A DNA stretch of 64,000 nt. It comes from Niabella sp. (GTDB taxonomy: Bacteria > Bacteroidota > Bacteroidia > Chitinophagales > Chitinophagaceae). Under the pieces are notes generated by a model. That model was not told the DNA's origin, did no database searches, and saw only the letters and a list, made by a program, of their open reading frames with translations. This document shows positions 1 through 64,000 of the stretch, one piece after another (position 1 is the stretch's first letter; each line of letters opens with the position of its first letter). The stretch covers positions 32,123 to 96,122 of the forward strand of contig JBKEEB010000016.1 in NCBI GenBank assembly GCA_047975735.1. The letters are read 5' to 3'. Position numbers and translations under genes: made by a program.

Positions 1-56
1 ATACCGAAGTTTCAGGAGTTTTTATTTATTTTACGTAATAAAATACAGATTATAGG

Positions 57-653
57 ATGGCATTCACAAAGCATGAAATATATGATGAGGCGGTAACGCA
101 GGATTTGATAGGGAATTATAAAAATATTTTAAATCTTATTGGTGAGGATGGGGATCGTGAAGGATTAATTAAAACGCCGGAGCGCCTCGCCAAAGCTATG
201 CAATACCTCACGCAGGGATATCAGATGGATGCGCATGAAATTATTAATTCCGCTAAATTTCATGAAGATGTTAGCGAAATGGTGATTGTAAAAGATATTG
301 AATTGTACAGCATGTGCGAACACCATATTCTACCTTTTTTTGGCAAAGCACATATAGCTTATATCCCTAACGGGTGGATAACAGGGCTTAGCAAAATTGC
401 CCGGGTGGTAGATGTATTTTCGCGAAGGTTACAAGTACAGGAGCGGCTTACAGTACAAATTATGAACGCTATTAAAGAAACCCTAAACCCCCTTGGTGTA
501 GCTGTAGTAATAGAGGCCAAACACCTTTGTATGATGATGCGCGGTGTACAAAAACAAAACTCGGTAACCACCACATCGGCATTTGACGGTGAATTTCAAA
601 AAAACTCTACCAGAAGTGAGTTTTTAAAATTAATTAGTTCAGACCTGCATTGA
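57..653 (+). CDS. folE: GTP cyclohydrolase I
   Basis: 198-aa ORF with the conserved FolE core '[21 protein letters not shown]' and 'HLCMMMRGV'. Confidence 0.93.
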
Positions 654-730
654 TTTTTTACCCGGAAGAACCATTTACTTCCCTAAACCCAATGCAAAGG
701 GCAACAATATAAATAACAATAAATACTAAA

Positions 731-1621
731 ATGAAACAAGCTTACGTTTTTCCCGGTCAGGGATCGCAGTATAGCGGTATGGGAAAAGAACATTACGAGA
801 ACAGTGCTTTTGCGAAGAGATTGTTCGAACAGGCCAACGATATCCTGGGTTTTCGTTTATCGGATATTATGATTAATGGAAGCGATGAGGAACTGAAACA
901 AACCAAAGTAACGCAACCGGCTGTGTTTCTACACTCGATAGTTGCCTATAAAACTTTACAGGATGCCAAGCCCGAGATGGTGGCCGGCCACTCTTTGGGA
1001 GAATTTTCTGCATTAGTAGCCAATAATACATTGAGCTTTGAGGATGCTTTAAATTTGGTAGCGGTAAGAGCCGGGGCCATGCAAAAAGCCTGCGAATTAA
1101 CCCCTTCTACCATGGCAGCTATTTTAGGGCTTCCTGACGAAAAAGTAGAAGAAGTTTGTGCCCAGGTTCAAACCGAAACAGGTGAAGTGGTGGTACCGGC
1201 TAATTATAACTCACCCGGCCAATTAGTAATAAGCGGTAGCATGAAAGGGATAGAATTAGCCTGCGAAAAACTAAAAGAGGCTGGTGCCAGAAGAGCTTTG
1301 GTATTACCGGTAGGTGGAGCTTTTCATTCCCCATTAATGGAACCGGCAAGAGTGGAATTACAAGAAGCTATTGAAGCCACTACCTTCCACGATCCTATTT
1401 GTCCCGTATATCAAAACGTAGTGGCCAAACCGGTTACCGAGAGAAGTGAGATTAAAGAAAACTTAATAGCGCAACTAACAGGAGCCGTACGTTGGACGCA
1501 AACCATACAGGCAATGATTGCCAATGGTGCTACCAAATTTACCGAAGCCGGCCCCGGCAAAGTGTTGCAGGGATTGATTTTAAAGATAGATAAGACTGTT
1601 GAGGTGAATGGAGTGAATTAG
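731..1621 (+). CDS. fabD: malonyl CoA-ACP transacylase
   Basis: 296 aa. N-terminal 'FPGQGSQYSGMG' and active-site 'GHSLGEFSAL' motifs typical of FabD. Confidence 0.93.
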   Translation: MKQAYVFPGQGSQYSGMGKEHYENSAFAKRLFEQANDILGFRLSDIMINGSDEELKQTKVTQPAVFLHSIVAYKTLQDAKPEMVAGHSLGEFSALVANNTLSFEDALNLVAVRAGAMQKACELTPSTMAAILGLPDEKVEEVCAQVQTETGEVVVPANYNSPGQLVISGSMKGIELACEKLKEAGARRALVLPVGGAFHSPLMEPARVELQEAIEATTFHDPICPVYQNVVAKPVTERSEIKENLIAQLTGAVRWTQTIQAMIANGATKFTEAGPGKVLQGLILKIDKTVEVNGVN

Positions 1622-1640
1622 ACTTTTTATAAAAACTGTG

Positions 1641-1676
1641 AAAGCCATTGATTGTTAATGAATCAATGGCTTTTTT
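1641..1676 (+). terminator. intrinsic terminator after fabD
   Basis: Perfect 13-bp stem aaagccattgatt / aatcaatggcttt with a 7-nt loop, followed by a T-run. Confidence 0.7.
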
Positions 1677-1699
1677 GTACCAATTTGAGAAAGATGTGA

Positions 1700-2116
1700 T
1701 TATTGATTATCAAAAGCCATATCCTTCCAATATCTACTATATAGATTTTCGGTTGTTAGTAACTCTTGGTGCTTGCCAAAAGTTTTTATTGTATTATCTT
1801 CAATAACATATATTTTGTCACAAAATTTACGCAAAACATGCAGACGATGTGTAATAAATAAAATAGCTGTATGCTGCTTGATTTTTTGCAGCAAACTCAA
1901 AACAAATTGCTCCGAATTTCTATCCATCGCAGAAGTAGCTTCGTCTAATATCAATAGTTCTGGCTTGCGATATAAGGCACGAGCTATCGCAATCGTTTGT
2001 CGTTGACCTCCAGAAAGATTGACACCTCTCTCTCCTACAATTGTCATGAATGATTGGGGCAAACTATCAATAAATGGAGCAAATCTTTTACAGATTGGGG
2101 TGACACCAACAATACG
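1700..2116 (-). pseudogene. C-terminal remnant of an ABC-transporter ATPase (bacteriocin-exporter type)
   Basis: Only the last ~120-138 codons are present: 'FIDSLPQSFMTIVGERGVNLSGGQRQTIAIARALYRKPELLILDEATSAMD', i.e. the ABC signature and Walker B. Walker A, the TMD and any peptidase domain are missing. The frame opens directly after a stop at ~2117 inside the 3' end of the upstream ORF. Confidence 0.7.
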
Positions 2117-2400
2117 TTAGCGATTGGTTGTAGCTCATTTACATTGCTTTTCAATTGTTGTGTTTCGTATTGGCAATGCTCACAATCACTATTAAAATAT
2201 ATGACAACAGTACTTTTGCCAGACGGCAAAGAGTCATTATTAAACACGTTTCCTCTTAGTTTAAAGAATGTGAAAGGAGGTAGTTTTACTATCCGCTGTT
2301 CCGCATCGGCTTTATTATAAATAGTGCTGATTATCTTATAAGACAAGAAACCTACAACAAGAAAAACGAATAATATGATAAGCAGTTTTCTTAGGCGCAT
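2044..2400 (-). CDS. membrane-anchored thioredoxin-fold (TlpA-like) protein, probably 3'-truncated
   Basis: N-terminal TM helix followed by 'VVIYFNSDCEHCQ' (CxxC). The ORF is short for a complete thioredoxin fold and its 3' end runs into the ABC remnant in another frame. Confidence 0.5.
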   Translation of the reverse strand: MRLRKLLIILFVFLVVGFLSYKIISTIYNKADAEQRIVKLPPFTFFKLRGNVFNNDSLPSGKSTVVIYFNSDCEHCQYETQQLKSNVNELQPIANVLLVSPQSVKDLLHLLIVCPNHS

Positions 2401-2401
2401 A

Positions 2402-2593
2402 TTAAGAAAGTTGCAGGGTTATAAATACCACTACCAACACCCATACAAACAAACCGATTAAATATGGAATAACAAAACTGCGAAAAGCAATAGTTTTTGA
2501 AACGCCAAACTGTATGGCATACAACTCTCTGTACCTACCCAACAAAACAACACCTCCCAAATATTGATTGTTTGGAGTGGATAAACTAACCAT
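2402..2593 (-). CDS. small hydrophobic membrane protein (unknown function)
   Basis: 63-aa ORF with a C-terminal TM segment. Its stop lies 1 nt from the next start (2400), consistent with operon packing. No recognisable family. Confidence 0.35.
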   Translation of the reverse strand: MVSLSTPNNQYLGGVVLLGRYRELYAIQFGVSKTIAFRSFVIPYLIGLFVWVLVVVFITLQLS

Positions 2594-2624
2594 TTAGGTA
2601 AATTATCTATATTGTATAAATTAA

Positions 2625-3128
2625 TTAGTGACCAGGTATGTATGCCAAATCTTGTAAAGTATCTACTTCTTTAAAAAAGCTAATGATTAGGAATTTTACA
2701 AGCAACATAACAACAAAAACGTACTCGGCTTTTAGACATACATTAAAATTACTTTTGAAGCTAGTTCTTGAATCGCTAAATAACAAGCCAATACTTAAAA
2801 CCATAGAGTTAAATAGAATCTTTATGAGAAAGATAAGGGGAATGAATAGATAAGTTACATATTCAAATTTTTCTTGTAAAGCTAACCTCTCCCTAATCCT
2901 CTCATGCGTTAATTGTCCAGAATAAGTGTTGAACAAAACACCTTCATTTATAAAAGAAGTAGTGTTAAGGAAGGCTATTACGACCATAAATGCACAATAC
3001 ACCCAGAATATGATGCCGAAATTGACTTCTAAGAGCTCTTCACCTAACTTTTTCTTCATTTTTTTTGATAAAAACCATGTCACAAAAAAAGTACTCATTT
3101 GGTATCTTTTATTCCCAAAGGAGTACAC
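2625..3128 (-). CDS. polytopic membrane protein (unknown function)
   Basis: 167-aa ORF with several hydrophobic segments, on the same strand and in the same operon as the bacteriocin-like gene. The start is uncertain (alternative Met at 3098). Confidence 0.45.
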   Translation of the reverse strand: MYSFGNKRYQMSTFFVTWFLSKKMKKKLGEELLEVNFGIIFWVYCAFMVVIAFLNTTSFINEGVLFNTYSGQLTHERIRERLALQEKFEYVTYLFIPLIFLIKILFNSMVLSIGLLFSDSRTSFKSNFNVCLKAEYVFVVMLLVKFLIISFFKEVDTLQDLAYIPGH

Positions 3129-3205
3129 GAACTGGGTATTTTAGAGAAAAATTAAGATATTGGTATTTTTACAATGCTTTAAATGCCATTGTTACGATGT
3201 TAACG

Positions 3206-3415
3206 TCAGTTGTGTTTCGCCGCTTTATTGCCACGAATTTTCATGAGTTCAAAAAAAGCGGCGATAGTGCTTAATAAAACTCCGGTAAACGTAAGATATA
3301 TCCAAATATCATGAAACATATTAAAGCGTATCGCACAACCCCCTATAAGGCCAAGCAGCGTCAGCCCTACAAAAAAGATAACTTTAATAATCTTAGTTCT
3401 TTTGTAATTTTCCAT
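3206..3415 (-). CDS. two-TM small protein, candidate bacteriocin immunity protein
   Basis: 69 aa with two predicted TM helices, located 14 nt downstream of the bacteriocin-like precursor. The assignment rests on position only. Confidence 0.4.
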   Translation of the reverse strand: MENYKRTKIIKVIFFVGLTLLGLIGGCAIRFNMFHDIWIYLTFTGVLLSTIAAFFELMKIRGNKAAKHN

Positions 3416-3429
3416 TTCCTATATTAGGC

Positions 3430-3654
3430 TTAAAAACACGACATAAGTCCTGCTGTACTCACTGAATATCCTGCGGCGGTTAATACTGCACTTCGAACAG
3501 ATGTTGCAGCCAATGCACCAACAGGCCCCATGGTTACCAAGGATGCAAAAGTAAGACCCCAACCAGCAACAGCTAAACTGCAGCCAACCCATTCAGCAGC
3601 TGATTTTTTGCCGGCTTGGATACATTCCATTTGATTCAATTTCAATTTTTTCAT
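3430..3654 (-). CDS. class II bacteriocin-like precursor with double-glycine-type leader
   Basis: 74 aa. The leader is 'MKKLKLNQMECIQAG', with hydrophobic residues at -4, -7 and -12 and Ala-Gly at -2/-1. The 59-aa core is Gly/Ala-rich and hydrophobic, with GxxxG-like spacing and one Cys near each end. Confidence 0.6.
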   Translation of the reverse strand: MKKLKLNQMECIQAGKKSAAEWVGCSLAVAGWGLTFASLVTMGPVGALAATSVRSAVLTAAGYSVSTAGLMSCF

Positions 3655-3894
3655 AATTTAGAAATTTAGTGTTTCCCTCCCCCTGTCTATCGCCTTGGGG
3701 CGGTTGTTCAGCGTTCAATTTTAAATATGATTTGAAGAACATAGGTATTGCTTTTTCTTTGTGGCAATACCCATCACGCAATTGTAGCTACCAATATTTT
3801 TATAAAAGAAATTTTTTAATAACGAAATTAAAACGGCTTCACGGTTTCAGAGCCTCTTCATACACTTAGCTATGCTAAAATTAGGGAATATTTA

Positions 3895-3903
3895 GGGGGG
3901 GGG
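3895..3903. repeat. G9 homopolymer (C9 on the strand of the bacteriocin-like gene)
   Basis: Read directly: tttag-ggggggggg-ttaat, in the AT-rich spacer ~240 nt upstream of the ATG at 3654. Confidence 0.9.
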
Positions 3904-4035
3904 TTAATAGTTAAAAAAATGTTAAAACAAAAAATAATATTGGTTATCAATTAATTGTCAGTAAAAAAGATCAAAATAGGTAGCTATAACCAGCTCTTAT
4001 AATTTAATGAGATTACAATACAAAAATATCGTAAC

Positions 4036-5109
4036 TCACTTCAACACTTCTTCCAACTTAGCATCCAAATCATCACCACGCAGGTCTTTACCGATAATTT
4101 TTCCGGTAGGATCTAATAATAAATTTCTGGGGATAGCCTGAATTCTGTATTTAACAGCTACTTCGTTTTGCCAGCCTTTTAAATCGCTTACCTGCGTCCA
4201 AGCTCATTCATCTTTTTTAATAGCGGCTTCCCAATCATTTTTATCCTCATCTAAGGAAACACCCAAAACCGTGAAATTTTTGTCCTTAAATTTTTCGTAT
4301 GTCTTTAATAAAAAATGATTTTCTCTACGGCAGGGGCCGCACCAGCTTGCCCAAAAATCAACCAGCACATATTTACCCCTGAAGGAAGAAAGCGACACCT
4401 CATTGCCTTGTACATCTTTTTGTGTAAAATCGAGAGCAGGACTGCCAATACTTAAAAACCGTAAATCAATCAAAGCCTTTTTTAAATGTCCGCCCAATGC
4501 ACTGTTCATGGCTGCAGGCTGTAAAGCAGCAGCTCTTTTTTCTACCACAGTTCTATCCTCCGTAAGGTTAATGGTTGACAAAATGGCCATTGCGCTCACC
4601 GGAGAAGCGGGATGTTTTGCAATAAAACTATCCACCCAATTATTTATAGTCGCAACATTATTATCCAGTGCTGTTTTTAAGCTATCATTACCCAAACCCA
4701 TTTGGAAATATTGTGTCAATTCATTTAACTGTTGAAAACGAGGTAGCAGATTTTTTTGAAATTCATCAAACTCGGTTTGTAAAGCCGAGCCCGTAATTTT
4801 CCAGTCTTCAATATTTTCTGTTACTGCACCAGAAATATTTACTTTATTATTTCCAAGAAATAAGACTCTTTTTAAACTATCGGCCACAATTAACCCTGCA
4901 AAAACAGGTTCTTCTAATTTTACGGAGAGCGTAAATTTTTCTCCCTTAGATTTTGTTGCTTTCAATACGGCTTCGCCGGCTTCCTGAAAGTTTTTCAATA
5001 CCACGGAAGTTCCGTTTTGCATTCCCGTAACAGTGCCTTTGATGGTGAGCTTTTGCGCATCCGAAGCGAATGGCAGGAAAAGGGCTATTATTATTATAAA
5101 TCTTATCAT
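4036..5109 (-). pseudogene. TlpA/AhpC-TSA family thiol-disulfide oxidoreductase with an in-frame TGA
   Basis: Signal peptide, N-terminal beta-rich domain and 'DFWASWCGPCRRE' redox motif. The ORF stops at the TGA at 4204-4206. The same frame continues with 55 codons, 'AWTQVSDLKGWQNEVAVKYRIQAIPRNLLLDPTGKIIGKDLRG...', which is the expected C-terminal part of the thioredoxin fold, and ends at 4036-4038. Confidence 0.8.
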
Positions 5110-5124
5110 TTTTTTCTAAATCAC

Positions 5125-5898
5125 TTACCCAATAATGGTTTGTACAAATTCTTTTGCTGCTTCAATTTCTCTTTCAGGGCTTTCTTCTAATGCCTTAACA
5201 AAGGCCGATCCTATAAAAGCTCCATTTGCTTTTTTACATACGCTGTCAAAGCTTTTTTTATCTTTAATACCAAAACCCACAAACACCGGATTTTTTAGTT
5301 TGTAACCCTGTAACCGTTGCAGGTATTGTTCCACCACAGAAAAATCATTTTCATTACCGGTAGTTGAAGAAGAAGCCACTGCATATAAAAAACCTGAACT
5401 TAAACTATCTAACAATCTTACTCTTTCTTCACTTGTTTCAGGCGTTACCAAGAATACAAAATTGAGGTTGTATTTGTTGATAACAGATTGATAATTTTTT
5501 TCAAATTCATGTACCGGCATATCGGGCAAAATCAAACCGTCGATACCTACTTTGGCAGCATCGGCACAAAATTTTTCAAATCCGTATTGTAATATAGGGT
5601 TCATGTAGCCCATCAGCACAACAGGAATTGTAATTTCTGCTCGCATATTTTTTAGCTGCTCAAAAAGTTTGGCAATTGTCATGCCATTTTGCAAAGCAAT
5701 GGTACTACTGTGTTGAATAGTTTCCCCATCAGCCAACGGATCGCTGTATGGCATTCCCAGTTCAATAGTATCTACACCGCTATCCTGCAAGGCTTTCATT
5801 ACCGGCAACGTGCTGTTTAACTGCGGAAAACCTGCCGTGCAGTAGATATTGAGAATATTGTTGCTTTTTTTACTAAACAGATTTTTTAAACGACTCAT
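5125..5898 (-). CDS. trpA: tryptophan synthase alpha chain
   Basis: 257 aa, with 'ELGMPYSDPLADGETIQ' and 'GFGI' motifs typical of TrpA. It lies directly downstream of trpB. Confidence 0.93.
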   Translation of the reverse strand: MSRLKNLFSKKSNNILNIYCTAGFPQLNSTLPVMKALQDSGVDTIELGMPYSDPLADGETIQHSSTIALQNGMTIAKLFEQLKNMRAEITIPVVLMGYMNPILQYGFEKFCADAAKVGIDGLILPDMPVHEFEKNYQSVINKYNLNFVFLVTPETSEERVRLLDSLSSGFLYAVASSSTTGNENDFSVVEQYLQRLQGYKLKNPVFVGFGIKDKKSFDSVCKKANGAFIGSAFVKALEESPEREIEAAKEFVQTIIG

Positions 5899-5968
5899 TT
5901 ATTATTTACTATTAATCATTTACTATTTTGCTGTAGGCTTTAAGCATTATGCTATGACCTATGAACCA

Positions 5969-7162
5969 TCATCTACCTGCCAACTCCTTCATATAAGTAT
6001 CCATATCCTTATCGCCTCTGCCACTAAGACAAATAACTATATTGTCATCTTTATCAAACTTTATTTTTTCTAAGGCTGCTAAAGCGTGGGCACTTTCCAA
6101 AGCAGGAATAATACCTTCTAACCGGGCCAATAAAAAAGCTGCTTCCAAGGCCTCGGCATCAGTAGCGTTTAAAAATTTTCCTCTGCCGGTAGCAAATAAA
6201 TTGGCATGCATAGGCCCTATTCCGGGATAATCTAATCCGGCAGAAATGCTGTGGGGTTCTATTACCTGCCCATCCTCTGTTTGCATTACAAAACTTTTAC
6301 TGCCATGTAAAATACCGGGCTTGCCTAATTGGGTAGTAGCCGCACTCATTCCACTATTCACACCGCATCCGGCTGCTTCCACAGCAATAATATCCACAGA
6401 AGGTTCATCCACAAAATGAAAAAAAGTTCCGGCGGCATTGCTTCCGCCACCCACACAGGCAATTACGGCTTTAGGTAATTCGCTACCCGTTTTTTCTTTT
6501 AACTGCGTACGAATTTCTTTGCTGATAACGCTTTGAAAACCTGCCACCATATCGGGATAAGGGTGTGGGCCTACCACACTACCAATAATGTAAAAAGTAT
6601 CGTTGGGGTGATTAATCCAATCTCTGATGGCTTCATTGGTAGCATCCTTTAAGGTTTTACTACCGCTGGTAGCCGGTCTTACTTCTGCTCCTAACATTTT
6701 CATACGGGCCACATTGGGAGCCTGCCGTTCAATATCTTTTTCGCCCATATATACAATACATGCTAATCCTTTTAAGGCACACACCGTTGCGGTAGCAACG
6801 CCATGTTGTCCGGCACCTGTTTCGGCTATAATCCGTTTTTTACCCAGCTTTTCTGCTACCAAAATTTGTCCAATGGTATTATTTACTTTATGGGCACCGG
6901 TATGGCAAAGGTCTTCTCTTTTTAAATAAATATTTGTACCATATTTTTTACCGAGTCTGTTTGCTAAATACAAAGGCGTTTCTCTGCCGGCATAATCTTT
7001 AAGTAATAATTGATATTCCTGTTGGAAGGATTCGCTTTGAATAACCTGCCGGTACCGGCTACGCAATTCTTCTACGTTGGCATAAAGCATTTCGGGAATA
7101 AAGGCTCCGCCAAACTCACCGTAATACCCTAACTCATCCGGATGTTGATATGTTGCTTGCAT
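5969..7162 (-). CDS. trpB: tryptophan synthase beta chain
   Basis: Contains 'GEFGGAFIPE', the PLP-lysine region 'LKREDLCHTGAHKVNN' and 'GGGSNA'. I chose the start at the Met of 'MQATYQHPDELGYYGEFGG' (7162); the longer ORF to 7291 adds a non-conserved extension. Confidence 0.93.
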   Translation of the reverse strand: MQATYQHPDELGYYGEFGGAFIPEMLYANVEELRSRYRQVIQSESFQQEYQLLLKDYAGRETPLYLANRLGKKYGTNIYLKREDLCHTGAHKVNNTIGQILVAEKLGKKRIIAETGAGQHGVATATVCALKGLACIVYMGEKDIERQAPNVARMKMLGAEVRPATSGSKTLKDATNEAIRDWINHPNDTFYIIGSVVGPHPYPDMVAGFQSVISKEIRTQLKEKTGSELPKAVIACVGGGSNAAGTFFHFVDEPSVDIIAVEAAGCGVNSGMSAATTQLGKPGILHGSKSFVMQTEDGQVIEPHSISAGLDYPGIGPMHANLFATGRGKFLNATDAEALEAAFLLARLEGIIPALESAHALAALEKIKFDKDDNIVICLSGRGDKDMDTYMKELAGR

Positions 7163-7375
7163 GAAATATATCTGTTTTGAAAGTGGGTAAAGATAACCAA
7201 ATTCCTCCTTAACATTTTTAACCATAGCGGAATCTCTATATTTCTTTTGCACTTTAGTAATGTAATACGAGAAAGATTTACTATAACGCAAATTGGGTAT
7301 TGGATGTATGCATTGGTTAATTGTACATTTGTACTATTACGTACACTTATTTTATCACCCTTCTAATACAACACT

Positions 7376-8887
7376 ATGAGCACCTCCTTAAAACCTCAAA
7401 ACATTTCTATTAAACCTCCCATTTTAGATTTTCTGAATATTTTTAATTTTAGAAGCCAATGGGCAAATGATGTCATTAACCTGTCTGAACCGCTTGCCGG
7501 CGGACAATGGGACGATGCCGGTACCTACAAATTTCCAAAAGGATACCTGCTGGCAAAAAATGATGCCAACTATTTATATTTTGCTATGGATGTAGTGGAT
7601 GATACCGGCAATGACCCCGTGGCAACGGCCGGAGATTATTTTTGGCTTTCGTTTGACAATGACAGAAACAAAGGCATTACGTCTAATAAAGATATTAATT
7701 ATGCACTGTACCCTAACCAGGCACCCAAGTTGGCACGTCAATACTATTTGGGAGCCGGAAGCTGGACAGGCATTTTAAATACACCCAGCTCCTCGGAAGT
7801 AAAATTGGAATTTGGGCCATCCGAGCGGTCGGCTACTCCTCATAAAATTTGGAAATTTAAAATACTACTATCAGAAATTGGTGTAAATATTGCCATCCCA
7901 TTCTTTCTGCCATATACTTTTTTTGGCTTCCGCATCAACTCTACCAACCCTGCATTTACTTACGATTTCCCTACTAATTTTTTTAAAGATTTTAGGGGAC
8001 TGAAAAAATTGGTTTTTGCCAGAAAACCAAAAGTTATCAATGTGGGACCACTGGTAGGTTCTATTGGATTGATACCTACAACCAAGATAACTGCCGGAAG
8101 AGCCAGCACCGACCCCGGTTATTTTGTACAAGTATTAAACGCTGCATTTGGCGGTACGCTTAATTTTATTGGCAACAGAACCAAATTGCAAAGTTTATTT
8201 ACAGCCGGCAATACCAAGTACAATGTTTCTATAAAAGGACCCGGCGATGCTACTTTTAAACCGTTAGTATCGGCCTGGACAAATTATGTATGGGATGGAT
8301 CCGATTATGAATTAAAGTCTTTCTCCGGTATTGACGGCAATTATACATTAGTAAATCCTTCGGTGGATTACTCAATTGATGATTTACTAATTCAATTCCC
8401 CACAACAGGATTTGATAACGGCCTGCATACCATCAAAACAACATTTTATGTAGGTAATAGTACAACTGTTGCCGATACACAGGATGTAACATTGTTTATT
8501 GACAACAGGCTTCCAACAGTATCTATCAATAAAATAAAACATGGCAGCAATGAAGTTTCTACCTGTGCTATTGAGCAATTAGGTGCTGCACCCGATGGTT
8601 TAAATTTTGATATTACAGCTTCCGATCCGGAAGGAAACTTACTAAGTGTAAGCCTTGTAGCCCAGGCCGGAAGTGGACATAGTTACACTTTATATTCTGA
8701 GGGATATAATACCGGTAAGGGTAACTGGGCGGGCTTTGCCAATAAAGCTGTGCCGGATACCGGTAACTGGAGGCCACCGTTCCAATGTTCTTATAATTTT
8801 GTTTTAAGAGCCAATGCCAGAACTACTAATGGGTATAGCTATATTGGCCATGTAACGGATTTTAAAGGGTTGACTGTTTTAATTTAA
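7376..8887 (+). CDS. hypothetical protein with a CBM9/DOMON-like N-terminal domain and Ig-like C-terminal region; no signal peptide
   Basis: 503-aa ORF. The N-terminal pattern 'GYLLAKNDANYLYFAMDVVDD...DYFWLSFDNDRN...HKIWKFKILLSEIG' resembles CBM9-like sugar-binding folds. The C-terminal 'DITASDPEGNLLSV' looks Ig/cadherin-like. Confidence 0.6.
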   Translation: MSTSLKPQNISIKPPILDFLNIFNFRSQWANDVINLSEPLAGGQWDDAGTYKFPKGYLLAKNDANYLYFAMDVVDDTGNDPVATAGDYFWLSFDNDRNKGITSNKDINYALYPNQAPKLARQYYLGAGSWTGILNTPSSSEVKLEFGPSERSATPHKIWKFKILLSEIGVNIAIPFFLPYTFFGFRINSTNPAFTYDFPTNFFKDFRGLKKLVFARKPKVINVGPLVGSIGLIPTTKITAGRASTDPGYFVQVLNAAFGGTLNFIGNRTKLQSLFTAGNTKYNVSIKGPGDATFKPLVSAWTNYVWDGSDYELKSFSGIDGNYTLVNPSVDYSIDDLLIQFPTTGFDNGLHTIKTTFYVGNSTTVADTQDVTLFIDNRLPTVSINKIKHGSNEVSTCAIEQLGAAPDGLNFDITASDPEGNLLSVSLVAQAGSGHSYTLYSEGYNTGKGNWAGFANKAVPDTGNWRPPFQCSYNFVLRANARTTNGYSYIGHVTDFKGLTVLI

Positions 8888-8981
8888 TACCGATATGACA
8901 AACAATACAGGTTAATTTTTACTACCGTTTAATTATTCTATTTGTTTGTATGCAAAAAACATTAAAACAGTATTTTCTAAC

Positions 8982-9014
8982 AAAGGCGGAGCAAGTAAAA
9001 CCTTGTCCGCCTTT
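8982..9014. terminator. hairpin between convergent genes
   Basis: Stem aaaggcgga / tccgccttt (9 bp) with a structured loop. The U-tracts are weak on both strands. Confidence 0.45.
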
Positions 9015-9038
9015 ATATTACTGATTAGGTGTCTTTCT

Positions 9039-9980
9039 TCAAAACTTCACATTATCGAAAATAAATTTGCTATCATCGTTCAATTCCTTATCGTAATAAG
9101 GGCTATACATTTTTGCCGAAATTGTTTTTCGTTTTTTATCAAATTCCAACAATCGTATATAGCCTCCGCCTGCATCTTTACACTGATAGTTAGATAACAC
9201 CTGATAAATTTTATTGCCTTGAGTTCCCACATCTATACGATGATTAGAATAGCATACATGCCCACTTAAAACCATCATAACATTTTTATGCGGTTTTCTG
9301 TATTGGTTAAAGACATCTACCACTTTCATATCTCCATATCCGGCATTGCTTGTGGCAATATCTCCTTTGGGCGTAAGGTGATAATGCGTTAACACAATAA
9401 CCTTATGTTTAGGATGTTCTTTTATGATTTTATCCATCCATTGGGCAGCTCCTTCCCTTGCACAAAACTCCAATACTACTACTAAGTATTTTTTTCCGCC
9501 GGCTTTAAATACCTGGTAAGAATTATCACTTTTGCCCGGCTCATAACGTCCTTTTTGAAGAGCGAACCTTCTTACAGGAAAATACTTATTAAACTTAAAC
9601 GTTTTGCGAAGATTGGCATTTACATTCCCGGGTGCTGCGCTACCGTTATCAGGCAATACCGCTTCCGTATCGTGATTACCTATAGCGATGGCATAAGGCA
9701 ATCCTACTTTATCTAAAGCTTCATAGCCCATTGAGGCACGCTCAAACTGTGGGATGGTATCAAAGTTTACCAGATCGCCCACATGCAAGGCAATGGGTAT
9801 ATTTAATGAATCCTTTGCTTTTGCAATCCAGTTGAGTTGTGCATAAAACATATCATGCCTATCGGTAACGGCCACTTGCGTATCAGGCAAAACCGGTATG
9901 GTAAACTTTGCAGGTGCACAACCAACTGCCAATACAATAAATAGTATCAGTAGTATATTATTGCTTTTTTTATTCATCAT
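9039..9980 (-). CDS. calcineurin-like metallophosphoesterase (lipoprotein)
   Basis: Lipobox 'LAVGCA' and motifs 'HVGDLVN', 'GNHD', 'VLTHYH' and 'SGHVC'. Confidence 0.8.
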   Translation of the reverse strand: MMNKKSNNILLILFIVLAVGCAPAKFTIPVLPDTQVAVTDRHDMFYAQLNWIAKAKDSLNIPIALHVGDLVNFDTIPQFERASMGYEALDKVGLPYAIAIGNHDTEAVLPDNGSAAPGNVNANLRKTFKFNKYFPVRRFALQKGRYEPGKSDNSYQVFKAGGKKYLVVVLEFCAREGAAQWMDKIIKEHPKHKVIVLTHYHLTPKGDIATSNAGYGDMKVVDVFNQYRKPHKNVMMVLSGHVCYSNHRIDVGTQGNKIYQVLSNYQCKDAGGGYIRLLEFDKKRKTISAKMYSPYYDKELNDDSKFIFDNVKF

Positions 9981-10002
9981 TAAATTTTTATAATAATAGC
10001 TC

Positions 10003-11154
10003 CTATTTATTTAAAGCCGCTTTAATAACCTTTGCTCTTTCTGTTTCGGTAGCGGAAGGAGCTGGTGTTGCATCTCTACTAAACCAAAAAGCATCAATTC
10101 CTTCGGGTTGTTCCAAGCTCCAGCCCTGCCATTCGCGAAATGCATGATATGTCCACGGCCATTTTCTTTCTTCAAATAAGTCGGTAATATCTTTTAACCA
10201 TTGTGTAGAAGAAGCTACCGGCACCCAGGTAATCACACTAAACTCACCCACATAAATAGGTACATTATATTGTTTTTGAAAATCATCAACCGGTTTTAAC
10301 TCCGCTACTAAAGCGGCTTTATCCCAATATTTTCCGTTTAAAGTACCCGGATATATTTTGTTAATGGCATCCAATGCTTCTGCACGGGTAGCTGTAGCCG
10401 AGCTGTAAAAATCTAAACCAACATGGGTAAGGGAGCTTTGCGGTGTATAAAAATGTACACTGTAAATAACTTTTTTGTCGGTTAAGGGTTGTAAATTAAT
10501 AAAGCCGCCAGTATTGCCCCATGGGCCAGGTTCATAAACAATCCAAACATCTTGATCAATTTTTCTAATTTCTGCAATAATATCCGGAGCCATTGCCCGC
10601 CATCTTTGCGGAATGGTATTCAACTCTACGGGTTCGTTGTAAATATCATAACCCCATATCGCATCATCATACTCAGATGATTTAAATAGCTCGGCTACTT
10701 TTTTCCAAAAATCAATGAACGATGTTTTTACATCTGCCCTATCCCAAAATTCTTTGGTATTCCAGTATGAAGAATTTGAAAGCTGACCGTCTTTTAAAAT
10801 TAATGGCTCGTGTAAATCAATAACTACTTTAAATCCGGAGTTTTTCGCCATATCAACTTTCTGTTTTAGGATATTGAGATAATCCGGCAAAGCCGCCCAA
10901 ATATCTTTACCGTTATTGATTGCATATCTTGTAGGAAGCACCTGAACTCTGATGAGCTTAGCCCCCCAGCTTTTCATGGTATTAATACCGGACTGATCCA
11001 GTTCTTCTACTCTGGCTGTCATGAATCCTTTAGCCAAGGCAGGAGTTTCGTTACCTTGTTCGGGTGGCGGTTCTGTTCCCTTAGGAACTGACTTATCCCC
11101 ACAGGATAACAACAATAATACTAATGCCGTAAATAAAATAGTTATTCTGTTCAT
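10003..11154 (-). CDS. glycoside hydrolase family 5-like (lipoprotein)
   Basis: Lipobox 'LLLSCG', acid/base 'IYNEP' and nucleophile 'YVGEFS' motifs characteristic of GH5 (clan GH-A). Confidence 0.8.
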   Translation of the reverse strand: MNRITILFTALVLLLLSCGDKSVPKGTEPPPEQGNETPALAKGFMTARVEELDQSGINTMKSWGAKLIRVQVLPTRYAINNGKDIWAALPDYLNILKQKVDMAKNSGFKVVIDLHEPLILKDGQLSNSSYWNTKEFWDRADVKTSFIDFWKKVAELFKSSEYDDAIWGYDIYNEPVELNTIPQRWRAMAPDIIAEIRKIDQDVWIVYEPGPWGNTGGFINLQPLTDKKVIYSVHFYTPQSSLTHVGLDFYSSATATRAEALDAINKIYPGTLNGKYWDKAALVAELKPVDDFQKQYNVPIYVGEFSVITWVPVASSTQWLKDITDLFEERKWPWTYHAFREWQGWSLEQPEGIDAFWFSRDATPAPSATETERAKVIKAALNK

Positions 11155-11507
11155 ATTAAAAAGTTTTATTTGATAAGATTAAAATATTGGTCATACCGGG
11201 TTAGCTTGTAAATGTTAATGAGTGCTTGGATATTTATCCGAATTTGAACTGATAGTATAATTAAATGCTTATTGTTTCGAATATTAAAAACCGGATCTTT
11301 TACTAAAAAGGCAACAACGGTATGTTTAGATGCTGTTTTTATTTATATCAAAAAAGATACCGATATCAATTGCATTTCGAGTTCTTTTAATACATGCTAA
11401 CCATCCAATCAAGCGGCGCATATTTGCGCAACCTGATTGTGATTAGTTAGTATTTTTATCTTTTTAATTTTAAAAAAAGAATATTATTTTGTGTAGCATC
11501 CCCATTA

Positions 11508-13322
11508 TTACTCGTACCCCGGGTTTTCTTTTAAGTTTGTATTAGCCTGCGTTCTTGCCAATGTAATGGGGAAATAATAGTTGTAATCAAAAAACACAGG
11601 ATTGGAATTACCATTATCATAATTTGTAAATACTTGTAATTTGTATTTGTGCGTGTTGCTATTAGGATCGTAGGAATTATAATCTAAAATATACCTCAGC
11701 CCACTTCTGTTTACGGTTAACACATTTTTGGCAATTCTCCATCTTCTTAAATCCCAATATCTATGCGCTTCAAAGGCTAATTCCACTTTACGCTCGTGCC
11801 TGATCTGATCCATCGTTATAGAACCCAAAGTTCCGGTTATGCCTGCCCGCGCTCTAATTTGGTTAATGACGGTAAGTGCATCGCCGGCATGGTTTAGCTC
11901 AAAAGATGCTTCGGCATAATTAAGTAAGGTTTCTGCATAGCGGAACAAAATCCAGTCTGTGCTGGAACTATATCCAGTACCGGCATCCATATTGCTTTTA
12001 GACTCGTCTAGGTATTTTAATATTCCGAAGCCGCCAAAACCACCATTCTCTCCTCGGTTTATTACACCATTATAAGTAGTGTTTACAACGCTTCCATCCG
12101 GAGTTAGAATTCCGTTCCTAAAATTCAGGATCCTACCCTGCCAAGGCATTTCGTTAGTATAAATGGAAGCTGCAAACCGAGGATCTTTATTGCCCCATAA
12201 TTGTTCCATTGTCCATAATCCGGTTTGAAAATCGGCATTGGTTCTTGTATCGGGGGATCCATCTATATTATCAAACTCTTTCACCATTTCTAAATAAGGG
12301 CCAATAGTGTTTCCCTGCCCCCATGCTCCCGGTCTTGGACAATTAAAGAAGTCATACTGCCATCCATTACCTCCCGCATCACGGTTTTGGTCATTATGTA
12401 CTCTCGCAAAAATGGTTTCAATGTTTCTTTCATCAAGAAAGATATTTCTAAAATTCTTGACTTTATCGTCAGGGTATTTGTTATACAAGTCAAATTTATG
12501 GCTATCCATTATTTCCTTTGACGCATCTAAGGATTTCTGAAAATACACATCGGCATCGGATGCAGGAAAGCCCAATAACCCATTTAATTGCAGTGTGCCA
12601 TATTTGGCTATGGAACCTGCATAGAGGGCTGCTCTAGATTTTAGTGCGATAGCGGCATACTTTCCGGGTCTGCCATAATCGGCATCAGGAACCGTTTCCT
12701 GCAAATCATTTTTAATGGCATCCATTTCAGCAATAATAAAATCGTAGATTTCTTTTTCGGAGTTTCTTGCCGGAAACAGCTCTTCCTCAGGATCACTAAT
12801 ATTTTGAACTTTCGTAATTAGTGGCACTCCACCATACCTGATGGCCATTTCAAAATAGTTAAAAGCCCTAATAAACCTTGCCTCGGCGACCCTTTGTGTT
12901 TTAAGATTTTCATCAAGTGGCGAACTGGGAACTTTGCTAATAAAAAGGTTAAGATTTCTGATAATTTTATAAGGTCTCTCCCACCATTCTAGAAAACCGC
13001 CGCCTATTCTTATCCCATTCATTTTAGTTCCATGCGCGCTACCGGCCCAACCACTATTTGTTTTACACTCATCGGTAATAGAATGAATAAGAAAGATATA
13101 ATAATGTTTATCGCCGGAACCCATGTATGGCTGCAATACCGATTCGCTTTCCCAAACAGATGTTTGAGCATACGCTTCTGTAAGGTATGCATCCATTAGC
13201 GCGGGGTCTGCCCAAACCATGTCTTCAGTAATTATATCTAAAGGTTTTTTATCTAACACCCCTTTTTGACAAGAAGTGAATATGACGATTATAAAAAGTA
13301 TATATATATAAATTGTTCTCAT
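11508..13322 (-). CDS. SusD/RagB family nutrient-binding outer-membrane lipoprotein
   Basis: 604 aa with lipobox 'FTSCQ', located immediately downstream of the SusC-like gene. The C-terminal 'RKVELAFEAHRYWDLRRW' motif is typical of SusD-like proteins. Confidence 0.88.
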   Translation of the reverse strand: MRTIYIYILFIIVIFTSCQKGVLDKKPLDIITEDMVWADPALMDAYLTEAYAQTSVWESESVLQPYMGSGDKHYYIFLIHSITDECKTNSGWAGSAHGTKMNGIRIGGGFLEWWERPYKIIRNLNLFISKVPSSPLDENLKTQRVAEARFIRAFNYFEMAIRYGGVPLITKVQNISDPEEELFPARNSEKEIYDFIIAEMDAIKNDLQETVPDADYGRPGKYAAIALKSRAALYAGSIAKYGTLQLNGLLGFPASDADVYFQKSLDASKEIMDSHKFDLYNKYPDDKVKNFRNIFLDERNIETIFARVHNDQNRDAGGNGWQYDFFNCPRPGAWGQGNTIGPYLEMVKEFDNIDGSPDTRTNADFQTGLWTMEQLWGNKDPRFAASIYTNEMPWQGRILNFRNGILTPDGSVVNTTYNGVINRGENGGFGGFGILKYLDESKSNMDAGTGYSSSTDWILFRYAETLLNYAEASFELNHAGDALTVINQIRARAGITGTLGSITMDQIRHERKVELAFEAHRYWDLRRWRIAKNVLTVNRSGLRYILDYNSYDPNSNTHKYKLQVFTNYDNGNSNPVFFDYNYYFPITLARTQANTNLKENPGYE

Positions 13323-13363
13323 ATTAATGTATTTAAGCTTTCGAAATATGAACAGTACAGGAA

Positions 13364-16300
13364 CTATAATGATACATTTAGTCCTATGCTGATTGTTTTT
13401 TGTTGTGGATAGTAGTGTCCTCCCCTGCCTGACGGAGATTCGGGATCCAACTGATATTTTTTCAATTTGTCAAAAGTGAAGAAGTTCACTCCGGCAACAA
13501 ATACCCTTACATTTTCTAAACCAATCGGTTTAATAACACTGTATGGAACCGTGTACCCTACAGCAAATGTTTTCAAACGCAGGTAACCCGCTTTTTTATA
13601 ATTGTAGTCAGAAGTAGGACCTAAACCCCTACCGCCAAGGCGAGGAATCAATGCATATCTATTTGTGCTACCTTCTGTCCAACGTTCATTATATCTAACT
13701 TGGGGAGCAACTCCGCCAAAATAGTAGATAGCTGTATAGTACCCAAAAGCACCCTGAAACAAAGTAGAAAGGTCAAAGTTTTTATACCGGAGATTTGCAT
13801 TTAGTCCAAACATCCAATGAGGCATTGTTCCTTTACCCAGTGCTACAACATCCTGCCTGTCTATTTTATCATCTCCATTAATGTTAACATATTTAATATC
13901 TCCGGGTCTTAAAGAAGAGTTAGGTGTTGCATTTCCATCCTGATTATACCCCAGATTGTCTATTTCTTCCTGACTCATAAAGAGGCCATCCGTTTTGTAC
14001 CCATATACAATATCTGTCCATCTTCCGGTTCTTTTATCAGTCCTTTCAACAGCTTCATCAGTAAACTCCGGTTCATCATAATACTTCCATTTTGCTCTTG
14101 ACCAAGACAATGTAGAGCTTAGATCCCACACCCAATTTTTAGAACTGCCGGAGGTTCCTAACTTGGTTTCAAAACCTCTGTTTGCTATACTGTTCAAGTT
14201 CTCTATAGGCAAATCAGCTCCAAATGTTGATGGCAAACTCGATCTTCTGTAAGCAGGAATACCGGTTCTTTCTCTGTAGAAAACATCTACTGTTCCGTAT
14301 AATTTATTCCTCCATAAAGAGAAATCTACACCGGCATTCATTGTAGTTGTTTTTTCCCAGGTTAAATTTGGATTGGGCATTCCCAAAGCTACCAATCCGG
14401 GATATCCTGAATTTCCAAAAGAGTATGCCATACCTTGTGAAGGATCGGTAGCTATTTTGTACCCGGTCATATAATCGAAATTGCCTACATCATCAATTCC
14501 AGCCGTACCATAACTCAACCTAAGTTTTAAATCCTGTAAATTGTCTGAAAATGTCTGCATGAATTTTTCCTTGTTCATCCTCCATGCTACAGTTACACCG
14601 GGGAAATAGCCCCATCTTGTTTCTTTAGGATATTTGGCAGAGGCATCCGCTCTAAAATTAATATCCATCAAATAACGGGTATCGTAATTATAGCTCAATC
14701 TTCCCACATAACTTTTCCTTCCCATTTCGCTGGTACTTCCATCATTCCTCATACCAGTAGTACTTCCTCCGCGAATTTCCTCAATTAAAGGCGTTAAAAA
14801 TTCATTTCTGTAACCATATAACGAATTATAATAATAATCAGCTATCTCATGAACGGCTATAAAAGAAATATCGTGTAAGCCAATCTTTTTGTCGTACCCT
14901 ACAGAAAACTGCCCAGTTAGCACCCTATTTTTTGACTCACTTTGGCTTAAAGAGGCGGCACTGCCCAATGCTCCTTCTAATTTATACAAATCAGCTTCGT
15001 AATTGTAGGTATAAAATTGTACCGGCCTTACAAATTCTTTTAAAGAGCTATAATCCTGATTAATATTAAAGAAGGCTTTTGCATGAAGCCCTTTCAATAA
15101 TGTTGAATTATAGGACAAGGCAACTGTACTCATAATATTTTGGCTTGTCCTGTCTCTATAGCCGGCAATATCCCTATTACCCATTATATGTGCGCCCCCT
15201 GTATTTGAACCAACGGCCCATGATAATTTTGTTGGATCGGGTAGCTCTGTAGGAAAAACGGGTTGTGTATTCCAATAGTCTTCCCATACGGTATAGTCGC
15301 CATCATCCAATCCACGCCAAGGGGCTTTGGTAATCCCAAAATTGGTATTCAGGTTCATGGTAAACGAGAACTGTTCAGAAATACGGGCATCAATATTTGA
15401 GATCAGGTTATATCTTTTATAACCGCTACCACCGCGTTTAAACATCGTTTCCTGATCCAGCATACCCAAAAACCCGTAATACTTTATATTTTCTGAGCCC
15501 CCGCGAACAGAAACATTATGCTGTTGTTGGGGAGCCCATTTGTCGAAAATATAATCAAACCAGTTAGTGTTGGGATATTGAGGATCTGTGCCATCATAAA
15601 ATTTTTGTATTTCTTCTTCCGTATATGGGGGCTGTACTTTCGGGATTACCTCCTTGTATATGGCCTTCACGTGCCATTTCGGCAAACTGGCCGCCCGTAA
15701 CAGGTTTTGGCATAATGGTTATGGATTGCCAGGTACGGGATGTATTAAAGTTAATTACCGGCCTTGTACTATTACCTCTTTTTGTGGTAACCAGTATAAC
15801 ACCATTACCGGCTCGGGCTCCGTATATTGAAGCAGAAGCATCTTTCAATACCGAAACTGACTCGATGGTATTGGGATCTAAGGTTGAAAAATCGGCTATA
15901 ACCCCATCTACCACTACCAAACGAGCTCCAAAGCCTCTTATATTTAATGCGGCCTGATCGGCACTGGGCTGGCCACTTGCCTGAACAGAAATTAAACCAG
16001 ATAAACGCCCTGCCAATGTATTGGTAACATTGCCCACAGGAGCTACCGTTAAATCGGTGCCTTTAACGGTTGAAATAGAACCTGTTATTTCCTCCCGCTT
16101 TTTTGTGCCATAGCCCACTACTACCACTTCTTGTAAATCATTTTCCAATGATTCTAATACAACGGATATATCATTAGGGTTATTAATTACTCTTTCTACT
16201 GTAATTTTACCAACTCTGGAAAAAACCAATGTTTCTCCAAGAGCCGCATCAATTGAAAATTGCCCTTTTTCATTGGTAACCGTGCCTGTTGCTTTCCCTT

Positions 16301-16754
16301 TTACTGATACTGTTACGCCCGGCATTGGAACCCCTTCTGCATCAAGCACCACACCTTTTACGGGCACATAAATTAAATCGTCCGGCCTGTCTTTGGCCTT
16401 TACAATTACCAGTTTATTACGAGCTACTTTATACTCAAACCCTGTGTTGTCTAAAACCTTTTGAAGTACTTCCCTAACAGGCATGTCCCTGATGGCAAGT
16501 TCTACTCTTATTGAATTAAGTTCTTCGTTTTCATGATATAGGAATCTGTAGCCGGCCTGCTTTTCTATTGTATTAAATATATCCTTAAGTGTAGCATTTT
16601 TGGCAGTTAAGGTAATAGTGGATTGCGAATATCCTATGGCAGCGGCCTGCATACTGATTGCAAACATTAAAATTGTTACGAATTTCATAACAAGCAGGGT
16701 TTTAATCCATGATTTTTGTACATGAAAATTTGCTTTAATAGCATTTTTTTGCAT
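13364..16754 (-). pseudogene. SusC-type TonB-dependent transducer (STN, CarboxypepD_reg, plug and barrel domains), split by a frameshift
   Basis: Two overlapping ORFs, 15594-16754 and 13364-15685. The N-terminal part carries an STN-like signalling domain, 'VKGVVLDAEGVPMPGVTV' and the plug. The C-terminal part is the barrel and ends '...ISIGLNVSL'. Removing one nucleotide near 15638-15644 gives a continuous '...EGHIQGGNPKVQPPYTEEEIQKF...'. Confidence 0.85.
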
Positions 16755-16820
16755 AATTTGCAGTTATTAAGTTAAGAAATGGGGCATCGTTAATGGCAGC
16801 CCGTTAAATTTTTAGCTTTT

Positions 16821-16848
16821 GGGAGATGTTGGCGCATCTCCTTTTTTT
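16821..16848 (+). terminator. plus-strand-oriented intrinsic-terminator-like hairpin between two minus-strand genes
   Basis: ggagatg-ttggcg-catctcc followed by T7 on the + strand. On the - strand there is no U-tract after the stem. Confidence 0.45.
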
Positions 16849-16867
16849 GTGTTTAAATCATTGTAAG

Positions 16868-17950
16868 TTATTTTTTAGTGATATAAATTTTATGCTGATC
16901 GATTTTATATTTAAAACCGTAAGTAAATTGCAAAGCATCTAAAGCCTCCTCCAAATTCTCATCTTTAAAGGCTCCTGTAAATTTTTCGGCAGCCAATACC
17001 GAATCGTTAATAAAAATTTGTACATGATACCATTTTTCCATTTTTTTGGCAAGACTAGTAAGGCTTTCGTTATTAAATACTAATTGTCCCTGAATCCAGG
17101 CAATCTCCGGTATCAGTCCACTTTTTTGTTCTACTTTTAGTGGCTCTTTTATTAAGGGTTGGCTGGCGGCCACTTCAGGTTTGCTCGCCCCCCCTCCTAT
17201 AACATCAACGACTACCTTTTCATTAGGCTCCATCAATATTTTTCTTTCTTTATTATTTTCATGCACCACTAACTCAATAGAACCACGAATGAGCGATGTT
17301 TCAATTTCTTTGCTCGAGGCATAAGACTTGATATTGAAAGCGGTTCCTTTTACTTTAACATCCACTACCCCGGCATGAACCACCATTGGTAGTTCAGCTT
17401 TATGAGCCACATCAAAGAACGCTTCGCCTTCTAACACAATTTCCCGATTGGTTTTGCCAAAATTTTCGTTGTAAGTAATACGGCTGTTATTATTTAACCA
17501 AACCACCGACCCATCCGGCAATACATTTCTTGTTTTTTCTGTAGTAGCGGTTAATAATTGCACGGGGTTAGGCATTTCAGCCACCTGCACACCGGCAGTA
17601 GTAGTTACAGGGTTATCCTTATTAAATAACCATAGGGACCCGGCCAACGCAAAGATGGCTATTATTGACGCGGCTACCCACCACTTTAGAGATATTATGC
17701 TGAACGATTTTTTAGTTTCTGGAACGCTACTTGTTGTTTCAATTTTTTCTGCTATCTGCTGCCAAGCAGCATCAACCCCCTTATTGGTTTTATTAGCAGC
17801 CCGCATATACTTAAAGTATTTCTCGTGCAACTTTACCCTTGCTGCCAGGTCAGGATTAGCCAAAAGCAGCCCTTCCAGCTCGCGCAACTCATCAATTCCG
17901 GCTTCACCGGAAAGCTTTCTGCCCAATAAATACCAAACTCTTGAAGACAT
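16868..17950 (-). CDS. FecR family anti-sigma factor / transmembrane sensor
   Basis: 360 aa. It has an N-terminal cytoplasmic anti-sigma region, a single TM ('WWVAASIIAIFALAGSLWLF') and a FecR-like periplasmic domain, and lies directly upstream of an STN-containing SusC. Confidence 0.88.
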   Translation of the reverse strand: MSSRVWYLLGRKLSGEAGIDELRELEGLLLANPDLAARVKLHEKYFKYMRAANKTNKGVDAAWQQIAEKIETTSSVPETKKSFSIISLKWWVAASIIAIFALAGSLWLFNKDNPVTTTAGVQVAEMPNPVQLLTATTEKTRNVLPDGSVVWLNNNSRITYNENFGKTNREIVLEGEAFFDVAHKAELPMVVHAGVVDVKVKGTAFNIKSYASSKEIETSLIRGSIELVVHENNKERKILMEPNEKVVVDVIGGGASKPEVAASQPLIKEPLKVEQKSGLIPEIAWIQGQLVFNNESLTSLAKKMEKWYHVQIFINDSVLAAEKFTGAFKDENLEEALDALQFTYGFKYKIDQHKIYITKK

Positions 17951-17988
17951 TTTTATTACAATATATTAGTATGAGTGTTCGGCTATTG

Positions 17989-18005
17989 AAAATCACCTAA
18001 AAAAA
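17989..18005 (-). promoter_or_regulatory. shared upstream motif TTTTTAGGTGATTTT (copy 1, upstream of fecR-like gene)
   Basis: The minus strand reads aaaagtttttt...tttttaggtgattttcaatagcc, ~39 nt upstream of the ATG at 17950. A near-identical block lies upstream of the GH127-like gene. Confidence 0.4.
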
Positions 18006-18030
18006 TAAAAAACTTTTTTCTACTTCTGTA

Positions 18031-19920
18031 TTATTTTCCGGTACGTGGGTCAATAGGTTCGGTAAACCAAATTAAATAGGCCGACTCCTCCGTCCAAGTG
18101 TTCCCGGCAGAAGCAAAATCGGTTAATACCAAACTTTCATCCACATCTTCATCGCCTACTATTTCTTTTTTAAACGGTATTTTAACTTCTACATACATGT
18201 CTTTCTTTGAAGATGCCTTTATTTCAAAAGGAATGCTGCCATTTTTAATTACAGGTGTATAATAGCTGTAAAACGGCGTTTTTTGATACCGGCTGTCTGA
18301 TGCCAAAACTAACGGGCCATAAAATAGTGCGTATTTTGTAGGGTCGTCGTTTAAGAAGTACTGCCTCACTTTCATATCAAATTTCAGGGTAATTACATCT
18401 CCTTTCTGCCACTCCCTATTTATTTCTGCATAGGTTCCTGCCTTCGGACTGTTTACTACATCTTTGCCGTTAATTGTAAGGGTATTGTTTTTACTCCATT
18501 CCGGAATACGAAGTTTTACCCCAAATTCTGCACTTTTTTTAGGATTTATTTTAATGGTTATTTCACCCGTTTTAGGATATTCCGTTATCTGTTCTACATC
18601 TACAAGGTTTTTATTTACTTCCAAATTAGCCGTAGATGGAGCGTAAAAATTAATAACAAGCCCGTTTTCATAAGTCATAAATGCCTGTTTGGGTAAAACA
18701 ACCATGCCACGTGGACCGTTTGCTTCGCAACAATTGGTGTTCATACCACATTGCCTCTCACCAAAATATCTTAACCCGCTAATGTCGGTATATTTGCTCC
18801 ATGCATGCCCGTCAGGTGTCATAGCTCCTAACATACTATTATAAAAAGTTTTCTCAAACTCATTTGCCCATTTTACATCGCCGGTAGTTCTTAATAATTG
18901 CAGGCAGAACTTAGCCCAAGTAGTAGTAACACAGGTTTCGTTAGCATGCTTTACCGGTACTGATTGGGTGTTGGCACCATGTAGCCAGCATTCCATTGCT
19001 GAGCCGCTTCCAATAATATACATTTCATCCTTACGAATATTCTCTGCTGTATTAAGAATGGCCTGCAAATATTTAGGTTTTTTTTCTATACGATACAACT
19101 CCATTAACCCTTCGTAGCAGGACATCATTTCGTAAGCCTTTTTACCATTTAAAGAGCCAAACCAAACTTCCGGTACCGGAAACCTGTACCCTACGGGAAT
19201 ACTCTCCAAGCCTTTTTCTATTAATTGGGACGCTTCCGGCTCTGACCAAGAATCGACAATATTATCGGCGAAAGCCAAGTAGGATGGCTGTTTGGTAATA
19301 TTATACAGTTGCACAATGGGCTCTAAAATGGAAGAAGCTGCCATACCCCTGTAATTCCCAAATTCATAATAAGGTTTATGGGTTGCGGAGGTTGCTTTAA
19401 TTACATAATTAGCCAACTTTTTAGCAGCCTCTAAAGTTTTCTTATCTTTTGAAATGTCGTAATATCCTATTAATCCCAACAGGCAGTATTTCATTCCCCA
19501 AATATCCCATTGCTGTAACCGTGCTTCGGGCGTGTAGTTACCAATGTATCCATCATCGGTTTGTGTAGCGATTAACCCCTCTATACCTTCTTTAATTTTA
19601 CGTAATAACTGTTCATTCTTAGTATGACGGTAAGCATCAATGGCTGAGGTAATCCATTTACCCCAAAACTCAGATTGCCACATTTTTGTTTCGGTTCTGC
19701 TTCGAAACGGAGCTACATAATAATCTGGGCTGGCGGCAAGAATGCCATTTTCTATACAGGTGTTTAATTTTTCACCCACATATCCCGAAAAATGTACTTT
19801 ATCTAATTCGGGTATAAAAAATACATCCTGATTTTGCCCCTCAAGCTTATCAGTACAAAGCATTAATACGATTGAAAAACAAAAGGCGATGACAAACCGG
19901 TAATTTTTTCTTTGCAACAT
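18031..19920 (-). CDS. GH127-like (DUF1680 / beta-L-arabinofuranosidase family) glycoside hydrolase
   Basis: 629 aa with a signal peptide. Length and motifs fit the family, including the Cys-rich 'CGMNTNCCEANGPRG' segment resembling the GH127 metal/catalytic Cys cluster. Confidence 0.7.
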   Translation of the reverse strand: MLQRKNYRFVIAFCFSIVLMLCTDKLEGQNQDVFFIPELDKVHFSGYVGEKLNTCIENGILAASPDYYVAPFRSRTETKMWQSEFWGKWITSAIDAYRHTKNEQLLRKIKEGIEGLIATQTDDGYIGNYTPEARLQQWDIWGMKYCLLGLIGYYDISKDKKTLEAAKKLANYVIKATSATHKPYYEFGNYRGMAASSILEPIVQLYNITKQPSYLAFADNIVDSWSEPEASQLIEKGLESIPVGYRFPVPEVWFGSLNGKKAYEMMSCYEGLMELYRIEKKPKYLQAILNTAENIRKDEMYIIGSGSAMECWLHGANTQSVPVKHANETCVTTTWAKFCLQLLRTTGDVKWANEFEKTFYNSMLGAMTPDGHAWSKYTDISGLRYFGERQCGMNTNCCEANGPRGMVVLPKQAFMTYENGLVINFYAPSTANLEVNKNLVDVEQITEYPKTGEITIKINPKKSAEFGVKLRIPEWSKNNTLTINGKDVVNSPKAGTYAEINREWQKGDVITLKFDMKVRQYFLNDDPTKYALFYGPLVLASDSRYQKTPFYSYYTPVIKNGSIPFEIKASSKKDMYVEVKIPFKKEIVGDEDVDESLVLTDFASAGNTWTEESAYLIWFTEPIDPRTGK

Positions 19921-19951
19921 ACTATCGTTTTTTAGTAAGAGTTGCTACAAT

Positions 19952-19968
19952 AAAAAATCACCTAAAAA
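19952..19968 (-). promoter_or_regulatory. shared upstream motif TTTTTAGGTGATTTT (copy 2, upstream of GH127-like gene)
   Basis: The minus strand reads aaaagtttttaggtgattttttattgtagca, ~32 nt upstream of the ATG at 19920. Confidence 0.4.
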
Positions 19969-19982
19969 CTTTTGTGTAAAAC

Positions 19983-20011
19983 AAAAAAATGCCCCGCATT
20001 TGCGAGGCATT
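19983..20011 (-). terminator. intrinsic terminator of the rplQ-ending ribosomal operon
   Basis: The minus strand reads aatgcc-t-cgca-aa-tgcg-g-ggcatt followed by T7, ~20 nt after the rplQ stop. Confidence 0.8.
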
Positions 20012-20030
20012 ATAAAAATATGATTATCTA

Positions 20031-20804
20031 TTAGGCTTCTTTACCACCTTTTAATTCTTCCTGTAAACCGGTAAGCTCATCCCATTTGCCATCAGCAGCT
20101 AAAGCCGCTTGTTGTGGCCAAGTATCGGGTACTAAAGCATTAAAGTTGCCATCAGCCGCTTCTAAAACAGCCTTAATTTCTTCGGGAGTTTTAGCAGCTA
20201 AAGCAGCAAAAGTACCAAGACCTGCAGCAGTTAATGCTTCTGCAGCTTTAGGACCAATGCCTTCAATTTTGGCTATATCATCAGCCGCAGGTGCTTCTTT
20301 AACATCGGACTTTACTTCATCTGTTGTAGCAGTTGCTGCTTCTACAGGAGTTTCTGTCGTTTCAGCTTTTTTCTTACCACTACCACCGCGACGTCTGGTA
20401 CGTTTTCCGGCAGCTTTTTCTTCGCCAAGTCCTTTACCATAAATCTCGTTGTAGTCAACCAGTTCAATCATGGCTTTTTCTGCAGCATCGCCGGGGCGAA
20501 TACCTAATTTTATAATGCGGGTATAACCACCGGGACGACCAGCAACTTTTGCAGAAATATTGTTGAACAATTCAGTTACGGCAGATTTATCTTGCAGGTA
20601 ACCAAAAACAATTCTACGCTGGTGTGTTGTATTGTCCTTACTTTTTGTAATCAACGGTTCTACATATACCCGTAAAGCTTTTGCTTTAGCCAGCGTTGTT
20701 ACAATACGCTTATGCTCAATTAACTGGCAGGATAAATTGGATAATAAAGCATCTCTGTGTGCTTTTTTGCGGCTTAAATTTTTGATTTTGTCTCCGTGAC
20801 GCAT
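20031..20804 (-). CDS. rplQ: 50S ribosomal protein L17 with a ~130-aa C-terminal extension (basic linker plus helix-hairpin-helix-like domain)
   Basis: The N-terminal ~120 aa are canonical L17 ('[23 protein letters not shown]...[12 protein letters not shown]'). They are followed by a Lys/Arg/Ala-rich linker and '[35 protein letters not shown]...[17 protein letters not shown]'. Confidence 0.9.
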
Positions 20805-20899
20805 GACTTTTAGATTTATGATTTGGGTTTTTTTCTAAATCCAAACCAGTGAATAAATTCGGCTGTACCGTGTCAGGAATTACAGCCTACTTTTAAGAA

Positions 20900-20952
20900 T
20901 GAAAAATGAAGAGTGAAAAATGAAGATTCAAATATTAATTTTCATTTTTCAC
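20900..20952. repeat. three copies of tgaaaaatgaa (two direct, one inverted) in the rpoA-rplQ spacer
   Basis: tgaaaaatgaaga occurs at 20900-20912 and 20914-20926. The inverted copy ttcatttttcac is at 20941-20952, giving a 12-bp stem with 20913-20924. Confidence 0.85.
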
Positions 20953-20963
20953 GCATAATTATA

Positions 20964-21965
20964 TTAATAGTCGTCTTTATCGATGCCCAGTTTTTGCAAA
21001 TCCATACCAAAACCAAGGCCTCTTTCGTTTAATACCTGCTCAATTTCGGAAAGTGATTTTTGACCGAAGTTTCTGAACTTCATCAAATCTTCCTGCTCGT
21101 ATTGAACCAGCTCGCTTAAAGAGTTGATTTTAGCTGCTTTTAAGCAGTTAAAAGCTCTTACCGAAAGGTCTAAATCTTCTAAAGGCGTTTTAAGCATTTT
21201 GCGAAGTTGTAGCGTTTGTTCATCTACAATATCCTCTTTTTTCTCTTCCTTATTATAAAATGTGATGTTCTCATCAGTAATGATCATCAGGTGTTGAATT
21301 AAAATACGGCTGGCTTGTTTTACAGCCTCTTCGGGATGAATGGTTCCGTCGGTTGCAACTTCCATAATCAGTTTCTCATAGTCTGTACGTTGTTCTACAC
21401 GCGTATTTTCAACACTATATTTTACATTTTTAATAGGGGTGTAAATAGAGTCGATAGCGATATAACCAACGGGTGCATCTTTTACTTCGTTATCTTCGGC
21501 AGGAACATATCCGCGTCCTTTACCAATTGTTAGTTCTATATCTAATTTAGTAGAGGCATCTAACGTACAAATTACCAATTCAGGATTCATAATTTGGAAA
21601 GATTGTGTTCCTTCTTCAATCATACCGGCAGTAAACTCAGTTTGATTTTTTATAGATAACGAAATTTTTTAATTAGCTACATCATGATCTACTGTCTTTT
21701 TGAAACGTACTTGTTTCAAATTCAGGATAATTTCAACCACATCTTCGCTAATACCTTTAATGGTAGCAAATTCATGATCTACACCATCCATTTTAATACC
21801 TACAATAGCATACCCTTCTAAAGAGCTAAGCAATACACGGCGTAGCGCATTACCAATGGTTACGGCATAACCGGGCTCCAACGGGCGAAACTCAAACTGA
21901 GCTTCAAAGTCGGATGCTTTTTGCAAAATAATCTTATCGGGTTGCTGAAAATTTAATATTGCCAT
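20964..21965 (-). CDS. rpoA: DNA-directed RNA polymerase alpha subunit, interrupted by an in-frame TAA at 21669-21671
   Basis: The two ORFs (21669-21965 and 20964-21623) are in the same frame. Read-through gives '...[48 protein letters not shown]...', collinear with Bacteroidota RpoA. Total length is ~333 codons. Confidence 0.9.
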
Positions 21966-22023
21966 ATTTCAGATTTGTATAAATGATAAAATGAGCCGTA
22001 GCTACTACGCCTCATTTAAAAAA

Positions 22024-22629
22024 TTACTTACTGTACAATTCTACGATGAGTTGTTCCTTAATGTTTTCAGGAACACTTTCCCTTTCGGGGTGTGTAATGA
22101 AAGTACCTTTAAACTCCGTTTCGTTAAAGTCAACCCATCCGAATTTAGGATTTTTAGGGCGTACCTGACTAGTTATAGAGGAGTTGCTTTTACTTTTATC
22201 TTTTAAAGTAATTACATCACCTGGCTTTAACTGATACGATGGAATGTTAACAACATCGCCATTCACCTCAATATGTTTGTGGCTAACCAACTGGCGAGCA
22301 GCAGGGCGACTGGGTGCAATTCCCATACGAAATACAGTGTTGTCTAAACGGGATTCCAGTAATTTAATAAGGTTTTCACCGGTAATGCCTTTGCGGCGGT
22401 TAGCTTCTTCAAAAGTTTTGCGAAATTGTTTTTCCAAAATACCGTAGGTGTATTTGGCTTTTTGTTTTTCGCGAAGCTGTAAGGCGTACTCTCCAAGAGT
22501 TTTACGCTTGCGCTTTTCGCCGTGCATACCGGGCGGGTTACTGTTTTTACCCAACCATTTACCATTGCCTAAAATAGGCTCTCCGAAAATACGGGAGATT
22601 TTGGTCTTAGGACCATTGTAACGTGCCAT
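22024..22629 (-). CDS. rpsD: 30S ribosomal protein S4
   Basis: Starts 'MARYNGPKTKISRIFGEPI...' and has a C-terminal S4 RNA-binding domain. I chose the start at the conserved Met (22629). Confidence 0.95.
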   Translation of the reverse strand: MARYNGPKTKISRIFGEPILGNGKWLGKNSNPPGMHGEKRKRKTLGEYALQLREKQKAKYTYGILEKQFRKTFEEANRRKGITGENLIKLLESRLDNTVFRMGIAPSRPAARQLVSHKHIEVNGDVVNIPSYQLKPGDVITLKDKSKSNSSITSQVRPKNPKFGWVDFNETEFKGTFITHPERESVPENIKEQLIVELYSK

Positions 22630-22724
22630 AATTATACTTTCATTAAGCTTTTTTAAAAACCGGTACGTCAATCGTTAAAAAGCTTTACAAAAAATAAATT
22701 GAGTACCCTTTATTAAATGAACCG

Positions 22725-22877
22725 GCCTCCCCACCCCTGCCAATGGAGGGGCTACATTGAAGCCGTTTTAAATTTGGCAATAGAATCAATATTAAAAAAC
22801 TGACTCTATTATATGTAAAGAACTATTATAATAGTTAAGCTTCCAAAAGCCCTCCCTTTGGGAGGAATTAGGTGGGC
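22725..22877. repeat. ~150-bp segment bounded by inverted GC-rich ~28-nt repeats (MITE/REP-like) in the rpsK-rpsD spacer
   Basis: The left end gcctccccacccctgccaatggaggggc (22725-22752) is the reverse complement of a consensus shared with the right end gccctccctttgggaggaattaggtgggc (22849-22877) and with 45262-45289. The latter match is 22/28 identities by hand alignment. Each end contains its own small hairpin. Confidence 0.55.
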
Positions 22878-23279
22878 TTAAACTCTTCTCTTTTTAGGAG
22901 GACGGCAGCCATTGTGGGGTAAAGGAGTAACATCTTTAATCATTACAATCTCGATGCCGCTTTGTGAAAGAGAACGGATAGCACCTTCGCGGCCGCTACC
23001 GGGACCTTTTACAAACACATCTACTCTTTTAAGACCCGCATCTAATGCAACTTTGGCGGCATCTGCTGCGGCCATTTGTGCTGCATAGGGCGTATTTTTT
23101 TTACTGCCACGAAAGCCCATTTTACCGGCACTGCTCCAACTAATTACCTGACCACTTTTATTGGTAAGGCTAATAATAATGTTGTTAAAGGTTGCCGAAA
23201 TGTGCGCATCGCCGTATGCATCTACTTTTACAATTCTTTTTTTAGCGGCTGCTTTAGCACTTAATTGTGATTTTGCCAT
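22878..23279 (-). CDS. rpsK: 30S ribosomal protein S11
   Basis: 133 aa; contains '[14 protein letters not shown]' and '[18 protein letters not shown]'. Confidence 0.95.
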
Positions 23280-23316
23280 GAGAAATTGAGGTAATCTTTA
23301 AAATTAAATAATAAAA

Positions 23317-23332
23317 TTCTGCCGGGGCAGAA
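23317..23332 (-). promoter_or_regulatory. terminator-like hairpin ~37 nt upstream of rpsK
   Basis: The minus strand reads ttctgc-cccg-gcagaa followed by ttttatt. It lies inside the alpha operon, between rpsM and rpsK. Confidence 0.45.
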
Positions 23333-23402
23333 CTCCTAAACCCACTCTCCTCCTGCACCTGGTATCCGAGTTAAGTTTAGTGTTGATGGGTGCTTATAAT
23401 AT

Positions 23403-23432
23403 AATTGACAATTGAGAGTTCTCAATTGTCAA
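23403..23432. repeat. perfect 14-bp inverted repeat immediately downstream of rpsM
   Basis: attgacaattgaga-gt-tctcaattgtcaat, 8 nt from the rpsM stop codon. Confidence 0.85.
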
Positions 23433-23439
23433 TTATTTA

Positions 23440-23820
23440 TTATTTTTTAGCGGCTTTTTTCTTACCCGCAACAGTTTTACGTCTTCCTTTACGTGTACGG
23501 CTGTTAGTTTTAGTACGCTGACCACGAACCGGTAAGCCTTTTCTGTGGCGCAAACCACGGTAGCAGGCAATATCCAATAAACGTTTAATGTTCATTTGAA
23601 CTTCGGAGCGCAACTGACCTTCTACTTTCAACTCATCAGTAATGGTAGAACGAATGGCGTTTAAGTCATCATCATTCCACTCATGTACCTTCTTATTTCT
23701 GTCAATATTATTCTTATCAAGAATGTATTTGGCAGTAGAAGGACCAATACCGTAAATATAGGTAAGACCTATTTCGCCTCTTTTGTTTTTGGGTAAATCT
23801 ACACCGGCAATACGAGCCAT
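23440..23820 (-). CDS. rpsM: 30S ribosomal protein S13
   Basis: '[14 protein letters not shown]...[20 protein letters not shown]'. Confidence 0.95.
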
Positions 23821-23850
23821 ATTTAAAATTTAGAATTTAAAAATTTACAA

Positions 23851-23967
23851 TTATCCCTGTCTTTGTTTAAAGCGAGGATTCTTTTTGTTAATAATATAAA
23901 GCTTGCCTTTGCGACGTACAATTTTGCAGTCGGCACTACGCTTTTTTATAGATGCTCTAACTCTCAT
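23851..23967 (-). CDS. rpmJ: 50S ribosomal protein L36
   Basis: Not in the ORF track because it is only 38 aa. Hand translation gives [38 protein letters not shown], lying between infA and rpsM as expected. Confidence 0.9.
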
Positions 23968-23992
23968 CTTATTTAAATTTTATAATTTAAAA

Positions 23993-24214
23993 CTATTTTT
24001 TATACCGGAAATTAATCCTTCCCCTCGTTAAATCGTATGGCGACATTTCCAAACCAACCTTATCACCAGGTAAAATCCTGATATAGTGCATTCGCATTTT
24101 TCCGGAAATGGTAGCCAAAATCTCGTGACCATTCTCTAGCTTTACCCTAAACATAGCATTGGATAAGGCTTCCAGTATTACACCGTCTTGTTTTATTAAA
24201 GGTTGTTTAGCCAT
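23993..24214 (-). CDS. infA: translation initiation factor IF-1
   Basis: 73 aa; '[41 protein letters not shown]...'. Confidence 0.95.
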
Positions 24215-24228
24215 AAAAATTTGGGCTG

Positions 24229-24236
24229 CAAAGATA
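24229..24236 (-). promoter_or_regulatory. candidate Bacteroidota -7 box (TAtcTTTG) for the infA-rplQ operon
   Basis: The minus strand reads cc-TATCTTTG-cagcccaaattttt-ATG, matching the TAnnTTTG consensus. The implied leader is very short. Confidence 0.35.
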
Positions 24237-24676
24237 GGAAGTTTTTATTAAAAATCAGAAATCTTTTATCTAAGGCTCTGAATCTGATTGAATTTTTATA
24301 AATATCTCATTCTAAGTATTCTGGGTTGCTTATTTTTTATATATTAGATTATACTTCAAAAAAGCAGAAGTGAACAAATTTCACTATAATAAATTTTATA
24401 TCAATAAATTAAACATAAATTAAAAAAACATGTAAAAATGCAACCGATTGAGCATCAATAATTTATAAAAGTACCATATATTTGTGTTCTCTGAAAATAG
24501 TTATTTAACTTGTTTCGTTGAACCAACCTTGTATATATTGTGATTAGTATATATTCAACCGAAACTAACTGCATATGAGCTTTTTTGAACCCCTATTAAA
24601 AACTTAGAGTGTGATTATTAACTAAGCACTTTTTTGAGTTTTACAAGACGCGCTCGAAAATCAATTTTATATAATA

Positions 24677-24714
24677 AAAATCCGGGTTTTCCATTACTGA
24701 ATAACCCGGATTTT
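24677..24714 (-). terminator. intrinsic terminator after the 24734-25126 gene
   Basis: Stem atccgggtt / aacccggat with A/T tracts on both sides; on the minus strand it is followed by ttttt. Confidence 0.65.
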
Positions 24715-24733
24715 ATTAAAATTGTTACTGCTG

Positions 24734-25126
24734 TTAATCAGCCGCTAACGGCACCTTGGTCATTTGTAAATAAAGGTTTTGCAATTCATGTACCATTAAA
24801 GGGCGGTCAAAATGGCGGTGATCATCACGATACCATAATTCGCTTTTCGAAAAATCGTTGATTGCAGGTACCGCAATTCTAAACGGCCCTTTACCATATT
24901 TTGCTCCGGTATCTGTTTCGTGCGGTTCAAAGCCTAATCGTTTTAACTGTGTAACATCTAATTCAATAGCCCCAATATGCTCCAGGTTATACCAAAACTC
25001 CTGAATGCCATTGTCAATGCATACTTCGTGTTCTTCTGTACTCACTCTTACCACAGTGCCCTCTCTTATGACACCTTCATCATCAACCTTTACCCAATCA
25101 CCCGGTTTTAAGTCTGTAAGTTTCAT
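24734..25126 (-). CDS. hypothetical cytoplasmic protein
   Basis: 130 aa from 'MKLTDLKPGDWVKVDDEGVIREGTVV...'. No recognisable family. The longer ORF to 25228 overlaps the divergent gene's start region. Confidence 0.55.
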   Translation of the reverse strand: MKLTDLKPGDWVKVDDEGVIREGTVVRVSTEEHEVCIDNGIQEFWYNLEHIGAIELDVTQLKRLGFEPHETDTGAKYGKGPFRIAVPAINDFSKSELWYRDDHRHFDRPLMVHELQNLYLQMTKVPLAAD

Positions 25127-25199
25127 AAAAAATGGTTTTAGTGTTCTTAAAGTTAAGAAACCCTTTTTAAATATGTTACTTTGTACAAAATTTATTTTT

Positions 25200-25694
25200 T
25201 TGAAAAGAATAGGACTTATATCTGACACGCACGGGTTTTTAGACCCTCTTGTTTTTAATCACTTTGAACAATGTGATGCAATATGGCATGCCGGCGACTT
25301 TGGAAGTATGGAAGTGGTAGAAGCATTACAAGCTGTAAAACCATTACAGGGCGTTTACGGGAATATTGACGGGCAAGACATCCGCAGCCTTTTTCCGGAA
25401 ACAAATATTTTCTTTTGTGAAGCAGTAAAAGTTGTGATGAAACATATTGGAGGGTATCCTCCCAAATACAATCCTGAAACCAAAAGAACTATTATAAAAG
25501 AAAAACCCACAATGTTTATTAGCGGGCATTCCCATATATTAAAAATAATGTATGATGATTCTTTACAATGCCTACACATGAACCCCGGTGCAGCCGGAAA
25601 ACAAGGCTGGCATAAAATGCGAACCCTTATCCGCTTTACCATTGACGGTAAAAACATAAAGGATTGTGAGGTGGTAGAACTGGGGCTTCGGTAA
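25200..25694 (+). CDS. YfcE/MJ0936-type metallophosphoesterase
   Basis: '(M)KRIGLISDTHG' from a TTG at 25200 (alternative ATG at 25173), plus 'HAGD', 'GNID' and 'SGHSH' motifs. Confidence 0.8.
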   Translation: MKRIGLISDTHGFLDPLVFNHFEQCDAIWHAGDFGSMEVVEALQAVKPLQGVYGNIDGQDIRSLFPETNIFFCEAVKVVMKHIGGYPPKYNPETKRTIIKEKPTMFISGHSHILKIMYDDSLQCLHMNPGAAGKQGWHKMRTLIRFTIDGKNIKDCEVVELGLR

Positions 25695-25699
25695 ATAAA

Positions 25700-26158
25700 T
25701 TAAATCCAACCTCTCCCCATACCCGCTTCTCTAAAAGGCCAGGGAACTGCAGCCAACATTATTAATAATGCTATAATATATAACACAGCTGTTTTGCTAT
25801 GCTTTTTGGCGTTAGAAATATTTTTCTTCCCATAGGAATTACCAATATGCACTAAAATAATTGCAATCACCATCATGGTAATATGTTCCACTGCATAAAA
25901 GCGCATTACAGAGTCCTTCATTACAGCACCCATACCGTTGTTTTGAATGGCGTGTAAACCATAACCACCGGTAAACCATTGGTATAACCCAATTAAAAGC
26001 ATAATATCACAAGCAATAGTTAAAAACAGTCCTGTTTTGCGGTCGGTACTGTTAAAAGTTCTGTTACCGGCACCGAAATTTCTAAAAATGGCTACAAGTA
26101 ATAGAAGCAATATAACCCATCTTAATATGCTATGTGTGTTCAATAAAATATTATCCAT
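25700..26158 (-). CDS. integral membrane protein (unknown function)
   Basis: 152 aa with about four hydrophobic helices. No family recognised with confidence. Confidence 0.55.
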   Translation of the reverse strand: MDNILLNTHSILRWVILLLLLVAIFRNFGAGNRTFNSTDRKTGLFLTIACDIMLLIGLYQWFTGGYGLHAIQNNGMGAVMKDSVMRFYAVEHITMMVIAIILVHIGNSYGKKNISNAKKHSKTAVLYIIALLIMLAAVPWPFREAGMGRGWI

Positions 26159-26274
26159 ATTGTTAATTGTTTAGTTTGTGATACCTGCGAAAATAAGCAT
26201 TTACAATGATTGCCTGAAAATTAACGCTCGTATATATTGAAAAAAAAATTACTTTGCAGCATAAATATTGACGT

Positions 26275-26922
26275 ATGGCAATAGTTGCACCTTCGCTGCT
26301 TGCAGCAAATTTTTTACAGTTAGAGAAAGAAATTGAAACCGTTAATAACAGCGATGCCGATTGGCTGCATTTAGATGTGATGGATGGCCGTTTTGTGCCC
26401 AACATATCTTTTGGCCCTATGATTATTGAATTTGTAAAAAAGAAAATAAAAAAAACCTGCGATGTACATTTAATGATTGTTGAACCGGAAAAATATGCCG
26501 AGCAATTTAAAAATGCAGGAGCTGATAATCTGGCGGTACATATTGAAGCCTGCCCAATGTTACATCAAAACATCACACAAATAAAATCATTGGGTATGAA
26601 ACCCGGTGTTGCAATTAATCCACATACCAATATTAATCAACTCAGCGATATTATTAATGATATTTATTTGGTAAACATCATGAGCGTAAACCCCGGTTTT
26701 GGCGGACAAAAATTTATTGAACACACCTATCAAAAAATAAGAGATTTAAAAAAACTGATTACTGAAAAAGGGGCTAACACATTAATTGAAATTGACGGTG
26801 GTGTAACACTTGACAATGCACAAGCAATTGTAGATGCCGGTGCCGATGTATTGATTGCAGGTAGTACCGTTTTTAATGCAAAAGACCCTATTGCAACCAT
26901 TGCGCAATTAAAAAAATATTAA
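26275..26922 (+). CDS. rpe: ribulose-phosphate 3-epimerase
   Basis: 'APSLLAANF', 'LHLDVMDGRFVPN', 'VNPGFGGQKF' and 'IEIDGG' motifs. Confidence 0.95.
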   Translation: MAIVAPSLLAANFLQLEKEIETVNNSDADWLHLDVMDGRFVPNISFGPMIIEFVKKKIKKTCDVHLMIVEPEKYAEQFKNAGADNLAVHIEACPMLHQNITQIKSLGMKPGVAINPHTNINQLSDIINDIYLVNIMSVNPGFGGQKFIEHTYQKIRDLKKLITEKGANTLIEIDGGVTLDNAQAIVDAGADVLIAGSTVFNAKDPIATIAQLKKY

Positions 26923-26945
26923 AATTAATTAAGCAATGGCTACAC

Positions 26946-29414
26946 CTATCTCCAACGGTCGGTAATACTATTCCAAGAAGTAATACCAATTTTAAATTGT
27001 ACCGGATTGCTGTAAGTATTAGCATATGAACTTACCACATACACGCCCAATTTTACCTTTTGTAAAAACTGAAAAGGCATTTTAAAAACTCTTTCAATAC
27101 CGGTAAACAACTCCCCATACCGCAGGTTTACTTCCGGTGCTATTAAAAAACCGGCACCGGCCACTTCCCGCAAACCTATTTTTTTAAATATGGGTATTTT
27201 GTTAAGAATGGCTCCGTTAAACTCATGAAAATAATGCCCTTCATAAAAACGTTTAAACACCGGAAAGGTAGAATCCAATGCCTGAAAAGCCTCCTGCGGA
27301 TTCATAAATAAATAAGGATCGCCTCTGCGTTGAAACTTGTAATCGACTAATTTTAATGACTTGGTATTAAAAAACGAACCGGTTTTTATAGTATAATCTG
27401 CAACACCTAATGTTCCAAAACGCAAAAATTGTTTTAGCCCTAATCCCAGATAATCAAAATTTACATCGCTACCTAAAACCTTTGGCACCCCTTTTTGCCA
27501 ATTTACAAAAGCCGTTGGCCATTTTGATTCCAAAATAATTTTTTGCCGTGGTTCTCTTATATAGGGTTGAAATGGCGTAAACTCTAATGTAGCACCGCCA
27601 TAAACCGCATTATAAGGTTCAAAATCCGGTGCCTGGTTATTATCAAATACATCCTGCAGTAAGGTATCTACAATAGCATAGGTTTTGTAATGGCTGAGGC
27701 TACGGCGCAATGCCATTCTTGCATACACTTTGAGCTTTAATCCGTTTAATAGCTCCCGGCTCCAATCGCCGCCAAAAGAATTATCTAAATAATAATTGCG
27801 CCTACTGATTTGATTAATCCATGCATCACCCACAAAAATGGCTGCAAAGTTTCGGGAAAGATCAATCTTATATGTAGCCTGCGAAAACGGATTGTATTTT
27901 CTTGTAATACCTATATACCCGTTAACATCATGGTTTAAAAAACCGTAGTTAATATCTGTTCTTAACTGAAACGTTTTTTTATTGACAGGGTTATTCTTCT
28001 CCATTCTAAAAGGAAGGCCAACCCTTAACCCTCCAAAACTAAATATATACGGAACAACAGTTGTTGCAATAGAAGGGAAAACATACTTTACCCCTTTTTC
28101 ATGATGTTGTAAGGGTTGCTCTTTGTACAAAATATTTTTCCAGTTTACCCTATTGGCTTTTGCATCAATAGAATCAAGGTATGCTTTACTATGCGTGTAA
28201 TAATAAATACTATCCCTGTACCTTATGGTTTGCAACTCCCGATTGCTTAGCGGCTCTGCTCTTACCGTATTCCAAAATACAGAATCACGGTTATAGGAAC
28301 TATCTGTAGCCGCACTCAGCTCTGTTCCAAAATATCTTTTAGGAAAGGTTTTGTTCAATTCAAAATCTGAATAAGTAGCCGTTGTAACACCGGTGGATCG
28401 GTCTCTTTTAGTTTTAGAATAATAAGTAAATTGCTCGCGGGTTACCATCCAGGCAGTATTGTTAACAAATTCATGTTTTTGCTCTACCTCAAAAAAATCG
28501 TACCGGGGTAAATGATATTTGGGCAAGGTAAACCTGTTACTTAAAACCACCCAGGCACTATCATCAATCACCAATTCGCCTGTTACAGTTGCATTACTAA
28601 CAGCCGTAGGCTTGTAGGAAATGGTATGTATCTGATGATTTCCTTTTTTAATAATTTGTACGGTTTTATATTTATAGGCCAACAAACCGCTATAACTTAC
28701 AGGCGATACAAATGGGATGGCCGATACTGAAGGTACTTTTAAAAGGTTCTCATAAATATTAAACCTGCCATCCGTAACCGTTAAATAAAACATACTCCAG
28801 GTAGTTCCTTTTCTTGAAACGCCGGTTCTTTCCTCTTTAACTTTTGTTGGTGGCTCAAAATCTAACCGGCTATACACCTCGGCCACAGACATATTTTGAG
28901 GATTGAATGTTTTTGCGATAGAATCCAATTGAACCTGTGTTAGTTTCTTTTTTGTAGTAAACGAATCTAACCGAACCGACTTAATATAAGCATTGCAGCT
29001 GTACGCCCCGGCAGCCGACTTAATGGCATCTTTATTTTTAATAACCATTTTTATATACTCCTCTGCCCTATCCTTTCCAATTGCTTTTACGGTTACCCCA
29101 GAAAGACTGTTATCGGCTTCCTGTAAAATAAAGTTTTGCACGGTATTGCTTTCAACAAAAACCTTATGAATGGCAGCTTTATACCCTATCATGGAAATGG
29201 TTATTTCATAAATCCCTTTTTTTAGCGCAAGTTTATAGTCGCCGCTCTCATTGGTTAATACCCCCAAATGGCTGTCCCTTACTCGTACGCTCACAAAAGG
29301 CAGCGGCTCCAATTTTTCGTTAGTAATCTTTCCGGAAAGAACAAATTGTGCTGTAATATTGTTAGTTACATATAAATAAAGAAAAAACAATATTCCTACA
29401 ACCTTCATATACAT
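26946..29414 (-). CDS. large outer-membrane protein with an N-terminal carboxypeptidase-regulatory-like domain (resembles the DUF5686 family)
   Basis: 822 aa with a signal peptide. 'LSGKITNEKLEPLPFVSVRVRDSHLGVLTNESGDYKL' is a CarboxypepD_reg-like motif. The remainder is rich in beta-strand-type alternating patterns. Confidence 0.7.
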   Translation of the reverse strand: MYMKVVGILFFLYLYVTNNITAQFVLSGKITNEKLEPLPFVSVRVRDSHLGVLTNESGDYKLALKKGIYEITISMIGYKAAIHKVFVESNTVQNFILQEADNSLSGVTVKAIGKDRAEEYIKMVIKNKDAIKSAAGAYSCNAYIKSVRLDSFTTKKKLTQVQLDSIAKTFNPQNMSVAEVYSRLDFEPPTKVKEERTGVSRKGTTWSMFYLTVTDGRFNIYENLLKVPSVSAIPFVSPVSYSGLLAYKYKTVQIIKKGNHQIHTISYKPTAVSNATVTGELVIDDSAWVVLSNRFTLPKYHLPRYDFFEVEQKHEFVNNTAWMVTREQFTYYSKTKRDRSTGVTTATYSDFELNKTFPKRYFGTELSAATDSSYNRDSVFWNTVRAEPLSNRELQTIRYRDSIYYYTHSKAYLDSIDAKANRVNWKNILYKEQPLQHHEKGVKYVFPSIATTVVPYIFSFGGLRVGLPFRMEKNNPVNKKTFQLRTDINYGFLNHDVNGYIGITRKYNPFSQATYKIDLSRNFAAIFVGDAWINQISRRNYYLDNSFGGDWSRELLNGLKLKVYARMALRRSLSHYKTYAIVDTLLQDVFDNNQAPDFEPYNAVYGGATLEFTPFQPYIREPRQKIILESKWPTAFVNWQKGVPKVLGSDVNFDYLGLGLKQFLRFGTLGVADYTIKTGSFFNTKSLKLVDYKFQRRGDPYLFMNPQEAFQALDSTFPVFKRFYEGHYFHEFNGAILNKIPIFKKIGLREVAGAGFLIAPEVNLRYGELFTGIERVFKMPFQFLQKVKLGVYVVSSYANTYSNPVQFKIGITSWNSITDRWR

Positions 29415-29542
29415 GGTATTAAAAACAAAGAAAGGGATTTGTAAAGTGTAGCAGCATCTTACACAAATGGTTTAACAATATGTAAACAGAAAGAATCCAC
29501 ATCTGTTAATAAAATAGATTTCATTTTAACTTTAATAAAAAA

Positions 29543-29550
29543 TATATTTG
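29543..29550 (+). promoter_or_regulatory. candidate -7 box (TAtaTTTG) upstream of phoH
   Basis: Exact TAnnTTTG match ~105 nt upstream of the phoH start, in a divergent intergenic region. Confidence 0.3.
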
Positions 29551-29654
29551 GGAAAGAAGGGCTGGCATTTGTATTTATAATAAACAGATGATGGGCAATA
29601 TTCCGGTGGAGCCCTTTGCCGGGTTTCAAAAAAACATTTTAATATCGCATTCAC

Positions 29655-30638
29655 TTGACAGAAACAATTATTAACCTTGAAACAGTAAACCCTATTGAAT
29701 TCTTTGGAGTAAACAACGGTAAACTCGCTATTCTAAAGAAAAAATTTCCGCTGCTTAAAATACTATCAAGGGGTAAACAAATTAAGCTAAGCGGTTCTCC
29801 CGAACAAATACAAGCTGCTAAAGAAAAGATCGACCTTGTCATTTCCTATATTGAAAGAAATGGCCACATGAGCGAAAATTATTTTGACCAGATTATTGGG
29901 GGTGATGATGCCGAATTGATTGACAATTTTATTGAACGCCACCCCAATGAAGTATTGGTATATGGCCCTAATGGAAAATCCGTACGTGCCAGAACTGCCA
30001 ATCAAAAAAAATTAGTGGCAGAAGCTGAAAAAAATGATATTGTTTTTGCAATTGGTCCTGCCGGTACCGGTAAAACATACACAGCCGTTGCGCTGGCGGT
30101 AAGGGCTTTAAAAAACAAGCAGGTTAAAAAAATTATTCTAACACGTCCGGCAGTTGAGGCGGGCGAAAGCTTAGGATTTTTACCCGGTGATTTAAAAGAA
30201 AAGATTGACCCTTACCTAAGGCCGTTATACGATGCGCTGGATGATATGATCCCTGCTGATAAATTAGGTTATTACATGAGTACCCGTACCATTGAAATTG
30301 CACCATTGGCGTATATGCGTGGCCGTACATTAGATAATGCTTTTATTATTTTAGACGAGGCGCAAAACGCTACCGACCTACAGTTAAAAATGTTTTTAAC
30401 CCGTATTGGAGCCAGTGCCAAGGCTATTATAACGGGAGATATGACACAGGTGGACTTGCCTCGCAATCAAAAAAGCGGATTACAAACTGCCGTACGCATT
30501 TTACAAAACATTCAGGGTATTGGCCATATTGAATTAGATGAAGAAGATGTTGTACGCCACAGATTAGTAAAAGCGATAATTAAAGCGTATCACAAAGAAC
30601 ATGAAAAAACGGCCGAAAAAACCAATCAATATCAGTAA
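29655..30638 (+). CDS. phoH: PhoH family ATPase
   Basis: Walker A 'GPAGTGKTY' and 'ILDEAQN'; typical PhoH length. A TTG start is inferred. Confidence 0.9.
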
Positions 30639-31281
30639 CCCGGCTAAAAAAATATCGAAACTAAAAAAAGGGTGGTCCTGGGGCTACCCTTTTCTTTTAC
30701 TGCTGTTAATTTCCTGCAATCATCAACCCATACCACCCAATTATGCTATGGAGTTTAAGCAGGTGAACAGCGTAAAACCATTGGTGCAAAACGGAGATCT
30801 GATTGTAAGAAACGGCACTGATGAAATTAGTATAGCTACCCGAAAATTCAACCGAAGAGACACCACGTATTCCCATTGTGGTCTTATTCAAATTGAAAAC
30901 GACACGGTATTTGTTTATCACGCCTTGGGAGGCCGGTATAACCCTTCTCAACACTTGATGAGGCAACCAATAGACAGTTTTTGCAACCCCGCAGAGATAA
31001 ACAAATTTGCGGTATTCCGCTACGTACTTTCTGCCACAGAAAATAACATACTTACAGGCGTAATACAAAAACATTTTATGAACAAACTACCCTTTGATAT
31101 GTATTTTAATACGCAAACAAACGATAAAATGTACTGTAGTGAATTTGTATATAAATCCTTGGCAACAGCTACCGGCAATAATCTTATGAGCACTCAACAT
31201 AATAAATTACCATTGTATATTACGATTGATGACTTGTACGCTATACCACAAATTAGGGTTATAAAAAAGATTAATTTTTAA
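30601..31281 (+). CDS. YiiX/permuted-papain-like (NlpC/P60 superfamily) lipoprotein
   Basis: Lipobox 'LLISCN'. 'YSHCGLI...VYHALG' and '[10 protein letters not shown]' match the permuted His/Cys arrangement. The ORF overlaps the phoH 3' end by 38 nt, so the true start may be later. Confidence 0.6.
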
Positions 31282-31328
31282 CCGCACGATAGTTTACAAT
31301 ACCTATTTTTGTTTAAAACATATTAAAA

Positions 31329-31931
31329 ATGAAAAAAACACTATTTATCCTTACTCTTTTTACCGTAGCTGCCTCCATTTTTACCAGTTGTTCCTCGGGT
31401 TCTGGAGACCCTAAAACTGTACTAAAGGCTTTTTTTGAAAAATTAGCCAAAAAAGATATTGACGGAGCTGCAAAATTAGCCACAGCCGACAGCAAAACCA
31501 CTTTGGATATGGTAAAAAAGGGTATGGACATGGCTGAAAACATGAAAAATACACTACCCGACTCCGCAAAAAATGACCCTGCTAAAGACTTTGAGGATGT
31601 GGAAATTGGCGAAGCCGTAATTGATGGTAATACCGCTACGGTAAAAATCAGCAGCAAATCTAAAAAAGACAAACCCGCTGTAGATTTTACTTTAAGAAAA
31701 GAAGATGGCAAGTGGAAAGTAGATTTTAGCATGGCCACATTAATGCAAATGGGTCAACAACAAATTAATAAAGACAATACAATGCAGGTACCTGATACTG
31801 ATTCTTTACAATTTGATAAGGAAACATTTAAAAAAGCCGGTGAAGCTATAGATAGTGTGATGCAAAATATAGACCCAAAACAATTAGAAGAACTTCAAAA
31901 ACAAATTGAAAAATTGAAAACTCCCGAATAA
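31329..31931 (+). CDS. lipoprotein (DUF4878-like)
   Basis: Lipobox 'FTSCSS'. 'PKTVLKAFFEKLAKKDIDGA' is an SnoaL/DUF4878-like N-terminal motif. Confidence 0.65.
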   Translation: MKKTLFILTLFTVAASIFTSCSSGSGDPKTVLKAFFEKLAKKDIDGAAKLATADSKTTLDMVKKGMDMAENMKNTLPDSAKNDPAKDFEDVEIGEAVIDGNTATVKISSKSKKDKPAVDFTLRKEDGKWKVDFSMATLMQMGQQQINKDNTMQVPDTDSLQFDKETFKKAGEAIDSVMQNIDPKQLEELQKQIEKLKTPE

Positions 31932-31958
31932 CTCTATTAATCTTTGTATTTTGCAGGC

Positions 31959-32387
31959 ATGAAAAATATATTTTACTATTTTTTATGCCTGCTTTTTTTA
32001 GTACCGGCCTGTAGCAGCCCGGCAGATAGAGAAAAGAATGAAGCCGCTGAAAACGATATTGATGCTGCAAGAAGTTTTATACAGGCTGCCTTAAAAGGCC
32101 AGTACAGTAAAGCCAGAGATTTTATGTTAAAAGATTCTGCCAACGAGGAGCATTTAGATGCCGTATCGCGTATGCACTTATCAACAGCCGAAAAACAGGG
32201 ACTTTGGGATGCCTCCATTAACATTCACAGTCGTCAACTCATCAACGACTCTACCAGTATTATTGTTTTTTCCAATTCTTTTCATAAAGAAAATAAGGAT
32301 ACCTTAAAAATCGTAAGGGTAAATGGTAGTTGGCAGGTTGACTTCAAATACCTTTTTACCCAGGCTATGCCGGAAAATATAAATTAG
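31959..32387 (+). CDS. lipoprotein, tandem paralog-like of the preceding gene
   Basis: The start was chosen at 'MKNIFYYFLCLLFLVPACSSP'. 'ARSFIQAALKGQYSKA' has the same architecture as the upstream gene. Confidence 0.6.
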   Translation: MKNIFYYFLCLLFLVPACSSPADREKNEAAENDIDAARSFIQAALKGQYSKARDFMLKDSANEEHLDAVSRMHLSTAEKQGLWDASINIHSRQLINDSTSIIVFSNSFHKENKDTLKIVRVNGSWQVDFKYLFTQAMPENIN

Positions 32388-32397
32388 TATTTAAAGT

Positions 32398-32760
32398 ATG
32401 ATGAAGTACATTATGTGGGTGGCTTTGGGGGGAGCTTTGGGTAGCACTGCTCGCTTTCTAATCAGTAAATGGATAGCATCGCCCTTATTTCCCTGGGGTA
32501 CATTTATTGTAAATATAACGGGCTGCTTTTTAATAGGATTACTTTGGGCAATGAGCTTAAAAAACCAAATCATTCCGGATTATATCAAACTATTTTTAAT
32601 GACAGGATTATGCGGCGGCTTTACAACTTTTTCTACTTTTTCAATTGAAAGCATTAGTTTGCTTCGCGATGGGAAAATCTCCCTATTTTTGGCGTATTCT
32701 TTGGGAAGCTTATTAGTAGGGTTCCTGGCAACTTTTTTGGCAATAAAGCTTTTGAGTTAA
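32398..32760 (+). CDS. crcB: fluoride ion channel CrcB/FluC
   Basis: 120 aa and four TM helices, with 'GGALGSTARF' and 'GLCGGFTTFSTFS' motifs. Confidence 0.9.
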   Translation: MMKYIMWVALGGALGSTARFLISKWIASPLFPWGTFIVNITGCFLIGLLWAMSLKNQIIPDYIKLFLMTGLCGGFTTFSTFSIESISLLRDGKISLFLAYSLGSLLVGFLATFLAIKLLS

Positions 32761-32775
32761 TTATAAAATAAAATT

Positions 32776-33318
32776 ATGGCAACTGTTAATCATCCCTGGC
32801 ACGGCGTAAGTTACGGCCCTAACGCTCCGGAAGTAGTGAATACAATTATTGAAATTCCGGAAGGCTCGCGGGCAAAATATGAAATTGACAAACAAACCGG
32901 CTTATTAAAACTCGACAGGGTAATATACTCCTCGTTTCACTATCCGGTAAATTATGGTTTTATTCCTCAAACATTAGGGCACGATCATGACCCCTTAGAT
33001 ATTTTGGTTATCTGCTCGCAAACCATTCGCTCTTTTTGCTTAGTAAGGGCAAAAGTTATTGGCAATATGCAGATGATTGACAGTGGTGAATATGACGATA
33101 AAATAATTGCAGTGGCACAAGATGACCCATCTGTAAATCACTACGAAAATATTGACGACCTGCCCCAACACTATTTGTTGGAAATGCGCAATTTCTTTGA
33201 ACAATACAAAGTGTTAGAAAGCAAAAAAGTAGAAATAGACACATTTCAGGACAGAGAAACGGCTCACAATATTGTATTAGAAGCTATAGATATCTATAAA
33301 GAAAACTTTAAGAAATAG
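32776..33318 (+). CDS. ppa: inorganic pyrophosphatase (family I)
   Basis: 'IEIPEGSRAKYEIDK' and 'YPVNYGFIPQTLGHDHDPLDILV' motifs. Confidence 0.95.
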   Translation: MATVNHPWHGVSYGPNAPEVVNTIIEIPEGSRAKYEIDKQTGLLKLDRVIYSSFHYPVNYGFIPQTLGHDHDPLDILVICSQTIRSFCLVRAKVIGNMQMIDSGEYDDKIIAVAQDDPSVNHYENIDDLPQHYLLEMRNFFEQYKVLESKKVEIDTFQDRETAHNIVLEAIDIYKENFKK

Positions 33319-33349
33319 TATGAAAATATTTTCATAATTTTAAGCTACA

Positions 33350-33967
33350 ATGACTTTTCAAAAGTTCATATTCCTTTTGCTAACATCCTTTTTTTTCCTG
33401 CATGTAGCTGCACAAAAACAATTAGCGGATGAACTGAAATATTATTACAGGGTAAGCCCTTTTAATGCCAGCTTTTCTTCTTTTACCAGGGCTCTTAATA
33501 ACGACCCCGAGTTATTAAATAGGAAAGAAACTAAAAAAACTGATACTACCGGCTATTTTTTAAGAGGCGATTACAAAATATTTAATCCGTTTAGTATTAA
33601 CGCCAATAAAGTAGAGGTTGTTTTTGCCGAACATTCTACAGGTGATACAGGATCGGGAAAAACAATTTATACTTATCAAACTTTGGCCTATTTTGATGAT
33701 ACGGAAGCTAATAGAAAAACAGTTCTAAAAAACTATAATAAAATTAAAAAAAGGTTAAAACGCTATATACCAAAGGAGAACATTCTTAGCCTTAAAAATG
33801 TAAACAATATAGAAGACGGAGAGATTATTAATTTTTATTTCAATTATTCCAATTATTACCCTGTTACAATCAGTTGGCAAACTCTTACAAAATCCAAACA
33901 AATAGCACTCACTATTATTACTAAATTATCGGTTGTAAAAAACTATGTTTACGTGAGTGGGTATTAA
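33350..33967 (+). CDS. secreted hypothetical protein
   Basis: 205 aa with an N-terminal signal peptide. No family recognised. Confidence 0.55.
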   Translation: MTFQKFIFLLLTSFFFLHVAAQKQLADELKYYYRVSPFNASFSSFTRALNNDPELLNRKETKKTDTTGYFLRGDYKIFNPFSINANKVEVVFAEHSTGDTGSGKTIYTYQTLAYFDDTEANRKTVLKNYNKIKKRLKRYIPKENILSLKNVNNIEDGEIINFYFNYSNYYPVTISWQTLTKSKQIALTIITKLSVVKNYVYVSGY

Positions 33968-33980
33968 TCCACACAAAATA

Positions 33981-34007
33981 AAACCCCGATACGAAATATC
34001 GGGGTTT
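33981..34007. terminator. bidirectional terminator hairpin between convergent genes
   Basis: aaaccccgata-cgaaa-tatcggggttt, a perfect 11-bp stem with A/T flanks. Confidence 0.75.
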
Positions 34008-34024
34008 CTATATAATATTATTGC

Positions 34025-35554
34025 TTAGATTTTAAATCCTAAAGTGAGTAGTATTCTTGAGTTACTACTTTTGATTGTTGCCGGATTAAACGCTGCAGAC
34101 TCCAATCGATAAGGGAAGGACACATCTTTGCCAAAACTGTGCACATAGCCAAGGTCTATAAAAAAGCCTCTGTTTCTGTAACCAACACCTGTAGAAGCCT
34201 GAACAACCTGACCGGTTTCACCAGCCACATCACGATATGGGTTGCCATAATAAGCTCCACCCAATCTTGCCATAAAGGTATTAAATTTCAACTCGGCTCC
34301 TAAGCGGGCATTTAAAGCCCCTTTGTATGCATCATCAATAGCTCCGTTTAACTGACGGAAATATGCCCTGTTATCACTATTAGCATCCGATGCATTTCTA
34401 AAGTGCGATGCCATATAATTTACATACTCTACATCCCCAGAGATAAACCCTTTTTGAGAAGCAACATTATTTACATTGCCAAAGAAATAAGAGAAACTTC
34501 CGGTTAGTTTATAAGGAGTATTTAAAGAATAGTCGTACACTAATTCATTTGTAGATGCATCGTAGGCATTACCGCCATCATCAGTAACATAATTTTCCAA
34601 ACTGGTTCCGGCAGCTGCCGTATAATTATCTGTTAAAGAATAAAAAGTAGGAGAATGTGCTGCAAAGCCAAGTCTGAAATTTTCAGTAGCTTTTACAACT
34701 ACCCCTGCTTTAATATTAATACCCATACCTCTCGTAATCAAATCATCATCAAAATAAGCTACATCAAACTGATTAGTAGCATTATCTGTAGGATCTTGCT
34801 CAGTATATTTTCTTGTAGCCCGATATTGCAAAATCGGCATACCAATTGTTCCACCTATATACACTTTTTCGTTTAAGTTCATAGCACCTGCTAAGGCAAT
34901 TTCACTAATACCTCCACTGGTTATTAACTCCTGTTTTACTTCAAGCCCCGAGGCTTCGGCTAATGCCTTAGCTGAAGAGTAAAAAGAACCATTCGACAAT
35001 GTATCAATCCAATAAGTATCATAAGCCACCCCAGAGCCGTATGGGTTTAAATTATTAAGGCCGCTCTTATTGGCATCTTCTATAAACATATTGGCCATAG
35101 AAGTACGCACTAAAGATCCGCCATTAGCCTGCGTGGTTTTATACATTATGTTATTATTGAAATCGGCCGTTCTGTTTACAGCAATTCCAAAAGCCGAACT
35201 TTTTACCGCACTATTTCCGTAATTCACTTTTCCAAGAACAAAGCCTGTGGTACCTAAAAAACCACTGGAAGCGTTGGATTTATTTGTTTCCCCGTAATAG
35301 GTGTTACTGTTGTTCATTAAGTTAATACCGCCCGAAATAACAAAATCACCGGTTTTATAAAACCCGATATTGGCTGGATTTGAAAAAATAGTGGACACCT
35401 CGCCTCCTATGGCTCCATTGGCATTTCCCAAAGCCTGGGACCTTGCCGTTCCGGAAGATTGCAGCCAAGAATATCGCAAGGCATCTTCGGGTGTTTGGGC
35501 AATAACAGCCTCATAGGATAACAACACAATGGATGCTAATAAAATTTTTTTCAT
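34025..35554 (-). CDS. outer-membrane beta-barrel protein (FadL/OmpP1-like or uncharacterised porin)
   Basis: 509 aa with a signal peptide. The N-terminal 'GTARSQALGNANGAIGGEVSTIFSNPANIG' resembles FadL/TodX-family starts, and the sequence has alternating-pattern beta strands. Confidence 0.6.
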   Translation of the reverse strand: MKKILLASIVLLSYEAVIAQTPEDALRYSWLQSSGTARSQALGNANGAIGGEVSTIFSNPANIGFYKTGDFVISGGINLMNNSNTYYGETNKSNASSGFLGTTGFVLGKVNYGNSAVKSSAFGIAVNRTADFNNNIMYKTTQANGGSLVRTSMANMFIEDANKSGLNNLNPYGSGVAYDTYWIDTLSNGSFYSSAKALAEASGLEVKQELITSGGISEIALAGAMNLNEKVYIGGTIGMPILQYRATRKYTEQDPTDNATNQFDVAYFDDDLITRGMGINIKAGVVVKATENFRLGFAAHSPTFYSLTDNYTAAAGTSLENYVTDDGGNAYDASTNELVYDYSLNTPYKLTGSFSYFFGNVNNVASQKGFISGDVEYVNYMASHFRNASDANSDNRAYFRQLNGAIDDAYKGALNARLGAELKFNTFMARLGGAYYGNPYRDVAGETGQVVQASTGVGYRNRGFFIDLGYVHSFGKDVSFPYRLESAAFNPATIKSSNSRILLTLGFKI

Positions 35555-35799
35555 TGTTTATCTTTTATTTATGCTTGTCAGATATGATATAATTCGCCTT
35601 AAATAATCACCATTATTAGTAAGTATGGTGATTAGGCTTGTTTCATCATCTGTTTATTTTTTATGATTTTATTTGTCAGATGGAATTCGCATAAAAATTA
35701 TCATCGCTTTGCCCGCCCGGATGAATCGTTCGGACGAGGGTATAATTTAGCTCGCTAATTTTTATGCTCATTTCATATAAGTACCCAAATTAAAATAAC

Positions 35800-36777
35800 T
35801 TAAAATCTCCTGCCACCGGCACTACCACCACTACTTCTGCCGCCACTACTTCCTCCGGAATTACCAAATGAACCACTACTGGAAGAGGATGACCCGCTGG
35901 AGGACGGATAAGTACTTCTGCTTGGTGTAGAATAGTTTCCGGAATTACTGTTTGAGTAAGTATTAGTAGAACCAAACCTCCTTGATGATGCTCTGGAACT
36001 GGAATTAGAATTTCCTGAGTTAGTGCTAACACTGGAGTTAGAACGTACACCATATGTGCTGCGGTATCCGGTATTATTATTGTAACCGGAGGATGAGCCT
36101 CTTGTAATATTACCGGAATTATAGGTTCTTAAATTGGTAGTTCGCGGACCATAGGATACATTTCTATTACTCCAACCTACACCCGGCCCATACCCATACC
36201 AGTAAGAATTACCATACCAACCTGTGTACCATGGATCGTACCATCCTCCCCAACCCCAGCCACTATACATACCAGCACCCCAACCACCATACCAGGGGCT
36301 ATACCATCCGCCACCCCAGCCCCAACTGCCGTACATGCCAAAGCCGCCATAAAGACCACCGTACATACCGCCCCAGCCACCATACCAATAGGGGTTATAA
36401 TACATATTCCAATAACTTACGGGAGACCAAGGGCTGTTCCAATAAAACGGATCGTTCCAATAATACCAGTTGTTGTAATAGCTAAAGTTATAGCGTCCAC
36501 CCCAGTAATACCAGTCGTCCAAATCGCTCCAACGATCTCTGTTACGCACTTTCATGCGTAAATAACGGTCATCATAATCTTCATAATCGCTATACTCATC
36601 TTCATCGTAATATCTGTAACGGCGTTCATCCGTTTTTTTAGCCTTTACGTAATCGCCTTCCGACGGAGCCGGAGAGTTGTACACATCGTCTGGTGTTTGG
36701 CCCGTTTTATAAGCAGTAGTACAGCTACCCAGTGCAATTATAAAACCAACCAGTAATAGCAAATATTTAGTTTTCAT
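35800..36777 (-). CDS. lipoprotein with an extreme Trp/Tyr/Gly-rich low-complexity core and a Ser/Asn/Gly-rich tail
   Basis: The start was chosen at 'MKTKYLLLLVGFIIALGSCTT' (lipobox). It is followed by an acidic Tyr/Asp/Glu segment, ~115 aa made almost only of W/Y/G/N/S/P/M, and then a ~110-aa S/N/G/T/R tail ending 'GGRRF'. Confidence 0.65.
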   Translation of the reverse strand: MKTKYLLLLVGFIIALGSCTTAYKTGQTPDDVYNSPAPSEGDYVKAKKTDERRYRYYDEDEYSDYEDYDDRYLRMKVRNRDRWSDLDDWYYWGGRYNFSYYNNWYYWNDPFYWNSPWSPVSYWNMYYNPYWYGGWGGMYGGLYGGFGMYGSWGWGGGWYSPWYGGWGAGMYSGWGWGGWYDPWYTGWYGNSYWYGYGPGVGWSNRNVSYGPRTTNLRTYNSGNITRGSSSGYNNNTGYRSTYGVRSNSSVSTNSGNSNSSSRASSRRFGSTNTYSNSNSGNYSTPSRSTYPSSSGSSSSSSGSFGNSGGSSGGRSSGGSAGGRRF

Positions 36778-37003
36778 CTTGGTCGTAAATTTATAGTATT
36801 GAATAATTGTTTTTAAAATTAATAAAGGTATCCTTACAATTGTTACCTCTAATAAATTACTTTTGCGCTTTTTATAGCATAAAGTTACACAAAGTAAGAC
36901 GTTTTTCATACATAAAGGATGCATAATATGTTGTTAATTTAACAACCAACACGACATCTTTATTTTCGCAAAGTAAATAATTGATAATCAGGAAAGCAAA
37001 TAT

Positions 37004-38482
37004 ATGAGTAAAGAAATAACTCCACGAAGCCAGGACTACTCCCAATGGTATAACGACTTAGTTTTAAAAGGCGGACTTGCAGACTATTCTGCTGTTAGGG
37101 GCTGTATGGTAATAAAACCTTACGGATTTACTCTTTGGGAAAATATGCGCGATGCCTTAGATAAAATGTTTAAGGATACCGGACATGTGAATGCCTATTT
37201 CCCGCTTTTTATACCTAAAAGTTTTTTAAGTAAGGAAGCTGCCCATGTAGAAGGCTTTGCTAAAGAGTGTGCTGTAGTAACCCATTACCGGTTAAAAAAC
37301 GCCCCTGACGGCAGCGGTGTAATTGTTGACCCCGAAGCTAAATTAGAAGAAGAACTAATAGTACGCCCTACAAGTGAAACCATTATATGGAATACTTATA
37401 AAGATTGGATCCAGAGCTATCGTGATTTGCCCATATTGGTAAACCAATGGGCTAATGTGGTAAGATGGGAAATGCGCACCCGGCTATTTTTGCGTACCGC
37501 TGAGTTTCTTTGGCAGGAGGGCCATACCGCCCATGCCACACAGGAAGAAGCCATAGAAGAAGCCCGTAAAATGCTGGAGGTATATGCCAATTTTGCAGAA
37601 GAATTTATGGCCGTACCGGTACTAAAAGGAGTTAAAAGTGAAAGCGAGCGTTTTGCCGGAGCTATTGATACCTATTGTATTGAAGCATTGATGCAGGACG
37701 GTAAGGCTTTACAAGCCGGCACCTCCCACTTTTTAGGTCAAAACTTTGCCAAAGCTTTCGACGTTCAGTTTTTGACCAAAGAAAACCAGTTAGAATACGT
37801 ATGGGCCTCCAGCTGGGGCGTAAGTACTCGTTTGGTTGGTGCTTTGGTAATGGCACACAGCGATGACCAGGGATTGATATTGCCTCCTAAAATTGCACCT
37901 TTACAGGTAGTTATTGTGCCTATTTACAAAGGCCAGGAGCAAAAAGACCAGATTGACAGTAAGGTAAACGAGATTGTATCGGATCTTAAAAAATTAAATA
38001 TCAGCGTTAAATATGATGATAACGACAACGCCCGCCCCGGATGGAAATTTGCAGAATACGAAATGAAAGGCGTTCCGGTAAGATTGGCTATTGGAGCCAG
38101 AGACCTGGCTAACAATGTTGTTGAAATTGCCCGCAGAGACACAAAAGAAAAACAAACTGTTAGTTTAGAAGGAGTGGCCGAATTTGTTCAAAATCTGTTG
38201 GATGATATTCAGAACAATATGTTTAATAAAGCAAAGGCTTACAGAGATGCGCATATAACACATGTTGACAAATGGGAAGACTTTGAAGCACTATTGGATG
38301 AAAAAGGAGGATTTCTTTTTGCCCATTGGGATGGTACTGCCGAAACAGAAGAGGCTATTAAAGAAAAAACAAAAGCCACTATTCGCTGCATACCCATAGA
38401 CGGGTGGGGTGCTGAAAGCGGCAACTGCATATATAGTGGCAAACCATCCACACAAAGAGTATTATTTGCAAGAGCTTATTAA
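37004..38482 (+). CDS. proS: prolyl-tRNA synthetase (archaeal/eukaryote-like class IIa form)
   Basis: 492 aa. Contains '[30 protein letters not shown]' and '[16 protein letters not shown]', and ends 'RVLFARAY'. Confidence 0.95.
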
Positions 38483-38502
38483 AATAAATAAAAAATACAG
38501 AT

Positions 38503-38997
38503 ATGGAAAACTATAACCCTCAAAATTACCAATCCGGTCAATCTATTGAAAAAGGAGTGTTTAATTCTTTAGAAGTAGATCAATCTAGCAAAGCAAATTT
38601 GGCAGAAGCTGCCAAATGGGCCAAATTTTTAGGCATTGTGGGTATTGTAATGCTGGTACTTATGATATTGGGAGGGTTAAGCATTGCTGTTGTAGGCTCC
38701 AGTGTTTTAAGCAATATGGAAGGGTATGGTGGCATGCCTTTTAGTGGTGCCATATTTGGTGGAATTTATATAGTAATAGCTCTTTTATATGCTTACCCTA
38801 CTTGGGCTTTATTTAAATTTGGCAGCCTGATGCGTTTGGCTGTACAAACCGAAGATCAAACAACGCTAAACCAGAGTTTTGGTTTTTTGAAAAAATTCTT
38901 TACTTTTTTTGGCATTTTAACCATTATAGTAATTGGCATTTATATATTAGGCATTATTGGCTTTGCTGTAGGTGCCGGTATAAGCGGGTTTAACTAA
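38503..38997 (+). CDS. membrane protein (resembles the DUF5362 family)
   Basis: 164 aa and three to four TM helices. The assignment is from memory of similar Bacteroidota proteins. Confidence 0.55.
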   Translation: MENYNPQNYQSGQSIEKGVFNSLEVDQSSKANLAEAAKWAKFLGIVGIVMLVLMILGGLSIAVVGSSVLSNMEGYGGMPFSGAIFGGIYIVIALLYAYPTWALFKFGSLMRLAVQTEDQTTLNQSFGFLKKFFTFFGILTIIVIGIYILGIIGFAVGAGISGFN

Positions 38998-40586
38998 TGT
39001 TCTACTTCTTTATAGTTAAAGCCGGGCAACCCGGCTTTTTTTGATTGCCTTTGTAATAAATATTTTTCCCTAATGATTCCTTGAACATTTTTATGATAGA
39101 GTTTACTTTCTAACCAGCTAATCACATCTAAATAGGCAAAAGCTCTGGCTTCTAAGCGGCTGTTTTGGTACTTCTTCAGCTTTTGTAACAACTTTTCAAA
39201 CTCGGGCTTAATGGTTACGGTATTAAACTGAAAAGATTTTTTTAAGAAATCCAGCATCGCTTTTTCTACATTGCTAATATTATCCATCTTACCCATGTAG
39301 CGGTAAACTGATTTTATAAGATATTCCATCAAATCATAATTACCCAATTCATAATGCGCTATTAGATGAAGCAATCGGCTGTAACATTGCAGATCGGTAC
39401 GCAGGTCGTCTTTTTGATTGATAATACGATTTAAATAATCAATACATTTTTCATTATCGCCACTGCCAAAATAAAGGCAGGCAATTTTATAGTAAAATAT
39501 CATTACCCGATGCCTGTCTAAATATTTTTCGTGTTGCACCAGCATCTCCTCTAAAAAAGGAACCATTTTTAACCCCTTGGTAAAGGTTCCTTCTAAAAAA
39601 TGTAGATTTAATATGGCTGTATATAAGTACACATAGGTTACAATCCGGTTGTTATTATTATTTTGAATAATATCGGACTTGGCAAAGTTTTTAAACTTCT
39701 TAATGCACTCCGCCAGTTTATCGCGGTTCATTAAATCAAAATGTGCACTCATTAAATTATGCATACCCTTCACATACATAGCCGTTTCTGCCTCAATCAT
39801 CTTTGGGTCTTCTTCAAACAAATCAACCCATTTCTGACAATACCTGTAATATTTTAAGAAATCTAATTTTATAAAAGCATACCATGCATAACTCTGAAAA
39901 AGATATACTTTTTCATAAAAATTACCGGCATCATCTTTCATATAATGCGAATAATCATCCAAAATTTCCTGCACGCTTTTAATATCCTTATCATTTCTAA
40001 CGTGGCCGTTTTGTATGTACCAACTATATAACAAAAGGTTCAGATTCGATAGCTTATTAATACGGTTCAACACATTGTTTACTATATCGGCCTCTTCTGT
40101 CAAAGCTTCGGCTCTGTTTTGTAAACTACGGGTAATATATAGGGCTTCAATCTTCTTTTCAAAATATAACGCTTGCTGCAAATAGGTAAACTGATTATGG
40201 CTTCGGGCTACTTCCTTTAACTTATCTAAAACTTTTAACACTTGCATGTACAGCCCTTTATTATATAAAATGCGGGCATAGTCCAGCATTTCCCTCAGTT
40301 GGGCATCAATATTGGTATTATCTTTTAAAACCCGTAAACTGCTTAATATTTGTTTATGTAATAAGGCTTTTGTATTAGACAGTTGTAGCTTGCTTACTGC
40401 CGGAGCCTTTTTAAGCAAGACTTTTTCATCATACTCGCCCATTTTATCCAAAGCATCAAACAGTTGCATGGTTTTAAGGCTTTCGGTACCGGTATTACGC
40501 GTAACAAAAAGCTTTAAATTCCTCTTTTCGCTTTTTTCAAGCGATTTTATTAACTGAAACAACGCATCGGTACTTCTATTGGGCAT
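38994..40586 (-). CDS. all-helical (TPR-like) cytoplasmic hypothetical protein
   Basis: 530-aa uninterrupted ORF with helical-repeat-like composition. Its stop overlaps the convergent gene's stop by 4 nt. Confidence 0.6.
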   Translation of the reverse strand: MPNRSTDALFQLIKSLEKSEKRNLKLFVTRNTGTESLKTMQLFDALDKMGEYDEKVLLKKAPAVSKLQLSNTKALLHKQILSSLRVLKDNTNIDAQLREMLDYARILYNKGLYMQVLKVLDKLKEVARSHNQFTYLQQALYFEKKIEALYITRSLQNRAEALTEEADIVNNVLNRINKLSNLNLLLYSWYIQNGHVRNDKDIKSVQEILDDYSHYMKDDAGNFYEKVYLFQSYAWYAFIKLDFLKYYRYCQKWVDLFEEDPKMIEAETAMYVKGMHNLMSAHFDLMNRDKLAECIKKFKNFAKSDIIQNNNNNRIVTYVYLYTAILNLHFLEGTFTKGLKMVPFLEEMLVQHEKYLDRHRVMIFYYKIACLYFGSGDNEKCIDYLNRIINQKDDLRTDLQCYSRLLHLIAHYELGNYDLMEYLIKSVYRYMGKMDNISNVEKAMLDFLKKSFQFNTVTIKPEFEKLLQKLKKYQNSRLEARAFAYLDVISWLESKLYHKNVQGIIREKYLLQRQSKKAGLPGFNYKEVEH

Positions 40587-40766
40587 TGTAATTGAAGATC
40601 TGTTTATTTATTGATTATCAGCTATATACAATATATTTACAAAATTTATCTACCGTAATTCCACGTAAAAAATAGTTTCCGGATTCTTATAAGAATAAGT
40701 ACCTTCAAACATACATAAAGCGAATATACACATTCGTTATTCTAAATCTTTAATTCTGTATAACAA

Positions 40767-41927
40767 ATGGCAAAAGAAAAAGTATTCATCTTCGACACTA
40801 CTTTAAGAGACGGCGAACAAGTTCCCGGATGTAAATTAAACACTGAGGAAAAAATAAAGTTGGCTCTAAAGTTAGAAGAGTTGGGCGTGGATATTATTGA
40901 AGCCGGCTTTCCGGTTTCCAGTCCCGGCGATTTTAAATCGGTTGAAGAAATTTCGCTCGCCATTACAAAAGCAACCGTGGTGGGGCTTACCCGCGCTGTT
41001 CAAAAAGATATTGAAGTGGCTGCCGACGCACTAAAAAAAGCTGTAAAACCACGTATTCACACCGGCATCGGCTCATCTGATAATCACATCAAATACAAAT
41101 TTAATTCTACGCGCGAAGAGATTTTGGAAAGAGCCGTAAAAGCTGTAAAACTCGCTCGTAATTTAGTGCCGGAGGTAGAGTTTTATGCCGAAGATGCCGG
41201 CCGTGCCGATTTAGCATTTCTGGCCCAATTGATTGAAGCCACCATTGATGCCGGTGCCACTATTATGAATATTCCGGACACAACGGGTTCCTGTCTGCCA
41301 CATGAATATCAGGCAAAAATGGAATACCTGATGAACCATGTTCCTAATATTGACAAAGCCATCCTTTCCTGCCACTGCCATAATGATTTGGGGTTGGCTA
41401 CAGCTAATTCCATTGCAGGTGCCATTGGAGGTGCCAGACAAATAGAATGTACCATTAATGGCATTGGCGAACGTGCCGGTAATACATCCTTAGAAGAAGT
41501 AGTGATGGTTATTAAAAAACATCCCAGCTTAAATCTATATACCAATATTGATACCACTAAGTTATTACCCATGAGCCGTTTGGTATCTGATACCATGCGT
41601 ATGATGGTACAACCTAATAAGGCCGTTGTAGGTGATAATGCCTTCTCCCATTCTTCCGGTATTCATCAGGATGGTTTCTTAAAAGAATCCACCACATACG
41701 AAATTATAGCACCCGAAGAAGTAGGTGCCGACACTTCGCATATTGTACTCACTGCACGTAGCGGACGTAGTGCATTGGCTTACCGCTTTAAGAATTTGGG
41801 ATACGAATTTGATCGCAATCAGGTGGACAACCTGTACCAACAATTTTTGGCAGTAGCCGATAGTAAAAAAGAGGTAGAAGATACCGATTTGAAAAAATTA
41901 GCCGATAATGTAATTGCAACAACTTAA
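40767..41927 (+). CDS. leuA: 2-isopropylmalate synthase, short form lacking the C-terminal regulatory domain (a citramalate/homocitrate-type enzyme cannot be excluded)
   Basis: '[11 protein letters not shown]' and '[12 protein letters not shown]' motifs. At 386 aa it is only the catalytic TIM barrel plus subdomain. Confidence 0.8.
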
Positions 41928-41982
41928 TTTTATAAACCTATTTTTTTATACAACCCGTTTATATTAGAAACAATCACACGCT

Positions 41983-43110
41983 ATGTCAACTAAATTAACA
42001 AAAAAAATTGCCGTTATAGAAGGTGACGGCATCGGACCTGAAGTTACCCAACAATCTATTAAAGTTTTAAACGCAGTAGCCGAGCAATTTGGCCATCATT
42101 TTGAGTACAGCCATGTATTAATGGGTGCCTGTGCAATTGATAAAACAGGAACCCCATTACCACAAGAAACGATTGATATTTGCTTAGATAGCGATGCAGT
42201 TCTTTTAGGAGCCATTGGCGATCCCAAATACGATAATGACCCTGCTGCCAAAGTTCGCCCGGAACAAGGATTGTTAGGAATAAGAAAAGCATTACAATTA
42301 TACGCCAACATCCGCCCGGTTAACACTTACCCGGCATTACAGCATCTTTGCCCCTTAAAGCCGCAAAATGCTACTGATGTTGACTTTATTATTTACCGGG
42401 AACTAACCGGTGGTATTTATTTTGGTAAAAAAGAATTAAGCGAAGACGGAAACCGCGCCTCTGACGATTGTGTTTACACCAGACCCGAAATTGAAAGAAT
42501 TGCCAAGTTGGCTTTTGAACACGCACGCATCAGAAATAAAAAATTAACCTTGGTTGACAAAGCTAATGTATTAGAATCATCCAGACTTTGGAGAAAGGTA
42601 GTGCAGGAAATGGCTCCAAAATATGCTGATGTAACCGTAAACTATATGTTTGTTGATAATGCGGCGATGCAGATTATTGTTAACCCCAAACAATTTGACG
42701 TAATGCTTACAGAAAATATGTTTGGAGATATTTTGAGCGATGAAGCTAGTGTCATCAGCGGTTCTTTGGGTATGTTACCCTCCTCATCGGTAGGTAGTAA
42801 AGTAGCTTTGTTTGAACCGATACATGGCTCTTATCCGCAAGCCGCCGGTAAAAATATCGCCAATCCAATAGGTTCTATTTTATCAGTAGGAATGCTGTTA
42901 GATCATTTCGGATTAAACGAGGAAGCCCATATTGTTAGAGAAGCCGTAGCCTGGACATTACAAAACGGATTTGTTACAATCGACATTGACCCCGAAAATT
43001 CTTATTCCACAACTTCGGTAGGTGATTTAATTAGTGATTATGTAGTAGGAAAAATTCCCGGCTCCACCAAAGGTGAAAATATTGAAGCCCGAAAATCAAC
43101 CATTATTTAA
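41983..43110 (+). CDS. leuB: 3-isopropylmalate dehydrogenase
   Basis: 'IAVIEGDGIGPEV', 'YRELTGGIYFG' and 'NMFGDILSDEAS' motifs. Confidence 0.93.
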   Translation: MSTKLTKKIAVIEGDGIGPEVTQQSIKVLNAVAEQFGHHFEYSHVLMGACAIDKTGTPLPQETIDICLDSDAVLLGAIGDPKYDNDPAAKVRPEQGLLGIRKALQLYANIRPVNTYPALQHLCPLKPQNATDVDFIIYRELTGGIYFGKKELSEDGNRASDDCVYTRPEIERIAKLAFEHARIRNKKLTLVDKANVLESSRLWRKVVQEMAPKYADVTVNYMFVDNAAMQIIVNPKQFDVMLTENMFGDILSDEASVISGSLGMLPSSSVGSKVALFEPIHGSYPQAAGKNIANPIGSILSVGMLLDHFGLNEEAHIVREAVAWTLQNGFVTIDIDPENSYSTTSVGDLISDYVVGKIPGSTKGENIEARKSTII

Positions 43111-43214
43111 GAAAAACAAGTAAAAACCTGATTAAAAACCGGGCAATAAAATGAAGCTAAAGCTCATTGAGATTCGGAATCATTTATAATTTAGTTCTTT
43201 AAATACGATTTTTG

Positions 43215-43260
43215 TTAACATTGAAACATTATATTTGCGACACAACCATTTCAATGTTAA
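43215..43260. promoter_or_regulatory. 12-bp perfect inverted repeat bracketing the ilv leader promoter (candidate operator)
   Basis: TTAACATTGAAA (43215-43226) and TTTCAATGTTAA (43249-43260), 22 nt apart. The right arm contains the leader-peptide ATG, and the -7 box lies between the arms. Confidence 0.5.
43230..43237 (+). promoter_or_regulatory. candidate -7 box (TAtaTTTG) for the ilv leader and operon
   Basis: Exact TAnnTTTG match 17 nt upstream of the leader ATG, with a TTTG at 43211-43214 as a possible -33 element (spacing not ideal). Confidence 0.45.
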
Positions 43261-43352
43261 AAAAAATAATTAATAACAACATTAAAAACAACTACATCAT
43301 TGTAGTCATTATTGTTATTGTCATTTTACAACAAGGTGGTTATTATATCTGA
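43254..43352 (+). CDS. candidate ilv operon leader peptide (32 aa, Ile/Val-rich)
   Basis: Hand translation gives MLKKIINNNIKNNYIIVVIIVIVILQQGGYYI*. It has ten consecutive Ile/Val codons (43296-43325) followed by Leu, and 16 of 32 residues are branched-chain. It is followed by a terminator and then ilvD. Confidence 0.7.
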   Translation: MLKKIINNNIKNNYIIVVIIVIVILQQGGYYI

Positions 43353-43377
43353 TAACAATTTAATTAAAAGATAACAT

Positions 43378-43405
43378 GCCGCCTCCATAAAAGGCGGCTT
43401 TTTTT
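43378..43405 (+). terminator. attenuator terminator upstream of ilvD
   Basis: gccgcct-ccataaa-aggcggc followed by T7. It lies 26 nt after the leader stop and ~100 nt before the ilvD ATG. Confidence 0.75.
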
Positions 43406-43503
43406 ATGATGCTGCATAATCGAATGATAAAACAAGTCTGCCTATACCATTAGTGTGGCAATTAAGATGACAGATACACAAAAGTTGGTTAAACAAAAAT
43501 AAA

Positions 43504-45183
43504 ATGAGCGAATTAAACAAATATTCAAAAACCATTACACAGGATCCTACCCAACCTGCTGCGCAGGCACAATTATATGCCTTAGGGTTAACAGAAGAAG
43601 ATCTGGCAAAAGCGCAGGTAGGTATCGTAAGTATGGGGTACGATGGCAATCCCTGTAATATGCACCTGAACGATTTAGCTAAAGATGTAAAGAAAGGGGT
43701 ATGGGAGCAAACCCTTGTAGGGCTTATATTTCACACCATTGGTGTAAGCGATGGCATGAGTAACGGTACGCCCGGTATGCGCTACTCGCTGGTAAGCCGC
43801 GATGTAATTGCAGATTCAATAGAAACGGTTTGCGGCGCACAATATTACGATGCCCTCATTGCTGTTCCGGGTTGCGATAAAAACATGCCGGGTTCTATTA
43901 TGGCAATGGCCAGAATTAACAGGCCGTCCATTATGGTTTATGGTGGTACCATTGCACCGGGACATTATAAAGGTGAAGACCTGAATATTGTTTCAGCATT
44001 TGAAGCCTTAGGTAAAAAAATTGCCGGCACACTTGATGAAGGTGATTTTAAAGAAATAGTTAGACGGAGCTGCCCCGGTGCCGGTGCCTGTGGTGGTATG
44101 TACACCGCTAATACAATGGCTTCGGCAATTGAAGCAATGGGCATGAGTCTGCCATACAGCAGTAGCAATCCCGCCTTAAGCGAAGAAAAGAAAAAAGAAT
44201 GTTTAGAAGCCGGCAAATACATTCGACTGTTATTGGAAAAAGATATTAAACCCAAAGATATTATGACCCGTAAAGCATTTGAAAATGCCATTACGGTTAT
44301 TATGGTTTTAGGCGGCAGCACCAACGCTGTTTTACACTTATTGGCAATGGCTAAAAGTGTGGGTATTTCACTAACGCAAGACGACTTTCAGGCTATCAGT
44401 GATAAGGTGCCTGTTTTAGCCGACTTTAAACCCAGCGGAAAATATTTGATGGAAGACCTGCATAAAGTAGGCGGTGTACCGGCAGTAATGAAATACTTAC
44501 TGCAAAAAGGTTATTTGCACGGCGATTGCCTGACAGTAACCGGTAAAACCATTGCAGAAAATTTACAGGATGTTCCCGATTTGAATTTTGAAACACAGGA
44601 TATTGTTTCCCCACTCGAAAAGCCACTTAAAAAAACCGGCCATTTACAAATTTTATATGGCAACCTTGCCGAAAAAGGTAGTGTAGCCAAAATCAGCGGT
44701 AAAGAAGGAGAGCGTTTTGAAGGTACCGCCAGAGTTTTTGACGGAGAACAAAAATTGATTGCCGGTATCTCCGACGGAAAAGTAAAATCGGGCGATGTAG
44801 TGGTAATTAAAAACGAAGGACCTAAAGGAGCACCGGGAATGCCGGAAATGCTAAAACCCACTTCGGCCATTATTGGTGCCGGCTTGGGAAAATCAGTAGC
44901 ATTAATCACTGACGGGCGTTTTAGCGGCGGTACTCACGGCTTTGTAGTAGGGCATATTACCCCCGAAGCTTTTGAAGGCGGCTTATTGGGTATTGTAGAA
45001 GATGATGATATTATAGAAATTGATGCTGTTAACAACACCCTTACGTTAAAAGTGAGTGAAGAGGAAATTCAGAAACGTGTGGCCAACAAACCTACACCTC
45101 AATTAAAAGTAACAAATGGTGTATTATATAAATATGCCAAATTGGTAAAAGATGCTTCGCAAGGATGTGTAACTGATGAATAG
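43504..45183 (+). CDS. ilvD: dihydroxy-acid dehydratase
   Basis: 559 aa; '[20 protein letters not shown]', 'PGCDKNMPG' and '[11 protein letters not shown]' motifs. Confidence 0.95.
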
Positions 45184-45289
45184 CCCCCATATCCCCAAAG
45201 GGGACTTGTAAAATTTTTAATAATGACTAATTTTTCTTTAAATAGTAAAAGTTTGCAAAAAGCTCCTCCTTTAGAGGGGTTGGGGAGGC
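45183..45289. repeat. two GC-rich hairpin-type repeats at the 5' boundary of the ORF6N insert
   Basis: gcccccatatccccaaaggggac (45183-45205) contains a cccc/gggg hairpin. gctcctcctttagaggggttggggaggc (45262-45289) belongs to the same family as the repeats at 22725-22752 and 22849-22877. Confidence 0.55.
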
Positions 45290-45792
45290 TTCATTCCATA
45301 CAAAACAGAATTTATGAACTCAGAGGTGAGCGCATCATGCTTGACTTTGACTTGGCTGCTTTGTATGAGGTAGAAACAAGAATCTTTAATCAAGCTGTAA
45401 AAAGAAATATTAAACGTTTTCCGGAAGATTTCATGTTTCGGCTTACAAAAAAAGAATGGTCGGATATGAGGTCACAGATTGTGATGACATCAAAAAGACC
45501 CTTGACTGCCTTACCTTATGCCTTTACAGAACAAGGTGTGGCCATGCTGAGCGGCGTATTGAATAGCGACCGGGCTATTCAAATGAATATTGCCATCATG
45601 CGAGCATTTGTTGAGATAAGAAAAATATTGTTACTACAAAACGATGTAACGGAGCAATTGAAATTGCTAAAAGACCGAGTCAGCGGGCATGATATACAAC
45701 TAAACCAGATTTATGATGCGCTGGAAAATCTTTTAGACGAAAAAGCAGCAGAAAGAAAATGGATGAAAGAGACAAGATCGGTTTTAAAATGA
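45223..45792 (+). CDS. ORF6N (KilA-N-related) domain protein inserted between ilvD and ilvB
   Basis: 'IYELRGERIMLDFDLAALYEVETRIFNQAVKRNIKRFPEDFMFRLTKKEW' matches the ORF6N domain pattern. The first ~25 codons are encoded by the GC-rich repeat, so the start is uncertain. Confidence 0.75.
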   Translation: MTNFSLNSKSLQKAPPLEGLGRLHSIQNRIYELRGERIMLDFDLAALYEVETRIFNQAVKRNIKRFPEDFMFRLTKKEWSDMRSQIVMTSKRPLTALPYAFTEQGVAMLSGVLNSDRAIQMNIAIMRAFVEIRKILLLQNDVTEQLKLLKDRVSGHDIQLNQIYDALENLLDEKAAERKWMKETRSVLK

Positions 45793-45872
45793 ACAAAAAA
45801 CTTAACTAAATTATGTGTCCTTGTATTTTTTTAAAGAAACACAAAGACTGATACAAAAATAAATTATAAATC

Positions 45873-47615
45873 ATGAACACGCTTGAAATACAAAAAGAAA
45901 AAACCAACGTAGAGTCTGCAAAAGCAGAAACCATAACCGGCTCTCAGGCTGTATTAGAAGCATTATTGGCCGAGAACGTAAAAACCATTTTTGGCTATCC
46001 CGGCGGTGCCATCATGCCTATATATGATGCATTATACGATTACAATGATAAATTAGACCACATCCTCGTTCGTCATGAACAAGGCGGCATTCACGCAGCA
46101 CAGGGATATGCCAGGGTAAGCGGAAGAACAGGCGTTGTTTTTGCAACCAGCGGTCCGGGTGCTACCAACTTAGTTACAGGCCTTGCCGACGCACAAATTG
46201 ATTCTACACCGCTGGTTTGTATTACCGGACAGGTATTTGCCCATTTATTAGGTACAGATGCTTTTCAGGAAACGGATGTAATAAATATTACAGCACCGGT
46301 AACCAAATGGAATTACCAGATTACCGATGCCAACGAAATACCACATGTATTAGCAAAAGCATTTTATATTGCTGCCAGTGGCAGGCCGGGACCGGTTTTA
46401 ATTGATATTACAAAAAACGCACAAATTCAAAACTTTGAATATAAAGGCTACGAAAAAGTAAACCATGTACGCAGCTATCGCCCACAGCCAATTGTAAGAA
46501 AAGAATATGTAGAGCAAGCAGCCACACTAATTAATGAAGCCAAAAAACCTTTCGTAATTTTTGGTCAGGGTGTTGTTTTAGGCAGGGCCGAAGAAGAATT
46601 TAAAGCTTTTATTGAAAAGGCAAACCTACCGGCAGCCTGGACGATTATGGGCATGGGTGCCATTCCTACTACACATCCCTTAGGAGTAGGCATGTTAGGC
46701 ATGCATGGTAATTACGGCCCCAATGTACTCACAAATGAATGTGATGTGTTGATTGCGGTGGGCATGCGTTTTGACGACCGTGTTACAGGCCGGTTAGACA
46801 AATATGCCAAGCAGGCCAAAGTTATCCACTTAGATATAGACCCTGCTGAGATTGATAAAAACGTTAAAACAACGGTACCTGTTTGGGGCGATTGTAAAGA
46901 AACCCTTCCGATGTTAACGGCCTTATTACAACCAAAAGGCAATAGCGAATGGTTAGCAAAATTTAAAGAATTTGAAAAACAAGAACAGGAACAATGCATA
47001 CAACCGGAAATGCACCCGGAAGGGGAAGTAATGAGTATGGCCGAGGTAGTGGATGCTTTAAACGAACTCACTAAAGGCGAAGCCGTAATTGTAAGCGATG
47101 TGGGTCAGCACCAAATGATAGCTTGCCGGTACGCGCAATTAAATAATTCTAAAAGTAATGTTACATCCGGTGGGCTGGGCACAATGGGCTTTGGGTTACC
47201 CGCAGCTATTGGAGCCAAACATGGCGCACCAGACCGCGAAGTAATTGCTATTATTGGCGATGGCGGCTTTCAAATGACTTTACAGGAATTAGGTACCATC
47301 ATGCAATTTGGAGCCAAAGTAAAAATATTAATACTCAACAACTCCTTCCTTGGCATGGTACGACAGTGGCAGCAATTGTTTAACGACAAAAGGTATTCTT
47401 TTGTAAATATTACCAGCCCGGATTTTGTGAAACTTGCTGAATCCTATTACATCTCCGGACAAAAAATTGACAAAAGAGAAAATTTAAAAGCGGCTTTAAA
47501 AACAATGCTGGAACATGACGGTGCATATCTGTTAGAGGTTATGGTTGGTAAAGAAAACAATGTATTCCCAATGGTTCCACAGGGGTGTAGCGTGGCTGAA
47601 ATAAGGTTGAAATAA
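45873..47615 (+). CDS. ilvB: acetolactate synthase large (catalytic) subunit
   Basis: 580 aa; ThDP enzyme motifs 'GYPGGAIMPIYDAL', 'GPGATNLVTG' and 'GDGGFQMTLQEL'. Confidence 0.95.
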   Translation: MNTLEIQKEKTNVESAKAETITGSQAVLEALLAENVKTIFGYPGGAIMPIYDALYDYNDKLDHILVRHEQGGIHAAQGYARVSGRTGVVFATSGPGATNLVTGLADAQIDSTPLVCITGQVFAHLLGTDAFQETDVINITAPVTKWNYQITDANEIPHVLAKAFYIAASGRPGPVLIDITKNAQIQNFEYKGYEKVNHVRSYRPQPIVRKEYVEQAATLINEAKKPFVIFGQGVVLGRAEEEFKAFIEKANLPAAWTIMGMGAIPTTHPLGVGMLGMHGNYGPNVLTNECDVLIAVGMRFDDRVTGRLDKYAKQAKVIHLDIDPAEIDKNVKTTVPVWGDCKETLPMLTALLQPKGNSEWLAKFKEFEKQEQEQCIQPEMHPEGEVMSMAEVVDALNELTKGEAVIVSDVGQHQMIACRYAQLNNSKSNVTSGGLGTMGFGLPAAIGAKHGAPDREVIAIIGDGGFQMTLQELGTIMQFGAKVKILILNNSFLGMVRQWQQLFNDKRYSFVNITSPDFVKLAESYYISGQKIDKRENLKAALKTMLEHDGAYLLEVMVGKENNVFPMVPQGCSVAEIRLK

Positions 47616-47625
47616 AGGCAAAATG

Positions 47626-47688
47626 AAAAAATAAAAAGTCGAAATATCGAAAAACAATTTCCCAACACCTTTTTACTTTTTATTTTTT
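47626..47688. repeat. 14-bp perfect AT-rich inverted repeat just upstream of the four-helix-bundle gene
   Basis: aaaaaataaaaagt (47626-47639) and actttttatttttt (47675-47688). Downstream of the gene, aactttttaattt is directly repeated (48105-48135 region). Confidence 0.6.
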
Positions 47689-47697
47689 ACTTATTAA

Positions 47698-48093
47698 ATG
47701 GACGAAGTAGAAACATATAATATTGTAGAAGATGCCGGGCAGATGCTGTATAATATCAGGCATCGGTCATTTTATTTAGCAAAGGATATTATTAGCTTTA
47801 TCACTTCAGCAAAATACAATCGTATTTATTTCTCGCTTTTCGACCAATTACTCAGAAGTGCCACTTCAGTTGGAGCCAACCTTACAGAAGGTGTAGCCGG
47901 AAGTTCTAAAAATGATTTTTTAAAATATAACACTATTGCTTTAAAGTCAGCGAATGAAACAAAATACTGGCTTTGCTTAATCAGAGATACTGTTATTGGT
48001 GTTGATAAAATAATCATTAATAATTTATTAGCGGAAACCGTTGAAGTTGCAAAAATCATAGCAACCATTATCATTAATAGCAAAAAGCAATAG
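47698..48093 (+). CDS. four-helix-bundle protein (23S rRNA intervening-sequence protein / Avd-like family) inserted between ilvB and ilvN
   Basis: 131 aa. 'SATSVGANLTEGVAGSSKNDFLKYNTIALKSANETKYWLCLIRD' matches the family signature (S.GANI.EG...S..DF..FL.IA.GS..E..YWL). Confidence 0.8.
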   Translation: MDEVETYNIVEDAGQMLYNIRHRSFYLAKDIISFITSAKYNRIYFSLFDQLLRSATSVGANLTEGVAGSSKNDFLKYNTIALKSANETKYWLCLIRDTVIGVDKIIINNLLAETVEVAKIIATIIINSKKQ

Positions 48094-48137
48094 TCTCCTT
48101 TTTTAACTTTTTAATTTTAACTTTTTAATTTCTTATA

Positions 48138-48725
48138 ATGAAACAACAATATACCATCACCGTTTACGCAGAAGACCATATAGGTTTACTATCGCGTATT
48201 GCTATCATTTTTTCCAGAAGGAAAATCAATATCGACAGCTTGAATACTTCTTCCTCCGAAATCGAAGGTATTCACCGTTTTAATATTTTGATTGACGAAA
48301 CCGAAGAGGTTGTAAAAAAATTATGTAAACAAATTGAAAAACAAGTTGAAGTACTGCGTGCTTTTTATAATACCAACGAAGAGATTATTTGGCAGGAGCT
48401 GGCATTATTTAAAGTACCGGCCAAAGAAGTAACCGATAAAATGGTAGTAGAAAGAATTTTGAGGCAGTACGGAGCAAGAATTGTTTGCGTAAGAACCGAT
48501 TTTGTAGTTTTTGAATCTACCGGACACTCGGAAGACAATGATGCTTTAGTAAAAAAATTAGAAGAATACAGTCTGATAGAATTTGTACGTGGTGCCAGAG
48601 TCGCCATCATTAAAGATAGTGAAGGCTTCCACAAAAGGCTAAAAGAATTTGAATTAGGCGACCCTGGAGAGGAAGTTACCGAAAACGAATTCTTAAACGA
48701 GAATGAGAAAGTTTTCACCATGTAA
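48138..48725 (+). CDS. ilvN: acetolactate synthase small (regulatory) subunit
   Basis: N-terminal ACT domain 'YTITVYAEDHIGLLSRIAIIFSRRKINIDSLNTS', in the expected position in the ilv cluster. Confidence 0.88.
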   Translation: MKQQYTITVYAEDHIGLLSRIAIIFSRRKINIDSLNTSSSEIEGIHRFNILIDETEEVVKKLCKQIEKQVEVLRAFYNTNEEIIWQELALFKVPAKEVTDKMVVERILRQYGARIVCVRTDFVVFESTGHSEDNDALVKKLEEYSLIEFVRGARVAIIKDSEGFHKRLKEFELGDPGEEVTENEFLNENEKVFTM

Positions 48726-48781
48726 TCCTAATTAAACAATATATTATCAACCCAAAAAATATTTAAAAAACGAATAAAACA

Positions 48782-50263
48782 ATGTCAAATTACTTTAACA
48801 CACTTCCACTGAGAGAGCAATTAAACCAGTTAGGCGTTTGCGAGTTTATGAGCAGCGATGAGTTTTTAGATGGCGTAGATGCGCTAAAAGGAAAAAAAAT
48901 TGTAATAGTGGGCTGTGGCGCACAAGGCCTTAACCAAGGGCTAAACCTTAGAGATAGCGGCTTAGATGTTTCTTACGCTTTGCGTAAAGAAGCCATCGAC
49001 GAAAAAAGAGCCAGCTGGAAAAATGCAACTGATAATAATTTTAACGTAGGTACTTATGAAGAACTGATTCCTACGGCCGATTTAGTAATCAATCTTACTC
49101 CTGACAAACAACACACTGCCGTAGTAAGTGCGGTAATGCCGTTAATGAAACAAGGTGCTACATTGTCATACTCGCACGGTTTTAATATTGTAGAAGAAGG
49201 CATGCAGGTACGTAAAGATATTACGGTAATTATGGTAGCACCAAAAAGCCCCGGCAGCGAGGTAAGAGCCGAGTACCTGCGTGGTTTTGGCGTACCTACA
49301 TTAATTGCAGTACACCCCGAAAACGATCCCAACGGTACCGGTTTAGATTGGGCAAAAGCCTATTGCGTAGGCACCGGCGGCCATCGTGCCGGTGTGTTAA
49401 GGTCGTCATTTGTTGCCGAAGTAAAAAGCGATTTAATGGGCGAGCAAACCATTCTTTGCGGATTATTACAAACAGGTTCCATTCTTTCTTTCAACAAAAT
49501 GATTGAAAAAGGAATTGACCCTGCCTATGCCTCCAAATTAGTACAATATGGTGTAGAAGTGGTTACCGAAGCTTTAAAACATGGTGGCGTTACCGGCATG
49601 ATGGACAGGTTAAGCAACCCTGCAAAAATCAAAGCATTCCAATTATCAGAGGAAATGAAAACCATCATGCGTCCTTTGTTCCAAAAACATCAGGACGATA
49701 TTATGAGTGGCGAGTTCAGCCGTGTAATGATGGAAGACTGGGCCAATGGCGATGCCAATCTTTTAAAATGGCGCGCAGAAACCGGCGAAACCGCATTTGA
49801 AAAAACACCTGCCGGCGATATGAAAATTGGCGATCAGGAATATTTTGACAACTATACTTTAATGGTGGCCTTTATTAAAGCAGGGGTAGAACTGGCTTTT
49901 GAAGTAATGGTAGAAGCCGGTATAAAACCAGAGTCGGCCTACTACGAGTCGCTGCACGAAACACCATTAATTGCCAATACCATTGCCCGTAAAAAATTGT
50001 TTGAAATGAACCGCGTAATTTCCGATACTGCCGAGTACGGCTGCTATCTTTTTGACCAGGCATGCAAACCACTATTGGCCAATTTTATGAAAAATATTGA
50101 TACCGATGTGGTAGGTAAAAATTATAACGAAGGGAAAAGTATGGCCGTTGACAATCAGGAATTGGTAGCTGTAAACGAAGCCATCCGCACACATCCGGTA
50201 GAAAAAATAGGAACAGTTTTGCGCAAAGCCATGACGGCAATGAAGGCAATAAAAACGGCGTAA
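48782..50263 (+). CDS. ilvC: ketol-acid reductoisomerase (long, class II form)
   Basis: 493 aa; '[19 protein letters not shown]' Rossmann motif and duplicated knotted domain. Confidence 0.95.
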
Positions 50264-50401
50264 TCCTTTTTTGCCATCCTCGGCTTGCCCAAGGATGATT
50301 TGCGAAGAATGATGATGTTATCAGCAGAACAATATAAATCATCATCCCTTGCGTCGCACACTTCGGCTAAAGAATAAAACTCATCCTGCATAAACGAAAA
50401 T

Positions 50402-50430
50402 TAATTGCGCGCCTTCGGCGCGCAATTTGT
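50402..50430 (+). terminator. intrinsic terminator ending the ilv operon
   Basis: aattgcgcgcc-ttc-ggcgcgcaatt (11-bp GC-rich stem) followed by tgtt. Confidence 0.7.
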
Positions 50431-50452
50431 TAAAAATAAAACGCAGCATGGT

Positions 50453-50540
50453 AACGTCACCTCGAGCAAAACAAAGTGGAGCGAGAGGTCTCATTCTTTG
50501 ATAGGGATTTCTCGCACTGCTTTGCACCGCTCGAAATAAC
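50453..50540. repeat. ~90-bp imperfect palindromic REP-like element
   Basis: Outer arms are cgtcacctcgagc / gctcgaaataacg and inner arms gagcgagaggtc / gatttctcgc. It resembles the 'gtcaccctgagc...gctcgaaatgac'-type dispersed repeats I recall from Bacteroidota genomes. Confidence 0.45.
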
Positions 50541-50588
50541 GCTCACTATTCAGACATAAAAAGATTGCATCTAACAGTACAAAGGACA

Positions 50589-52013
50589 ATGCAAATCCTA
50601 CACATACAAAACCTCTCCATCCGCTACGGTTACAAAACTGTATTGGAAAATCTGTCGTTCACAATTAATAGTGGTGAGCAATGGGCAATTAGCGGCGAGA
50701 GCGGCAGTGGAAAAACCACTTTGGGGCACGCCATTGCCAATTATCAAAAATATGAGGACAGCATCAGTATTCAGTTCAATCCTCAATGTAGTTTACCCGA
50801 AAAAGTTTTGTTTGTAGAAAACTGGTACCGCTTTACCAATCTGGAAGGCGATCGAAATTTTTATTATCAGCAGCGTTATAATCATCAGCAAAAAAGAGAT
50901 ACCGTTTCCGTTGCCCGCGAATTAGAATTGTATGGTAAAGAGCATCATTTAAACAATGAAAAACCTGCCACACTTATTGATACTTTCCATTATGCAAAAG
51001 TTTTGGATGAACAGTTGTTTGAAATTTCCAGCGGCGAGCATAAAAAACTGCAGCTCATCAAAGCCTTGTGGTTACAACCACAAGTGTTAATTATAGACCA
51101 ACCTTATACGGGTTTAGACAAACAATCCCGTAGCAACCTTAACCATTTGCTCAATCAATATGCAACAAATGGCGGCACACTAATATTACTCAGTAATGAT
51201 GAGGAATTACCGCAATGTATCAACCAGTATGCAGCTCTGCAAAACGGTCAAATTGTTTTAGGAAAAAATACTGAAACACAGCAGCAAAAAGTCCTACAAC
51301 CACTCCCCTCTTTCCTTAGTGCAAAACCATTATACACTACGCCTCAGATCATCAGCATGAAAAATATTAAAGTCCGGTATGATGATCATATTGTTCTTTC
51401 CGGAATTAATTGGCAGGTAAATGCCGGAGAACGGTGGCTATTGCAAGGCCCCAATGGTTCGGGTAAATCTACGTTGCTAAGTTTAATTACTGCCGATCAT
51501 CCGCAGGCTTATGCCAACAACATTAAACTCTTTGGCGTACAACGTGGTGGTGGTGAAAGTATTTGGGATATTAAAAAACGTATCGGCCTCATCTCTCCGG
51601 AATTTCATTGGTACTTTGATGCTAACGCTACCGTATCGCAAAGCCTGGCTTCCGGTTTTTTTGATGCCAATGGTCAGTACCAAAACCTGCGGTACGCCCA
51701 AAAGCATCAACTCAACGAGCTGTTGCATTTCTTAGGTTTGTATAATGTAAAAGATGAATTATTAGTAACACTTCCGCTCGGCAAGCAAAGGTTGGCATTG
51801 TTAGGCCGCACCATTATAAAAAACCCGCAGCTATTGGTTTTGGACGAGCCTTGTCAGGGATTAGACCAACAACAAACCCAATACTTCAACAACCTTGTGG
51901 ATGAGATTAGCAAAAACGGCGTTACCATTATTTACGTTGGCCATTTTGAAACACAGTTACCCAAATGTTTGGATAGGAAGTTGGTATTGGAGAATGGGAT
52001 GGTTGTATCGTAA
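50589..52013 (+). CDS. tandem-NBD ABC ATPase without a membrane domain (ModF-like)
   Basis: There are two ABC cassettes. NBD1 has 'GESGSGKTT', 'SSGEHKKLQL' and 'LIIDQPYTGLD'; NBD2 has 'GPNGSGKST' and 'LVLDEPCQGLD'. The start was chosen at 'MQILHIQNLSIRYG'. Confidence 0.85.
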   Translation: MQILHIQNLSIRYGYKTVLENLSFTINSGEQWAISGESGSGKTTLGHAIANYQKYEDSISIQFNPQCSLPEKVLFVENWYRFTNLEGDRNFYYQQRYNHQQKRDTVSVARELELYGKEHHLNNEKPATLIDTFHYAKVLDEQLFEISSGEHKKLQLIKALWLQPQVLIIDQPYTGLDKQSRSNLNHLLNQYATNGGTLILLSNDEELPQCINQYAALQNGQIVLGKNTETQQQKVLQPLPSFLSAKPLYTTPQIISMKNIKVRYDDHIVLSGINWQVNAGERWLLQGPNGSGKSTLLSLITADHPQAYANNIKLFGVQRGGGESIWDIKKRIGLISPEFHWYFDANATVSQSLASGFFDANGQYQNLRYAQKHQLNELLHFLGLYNVKDELLVTLPLGKQRLALLGRTIIKNPQLLVLDEPCQGLDQQQTQYFNNLVDEISKNGVTIIYVGHFETQLPKCLDRKLVLENGMVVS

Positions 52014-52104
52014 ATTGAAATCTGCGAGAATTATTTATCGAGATGTTATTGCTAGTGAGATTTACCTTCGGTGAAAAAGTTTTATACCGATTGGATATTC
52101 GTAA

Positions 52105-52154
52105 TAGACCAATGTAATTGGTCTAAACGACTATCGTCCCGAATGTTTTCGGGA
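52105..52154. other. two short perfect hairpins in a convergent intergenic region
   Basis: tagaccaat-gta-attggtcta (52105-52125) and tcccgaa-tgtt-ttcggga (52137-52154). Neither has a clear U-tract. Confidence 0.5.
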
Positions 52155-52221
52155 GCATTATACGAAGTATCATTGGTCTGTTTAATAAATATGTTTCGTA
52201 TTATATTTCGTTCAACAAAAC

Positions 52222-52992
52222 TCATGAAATTACCCTTCTAATCAACTTTAGTTGATGGGTTCTTTTACCTGTATCGGAATTAATAATACCTTTTTTATCA
52301 ATTGGATCGATTCGTACTTTACCGGCAGCGTGTATTATTTTATCGGGGCCAAGCAGTATTCCCACATGTACAATTTTGTTTTTTTCTTCAAAAAACGCCA
52401 AATCGCCCGGTAGCGCATCTTCCAATGTTCTTACCAATGCCCCCTGCCCTGCCTGCAACCATGCATCACGCAAAATAGGAACGCCTACTAACTTATACAT
52501 GGTTTGGGCAAAACCACTACAATCCACACCCAATATAGTTTTTCCACCCCACATATAAGGGGCATTCAGCCAGGTATAGGAATTTTTTATTAGTATTGAT
52601 AATTTATCCCCTACATCATCTGCATCAATGCTTACACCCGTATATTCGTATTCAAAATTTTTTATACCACCTTTAGTATTTTGTAAATTGAACAAGAAAG
52701 AACCGGCAGGGATATGCATAACGCAGCTTTTTAATTTTAGCATACTCAAAAAATCTGTTGTAATATTTTTGATAGGACGCTGCGCCGTTTGTTTATCCGT
52801 AATAGTTATTAAATGATTGGTTATCCATCCTTGATAACCATCATAAAGGCTTTCTACGTTCAACCAATTTTTTTCTCCGGTTTTTAAAATGTTTACCGCT
52901 TCTCCAAACAGGAGTTGGTTGCTCATTTCTGTGCGATGGTTTGGTTTTTTTCTTACTGGTGCTGCCGGCACTGTTACTACTGCATACTTCAT
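52222..52992 (-). CDS. NlpC/P60 (C40) family peptidase with N-terminal SH3-like domains
   Basis: 'WGGKTILGVDCSGFAQTMY' (catalytic Cys) and 'HVGILLG' (His). Confidence 0.85.
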   Translation of the reverse strand: MKYAVVTVPAAPVRKKPNHRTEMSNQLLFGEAVNILKTGEKNWLNVESLYDGYQGWITNHLITITDKQTAQRPIKNITTDFLSMLKLKSCVMHIPAGSFLFNLQNTKGGIKNFEYEYTGVSIDADDVGDKLSILIKNSYTWLNAPYMWGGKTILGVDCSGFAQTMYKLVGVPILRDAWLQAGQGALVRTLEDALPGDLAFFEEKNKIVHVGILLGPDKIIHAAGKVRIDPIDKKGIINSDTGKRTHQLKLIRRVIS

Positions 52993-53005
52993 TCAAATTA
53001 TTTTT

Positions 53006-54991
53006 TTAATAGGTCAATAATTCCTGCACCGTATCATGCAGTCTGGCTTTCGCCAAAAAGTTTTTTTCAAGTTCTTTATTAAACGGAACAGGCGTATCCA
53101 AAGAGGCGCAACGCCTTACCGGAGCATCTAAATAATTGAAACAATTTTCAGCAATCCAAGCCACTACTTCGGCACCAATACCGCCCGTTAAGGTATCCTC
53201 GTGCAATACGATTACTTTGCCTGTTTTTTGTACGGTTTTCTTTAAAGTGCCATAATCCAATGGCAGCAGACTGCGGAGGTCTATTATTTCAATTGAAATT
53301 TCGGGATGAGCTGCCGCATAATCCTCTGCCCAAATTACACCCAGTCCGTATGTAATTACAGACAGATCATCTCCGTGCTGCACTACACGGGCTTTACCTA
53401 TTTCTACTTCATACATTTCACCCGGCACCGGCGCATTAAGGCTGCGGTATAAAGCCTTATGTTCAAAAAACAGTACGGGATTGGGGTCGTTAATAGCAGC
53501 AATCAGCAACCCCTTTGCATCGGCCGGAGTGGAAGGATATACTATTTTTAAACCTGGCGTATGCACAAACCAGGCTTCATTACTCTGGCTATGAAAAGGC
53601 CCTGCACCAATGCCGCCACCGGTTGGCATACGAATAACTACATTAGCATTTTGGCTCCAGCGGTACTGTATTTTAGCCAAATTATTTACAATTTGATTAA
53701 AGCCAGCCGTAACAAAATCGGCAAACTGCATCTCCACAACTGCTTTATACCCTTTAAGGCTTAGCCCCATAGCAGCCCCTACAATAGCACTCTCACAGAT
53801 GGGGGTGTTTCGGATGCGGTCTTTTCCAAATTCTTCCAAAAAACCTTCGGTTACTTTAAAAGCACCGCCATATTCAGCAATATCCTGCCCCATTATAATT
53901 AGTTTGGAATCTTGCCGTAACGATTGTAACAAACCTTCTTTAATTGCTTCAATAAATCTTTTTGGAGTTGCCTCATTTACTGCTACCCCGGTTAGTATGT
54001 TTAGTTGTGTGTGTGGGGCATATACATCGGCTAACTCCTCCTGCGTATTAACAATCAACGGGGAATGCTTTTCCGTTATTGCCAACTCCTGTTCAATTTG
54101 TAATTGCAATTCCTCTCTTACAAAAGCCGCTTTTTCCTCATCTATTATTTGTTCTTCTTTTAAAAAATTTTCAAAGCCTATCACAGGGTCTTTTGTTTGC
54201 CATTGCTCAAATAAATGCTGCGGTACATATTTCACACCGCTGGCTTCTTCATGGCCACGCATCCTAAAAGTCATGCATTCTATTAAATATGGCTTTTGGT
54301 GTTTAATACAATAATCCCTAACGCCTTTAATGGTATCGTAAACAGTTAAAACATTATTACCGTCAATCGTAATGCCTTCCATACCGTAACCTTTGGCCCT
54401 ATCCGACAATTTATCACAGCGATATTGCTCCCACACCGGTGTGCTTAATCCGTAACCGTTATTTTCAATTAAAAAAATAATGGGCAAATCCCAAACAGCG
54501 GCCACATTCAATGCTTCATGAAAATCGCCCTCGCTGGTGCCGCCTTCGCCCGTAAATGCTAATACCACTTTTTGTCCGCCAGATAGTTTTTCGGCCAATG
54601 CTGCACCTACACCTACGGCCAGTTGCGGTCCCAGATGCGAGATCATACCACAAATATGATGTGCATGAGTGCCAAAATGAAAACTCCTGTCCCTGCCTTT
54701 GGTAAAACCGCCTGGCAATCCTTCCCATTGCAAAAACAATTGGTGCAAAGGAATACCTCTGGTGGTAAAAACACCCAAATTTCTGTGCATGGTCATCATC
54801 CACTCATCCTGTTGTAACGCCATAGTGGCCCCTACACTAATTGCTTCCTGGCCGATGCCGCTAAACCATTTACTTATTTTTCCCTGACGTAGCAGAATCA
54901 ACATTTTTTCTTCTACCATGCGAGGGTAAAGCAGGTTTTTATATACCTGCAATAATTGGTCGTTTGACAAATCAGTTCTGTTAAAAGTCAT
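53006..54991 (-). CDS. fused alpha/beta E1 component of a 2-oxoacid dehydrogenase (ThDP-dependent)
   Basis: 661 aa. The N-terminal half is E1-alpha-like ('GEGGTSEGDFHEALNVA') and the C-terminal half E1-beta-like ('GQDIAEYGGAFKVT', 'PICESAIVG'). Confidence 0.88.
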   Translation of the reverse strand: MTFNRTDLSNDQLLQVYKNLLYPRMVEEKMLILLRQGKISKWFSGIGQEAISVGATMALQQDEWMMTMHRNLGVFTTRGIPLHQLFLQWEGLPGGFTKGRDRSFHFGTHAHHICGMISHLGPQLAVGVGAALAEKLSGGQKVVLAFTGEGGTSEGDFHEALNVAAVWDLPIIFLIENNGYGLSTPVWEQYRCDKLSDRAKGYGMEGITIDGNNVLTVYDTIKGVRDYCIKHQKPYLIECMTFRMRGHEEASGVKYVPQHLFEQWQTKDPVIGFENFLKEEQIIDEEKAAFVREELQLQIEQELAITEKHSPLIVNTQEELADVYAPHTQLNILTGVAVNEATPKRFIEAIKEGLLQSLRQDSKLIIMGQDIAEYGGAFKVTEGFLEEFGKDRIRNTPICESAIVGAAMGLSLKGYKAVVEMQFADFVTAGFNQIVNNLAKIQYRWSQNANVVIRMPTGGGIGAGPFHSQSNEAWFVHTPGLKIVYPSTPADAKGLLIAAINDPNPVLFFEHKALYRSLNAPVPGEMYEVEIGKARVVQHGDDLSVITYGLGVIWAEDYAAAHPEISIEIIDLRSLLPLDYGTLKKTVQKTGKVIVLHEDTLTGGIGAEVVAWIAENCFNYLDAPVRRCASLDTPVPFNKELEKNFLAKARLHDTVQELLTY

Positions 54992-55181
54992 GGTACAAAT
55001 GTATTACTAAAACACTTAAAGCAAATTATATATAGAGTTCGTAAATTGCAGTAAATATTTTACCAATTTAAAATTTATAGAGATTAACAAATACGGTATT
55101 TGTACGTAATAATCGATGACAAACATTTTAAAACTGATTACACCTTTAAGAAAATTTTAACATTTTAAATTTAGAAATTCA

Positions 55182-55190
55182 CCCCCCCCC
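55182..55190. repeat. C9 homopolymer upstream of the small secreted-protein gene
   Basis: Read directly: aattca-ccccccccc-acag, 62 nt upstream of the ATG at 55252. Confidence 0.9.
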
Positions 55191-55251
55191 ACAGTAATTT
55201 CATACTGAGCCTGTTAAAACATTCCTTTTAAACACTTTAAGTTTAAAATTT

Positions 55252-55506
55252 ATGAAAAAATTAATCGCCTTATTTATTAGCTGTTTTGCAATGACAGCCA
55301 TTACATTTGCAAATAAAGATTTAGAACAAATTAACTCAGATACACCTTCAGAAATAATAGAAAACAATATCATTGAGGAAGAATGTACAACATATTCTAA
55401 GTGGACATGCCCAAATGGTGACGAGTGGGAAGTTTATATTACAGCTGATGACTGCGAAACTGCAGAAGAAGATGTAGTTGAAACATATGAACTACTATGT
55501 GAATAA
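55252..55506 (+). CDS. small secreted, highly acidic four-Cys protein
   Basis: 84 aa with Sec signal 'MKKLIALFISCFAMTAITFA'. The mature ~64 aa are rich in Glu/Asp and have four Cys. No family recognised. Confidence 0.5.
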   Translation: MKKLIALFISCFAMTAITFANKDLEQINSDTPSEIIENNIIEEECTTYSKWTCPNGDEWEVYITADDCETAEEDVVETYELLCE

Positions 55507-55591
55507 ATAAAAACTTTAGCAGGCTTATTTTTATTATTTAGAAACTCCTATCAAACTATCGAACCTCATTTTTAATCATTATTCTTGACCC

Positions 55592-56389
55592 ATGAAAGTT
55601 CATTATATTAAATTTGGAATACTACTTGGCATTTCACTTACATATTTTTCGAGTTGGAGTCAATTTCAGAAAAGCGGAAAAATCGAATATAATGTAACCT
55701 ATCATAGAAAAAGTTTCATTCCTCAAAATTTTACAGGAGAACTCACATTTGACTCGAATAAAACAATTTTTATGTATGACAAAAACACATTTACAACTGC
55801 TGTAAAAAAAGATTCCATTCATAATAATGGACAAAAAACCATAATGATGTCAAAAGGAAGGATAACTGATAATATTGGCAATATCACCTATACAAATTTT
55901 GAAACAAAACAACAAGTAAGCAGAGAACTTATACAAAGAAAACCATTTATCGTAGATGACACAATAGTAAGCCCTGTATGGAATATAGGTACTGATGTAA
56001 GAAACATAGGTAACTATAAATGCCAAAATGCATTTACTACCTACTACGGAAGAGAATATGAAGTATGGTTCACTAATAATATTCCTGTAGGATATGGACC
56101 ATGGAAATTGAATGGGTTACCGGGATTAATATTAGAAGCAAAATCGAAAGACGGGGAATTGATATTTGAAGCTACAAAAGTTGCTCTTTCCAAAACAACT
56201 GAAGTTATTGAACCTCCCGAATCTGGGACTTACATTAAGAGCTATGCTGCATTCAGAGAATTACAAGATCAAAAACTTGAAGATCTGAGAAAATTCGGGC
56301 AGTCAAAACTTAATGAAATACAAAAACCGGGTACAAAAATGAAACTGACAGGTGTATCATTCAGACGGTTTGAAAAAACACCTCAATAA
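55592..56389 (+). CDS. GLPGLI family protein
   Basis: 265 aa with a signal peptide and the eponymous 'WKLNGLPGLILEA' motif. Confidence 0.8.
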   Translation: MKVHYIKFGILLGISLTYFSSWSQFQKSGKIEYNVTYHRKSFIPQNFTGELTFDSNKTIFMYDKNTFTTAVKKDSIHNNGQKTIMMSKGRITDNIGNITYTNFETKQQVSRELIQRKPFIVDDTIVSPVWNIGTDVRNIGNYKCQNAFTTYYGREYEVWFTNNIPVGYGPWKLNGLPGLILEAKSKDGELIFEATKVALSKTTEVIEPPESGTYIKSYAAFRELQDQKLEDLRKFGQSKLNEIQKPGTKMKLTGVSFRRFEKTPQ

Positions 56390-56430
56390 TATGGCGAATA
56401 ATGGTGTATATTCAATTATTATAAAAATAT

Positions 56431-57221
56431 ATGTCCAAAATATTGATACACCTATTTATGAAACTACTTAGCACATTTATATTAATAACAGCTATAACTA
56501 CCTGTAAAGTTTCAATTGCACAAAACAACAATATTGGCAAAGCCTTCTATAAAATTACTTTCAGATCGGAGGCCGGCACCGAAATTTTACAAGGAGACTT
56601 ATCATTCAATATTGAAAAATCTGTTTTTGTCTATGATAAAAACACCTATATCCCTCCCCATACAGATACTATTTCCAGAACAGGAGAAAGGTCTATAACA
56701 GTAATGAGCAAGGGAAAAGTAGGAGATGGCATAGGTAAAATAATTTACACAGATTTTAAAACCTCGCAACAGATTTCCAGAGATAAAATTGCTAATAAAG
56801 CATTTATTATACAGGACTCCATTGTACATCCGGATTGGGAAATAGGAGATCAAAGAAAAAAATTGGCGACCTAAATTGTCAAAACGCATTTACTAATTAT
56901 TATGGAAGACGATATGAAGCATGGTTCACTACGGAGATACCTATTGGTGTTGGCCCGTGGAAATTAAACGGATTACCGGGGCTGATTGTTGAGGCATCCT
57001 CAACTGACAGTTTAGTGATTTTTAAAATGGAAAGTTTCAAAGCTTCCAATACCACCGATACGGAAATAGCTGCACCAACAGATGGAGAAAAAATATCAGG
57101 CGGATATATTAGTTTTAGAAAAAAACAGGTACAAAGTTTGATAAATGAGTCCGCAAAGCCAGGAGTAAAGATAACTGTTGGCGAGGTATCTGTTCGAAGA
57201 TTTGAAAAAACAGCTGAATAG
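56431..57221 (+). pseudogene. GLPGLI family paralog split by a -1 frameshift in an A7 tract
   Basis: The ORFs 56431-56874 and 56835-57221 are collinear with the upstream paralog. Adding one A to the A7 run (56856-56862) restores 'WEIGDQRKKIGDLNCQNAFTNYYGRRYEAWF...WKLNGLPGLIVEA', which aligns without gaps to 'WNIGTDVRNIGNYKCQNAFTTYYGREYEVWF'. Confidence 0.8.
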
Positions 57222-57250
57222 AAATTTAATATTTTGTAAGTTTTACTAAA

Positions 57251-59938
57251 TTGTCTAATCATTCGAATTTGAAACAACTTGTAACTTTTATACTTTTAGT
57301 TATTCCCATTTGTGGAACTTATGCACAACCCTTTAACTTAAAAGGAAAAGTTGAAAGCTATAACAAAGAGCCGCTACAATCCAATATCATTGTTTATACT
57401 ATCGACAGCCTGATAATTGCTTATACTCAAACTGATAAAAATGGCTATTTTACAATTGAGACCAAAGCAACACTACCCTTTATTTTAAGTGCTACTGCAT
57501 TGGGTTATGAACAACAGTACATTACAATAAAAGACAGTGCAGCACTACGAGAACCCATCCAATTCAAATTGTTTCAAAAGGAACAAATGCTGGAAAACGT
57601 AATTATACAAAATAATCCAAAAATAAGAGTCAGCGGAGATACAACCAGCTATAACCTTTCCTCATTTACTTTGGGAAATGAAAAAGCACTTGAAGATGCA
57701 CTTGCCAAATTACCGGGGTTTAATGTCAATGAAAACGGCAGAATTTCTGTTAATGGCAGGTCTATACAAAAAATTCTTATTGAAGGCGATGATCTTGTTA
57801 ATAACAACTATACATTACTTTCAAAAAACATGTCGCCGGATATGATCTCACAGGTGCAGGTGTTGGATAAATATCAGGATGACCCCATGATGAAAAATGT
57901 TGAAAAAACAGATGACGTAGCATTAAACCTCACTTTTAAGAAAGAATTTAAAAAAATGTTTTTTGGCGATGCAACAATAGAAGCCGGACCAGACAAAAGG
58001 CATAACGCAATTGTAAATGGCATGTTGCTTACAAAAGCAACCAAAGCTTATTTGTTAGTAAACAGTAATAATGTTGGCAAACAGGCCGATTTCATTAATA
58101 ATAAACATATTGTTCCTAAAACCACCTTAGCCATTCCCTATGAACCATTGCAGGAAAGTAGTGAGTTAACCAACATTGCTCCAGGCAATATACCCCTTGT
58201 AGAAAATAAGCGCAGCTTTTTTAACAATACCAGAACCGCTTCTTTAAATCTGCTTCACAAAAAAGGCGATAAGCTGAGCGTAAAGCTAAACACCAGTTTA
58301 TTATCGGATAATAATAAATTGCAAAAGCAACAAGCCACAACTTATTTTATCAGTACTGATACAATTCGCTACATGGAGAAAAACAACTGGCAACAAAAAC
58401 CTCTTTTATTAGAGGGAACATTGGATATTGATTATCATTTTTCTAAAAAATCTAGACTATCCTACACTTTTACAGGCAACAGTGAAAATAACCGGGAAAC
58501 ATCTTTTTTGCTTTTTAATTCAGATACGGTAAGACAATATTTGAAAACAAGATCATTTCTTGCTGAAAATCACTTAAACTACACTTTGGCTATAAATGAA
58601 AAAAGTGTATTTGTAGTTGATGCTATTCAATTTAACACGAATAAACCTCAGGAGTTTTCCGTTTCAGGCTATGACTATAGTATGATTTTTAATCAATCTA
58701 ACACCTATCAGCTTTACCAGTATGCCGATAACCCTGTAAATTACATTGGGGGACAAGCCCGCTATTACTCATCATGGAAAGACGCTAGACTTATATTAAA
58801 TACGGGTTATGACAGATATAAACAAAACATAACATCAAATTACGAAAACGTTAAAACAGTTGAGCAGCAGCCATCTTTAAAAAATAATCTTGAAAGCATC
58901 AATGAAAATATATACGTCAGAGCTGACTATAACAAAGTTTTTATAAGAAGAATAGATGCTACTATTCGCATAGGGTTATATAAAACACATATGTATAATG
59001 CATTTTACAACAATAAAAGTACACAAAATGAAAACAATATTTTTTTAGCTCCTGATATTACTATAAGATATTTACTTAAAACAAAAAACAGGTTTACATT
59101 TAGTTACAGCTATAACAACAAATATCCCGACGCCACAAAACTTTTTGACTCATTGATTTTTTCGGGATACAGAAATGCAAGAAGGTATAACTACAATAAT
59201 AATATTCAAACTGAAAATAAATTTTCTTTAGGATACAGATATACAGACTCCTACAATCAGTTTTCAGCATTTGCAACCGGATTCTTTTCTCACATCTCCA
59301 ATAATTATACTGATAGCTCACATATAAACAACCTGTTTACTATTAGCACAAAATATAACGTCCCGAAAGGCAATAAAATATCCGGAATAATTTTGGGCTT
59401 CAGTAAATTTATACGTCCACTCTCCGGCACATTTAAGTTAAACGGGAATGCCATCAACAACAGGTTTATAAATAATATAAACACATCCGCAGACAGGCAA
59501 ATAAATAATTGGACTTTAGGCACTAAAGCTTCTTATACAAGCGGTTTTAGCGGTTTCTTTAACATTAACTCCAGTTACCAGTTTAATAGTATTTATAATT
59601 CAATAATCAATTCAAATTATAAAAGTAATATAACCAGTTATTCAACCCGCTTATCTATCTTAACAGATTTTCAAATTTCAAAAAATTATTTTCTCCAATT
59701 ATCAGGCAATCGTTTCAGGTGGACATCAGAAGGCATAAAGCAAAAATCTGTACCGTTTTTTGATGCAGCTTTTTTGGGCAAAATACCAAGCAGAAATATA
59801 ACAATCACCGCTACTTTACAAAATATTTTGAATGTAAAAACTTTCTATTTTAATAACTCCTCTGATTATATGCTGAGTACAGTTGAATACAATGTTCTCC
59901 CTCGAATGATTTACATGGGGGTTAAATTCAAATTTTGA
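57251..59938 (+). CDS. outer-membrane beta-barrel / TonB-dependent-receptor-like protein with a CarboxypepD_reg-like N-terminus
   Basis: 895 aa. 'LKGKVESYNKEPLQSNIIVYT...DKNGYFTIE', a plug-like 'LEDALAKLPGFNVNENGRISVNGRSIQKILIEGDDL', and a C-terminal 'YMGVKFKF'. The start is a TTG at 57251 or 57269. Confidence 0.75.
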   Translation: MSNHSNLKQLVTFILLVIPICGTYAQPFNLKGKVESYNKEPLQSNIIVYTIDSLIIAYTQTDKNGYFTIETKATLPFILSATALGYEQQYITIKDSAALREPIQFKLFQKEQMLENVIIQNNPKIRVSGDTTSYNLSSFTLGNEKALEDALAKLPGFNVNENGRISVNGRSIQKILIEGDDLVNNNYTLLSKNMSPDMISQVQVLDKYQDDPMMKNVEKTDDVALNLTFKKEFKKMFFGDATIEAGPDKRHNAIVNGMLLTKATKAYLLVNSNNVGKQADFINNKHIVPKTTLAIPYEPLQESSELTNIAPGNIPLVENKRSFFNNTRTASLNLLHKKGDKLSVKLNTSLLSDNNKLQKQQATTYFISTDTIRYMEKNNWQQKPLLLEGTLDIDYHFSKKSRLSYTFTGNSENNRETSFLLFNSDTVRQYLKTRSFLAENHLNYTLAINEKSVFVVDAIQFNTNKPQEFSVSGYDYSMIFNQSNTYQLYQYADNPVNYIGGQARYYSSWKDARLILNTGYDRYKQNITSNYENVKTVEQQPSLKNNLESINENIYVRADYNKVFIRRIDATIRIGLYKTHMYNAFYNNKSTQNENNIFLAPDITIRYLLKTKNRFTFSYSYNNKYPDATKLFDSLIFSGYRNARRYNYNNNIQTENKFSLGYRYTDSYNQFSAFATGFFSHISNNYTDSSHINNLFTISTKYNVPKGNKISGIILGFSKFIRPLSGTFKLNGNAINNRFINNINTSADRQINNWTLGTKASYTSGFSGFFNINSSYQFNSIYNSIINSNYKSNITSYSTRLSILTDFQISKNYFLQLSGNRFRWTSEGIKQKSVPFFDAAFLGKIPSRNITITATLQNILNVKTFYFNNSSDYMLSTVEYNVLPRMIYMGVKFKF

Positions 59939-60289
59939 TAAAACAAACCATATTTATAATACTATGCCATATTATTACAAATATTCAATCAATATTTTTA
60001 AATACACCCTTTATATAAATAACATGATACCACATATTCCAAAGCCAAAAGGCAGCCCGATTGCAGCGGCATGATGCAGGAGCCTTGCGACTGCATTATA
60101 CAGCGGAAAGCGGGAACAGTTGCCCGGCCATGCACTTGGCTGAGTGCCCCAAAATGTTATAAAAAATTTAAAAAAAGCTTTCGGCCACCCTTTCACTTAT
60201 TTTTGCGTCTGATTTTTAGCAATAATTTTTTAAAAGACCTGTTTTAGGCTTATTATTTGCGATATTTACGCTTTAAATAATATACGTTT

Positions 60290-61309
60290 ATGATACAAAA
60301 ATTTTTAGTAGCTGTTTTATTTACATTTATTAGCATGGTATCCTTTGCACAGGATGATATTAATTTGCTACGAGAGAATGCACGAAAACTAATGATTGAA
60401 GGCGATATGAGCACTGCTATTAGCACCCTGAATAAGGCATTAGATACCGATACCTCGAATATAGCTGTTAAGAAAGATTTGGCACTGGCTTATTATTACG
60501 ATAAAAATTACAAAAAGGCATTGGCGTTAATTGAGCCTATTGCTAATGGTCCCGATGGCGATGTATCGGCCTACCAATTAAACGGCACCATTTACAAAAC
60601 CATGGGCGAACTAAAAAACGCCGAAAAAACATACCAGCAGGCTTTAAAAGATTTTCCGCGTAGCGGCCCACTATATAGCGAATATGGAGAACTGTTAGAC
60701 ATTACCGAAAAACCTAAAGAGGCTATTGCCATTTGGGAAAAAGGCATGCAGGTAGCCCCATCTTATAGCGGCAATTACTATAATGCTGCCGTATATTACT
60801 ACAAACAACCTTTTGATAAAATTTTTGCCATTATTTACGGCGAGATTTACGCTAATATGGAGAGCCTGAACCCCAAAACCCTTTCGGTAAAACAAATGGT
60901 ATTAAATACCTATAAAGATTTATTTGCCGGCACTACGTTAGAAAACTCCATAAAAGACACTAAGAACAATTTTGCAAAAGCGGTGTTGGAAACATACGCA
61001 AAGCAAACAGGTTTTGCCAATCAGACCTTAACGCCTGAAACACTGGCCATGATACGTACCCGTTTTATACTGGACTGGAATGCAGGTAATACGAAAAAAT
61101 TCCCTTTCAAACTTTTTGATTATCACACACAGTTAATAAAAGACGGACTTTTTGACTCGTACAACCAGTGGATGTTTGGTCCGGTTATAGATCAGGCTGG
61201 TTTTGAAAATTGGGTAGGTTTGCATAAAGAAGATTATAATCGCTTTACAGAATATCACACTTCACGTATTTTTAAAATGCCTCCGGGGCAAACTTATTCC
61301 GTTCAGTAA
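60290..61309 (+). CDS. secreted TPR-repeat protein
   Basis: 339 aa with a signal peptide. The N-terminal half has TPR-like repeats ('AISTLNKALDTD', 'AEKTYQQALKDFP', 'AIAIWEKGMQVAP'). Confidence 0.65.
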   Translation: MIQKFLVAVLFTFISMVSFAQDDINLLRENARKLMIEGDMSTAISTLNKALDTDTSNIAVKKDLALAYYYDKNYKKALALIEPIANGPDGDVSAYQLNGTIYKTMGELKNAEKTYQQALKDFPRSGPLYSEYGELLDITEKPKEAIAIWEKGMQVAPSYSGNYYNAAVYYYKQPFDKIFAIIYGEIYANMESLNPKTLSVKQMVLNTYKDLFAGTTLENSIKDTKNNFAKAVLETYAKQTGFANQTLTPETLAMIRTRFILDWNAGNTKKFPFKLFDYHTQLIKDGLFDSYNQWMFGPVIDQAGFENWVGLHKEDYNRFTEYHTSRIFKMPPGQTYSVQ

Positions 61310-61333
61310 TTTTTATTTTACATACTTATTTTT

Positions 61334-61375
61334 AAGGCTATGGCAATTGTTTTTTTCCCATAGCCTTATTTTTTT
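61334..61375 (+). terminator. intrinsic terminator after the TPR gene
   Basis: aaggctatgg / ccatagcctt (10-bp stem) followed by a-ttttttt. Confidence 0.75.
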
Positions 61376-61416
61376 GATATTTTTAAGTAATTTGTACCAA
61401 ATCAACAGATTCTGCC

Positions 61417-63210
61417 ATGGAATATCCTACTTACAGATTATTCGATTCGCTACAATATCAACGTGAGCATTTCAACAAACCGGATATGATGAATGCTAAA
61501 ATAGACGGAACCTGGGTTTCCTTCAGTACAGAAAAAGTTATTGATACTGTAAATAAATTTTCTGCCGGACTGTTACAATTGGGAATTGGCGGTTATAATT
61601 TTACGGCAGAAAGCAGTGATAAAATTGCCATTATCAGCCAAAACAGACCTGAATGGCTTTTTACCGATTTAGCCGTACAACAAATTGGAGCTATATTAGT
61701 TCCTATATATCCTACTACAAATCCACATGAGTTAGAATTTATTTTAAACGAATCGGAAGCCAAATATATTTTTGTAAGCAATGCAGAGCTGCTTGAAAAA
61801 GTACAACAACTAAACACTCCCTTTTTAAAAGGCATTTATACTTTTGATGAAATAAGTGGTGCCGAACATTACAACAAGGTGCTGGCACTCGCCAATGCTG
61901 AATCATTGACACAAGTAGAAGATGTTAAAAAGCAAATCCCCAATACACATACCGAAACCATCATTTATACATCCGGCACCACCGGTACCCCCAAAGGGGT
62001 GATGCTGAGCCATGAAAATATTGTAAGTAATGTGTTTTTTGCAAAAGCCAGCTTCCCTTTTCCGGATCAACCGGAAACCAAAGTATTAAGTTTTTTGCCG
62101 CTCAATCATATTTTTGAGAAAATGGTAAGCTATATATATCTTTTTAGCGGCATCAGTATTTTTTATGCAGAAAGCTTAGACACCATTGGTGATAATTTAA
62201 AAGAAGTAAAACCTAACGGATTTACCACCGTACCCCGCTTACTTGAGAAAGTATATGAAAAGATTATGAGTAAAGGCGAAGAACTGCGTGGTATTAAAAG
62301 AGCATTGTTCTTTTGGGCAGTAGGTTTAGGCAGAAAATATGACAACATTAAAGACGGAGGCTTTTTTTATAACACCCAATTAAAATTAGCCCGCAAAATT
62401 ATTTTTAGCAAATGGAAAGAAGCCCTAGGCGGCAATATTGAATTTATTATTACCGGAGGAGCAGCTGCATCGGAAAAATTATTACGCATATTTAACGCTG
62501 CCGGCATTCCGGTATATGAAGGATATGGCCCTACTGAACACAGCCCTGTAATATCTGTAAACCGTAAAGAAGCGGGTGGCACTTATTATGGAACGGTAGG
62601 CCCCCCAATAAAAGGCGTTACAGTAAAGCTGGCAGAGGATAACGAAATTTTAGTACAAAGCCCCAGTATGATGCAGGGCTATTACAAACGTCAGGATCTT
62701 ACGGATGAAGTAATTATTGGCGGTTGGCTGCATACCGGCGATATTGGCACCTGGGTGGAGGATAAGTATTTAAAAATAACCGACAGAAAGAAAGAATTAT
62801 TTAAAACCAGCGGCGGAAAATATGTGGCTCCCCAGCCCATTGAAAACAAAATGAAAGAAAGCCGCTATATTGAACAAATTATTGTTGTAGGCAATGATAA
62901 AAAATTTGTGAGTGCATTAATTGTACCCTCTTTTACTACCTTAAAAGACTGGCTGAAGGAGAATCATAAAAATGATATGAGCCACCTTTCTAATAAAGAG
63001 TTGATAGCACTCCCCGAAATAGACCAACTCATTGAATCGGTTATAACACATTATAACAAAAACTTTAATCAGGTAGAACAGGTTAAAAAATTTGTATTAC
63101 TGCCGGACGAATGGAGTGTTGACACAGGCGAAATGACACCCAAACTCAGCTTACGCCGAAAAGTTATTTTGGAAAAATTTAAAGCAGATGTGGATAGGAT
63201 TTACGATTAA
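61417..63210 (+). CDS. AMP-dependent long-chain fatty acid-CoA ligase
   Basis: 597 aa; AMP-binding signature 'IIYTSGTTGTPKGVMLSH', 'GYGPTE' and 'TGDIG...ITDRKKELFKTSGGKYVAPQ'. Confidence 0.88.
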   Translation: MEYPTYRLFDSLQYQREHFNKPDMMNAKIDGTWVSFSTEKVIDTVNKFSAGLLQLGIGGYNFTAESSDKIAIISQNRPEWLFTDLAVQQIGAILVPIYPTTNPHELEFILNESEAKYIFVSNAELLEKVQQLNTPFLKGIYTFDEISGAEHYNKVLALANAESLTQVEDVKKQIPNTHTETIIYTSGTTGTPKGVMLSHENIVSNVFFAKASFPFPDQPETKVLSFLPLNHIFEKMVSYIYLFSGISIFYAESLDTIGDNLKEVKPNGFTTVPRLLEKVYEKIMSKGEELRGIKRALFFWAVGLGRKYDNIKDGGFFYNTQLKLARKIIFSKWKEALGGNIEFIITGGAAASEKLLRIFNAAGIPVYEGYGPTEHSPVISVNRKEAGGTYYGTVGPPIKGVTVKLAEDNEILVQSPSMMQGYYKRQDLTDEVIIGGWLHTGDIGTWVEDKYLKITDRKKELFKTSGGKYVAPQPIENKMKESRYIEQIIVVGNDKKFVSALIVPSFTTLKDWLKENHKNDMSHLSNKELIALPEIDQLIESVITHYNKNFNQVEQVKKFVLLPDEWSVDTGEMTPKLSLRRKVILEKFKADVDRIYD

Positions 63211-63449
63211 GTATAAACTTGCAATATGGCCAAATTATAACTTATAGCCAGCATTTGTCAAAAAACACTTGTATATTAACGAGCATTTTGGATGTTATTT
63301 AACCATAAAATATTTTAACTGCACGTTATACGCTTCAACGCACAGGTTTCAAATGAATCAGCCGCAGGGGCGGATTGACATGACGATGTAATGTATTAAT
63401 CTCAAAACTCACATTAAACTTAAAAAGAAACATCTGGCAAATACCTAAA

Positions 63450-64000
63450 TTATGAAGAAGTTTTAGCGTCGGTATTATTGATAAAACTGACAATATCTTC
63501 CTCATTAATATCATACATACATTTAAAATGCCCCTTCGGACATTTGGCCAACCCGTATTTAGAACAAGGTCTGCAAGCAATATTCACATCGGCAATCAAA
63601 CTACGACTCAACTTATATGGTTGCACACCCAAAAGCTCCGGCACCGTACTTCCCCAAATAGAAGCAATAGGTTTATTAAAAGCTTCTGCAATATGCGTAA
63701 GCCCGGTATCAAAGCCAATTACATTTTCTGCCTGCGAAACAATGAATACCGATTCATCCAAACCAGTTTTTCCACAAGCGTTATACACATTACTACCCAA
63801 TGCAAGAGCAACGGTATTACCATTTTCAGCCACATCCTCCCCGCCCAGTAACACAACCGGCATCTGAAGTTTTCGGCAAATCGCAATCACTTTTTCATTA
63901 GGCATGCGTTTGGTAAAATGTGCAGCACCAATAACAAAAGCGGTAAATCCCATTTGATGCGTACTGGGCAACAGTTCACTTAACTGATAGTTATTTTTGA
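63450..64000 (-). CDS. glycosyltransferase family 9 (heptosyltransferase-like), 5'-truncated by the window edge
   Basis: C-terminal GT9 pattern 'VVLLGGEDV...NACGKTGLDES...VIGFDTGLTHIAEAF...PIASIWGST'. The ORF runs off the right end of the window. Confidence 0.75.
   Translation of the reverse strand, partial: KNNYQLSELLPSTHQMGFTAFVIGAAHFTKRMPNEKVIAICRKLQMPVVLLGGEDVAENGNTVALALGSNVYNACGKTGLDESVFIVSQAENVIGFDTGLTHIAEAFNKPIASIWGSTVPELLGVQPYKLSRSLIADVNIACRPCSKYGLAKCPKGHFKCMYDINEEDIVSFINNTDAKTSS

Follow-up and report, generated by a model that had tools for sequence, protein, structure and literature searches.

The window, that is, the whole stretch of 64,000 nucleotides of Niabella sp. DNA that was analysed, carries the gene for the RNA polymerase alpha subunit, rpoA, in the normal neighbourhood rpsM-rpsK-rpsD-rpoA-rplQ. 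On the minus strand, rpoA forms one continuous frame that is interrupted at codon 99 by a TAA codon, which appears on the plus strand as tta at positions 21669-21671 (Table 1). The stop is preceded by GCT AAT (A N) and followed by AAA ATT TCG (K I S), giving the protein context V-A-N, stop, K-I-S-L-S-I-K, and it lies within an A-rich run, AAT TAA AAA ATT. Relative to the Escherichia coli alpha sequence, it would presumably fall in a loop of N-terminal domain 2. Read through the stop, the frame encodes 333 amino acids and matches the NCBIfam model NF003516 with 401 bits (cut-off, 353 bits) in a single alignment that covers residues 1-328 and runs across the stop. The gene is otherwise perfectly conserved, with no sign of other decay. 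The initial annotation had described two rpoA ORFs in the same frame parted only by this TAA and had regarded the 15 codons that separate the stop from the next ATG as normal RpoA sequence; translation and the ORF listing bear out the former description, and alignment with congeners the latter. None of these 15 codons (21624-21668) is an ATG, GTG, or TTG start codon.

Table 1. Features of the rpoA locus and in-frame stop codons in other conserved genes of the same genome (G000). Coordinates are those of the window unless a contig of G000 is given.
Feature	Position	Strand	Basis
Full rpoA frame, 333 codons plus terminal stop	20964..21965	-	Translation; NF003516 above cut-off; sole copy
In-frame TAA, rpoA codon 99, ancestral GAA (Glu)	21669..21671	-	Comparison with relatives
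98-aa N-terminal ORF fragment left by the stop	21669..21965	-	ORF listing
15 sense codons from the stop to the next ATG, ordinary conserved RpoA sequence	21624..21668	-	Translation; alignment with congeners
219-aa C-terminal ORF fragment, first residue Met114 of the full protein	20964..21623	-	ORF listing
rpoA codon 237, TAT (Tyr); private D237Y, GAT>TAT, G>T	21255..21257	-	Asp (GAT/GAC) in 99/99 relatives
rpoA codon 59, ATG (Met); private I59M	21789..21791	-	Ile (95) or Val (3) in relatives
dnaE, two stops at a distance of 12 nt: TAG (codon 729) and TGA (codon 733)	G000:C44:6457-6471		tblastn; spanning alignment
infB, TAG in GGITQHIGA-Y-R			Coding-potential scan; spanning domain alignment
gyrA, TGA			Coding-potential scan; spanning domain alignment
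nadA, TAG			Coding-potential scan; spanning domain alignment
Sigma-54 activator, TAA at the ES-E-LFGHEKG motif			tblastn; spanning domain alignment
Piperidine-6-carboxylate dehydrogenase, TAA			tblastn; spanning domain alignment
Ser/Thr kinase, TAA			tblastn; spanning domain alignment
TlpA-like thiol-disulfide oxidoreductase, TGA	4204..4206	-	AhpC-TSA/Redoxin domain across the stop
Aldose epimerase, TAA			Coding-potential scan; spanning domain alignment
SusD, TAG			Coding-potential scan; spanning domain alignment
Tsp45I restriction enzyme, TAG at codon 48	G000:C14 around 17283		PF06300, E = 2e-123, full-length
GMC oxidoreductase, TGA			tblastn against relatives; no spanning domain

Codon 99 of rpoA is GAA or GAG in all 19 congeners, and Glu occupies this position in each of the 99 aligned Chitinophagaceae relatives (GAA in 59 and GAG in 40). 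Glu or Lys had been proposed in the initial annotation as the usual residue, with a GAA or AAA codon converted to TAA; the 99 relatives decide for Glu. Because all of them carry GAA or GAG, the stop amounts to a single G>T change in the coding strand, corresponding to C>A at position 21671 of the plus strand. A stop at codon 99 is absent from every relative compared, while a programmed read-through site would be conserved. Among 40 relatives searched, 39 possess an rpoA gene that is free of internal stops. The exception is another Niabella genome (G006), in which rpoA (C8:1149091-1150089) contains an in-frame TAG (CAG>TAG) located 10 codons before the normal end; this stop removes just the last residues beyond the C-terminal domain and is unrelated to that at codon 99.

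Two further private changes were identified in rpoA (Table 1). The D237Y substitution, at a position that is Asp in all relatives and also derived from a G>T change, is probably another base error, whereas I59M may be either an error or a natural change. Only 3 of the 99 genomes have more than one private change at RpoA positions that are invariant elsewhere, and such changes in the other genomes are mostly conservative. In the neighbouring rpsD and rplQ genes, no private changes were found at conserved positions, and the density of errors around rpoA is therefore not uniformly high. Taken with the two dnaE stops, which are separated by 12 nt, the private changes in rpoA suggest that errors are locally clustered.

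The rplQ gene itself (20031-20804, minus strand) encodes a protein of 257 amino acids. Its L17 domain (residues 20-116) is normal; beyond it come an Ala/Lys/Glu-rich linker and, at the C terminus, a helix-hairpin-helix domain (Pfam HHH_5, residues 176-213, 28.5 bits). Such a C-terminal extension is unusual for ribosomal protein L17.

Searched over its full 3.87 Mb in six frames, the genome yielded one match to rpoA only, and exactly one match was likewise obtained in each of 40 relatives. The second rpoA copy considered in the initial annotation thus has no counterpart in a genome that is 100% complete. The suppressor tRNA considered there fared no better: ARAGORN identified 42 tRNAs, which cover the usual anticodons, and none of them has a suppressor anticodon (TTA, CTA, or TCA), while both release factors are intact. 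The genes for the RF1-like and RF2-like proteins with the PCRF domain are open, RF1 containing the GGQ motif and RF2 both SPF and GGQ. TAA also terminates 518 of 716 conserved genes (72%) at their expected ends. A tight cluster of four tRNA genes was observed in the same survey (G000:C121:7203-7629), specifying Arg-ACG, Phe-GAA, His-GTG, and an Asn-like tRNA with the anticodon ATT. Several stems in these tRNAs are mismatched and normal copies exist elsewhere in the genome; the cluster may represent an array of tRNAs from a phage or mobile element, or a set of decaying copies.

Sequences from the same organism were sought by exact look-up of the 98-aa, 219-aa, and readthrough proteins, which gave no match. 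The best protein homolog was 95% identical, and a sequence from a second assembly of the same species was not found. Two scans of metagenome contigs for the exact pattern, which allowed either G or T (K) at the variable position, likewise gave no match.

The genome to which the window belongs is a Niabella draft of 3.87 Mb in 152 contigs (N50, 44 kb). With a CheckM-type completeness of 100% and a contamination of 0.15%, it is not an obviously poor draft. Through a coding-potential scan, which detects in-frame stops flanked by coding sequence, and an ortholog comparison by tblastn, at least 14 in-frame stops were identified in 13 conserved genes, including rpoA (Table 1). Six of the stops (in rpoA, dnaE, and the genes for the sigma-54 activator, the dehydrogenase, and the kinase) came from the ortholog comparison, and the scan added those in the other eight genes. 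The 14 sites are spread over 11 contigs at distances of 1.6 to 51 kb from the nearest contig end, and no common sequence motif, such as a methylation motif, is visible by eye around them. On the contigs of G000, they are located at C24:53,791 (rpoA; position 21671 of the window), C44:6457 and 6469 (dnaE), C52:17288 (infB), C43:24115 (gyrA), C62:33475 (nadA), C130:28477 (sigma-54 activator), C38:35510 (dehydrogenase), C89:24409 (kinase), C24:36326 (TlpA-like), C119:46479 (GMC oxidoreductase), C119:57792 (SusD), C110:14365 (aldose epimerase), and C14:17283 (Tsp45I). In 12 of the 13 genes, the Pfam or NCBIfam match runs across the stop in one alignment, the exception being the GMC oxidoreductase gene. 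In dnaE, the paired stops lie in the sequence TTG TAG GAA ACC TAC TGA; this pair is the clearest sign of locally clustered errors. The TAG in the gene for the Tsp45I-family type II restriction endonuclease may represent either an error or a genuinely inactivated gene.

Intact versions of the affected genes were searched for in five congeners (G008, G012, G018, G002, and G013). The infB, gyrA, nadA, and dnaE genes, all of which are single-copy in the present genome, are uninterrupted in the five congeners, as are the genes for aldose epimerase, GMC oxidoreductase, and the TlpA-like protein, except that the aldose epimerase gene gave a partial match in G013. The ancestral residue at the stop of the TlpA-like gene is Leu, which all five congeners retain, and a change of TTA to TGA (T>G) accounts for the stop. 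The presence of at least 14 similar stops across the genome makes an explanation specific to rpoA unnecessary. The consensus error listed in the initial annotation is favoured here, by indirect evidence, over the other candidates listed with it, of which the second copy was refuted and the suppressor tRNA found no support.

An unbiased rate was obtained by comparing ORFs from 1.98 Mb of a complete relative (G012) with the present genome by tblastn, which gave 714 ortholog pairs and 261,000 aligned codons. At well-aligned positions, six internal stops were found in 5 of the 714 orthologs (rpoA, dnaE, and the genes for the sigma-54 activator, the dehydrogenase, and the kinase), together with about one frameshift-like case. 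The reciprocal control, in which ORFs of the present genome were compared with the DNA of the complete relative, covered 730 orthologs and revealed no convincing internal stop; the matches listed reflected ORFs extended too far at the N terminus, C-terminal ends, or poorly aligned ends of HSPs. The proportions of broken orthologs (5/714 vs 0/730) differ with P = 0.029 by Fisher's test. Nonsense changes make up 4.75% of random coding substitutions in this genome, so that the six stops, found in 783 kb of aligned coding sequence, correspond, if a uniform spectrum is assumed, to about 1.6e-4 substitutions per base. Extrapolated to the whole genome under the same assumption of a uniform spectrum, this rate would amount to roughly 600 errors and about 25-26 false internal stops.

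Two frame disruptions of another kind were observed in the window. A SusC/TonB-dependent receptor gene (13364-16754, minus strand) is split into ORFs of 386 and 773 amino acids, which are in different frames and overlap by 92 nt (15594-15685). This overlap fits a one-base indel. As the rest of the genome has few indels (about 1 in 714 orthologs), the disruption may reflect either a real pseudogene or a homopolymer error. A GLPGLI paralog on the plus strand (56431-57221) is similarly represented by ORFs of 147 and 128 amino acids in different frames, with an overlap at 56835-56874, and a one-base deletion in an A7 run is suspected.

The ancestral residue could be inferred at 12 stop sites, and a transversion is required at every one of them. 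The changes comprise five G>T (rpoA, sigma-54 activator, kinase, nadA, and G733 of dnaE), three T>G (gyrA, GMC oxidoreductase, and the TlpA-like gene, all TTA>TGA), one C>A (dehydrogenase), one Tyr codon changed to TAG by C>G or T>G (infB), and two A>T, which are located at variable sites and do not belong to the G<->T/A<->C class. That class accounts for 9 of the 12, compared with an expectation of 39.5% (P = 0.014). Ancestral codons for Gln, Arg, or Trp, which offer the sole transition routes to a stop, are represented at none of the 12 sites. With the codon usage of this genome and a uniform spectrum, transitions make up 14.9% of the nonsense paths, and their absence is weakly significant (P(0 of 12) = 0.14); with every transition weighted fourfold relative to a transversion, their share of the paths rises to 41% and P falls to 0.0017.

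Two other probes for errors were dominated by natural variation. Among the classified private missense changes in rpoA, infB, gyrA, nadA, and dnaE, determined against five congeners, G<->T changes numbered 17 of 62, compared with 15 of 53 for G013; a G<->T excess is undetectable by this test because natural divergence hides errors at a rate near 1e-4. The tRNA genes of the present genome and of G012, compared as a further error probe, showed natural between-species differences.

Among Illumina HiSeq reads of PhiX, substitutions constitute 99.5% of errors (Minoche et al. 2011, PMC3334598). The commonest errors in all of the HiSeq data examined in that study were A<->C (29.2%) and G<->T (26.8%), an excess that was attributed to dyes sharing one excitation laser (PMC3334598). 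G>T/C>A changes have been recognized as the signature of oxidative 8-oxoG damage that arises while libraries are prepared (Costello et al. 2013, PMC3616734), and such artefacts are confined to a small fraction of reads (PMC3616734).

The in-frame stop in rpoA is private to this assembly, the defect of which it forms part is genome-wide, the underlying changes are transversions, and a decoding apparatus that could rescue the affected genes is absent. On this basis, the TAA at codon 99 is best regarded as a base error in the deposited consensus in which biology is not involved, a reading to which we assign a probability of about 0.88. In the organism itself, codon 99 of rpoA is most likely GAA (Glu) and the gene product a normal alpha subunit. 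We infer that the stops do not exist in the living cell and that their cause is technical. Substitution errors would be scattered through the consensus at roughly 1.6e-4 per base, and rpoA would by chance have received one that creates a nonsense codon. The predominance of substitutions over indels, with a bias towards G<->T and A<->C, could have arisen through cross-talk between the dyes of four-colour Illumina sequencing that entered a thinly covered consensus, an attribution to be read from the spectrum, and oxidative G>T damage may have contributed.

Closest to the consensus error stands the view that the consensus caught real but unrepresentative molecules, either minority defective alleles from a mixed population or MAG, or templates damaged by 8-oxoG. 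The G>T and C>A changes, which make up 6 of the 12 that were inferred, bear the signature of oxidative damage, and both the dnaE stops that lie 12 nt apart and the two private G>T changes in rpoA are what might be expected if poor or damaged molecules decided the consensus locally. Oxidative artefacts are, however, present in few reads, so very thin coverage would be needed, and the three to four T>G changes are left unexplained by 8-oxoG in the template. A living population, for its part, could not have defective alleles as the majority form of each of five essential genes, and a heterogeneous population or MAG chimera, which the initial annotation had also listed, fails to explain stops in several essential genes. 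We consider this account improbable. Still less probable is a nonsense codon that is real and fixed in rpoA, the cell surviving either by read-through or suppression, or with an alpha subunit in two pieces produced by termination and downstream re-initiation. Such tolerance would agree with the otherwise perfect conservation of a sole rpoA copy, with the A-rich surroundings of the stop (AAT TAA AAA ATT), and with its presumed alignment to a loop of N-terminal domain 2. Suppressor tRNAs are nevertheless lacking (0 of 42), RF1 and RF2 are intact, TAA ends 518 of 716 genes, the 15 codons downstream offer no start codon, and the stop occurs in no relative; moreover, the same rescue would be needed at once for TAG and TGA codons in dnaE (twice), infB, and gyrA.

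Every one of the nonsense codons, 14 or more in number, might be real in a living bacterium if the lineage were a hypermutator that had lost mutT/mutY/mutM-type repair of oxidised guanine and survived the broken rpoA, dnaE, infB, and gyrA via an unusually high, global level of stop-codon read-through, polyploid complementation, or two-piece proteins. A deficiency of the mutT/mutY/mutM type would give exactly G:C>T:A and A:T>C:G transversions. DnaE, IF-2, GyrA, and RpoA are essential proteins, and a cell in which all four are truncated is not viable; we give this scenario a very slight chance. The residues replaced by the stops are also heterogeneous, namely Glu, Ser, and Lys for TAA, Tyr, Glu, and Lys for TAG, and Leu and Gly for TGA. 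All three stops are thus involved, each at several residues, and therefore no single suppressor, reassignment, or recoding signal rescues the set. The presence of in-frame stops in several genes would be accounted for by a changed genetic code that reads TAA, or every stop, as sense, yet TAA ends 72% of the conserved genes, each stop stands for several residues, the release factors are present, and a cognate tRNA is absent. This candidate, which is hardly credible, was refuted by the inconsistent mapping of stops to residues. An equally negligible likelihood attaches to rpoA being a dispensable pseudogene backed by an intact copy elsewhere. No support for it was found, and a further copy could in principle lie in unassembled sequence, given that the assembly consists of 152 contigs; against this stand the single rpoA in the genome, its normal gene context, and the absence of further decay.

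With a consensus error as the preferred reading, rpoA of this Niabella is most likely normal, and its stop has no biological significance but serves as a data-quality flag for the assembly. The genome is the representative of its species, and false pseudogene calls for rpoA, dnaE, infB, gyrA, nadA, and others would follow from its use. Work on pseudogenisation, genetic codes, or selection could likewise be led astray by its false stops. The triage applied here, which combines ortholog stop counts and a reciprocal control with the mapping of stops to residues and the substitution spectrum, is free of reads and can be reused.

Several known systems resemble parts of this pattern. Ochre suppression by mutant tRNAs, as in the supC/supG type of E. 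coli, would make an in-frame TAA in an essential gene such as rpoA tolerable; in the present genome, by contrast, a UUA anticodon is found in none of the 42 tRNAs, and the TAG and TGA stops would need further suppressors. Genes for RNA polymerase subunits are naturally split in cyanobacteria (rpoC1/rpoC2) and archaea (rpoA1/A2 and rpoB1/B2), where entire lineages share the split and the downstream part carries a start of its own. The two consecutive rpoA ORFs recall this arrangement. Unlike those splits, the break in rpoA is private, and the next start lies 15 codons downstream, so that its use would delete conserved residues. The 8-oxoG artefact (PMC3616734) is matched by the G>T changes at E99 and D237 of rpoA, in nadA, at G733 of dnaE, and in the kinase and sigma-54 activator genes, as well as by the C>A change in the dehydrogenase gene. 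This artefact is restricted to G>T/C>A and to few reads, whereas the present genome also contains three to four T>G and two A>T changes, all of them in the consensus. As in the false internal-stop pseudogenes that arise from Illumina base errors in the consensus of draft genomes and MAGs (PMC3334598), the defects described here are substitutions enriched in G<->T/A<->C and private to one assembly; the stops are scattered over contigs, strike essential genes regardless of function, and are in some cases clustered.

Follow-up and report, generated by a model that had tools for sequence, protein, structure and literature searches.

A putative Ile/Val leader-peptide attenuator between leuB and ilvD of Niabella sp. 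and a family of related leaders, mostly from Chitinophagaceae

Which signals lie in the 393-nt spacer between leuB and ilvD of Niabella sp., and could they adjust the transcription of the ilv genes to the supply of branched-chain amino acids? The question concerns the window, the whole stretch of 64,000 nt that was analysed, and it was raised by a sequence-only reading, which had proposed a ribosome-mediated attenuator responding to Ile and Val. Leader-peptide attenuation is textbook in Proteobacteria and is documented in Actinobacteria and in some Firmicutes. In the searchable literature, no description was found of leader-peptide attenuation of Bacteroidota ilv genes or of the leader family itself; the computational attenuator predictions by Vitreschak et al. 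in 2004 and by Lopatovskaya et al. in 2010 are said to include Bacteroidetes. The comparison with 46 relatives strongly supports the proposed attenuator. From the sequence parts, their conservation, the terminator covariation, the complementarity, the spacing and the folding energies, we consider it about 85% probable that the element is a ribosome-mediated leader-peptide attenuator, which would sense the charging of Ile and Val tRNAs and control read-through into ilvD, ilvB, ilvN and ilvC.

The leader, its predicted promoter and its place among the leu and ilv genes

The leuB gene (41983-43110, + strand; NCBIfam TIGR00169 at 1.2e-133) is co-directional with the leader and adjoins it on its upstream side, and no terminator-like site was found between the leuB stop codon and the leader promoter (43111-43214 scanned). 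On the other side lies ilvD (43504-45183, + strand), the first gene under the predicted control, followed by ilvB (45873-47615), ilvN (48138-48725) and ilvC (48782-50263); the identities given to these four genes from the letters alone were borne out. Two unrelated ORFs break up the ilv string, an ORF6N-domain gene (45223-45792) and a 23S-rRNA-IVP gene (47698-48093). In the family loci, ilvE or ilvD is always the next gene after the element.

The leader ORF (43254-43352, + strand) comprises 32 codons and a UGA stop codon, is not preceded by a Shine-Dalgarno sequence, and translates as MLKKIINNNIKNNYIIVVIIVIVILQQGGYYI*. Translation initiation in Bacteroidota proceeds without Shine-Dalgarno pairing. 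Codons 15-24 (43296-43325, + strand) form the regulatory run of ten consecutive Ile/Val codons; the ORF and its run were confirmed from the sequence as first described. A segment with 10/10 Ile/Val is unique to this ORF in the 64-kb window, where all the other listed ORF segments have 7/10, which is the threshold for listing. As expected of an attenuator, tandem cognate codons stand ahead of a biosynthetic operon, ilvD-ilvB-ilvN-ilvC.

Among 80 ilvD loci, 46 non-redundant homologous leaders were found, mostly from Chitinophagaceae and including a short Pedobacter variant. Their leader ORFs have 24-38 codons and are publicly annotated as hypothetical proteins, one of them being labelled a membrane anchor. 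Conservation in the 46 relatives extends to the Ile/Val run, terminator, antiterminator strand and spacing. The run has 8-12 codons and consists of 54% Ile and 39% Val (together 93%), with 2.7% Leu and almost no Phe or Ala, a composition unlike that of a membrane helix. A Leu had been noted after the Ile/Val run; judged by composition, Leu is not a regulatory codon in the ilv leader family. Codon usage is also peculiar. GUC, otherwise a rare Val codon, accounts for 35% of the leader Val codons vs 9% in ilvD. As their first Gly codon, 36 of 42 leaders use GGA (24% in ilvD), a preference that indicates a constraint at the level of the RNA rather than the peptide. Codon usage for Gly and Val and the composition of the run led to the rejection of a functional membrane peptide.

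The -7 box TATATTTG (43230-43237, + strand) fits TAnnTTTG, the Bacteroidota sigma-A -7 consensus (PMC7366714). The box had been recognised in the sequence-only reading, which placed it 17 nt upstream of the ATG; the measured distance is 16 nt. Among 38 aligned relatives, the TA and the TT of the box never vary, and this conservation suggests that the TAnnTTTG promoter drives the leader. A promoter of the Bacteroidota type is present in most of the 46 relatives, in which TTTG, 19 nt and TAnnTTTG are kept 16-18 nt before the ATG. The -33 TTTG belongs to a AGTTCTTT box that is nearly invariant in relatives, with columns at least 90% conserved in the alignment; its counterpart in the window is AGTTCTTTA (43193-43200, + strand). 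From this box to the -7 box there are 29 nt in the window vs about 19-20 nt in relatives, so that the window has an exact -7 match with a -33 spacing off the family norm. A second TTTG (43211-43214, + strand), 15 nt upstream of the -7 box (family: 19), may act as an alternative -33-like element. A sigma-70 promoter scan was set aside as not applicable to Bacteroidota.

In metatranscriptomes, six Chitinophaga-like contigs start 9-20 nt past the -7 box, two of them being the same 331-nt record from two runs; just one further contig, the seventh, of unknown library type, reaches upstream of the box. Contigs of terminated length and read-through contigs of relatives are both present in these unstranded data. 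The window sequence was not found in public sequencing runs; the runs for a Sediminibacterium relative were of unknown kind, and nothing turned up in the poly(A) RNA reads.

The terminator and a predicted antiterminator

An intrinsic terminator (43378-43405, + strand) separates the leader ORF from the first structural gene. It is composed of GCCGCCU, a 7-nt loop and AGGCGGC (stem 43378-43398) followed by U7 (43399-43405). The stem of 7 bp is G+C-rich, and the hairpin alone has a folding energy of -12.1 kcal/mol in the window. The GC-rich hairpin and its U7 tail stood as first described, with the spacing corrected from 26 to 25 nt after the stop codon, that is, the hairpin begins at the 26th nt. 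All 46 relatives have a covarying terminator. In the alignment, 96.6% of the cells are paired, with compensatory changes in 21 cells, and none of 500 shuffles reached the covariation score. In the full leader alignment, RNAalifold predicted the terminator as the sole helix and found no conserved helix inside the leader ORF.

The 5' arm of the terminator (43378-43384) is shared with an alternative helix. The segment AGGUGGU (43334-43340, + strand) overlaps two Gly codons and lies 8 nt past the end of the Ile/Val run and 9 nt ahead of the stop codon, and it pairs with GCCGCCU over 7 bp, two of them G-U. An inner helix (43346-43373, + strand) joins UAUCU (43346-43350, into the stop codon) and AGAUA (43369-43373). 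When the window RNA is cut before the terminator 3' arm, it folds exactly as AGGUGGU:GCCGCCU plus the inner helix, at -13.5 kcal/mol (z = -3.7; equalled by none of 200 shuffles) vs -12.1 kcal/mol for the terminator hairpin. An antiterminator formed by AGGUGG and CCGCCU had been proposed from the letters, and both this fold and the conserved complementarity support it.

In all 46 relatives a G-rich segment, usually GGAGGUGG (Gly codons), is found near the ORF stop codon, and in 46 of 46 it is the strongest complement of the terminator 5' arm anywhere in the leader. The truncated RNAs of all 46 form the antiterminator helix, with a mean of -14.5 kcal/mol, equal to the terminators, and the inner spacers add modest stability family-wide. 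In the alignment, 85% of the antiterminator cells are paired; sliding the partner by 1-3 columns lowers this share to 51-63%. One pair alternates among U-G, A-U and C-G; the core GGAGG/CCUCC, for which the window carries the GGUGG variant, hardly varies, so that true covariation comes mainly from one column and the Chitinophaga clade. As the 46 sequences share a phylogeny, their p-values do not count as independent tests. An alternative helix that uses the terminator 5' arm is present, with limited covariation.

The position of the G-rich strand agrees with masking by a ribosome. In the 46 relatives, its start lies 2-14 nt (median 11) past the final codon of the Ile/Val run, and a median of 3 nt separates its end from the stop codon; the 8 nt and 9 nt of the window, set against these family medians of 11 nt and 3 nt, fit the masking geometry, for which ribosome footprint sizes were taken from general knowledge. 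The earlier suggestion that a ribosome at the stop codon would mask the antiterminator strand accords with this conserved spacing.

A helix that would compete with the antiterminator is possible. The segment AACCAUUU (43244-43251, + strand), just 5' of the AUG, pairs with AGGUGGUU (43334-43341) and may be an anti-antiterminator resembling a 1:2 helix; this pairing appears in the minimum-energy fold of 43240-43410 and is not favoured in the truncated window RNA. Across the family, pairing of the 5' UTR and AUG with the G-rich strand averages -9.5 kcal/mol vs -6.6 kcal/mol for shuffles, with z < -1.64 in 19 of 46, which is weak to moderate support. No conserved counterpart of the classical 1:2 helix was established in the 46 relatives.

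A covariance model (R1) built from 45 relatives, with the window left out, matched the window over its full length at 43302-43408 (64.3 bits, E about 3e-10); the next best match had 17.2 bits, so the window element is more than a chance resemblance. Niabella ginsengisoli, the closest relative found (IlvD 89% identical), has no leader before its ilvD. No Rfam family matched the 64-kb window at the gathering score, and when 43000-43600 was scanned permissively, the only matches were to leaders and sRNAs, below threshold and owed to the terminator, such as Phe_leader RF01859 (24.4 bits) and Thr_leader RF00506 (19.4 bits), vs a gathering score of 55. The leader did not match any Pfam or NCBIfam leader-peptide family. 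By its conserved parts, the window element is probably an attenuator of known type, from a conserved family that is unnamed in Rfam, Pfam and NCBIfam.

The inverted repeat and other readings of the locus

The promoter is bracketed by an inverted repeat whose 5' arm (43208-43226, + strand; 19 nt) lies upstream of the -7 box and is therefore transcribed only in RNA begun further upstream. The 3' arm (43249-43267, + strand) extends over the final 5 nt of the 5' UTR, the AUG and leader codons 2-5. A perfect 12-bp repeat had been noticed here; it is present, and its actual extent is longer, with 19-nt arms that are complementary at 18 of 19 positions. It ranks third among the listed inverted repeats of the window, and as RNA it has about -12 kcal/mol (-11.9; z = -2.95). 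In relatives the repeat is not conserved: a comparable one is significant in only 9 of 46, the family mean is z = -0.5, and the sequence varies by lineage.

One reading, compatible with attenuation and additional to it, holds that the repeat acts as RNA and does so solely in transcripts coming from leuA-leuB. The hairpin, which spans the AUG and codons 2-5, would bury the leader AUG, so that no ribosome would come to the stop codon and the antiterminator would form by default; transcripts initiated at leu would bypass Ile/Val attenuation, and those from the internal promoter would stay regulated. We regard this as unlikely, although several observations point towards it. The leader directly follows a co-directional leuB in 36 loci (35 relatives and the window), 33 of them without a terminator in between, and truncated RNA free of ribosomes adopts the antiterminator. 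The arms of relatives differ in sequence yet stay complementary, for example GTGAAATGTA/TACATTTCAC, GGGTGTAT/ATACATCC (with a G-U pair) and ATAGAGGTGTT/AACACTTCTAT, and folding is slightly better for the + strand than for the - strand (p = 0.04). Immediately upstream of the -7 box, 27 of 46 relatives have a segment, GGCGGGTG, with complementarity to the terminator 5' arm; it could be a promoter or protein-binding element instead, and in the window the upstream segment lacks such complementarity. One or the other element, the repeat or GGCGGGTG, occurs in 30 of 36 loci with leuB upstream vs 1 of 8 without (Fisher p = 0.0003); the loci without leuB make up about three clades, so this association rests on few independent events. 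An activated-sludge RNA contig from an L006-like relative runs across the promoter region and the leader, but could be contaminating DNA. The rarity of significant repeats in the family also speaks against this role, as does leuA, which has no known regulation here; neither the window nor Niabella ginsengisoli has a second leader ahead of leuA.

A broader reading, likewise unlikely, is that the attenuator responds to where a transcript began in addition to the supply of Ile and Val. The segment from -33 to -7 would be present only in RNA derived from leuA-leuB, and it would serve as the strand that buries the AUG (window) or as a copy of the terminator 3' arm (GGCGGGTG, most relatives). With such a segment, leu-initiated RNA would pass the terminator regardless of Ile and Val, whereas RNA from the internal promoter would still be attenuated. 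If true, the demand for leucine would thereby be linked to the shared ilv enzymes.

That the repeat is instead an operator in the DNA, which overlaps the promoter and binds a dimeric repressor or activator, giving dual control by protein and attenuation, seems improbable. The palindrome of 18/19 bp does bracket the -7 box and start site, where repressors typically bind, and pairing in the window is no weaker for the - strand than for the + strand (-14.1 vs -12.0 kcal/mol), as for a DNA palindrome. Even so, with two mismatches allowed, the half-site was not found elsewhere in the 64-kb window beyond chance expectation, its sequence is not conserved in relatives and is missing from most, the half-sites stand 22 bp apart edge to edge, with the -7 box in between, which is unusual for a dimeric regulator, and no regulator gene is evident beside the operon in the window gene annotation. 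The additional protein operator suggested from the sequence alone was thus not supported, and a conserved operator was rejected as a family-wide explanation on the half-site search and the repeats of relatives; an RNA hairpin in leuB-derived transcripts would seem to fit better than a conserved transcription-factor site.

Least credible, and very improbable, is a plain leuA-leuB terminator beside an ORF that is due to chance or encodes a non-regulatory hydrophobic membrane peptide, since, even if the hairpin is the first terminator after leuB and the annotations of the relatives' ORFs (hypothetical, one membrane anchor) would allow it, 46 loci share the ORF, its frame, the run position, the spacing from stop codon to G-rich strand and the promoter, the run is almost purely Ile and Val, the synonymous position of the Gly codon is conserved, indicating a constraint at the RNA level, and the element always stands ahead of ilvE or ilvD.

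Predicted mechanism and comparison with known systems

In the Ile/Val attenuator that we favour, transcription would start a few nt past the TATATTTG -7 box and the 32-codon leader would be translated without a Shine-Dalgarno sequence. With ample Ile and Val, the ribosome would reach the UGA and its footprint would lie over AGGUGGU (43334-43340); with this strand masked, GCCGCCU (43378-43384) would pair with AGGCGGC, and the hairpin with U7 would end transcription. When Ile or Val is scarce, the ribosome would stall within codons 15-24 and leave AGGUGGU free, which would pair with GCCGCCU once the latter exits the polymerase, assisted by the inner helix. The terminator would then not form and the ilv genes would be transcribed. 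The start site in the source organism, the coupling of ribosome and polymerase and the response to amino-acid supply are the parts that we infer.

To our knowledge, transcription-translation coupling in Bacteroidota has been neither demonstrated nor studied. As the attenuator logic needs such coupling, the element may offer a compact genetic handle on it in this phylum. Naming the ilv leader family would correct annotation in many genomes, and the element could be used as an Ile/Val-responsive control element for Bacteroidota engineering.

A close parallel in design is the E. coli ilvGMEDA leader (ilvL), which also has a 32-residue leader rich in branched-chain residues, an intrinsic terminator and ilv genes including ilvD, with ilvE likewise under predicted control in most relatives of the window; there, as predicted here, a ribosome stalled at regulatory codons lets the antiterminator form. 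The differences are several. E. coli counts Ile, Val and Leu, whereas the Bacteroidota family would count Ile and Val only; unlike ilvL, the family lacks a Shine-Dalgarno sequence, has its antiterminator 5' strand in Gly codons beside the stop codon, and has no conserved 1:2 helix inside the ORF; and the window element stands between leuB and the ilv genes with a putative promoter of its own. The IlvL profile NF007744 ('ilv operon leader peptide') did not match the window peptide, and the best relative reached 13.6 bits (E = 0.035) vs a cut-off of 59. With Thr_leader RF00506 and Phe_leader RF01859 the element shares, at scores below threshold, the order of leader ORF end, spacer and intrinsic terminator.

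Outside Proteobacteria, the Corynebacterium ilvBNC leader/uORF attenuator (PMC10272879, PMC11857589) and actinobacterial leaders (PMC1262725) are similar as ilv attenuators that combine a short ORF of branched-chain codons with alternative hairpins and that comparative genomics, for the most part, brought to light. Compared in outline, the Corynebacterium leader differs from the window element in phylum, sequence, promoter type and first gene, which is ilvB there. The Leu-rich attenuator peptide of the Staphylococcus aureus ilv-leu operon (PMC5794164) and the Bacillus ilv-leu T-box are, as predicted for the window element, cis-acting RNA switches that act by premature termination in a combined ilv/leu string. 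These two sense Leu, through the peptide and through uncharged tRNA, respectively, at the head of an ilv-then-leu operon, whereas the window element would sense Ile and Val in the middle of a leu-then-ilv string.

The leader ORF and its family

The spacer between leuB and ilvD carries, on the forward strand, a leader ORF (43254–43352; translation MLKKIINNNIKNNYIIVVIIVIVILQQGGYYI*) in which codons 15–24 are ten consecutive Ile/Val codons, as the sequence-only reading had described. Across all six reading frames of the window, only this ORF has a 10/10 Ile/Val segment; all other segments listed at the threshold of 7 of 10 stand at exactly 7 of 10.

IlvD relatives were scanned with one genome per species, which gave 80 loci, mostly from Chitinophagaceae and Sphingobacteriaceae, with Niabella ginsengisoli as the best IlvD match (89% identity). 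The search of these loci for Ile/Val-rich short ORFs revealed 46 non-redundant homologous leaders, typically MLSSKLNNVITKIAVIIIVIVIIIPALHGGGTSL, with 24–38 codons and a run of 8–12 codons. The run contains 54% Ile, 39% Val and 2.7% Leu, a composition consistent with regulatory codons but not with a membrane helix. GUC accounts for 35% of the Val codons in the leaders versus 9% in ilvD. The Ile/Val run and the terminator are conserved across the 46 leaders. A covariance model built from 45 relatives, with the window excluded, recovered 43302–43408 at 64.3 bits (E about 3e-10), while the next match reached 17 bits; therefore, the element is a member of this family and its sole copy in the window.

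The leader is not universal, since N. ginsengisoli has none and its leuA directly precedes ilvD; Pedobacter has a short leader variant with the same terminator. In the N. ginsengisoli locus leuB is also absent before ilvD, and leuA (2584–3740) appears split by frameshifts into a 304-aa ORF and leuA-like sequence continuing downstream. Judging by its name, the contig may come from a long-read assembly that was not error-corrected, and part of these oddities may be sequencing error. Upstream of ilvD in Elizabethkingia argenteiflava there is an Ile/Val-rich short frame without ATG (..LVINIIVIIIQNK.., 3779–3865), followed at about 3888–3917 by a strong terminator unrelated to that of the family; the two may form a Flavobacteriales counterpart of the attenuator whose leader begins at a codon other than ATG.

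Terminator and antiterminator

The terminator hairpin proposed after the leader is present at 43378–43398 (GCCGCCU-CCAUAAA-AGGCGGC), followed by U7 at 43399–43405; its distance is refined, with the start 25 nt past the stop codon. In all 46 relatives the terminator reads CCCGCCUCC...GGCGGG followed by a run of U, 19–37 nt past the stop codon. In the alignment of the relatives' leaders, the terminator helix is 96.6% paired with 21 compensatory cells, no shuffle matches its covariation score, and RNAalifold gives it as the sole consensus helix.

The suggested antiterminator pairing of AGGUGG with CCGCCU was also recovered, as AGGUGGU (43334–43340) with GCCGCCU (43378–43384). In each of the 46 sequences, the region from the 5′ UTR to the terminator was searched for the segment most complementary to the terminator's 5′ arm, its first stem strand. 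That segment lay at one constant place in 46/46, starting 2–14 nt (median 11) past the last Ile/Val codon and ending 3 nt (median) short of the stop codon. This strand is GGAGGUGG in most relatives, coded by a conserved C-terminal Gly-Gly-Gly. On the same alignment the 8-bp antiterminator helix is 85% paired, versus 51–63% with the partner slid by 1–3 columns, and one position alternates between U-G, A-U and C-G; the GGAGG/CCUCC core is invariant and thus uninformative about the helix. Constraint at the RNA level is independently indicated by the first Gly codon, which is GGA in 36/42 leaders versus 24% in ilvD of the same loci, with a nominal p-value that overstates the case because the sequences are related.

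When the RNAs are truncated immediately ahead of the terminator's 3′ arm, 46/46 fold into the antiterminator helix, with a mean of −14.5 kcal/mol, equal to that of the terminators. The energy comparison advised by the sequence-only reading gives −13.5 kcal/mol (z = −3.7) for the truncated RNA of the window versus −12.1 kcal/mol for the terminator hairpin. To this the spacer adds a modest inner helix, which reaches p ≤ 0.05 in 14/46 cases.

With UGA in its A site, a ribosome should occupy some 15 nt of upstream RNA. At this position it would mask the G-rich strand, together with the inner helix that extends to the stop codon, and the terminator would form. A ribosome stalled in codons 15–24 would leave the G-rich strand free to capture the 5′ arm ahead of transcription of the 3′ arm. 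The spacing of the parts matches classical attenuation logic, and this ribosome-masking mechanism is probable for the window attenuator; ribosome-polymerase coupling and the physiological response are inferred. In addition, pairing with (CAU)GGAGG or AGGUGGUU is possible for the 5′ UTR and AUG, which read CCUUCAUG in many relatives and AACCAUUU in the window. Such pairing is on average stronger than in shuffles and occurs in the full-length minimum-energy fold of the window, and it is not favoured in truncated RNA; a 1:2-like helix is uncertain.

Promoter, gene order and inverted repeat

The −7 box TATATTTG (43230–43237) lies where the sequence-only reading had placed it, at a corrected distance of 16 nt ahead of the leader ATG. 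Relatives present AGTTCTTTG, 19 nt, TAnnTTTG and then the ATG 16–18 nt on (29–32 nt in Chitinophaga), in agreement with the Bacteroidota consensus of −33 TTTG and −7 TAnnTTTG (PMC7366714). The window keeps the −7 box; its AGTTCTTT box is shifted upstream by about 9 nt, and 15 nt separate a second TTTG from the −7 box. In metatranscriptomes from soil and roots, a Chitinophaga about 92% identical to the L020 locus of the comparison set is represented by contigs of which six begin 9–20 nt past the −7 box (two of the six being the same 331-nt record under two runs); only a seventh, from a library of unknown type, reaches upstream of it. Some of the contigs end around the terminator and others read through. 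These contigs support the promoter in a member of the family, not for this organism. In Sediminibacterium magnilacihabitans (locus L036), an additional perfect hairpin, CCCCGGACTTAAGTCCGGGG, is inserted at about 3745–3765, after the −7 box and ahead of the leader ATG.

In the window, leuA and leuB lie upstream of the leader and ilvD, ilvB, ilvN and ilvC downstream. The leader directly follows a co-directional leuB in 36 loci (window included), often with leuA before, and is followed by ilvE-ilvD-ilvB-ilvN-ilvC or, as in the window, directly by ilvD. In 33/36 of these loci no terminator separates the leuB stop codon from the leader promoter, and the gap is sometimes only 50–70 nt. Thus, the attenuator is an internal promoter plus terminator within a leu-then-ilv string, and its terminator is the first met by leu transcripts too. 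The window leuA (40767–41927) encodes a short form of 386 aa, matching only positions 3–384 of the 516-position 2-isopropylmalate synthase profile. The C-terminal part, a leucine-feedback domain in other LeuA proteins, appears to be missing, and the relatives' leuA tblastn matches are of similar length.

An ORF6N-domain gene (45223–45792; 189 aa, PF10543, 8.5e-35) lies between ilvD and ilvB, and similar genes occupy this position in several comparison loci (L001, L006, L009, L052, L061, L073 and L075). Between ilvB and ilvN lies a gene for a 23S rRNA-intervening sequence protein (47698–48093; 131 aa, PF05635), just downstream of a 19-nt A/T-rich inverted repeat (47626–47644/47670–47688). The strong two-way terminator-like palindrome AATTGCGCGCCGAAGGCGCGCAATT (50403–50427), 140 nt after ilvC, is the probable end of the ilv unit. 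It is followed by a gene (50565–52013) for an ATPase with two ABC domains, and some Sediminibacterium loci have similar genes ahead of leuB.

The inverted repeat around the promoter, first described as 12 bp and perfect, is larger, with 19-nt arms (43208–43226/43249–43267) that are 18/19 complementary, and stands third in the window's inverted-repeat listing. It is non-random (z = −5.9 against shuffled arms; −11.9 kcal/mol as RNA), with the 5′ arm upstream of the −7 box and the 3′ arm covering the AUG and codons 2–5. Its reading as an additional protein operator is not supported: no second copy of the half-site was found in the window, and conservation of the repeat is lacking, as it is significant at this position in only 9/46 relatives. 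This rarity, the differing arm sequences, the occasional G-U pairs and the slightly better folding of the plus strand than the minus strand argue against a conserved operator. An RNA hairpin present only in read-through transcripts from leuB is compatible with the repeat.

In most Chitinophagaceae leaders (e.g., L010 at about 2700–2715, L072 and L058), the −7 box is immediately preceded by a conserved GGCGGG(T/A)G, identical in sequence to the terminator's 3′ arm; this element is absent from the window and from loci without leuB upstream. It is complementary to the terminator's 5′ arm in 27/46 relatives (p of 0.05 or less), not in the window. Either this element or the inverted repeat occurs in 30/36 loci with leuB upstream versus 1/8 without, the latter forming about three clades. 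Because these elements accompany leuB-linked loci, a switch that distinguishes transcript origin can be imagined, a speculative and rather unlikely reading. Elsewhere in the window, a 17-bp palindrome, perfect around a 2-nt centre (ATAATTGACAATTGAGA/TCTCAATTGTCAATTAT), occupies 23401–23436, and GAAAAATGAA-like units make up an imperfect 32-nt inverted repeat at 20893–20960.

Comparison with known attenuators

Where annotated, the relatives' peptides are hypothetical proteins, one being mislabelled as a succinate dehydrogenase membrane anchor. The window leader does not belong to IlvL by sequence or to any Rfam leader family, and no description of this Ile/Val leader family was found in the literature searched. 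Computational surveys by Vitreschak in 2004 and Lopatovskaya in 2010 reportedly predicted some attenuators in Bacteroidetes; the later of the two is cited in PMC4833913. As of 2010, leader peptides were unproven outside Proteobacteria and Actinobacteria (PMC2965389).

The leader, run, terminator and antiterminator are conserved in relatives, and the attenuator proposed before ilvD is upheld; we put at roughly 0.85 the probability that it is a genuine, well-conserved and unannotated Ile/Val leader-peptide attenuator. In function it resembles the ilvGMEDA and ilvBN leaders of Escherichia coli and the ilvBNC leader of Corynebacterium (PMC10272879, PMC11857589). It differs from them in counting only Ile and Val, in having no Shine-Dalgarno sequence and no clear 1:2 helix in the ORF, in an antiterminator strand coded by the Gly codons adjoining the stop codon, and in its place in the middle of a gene string.
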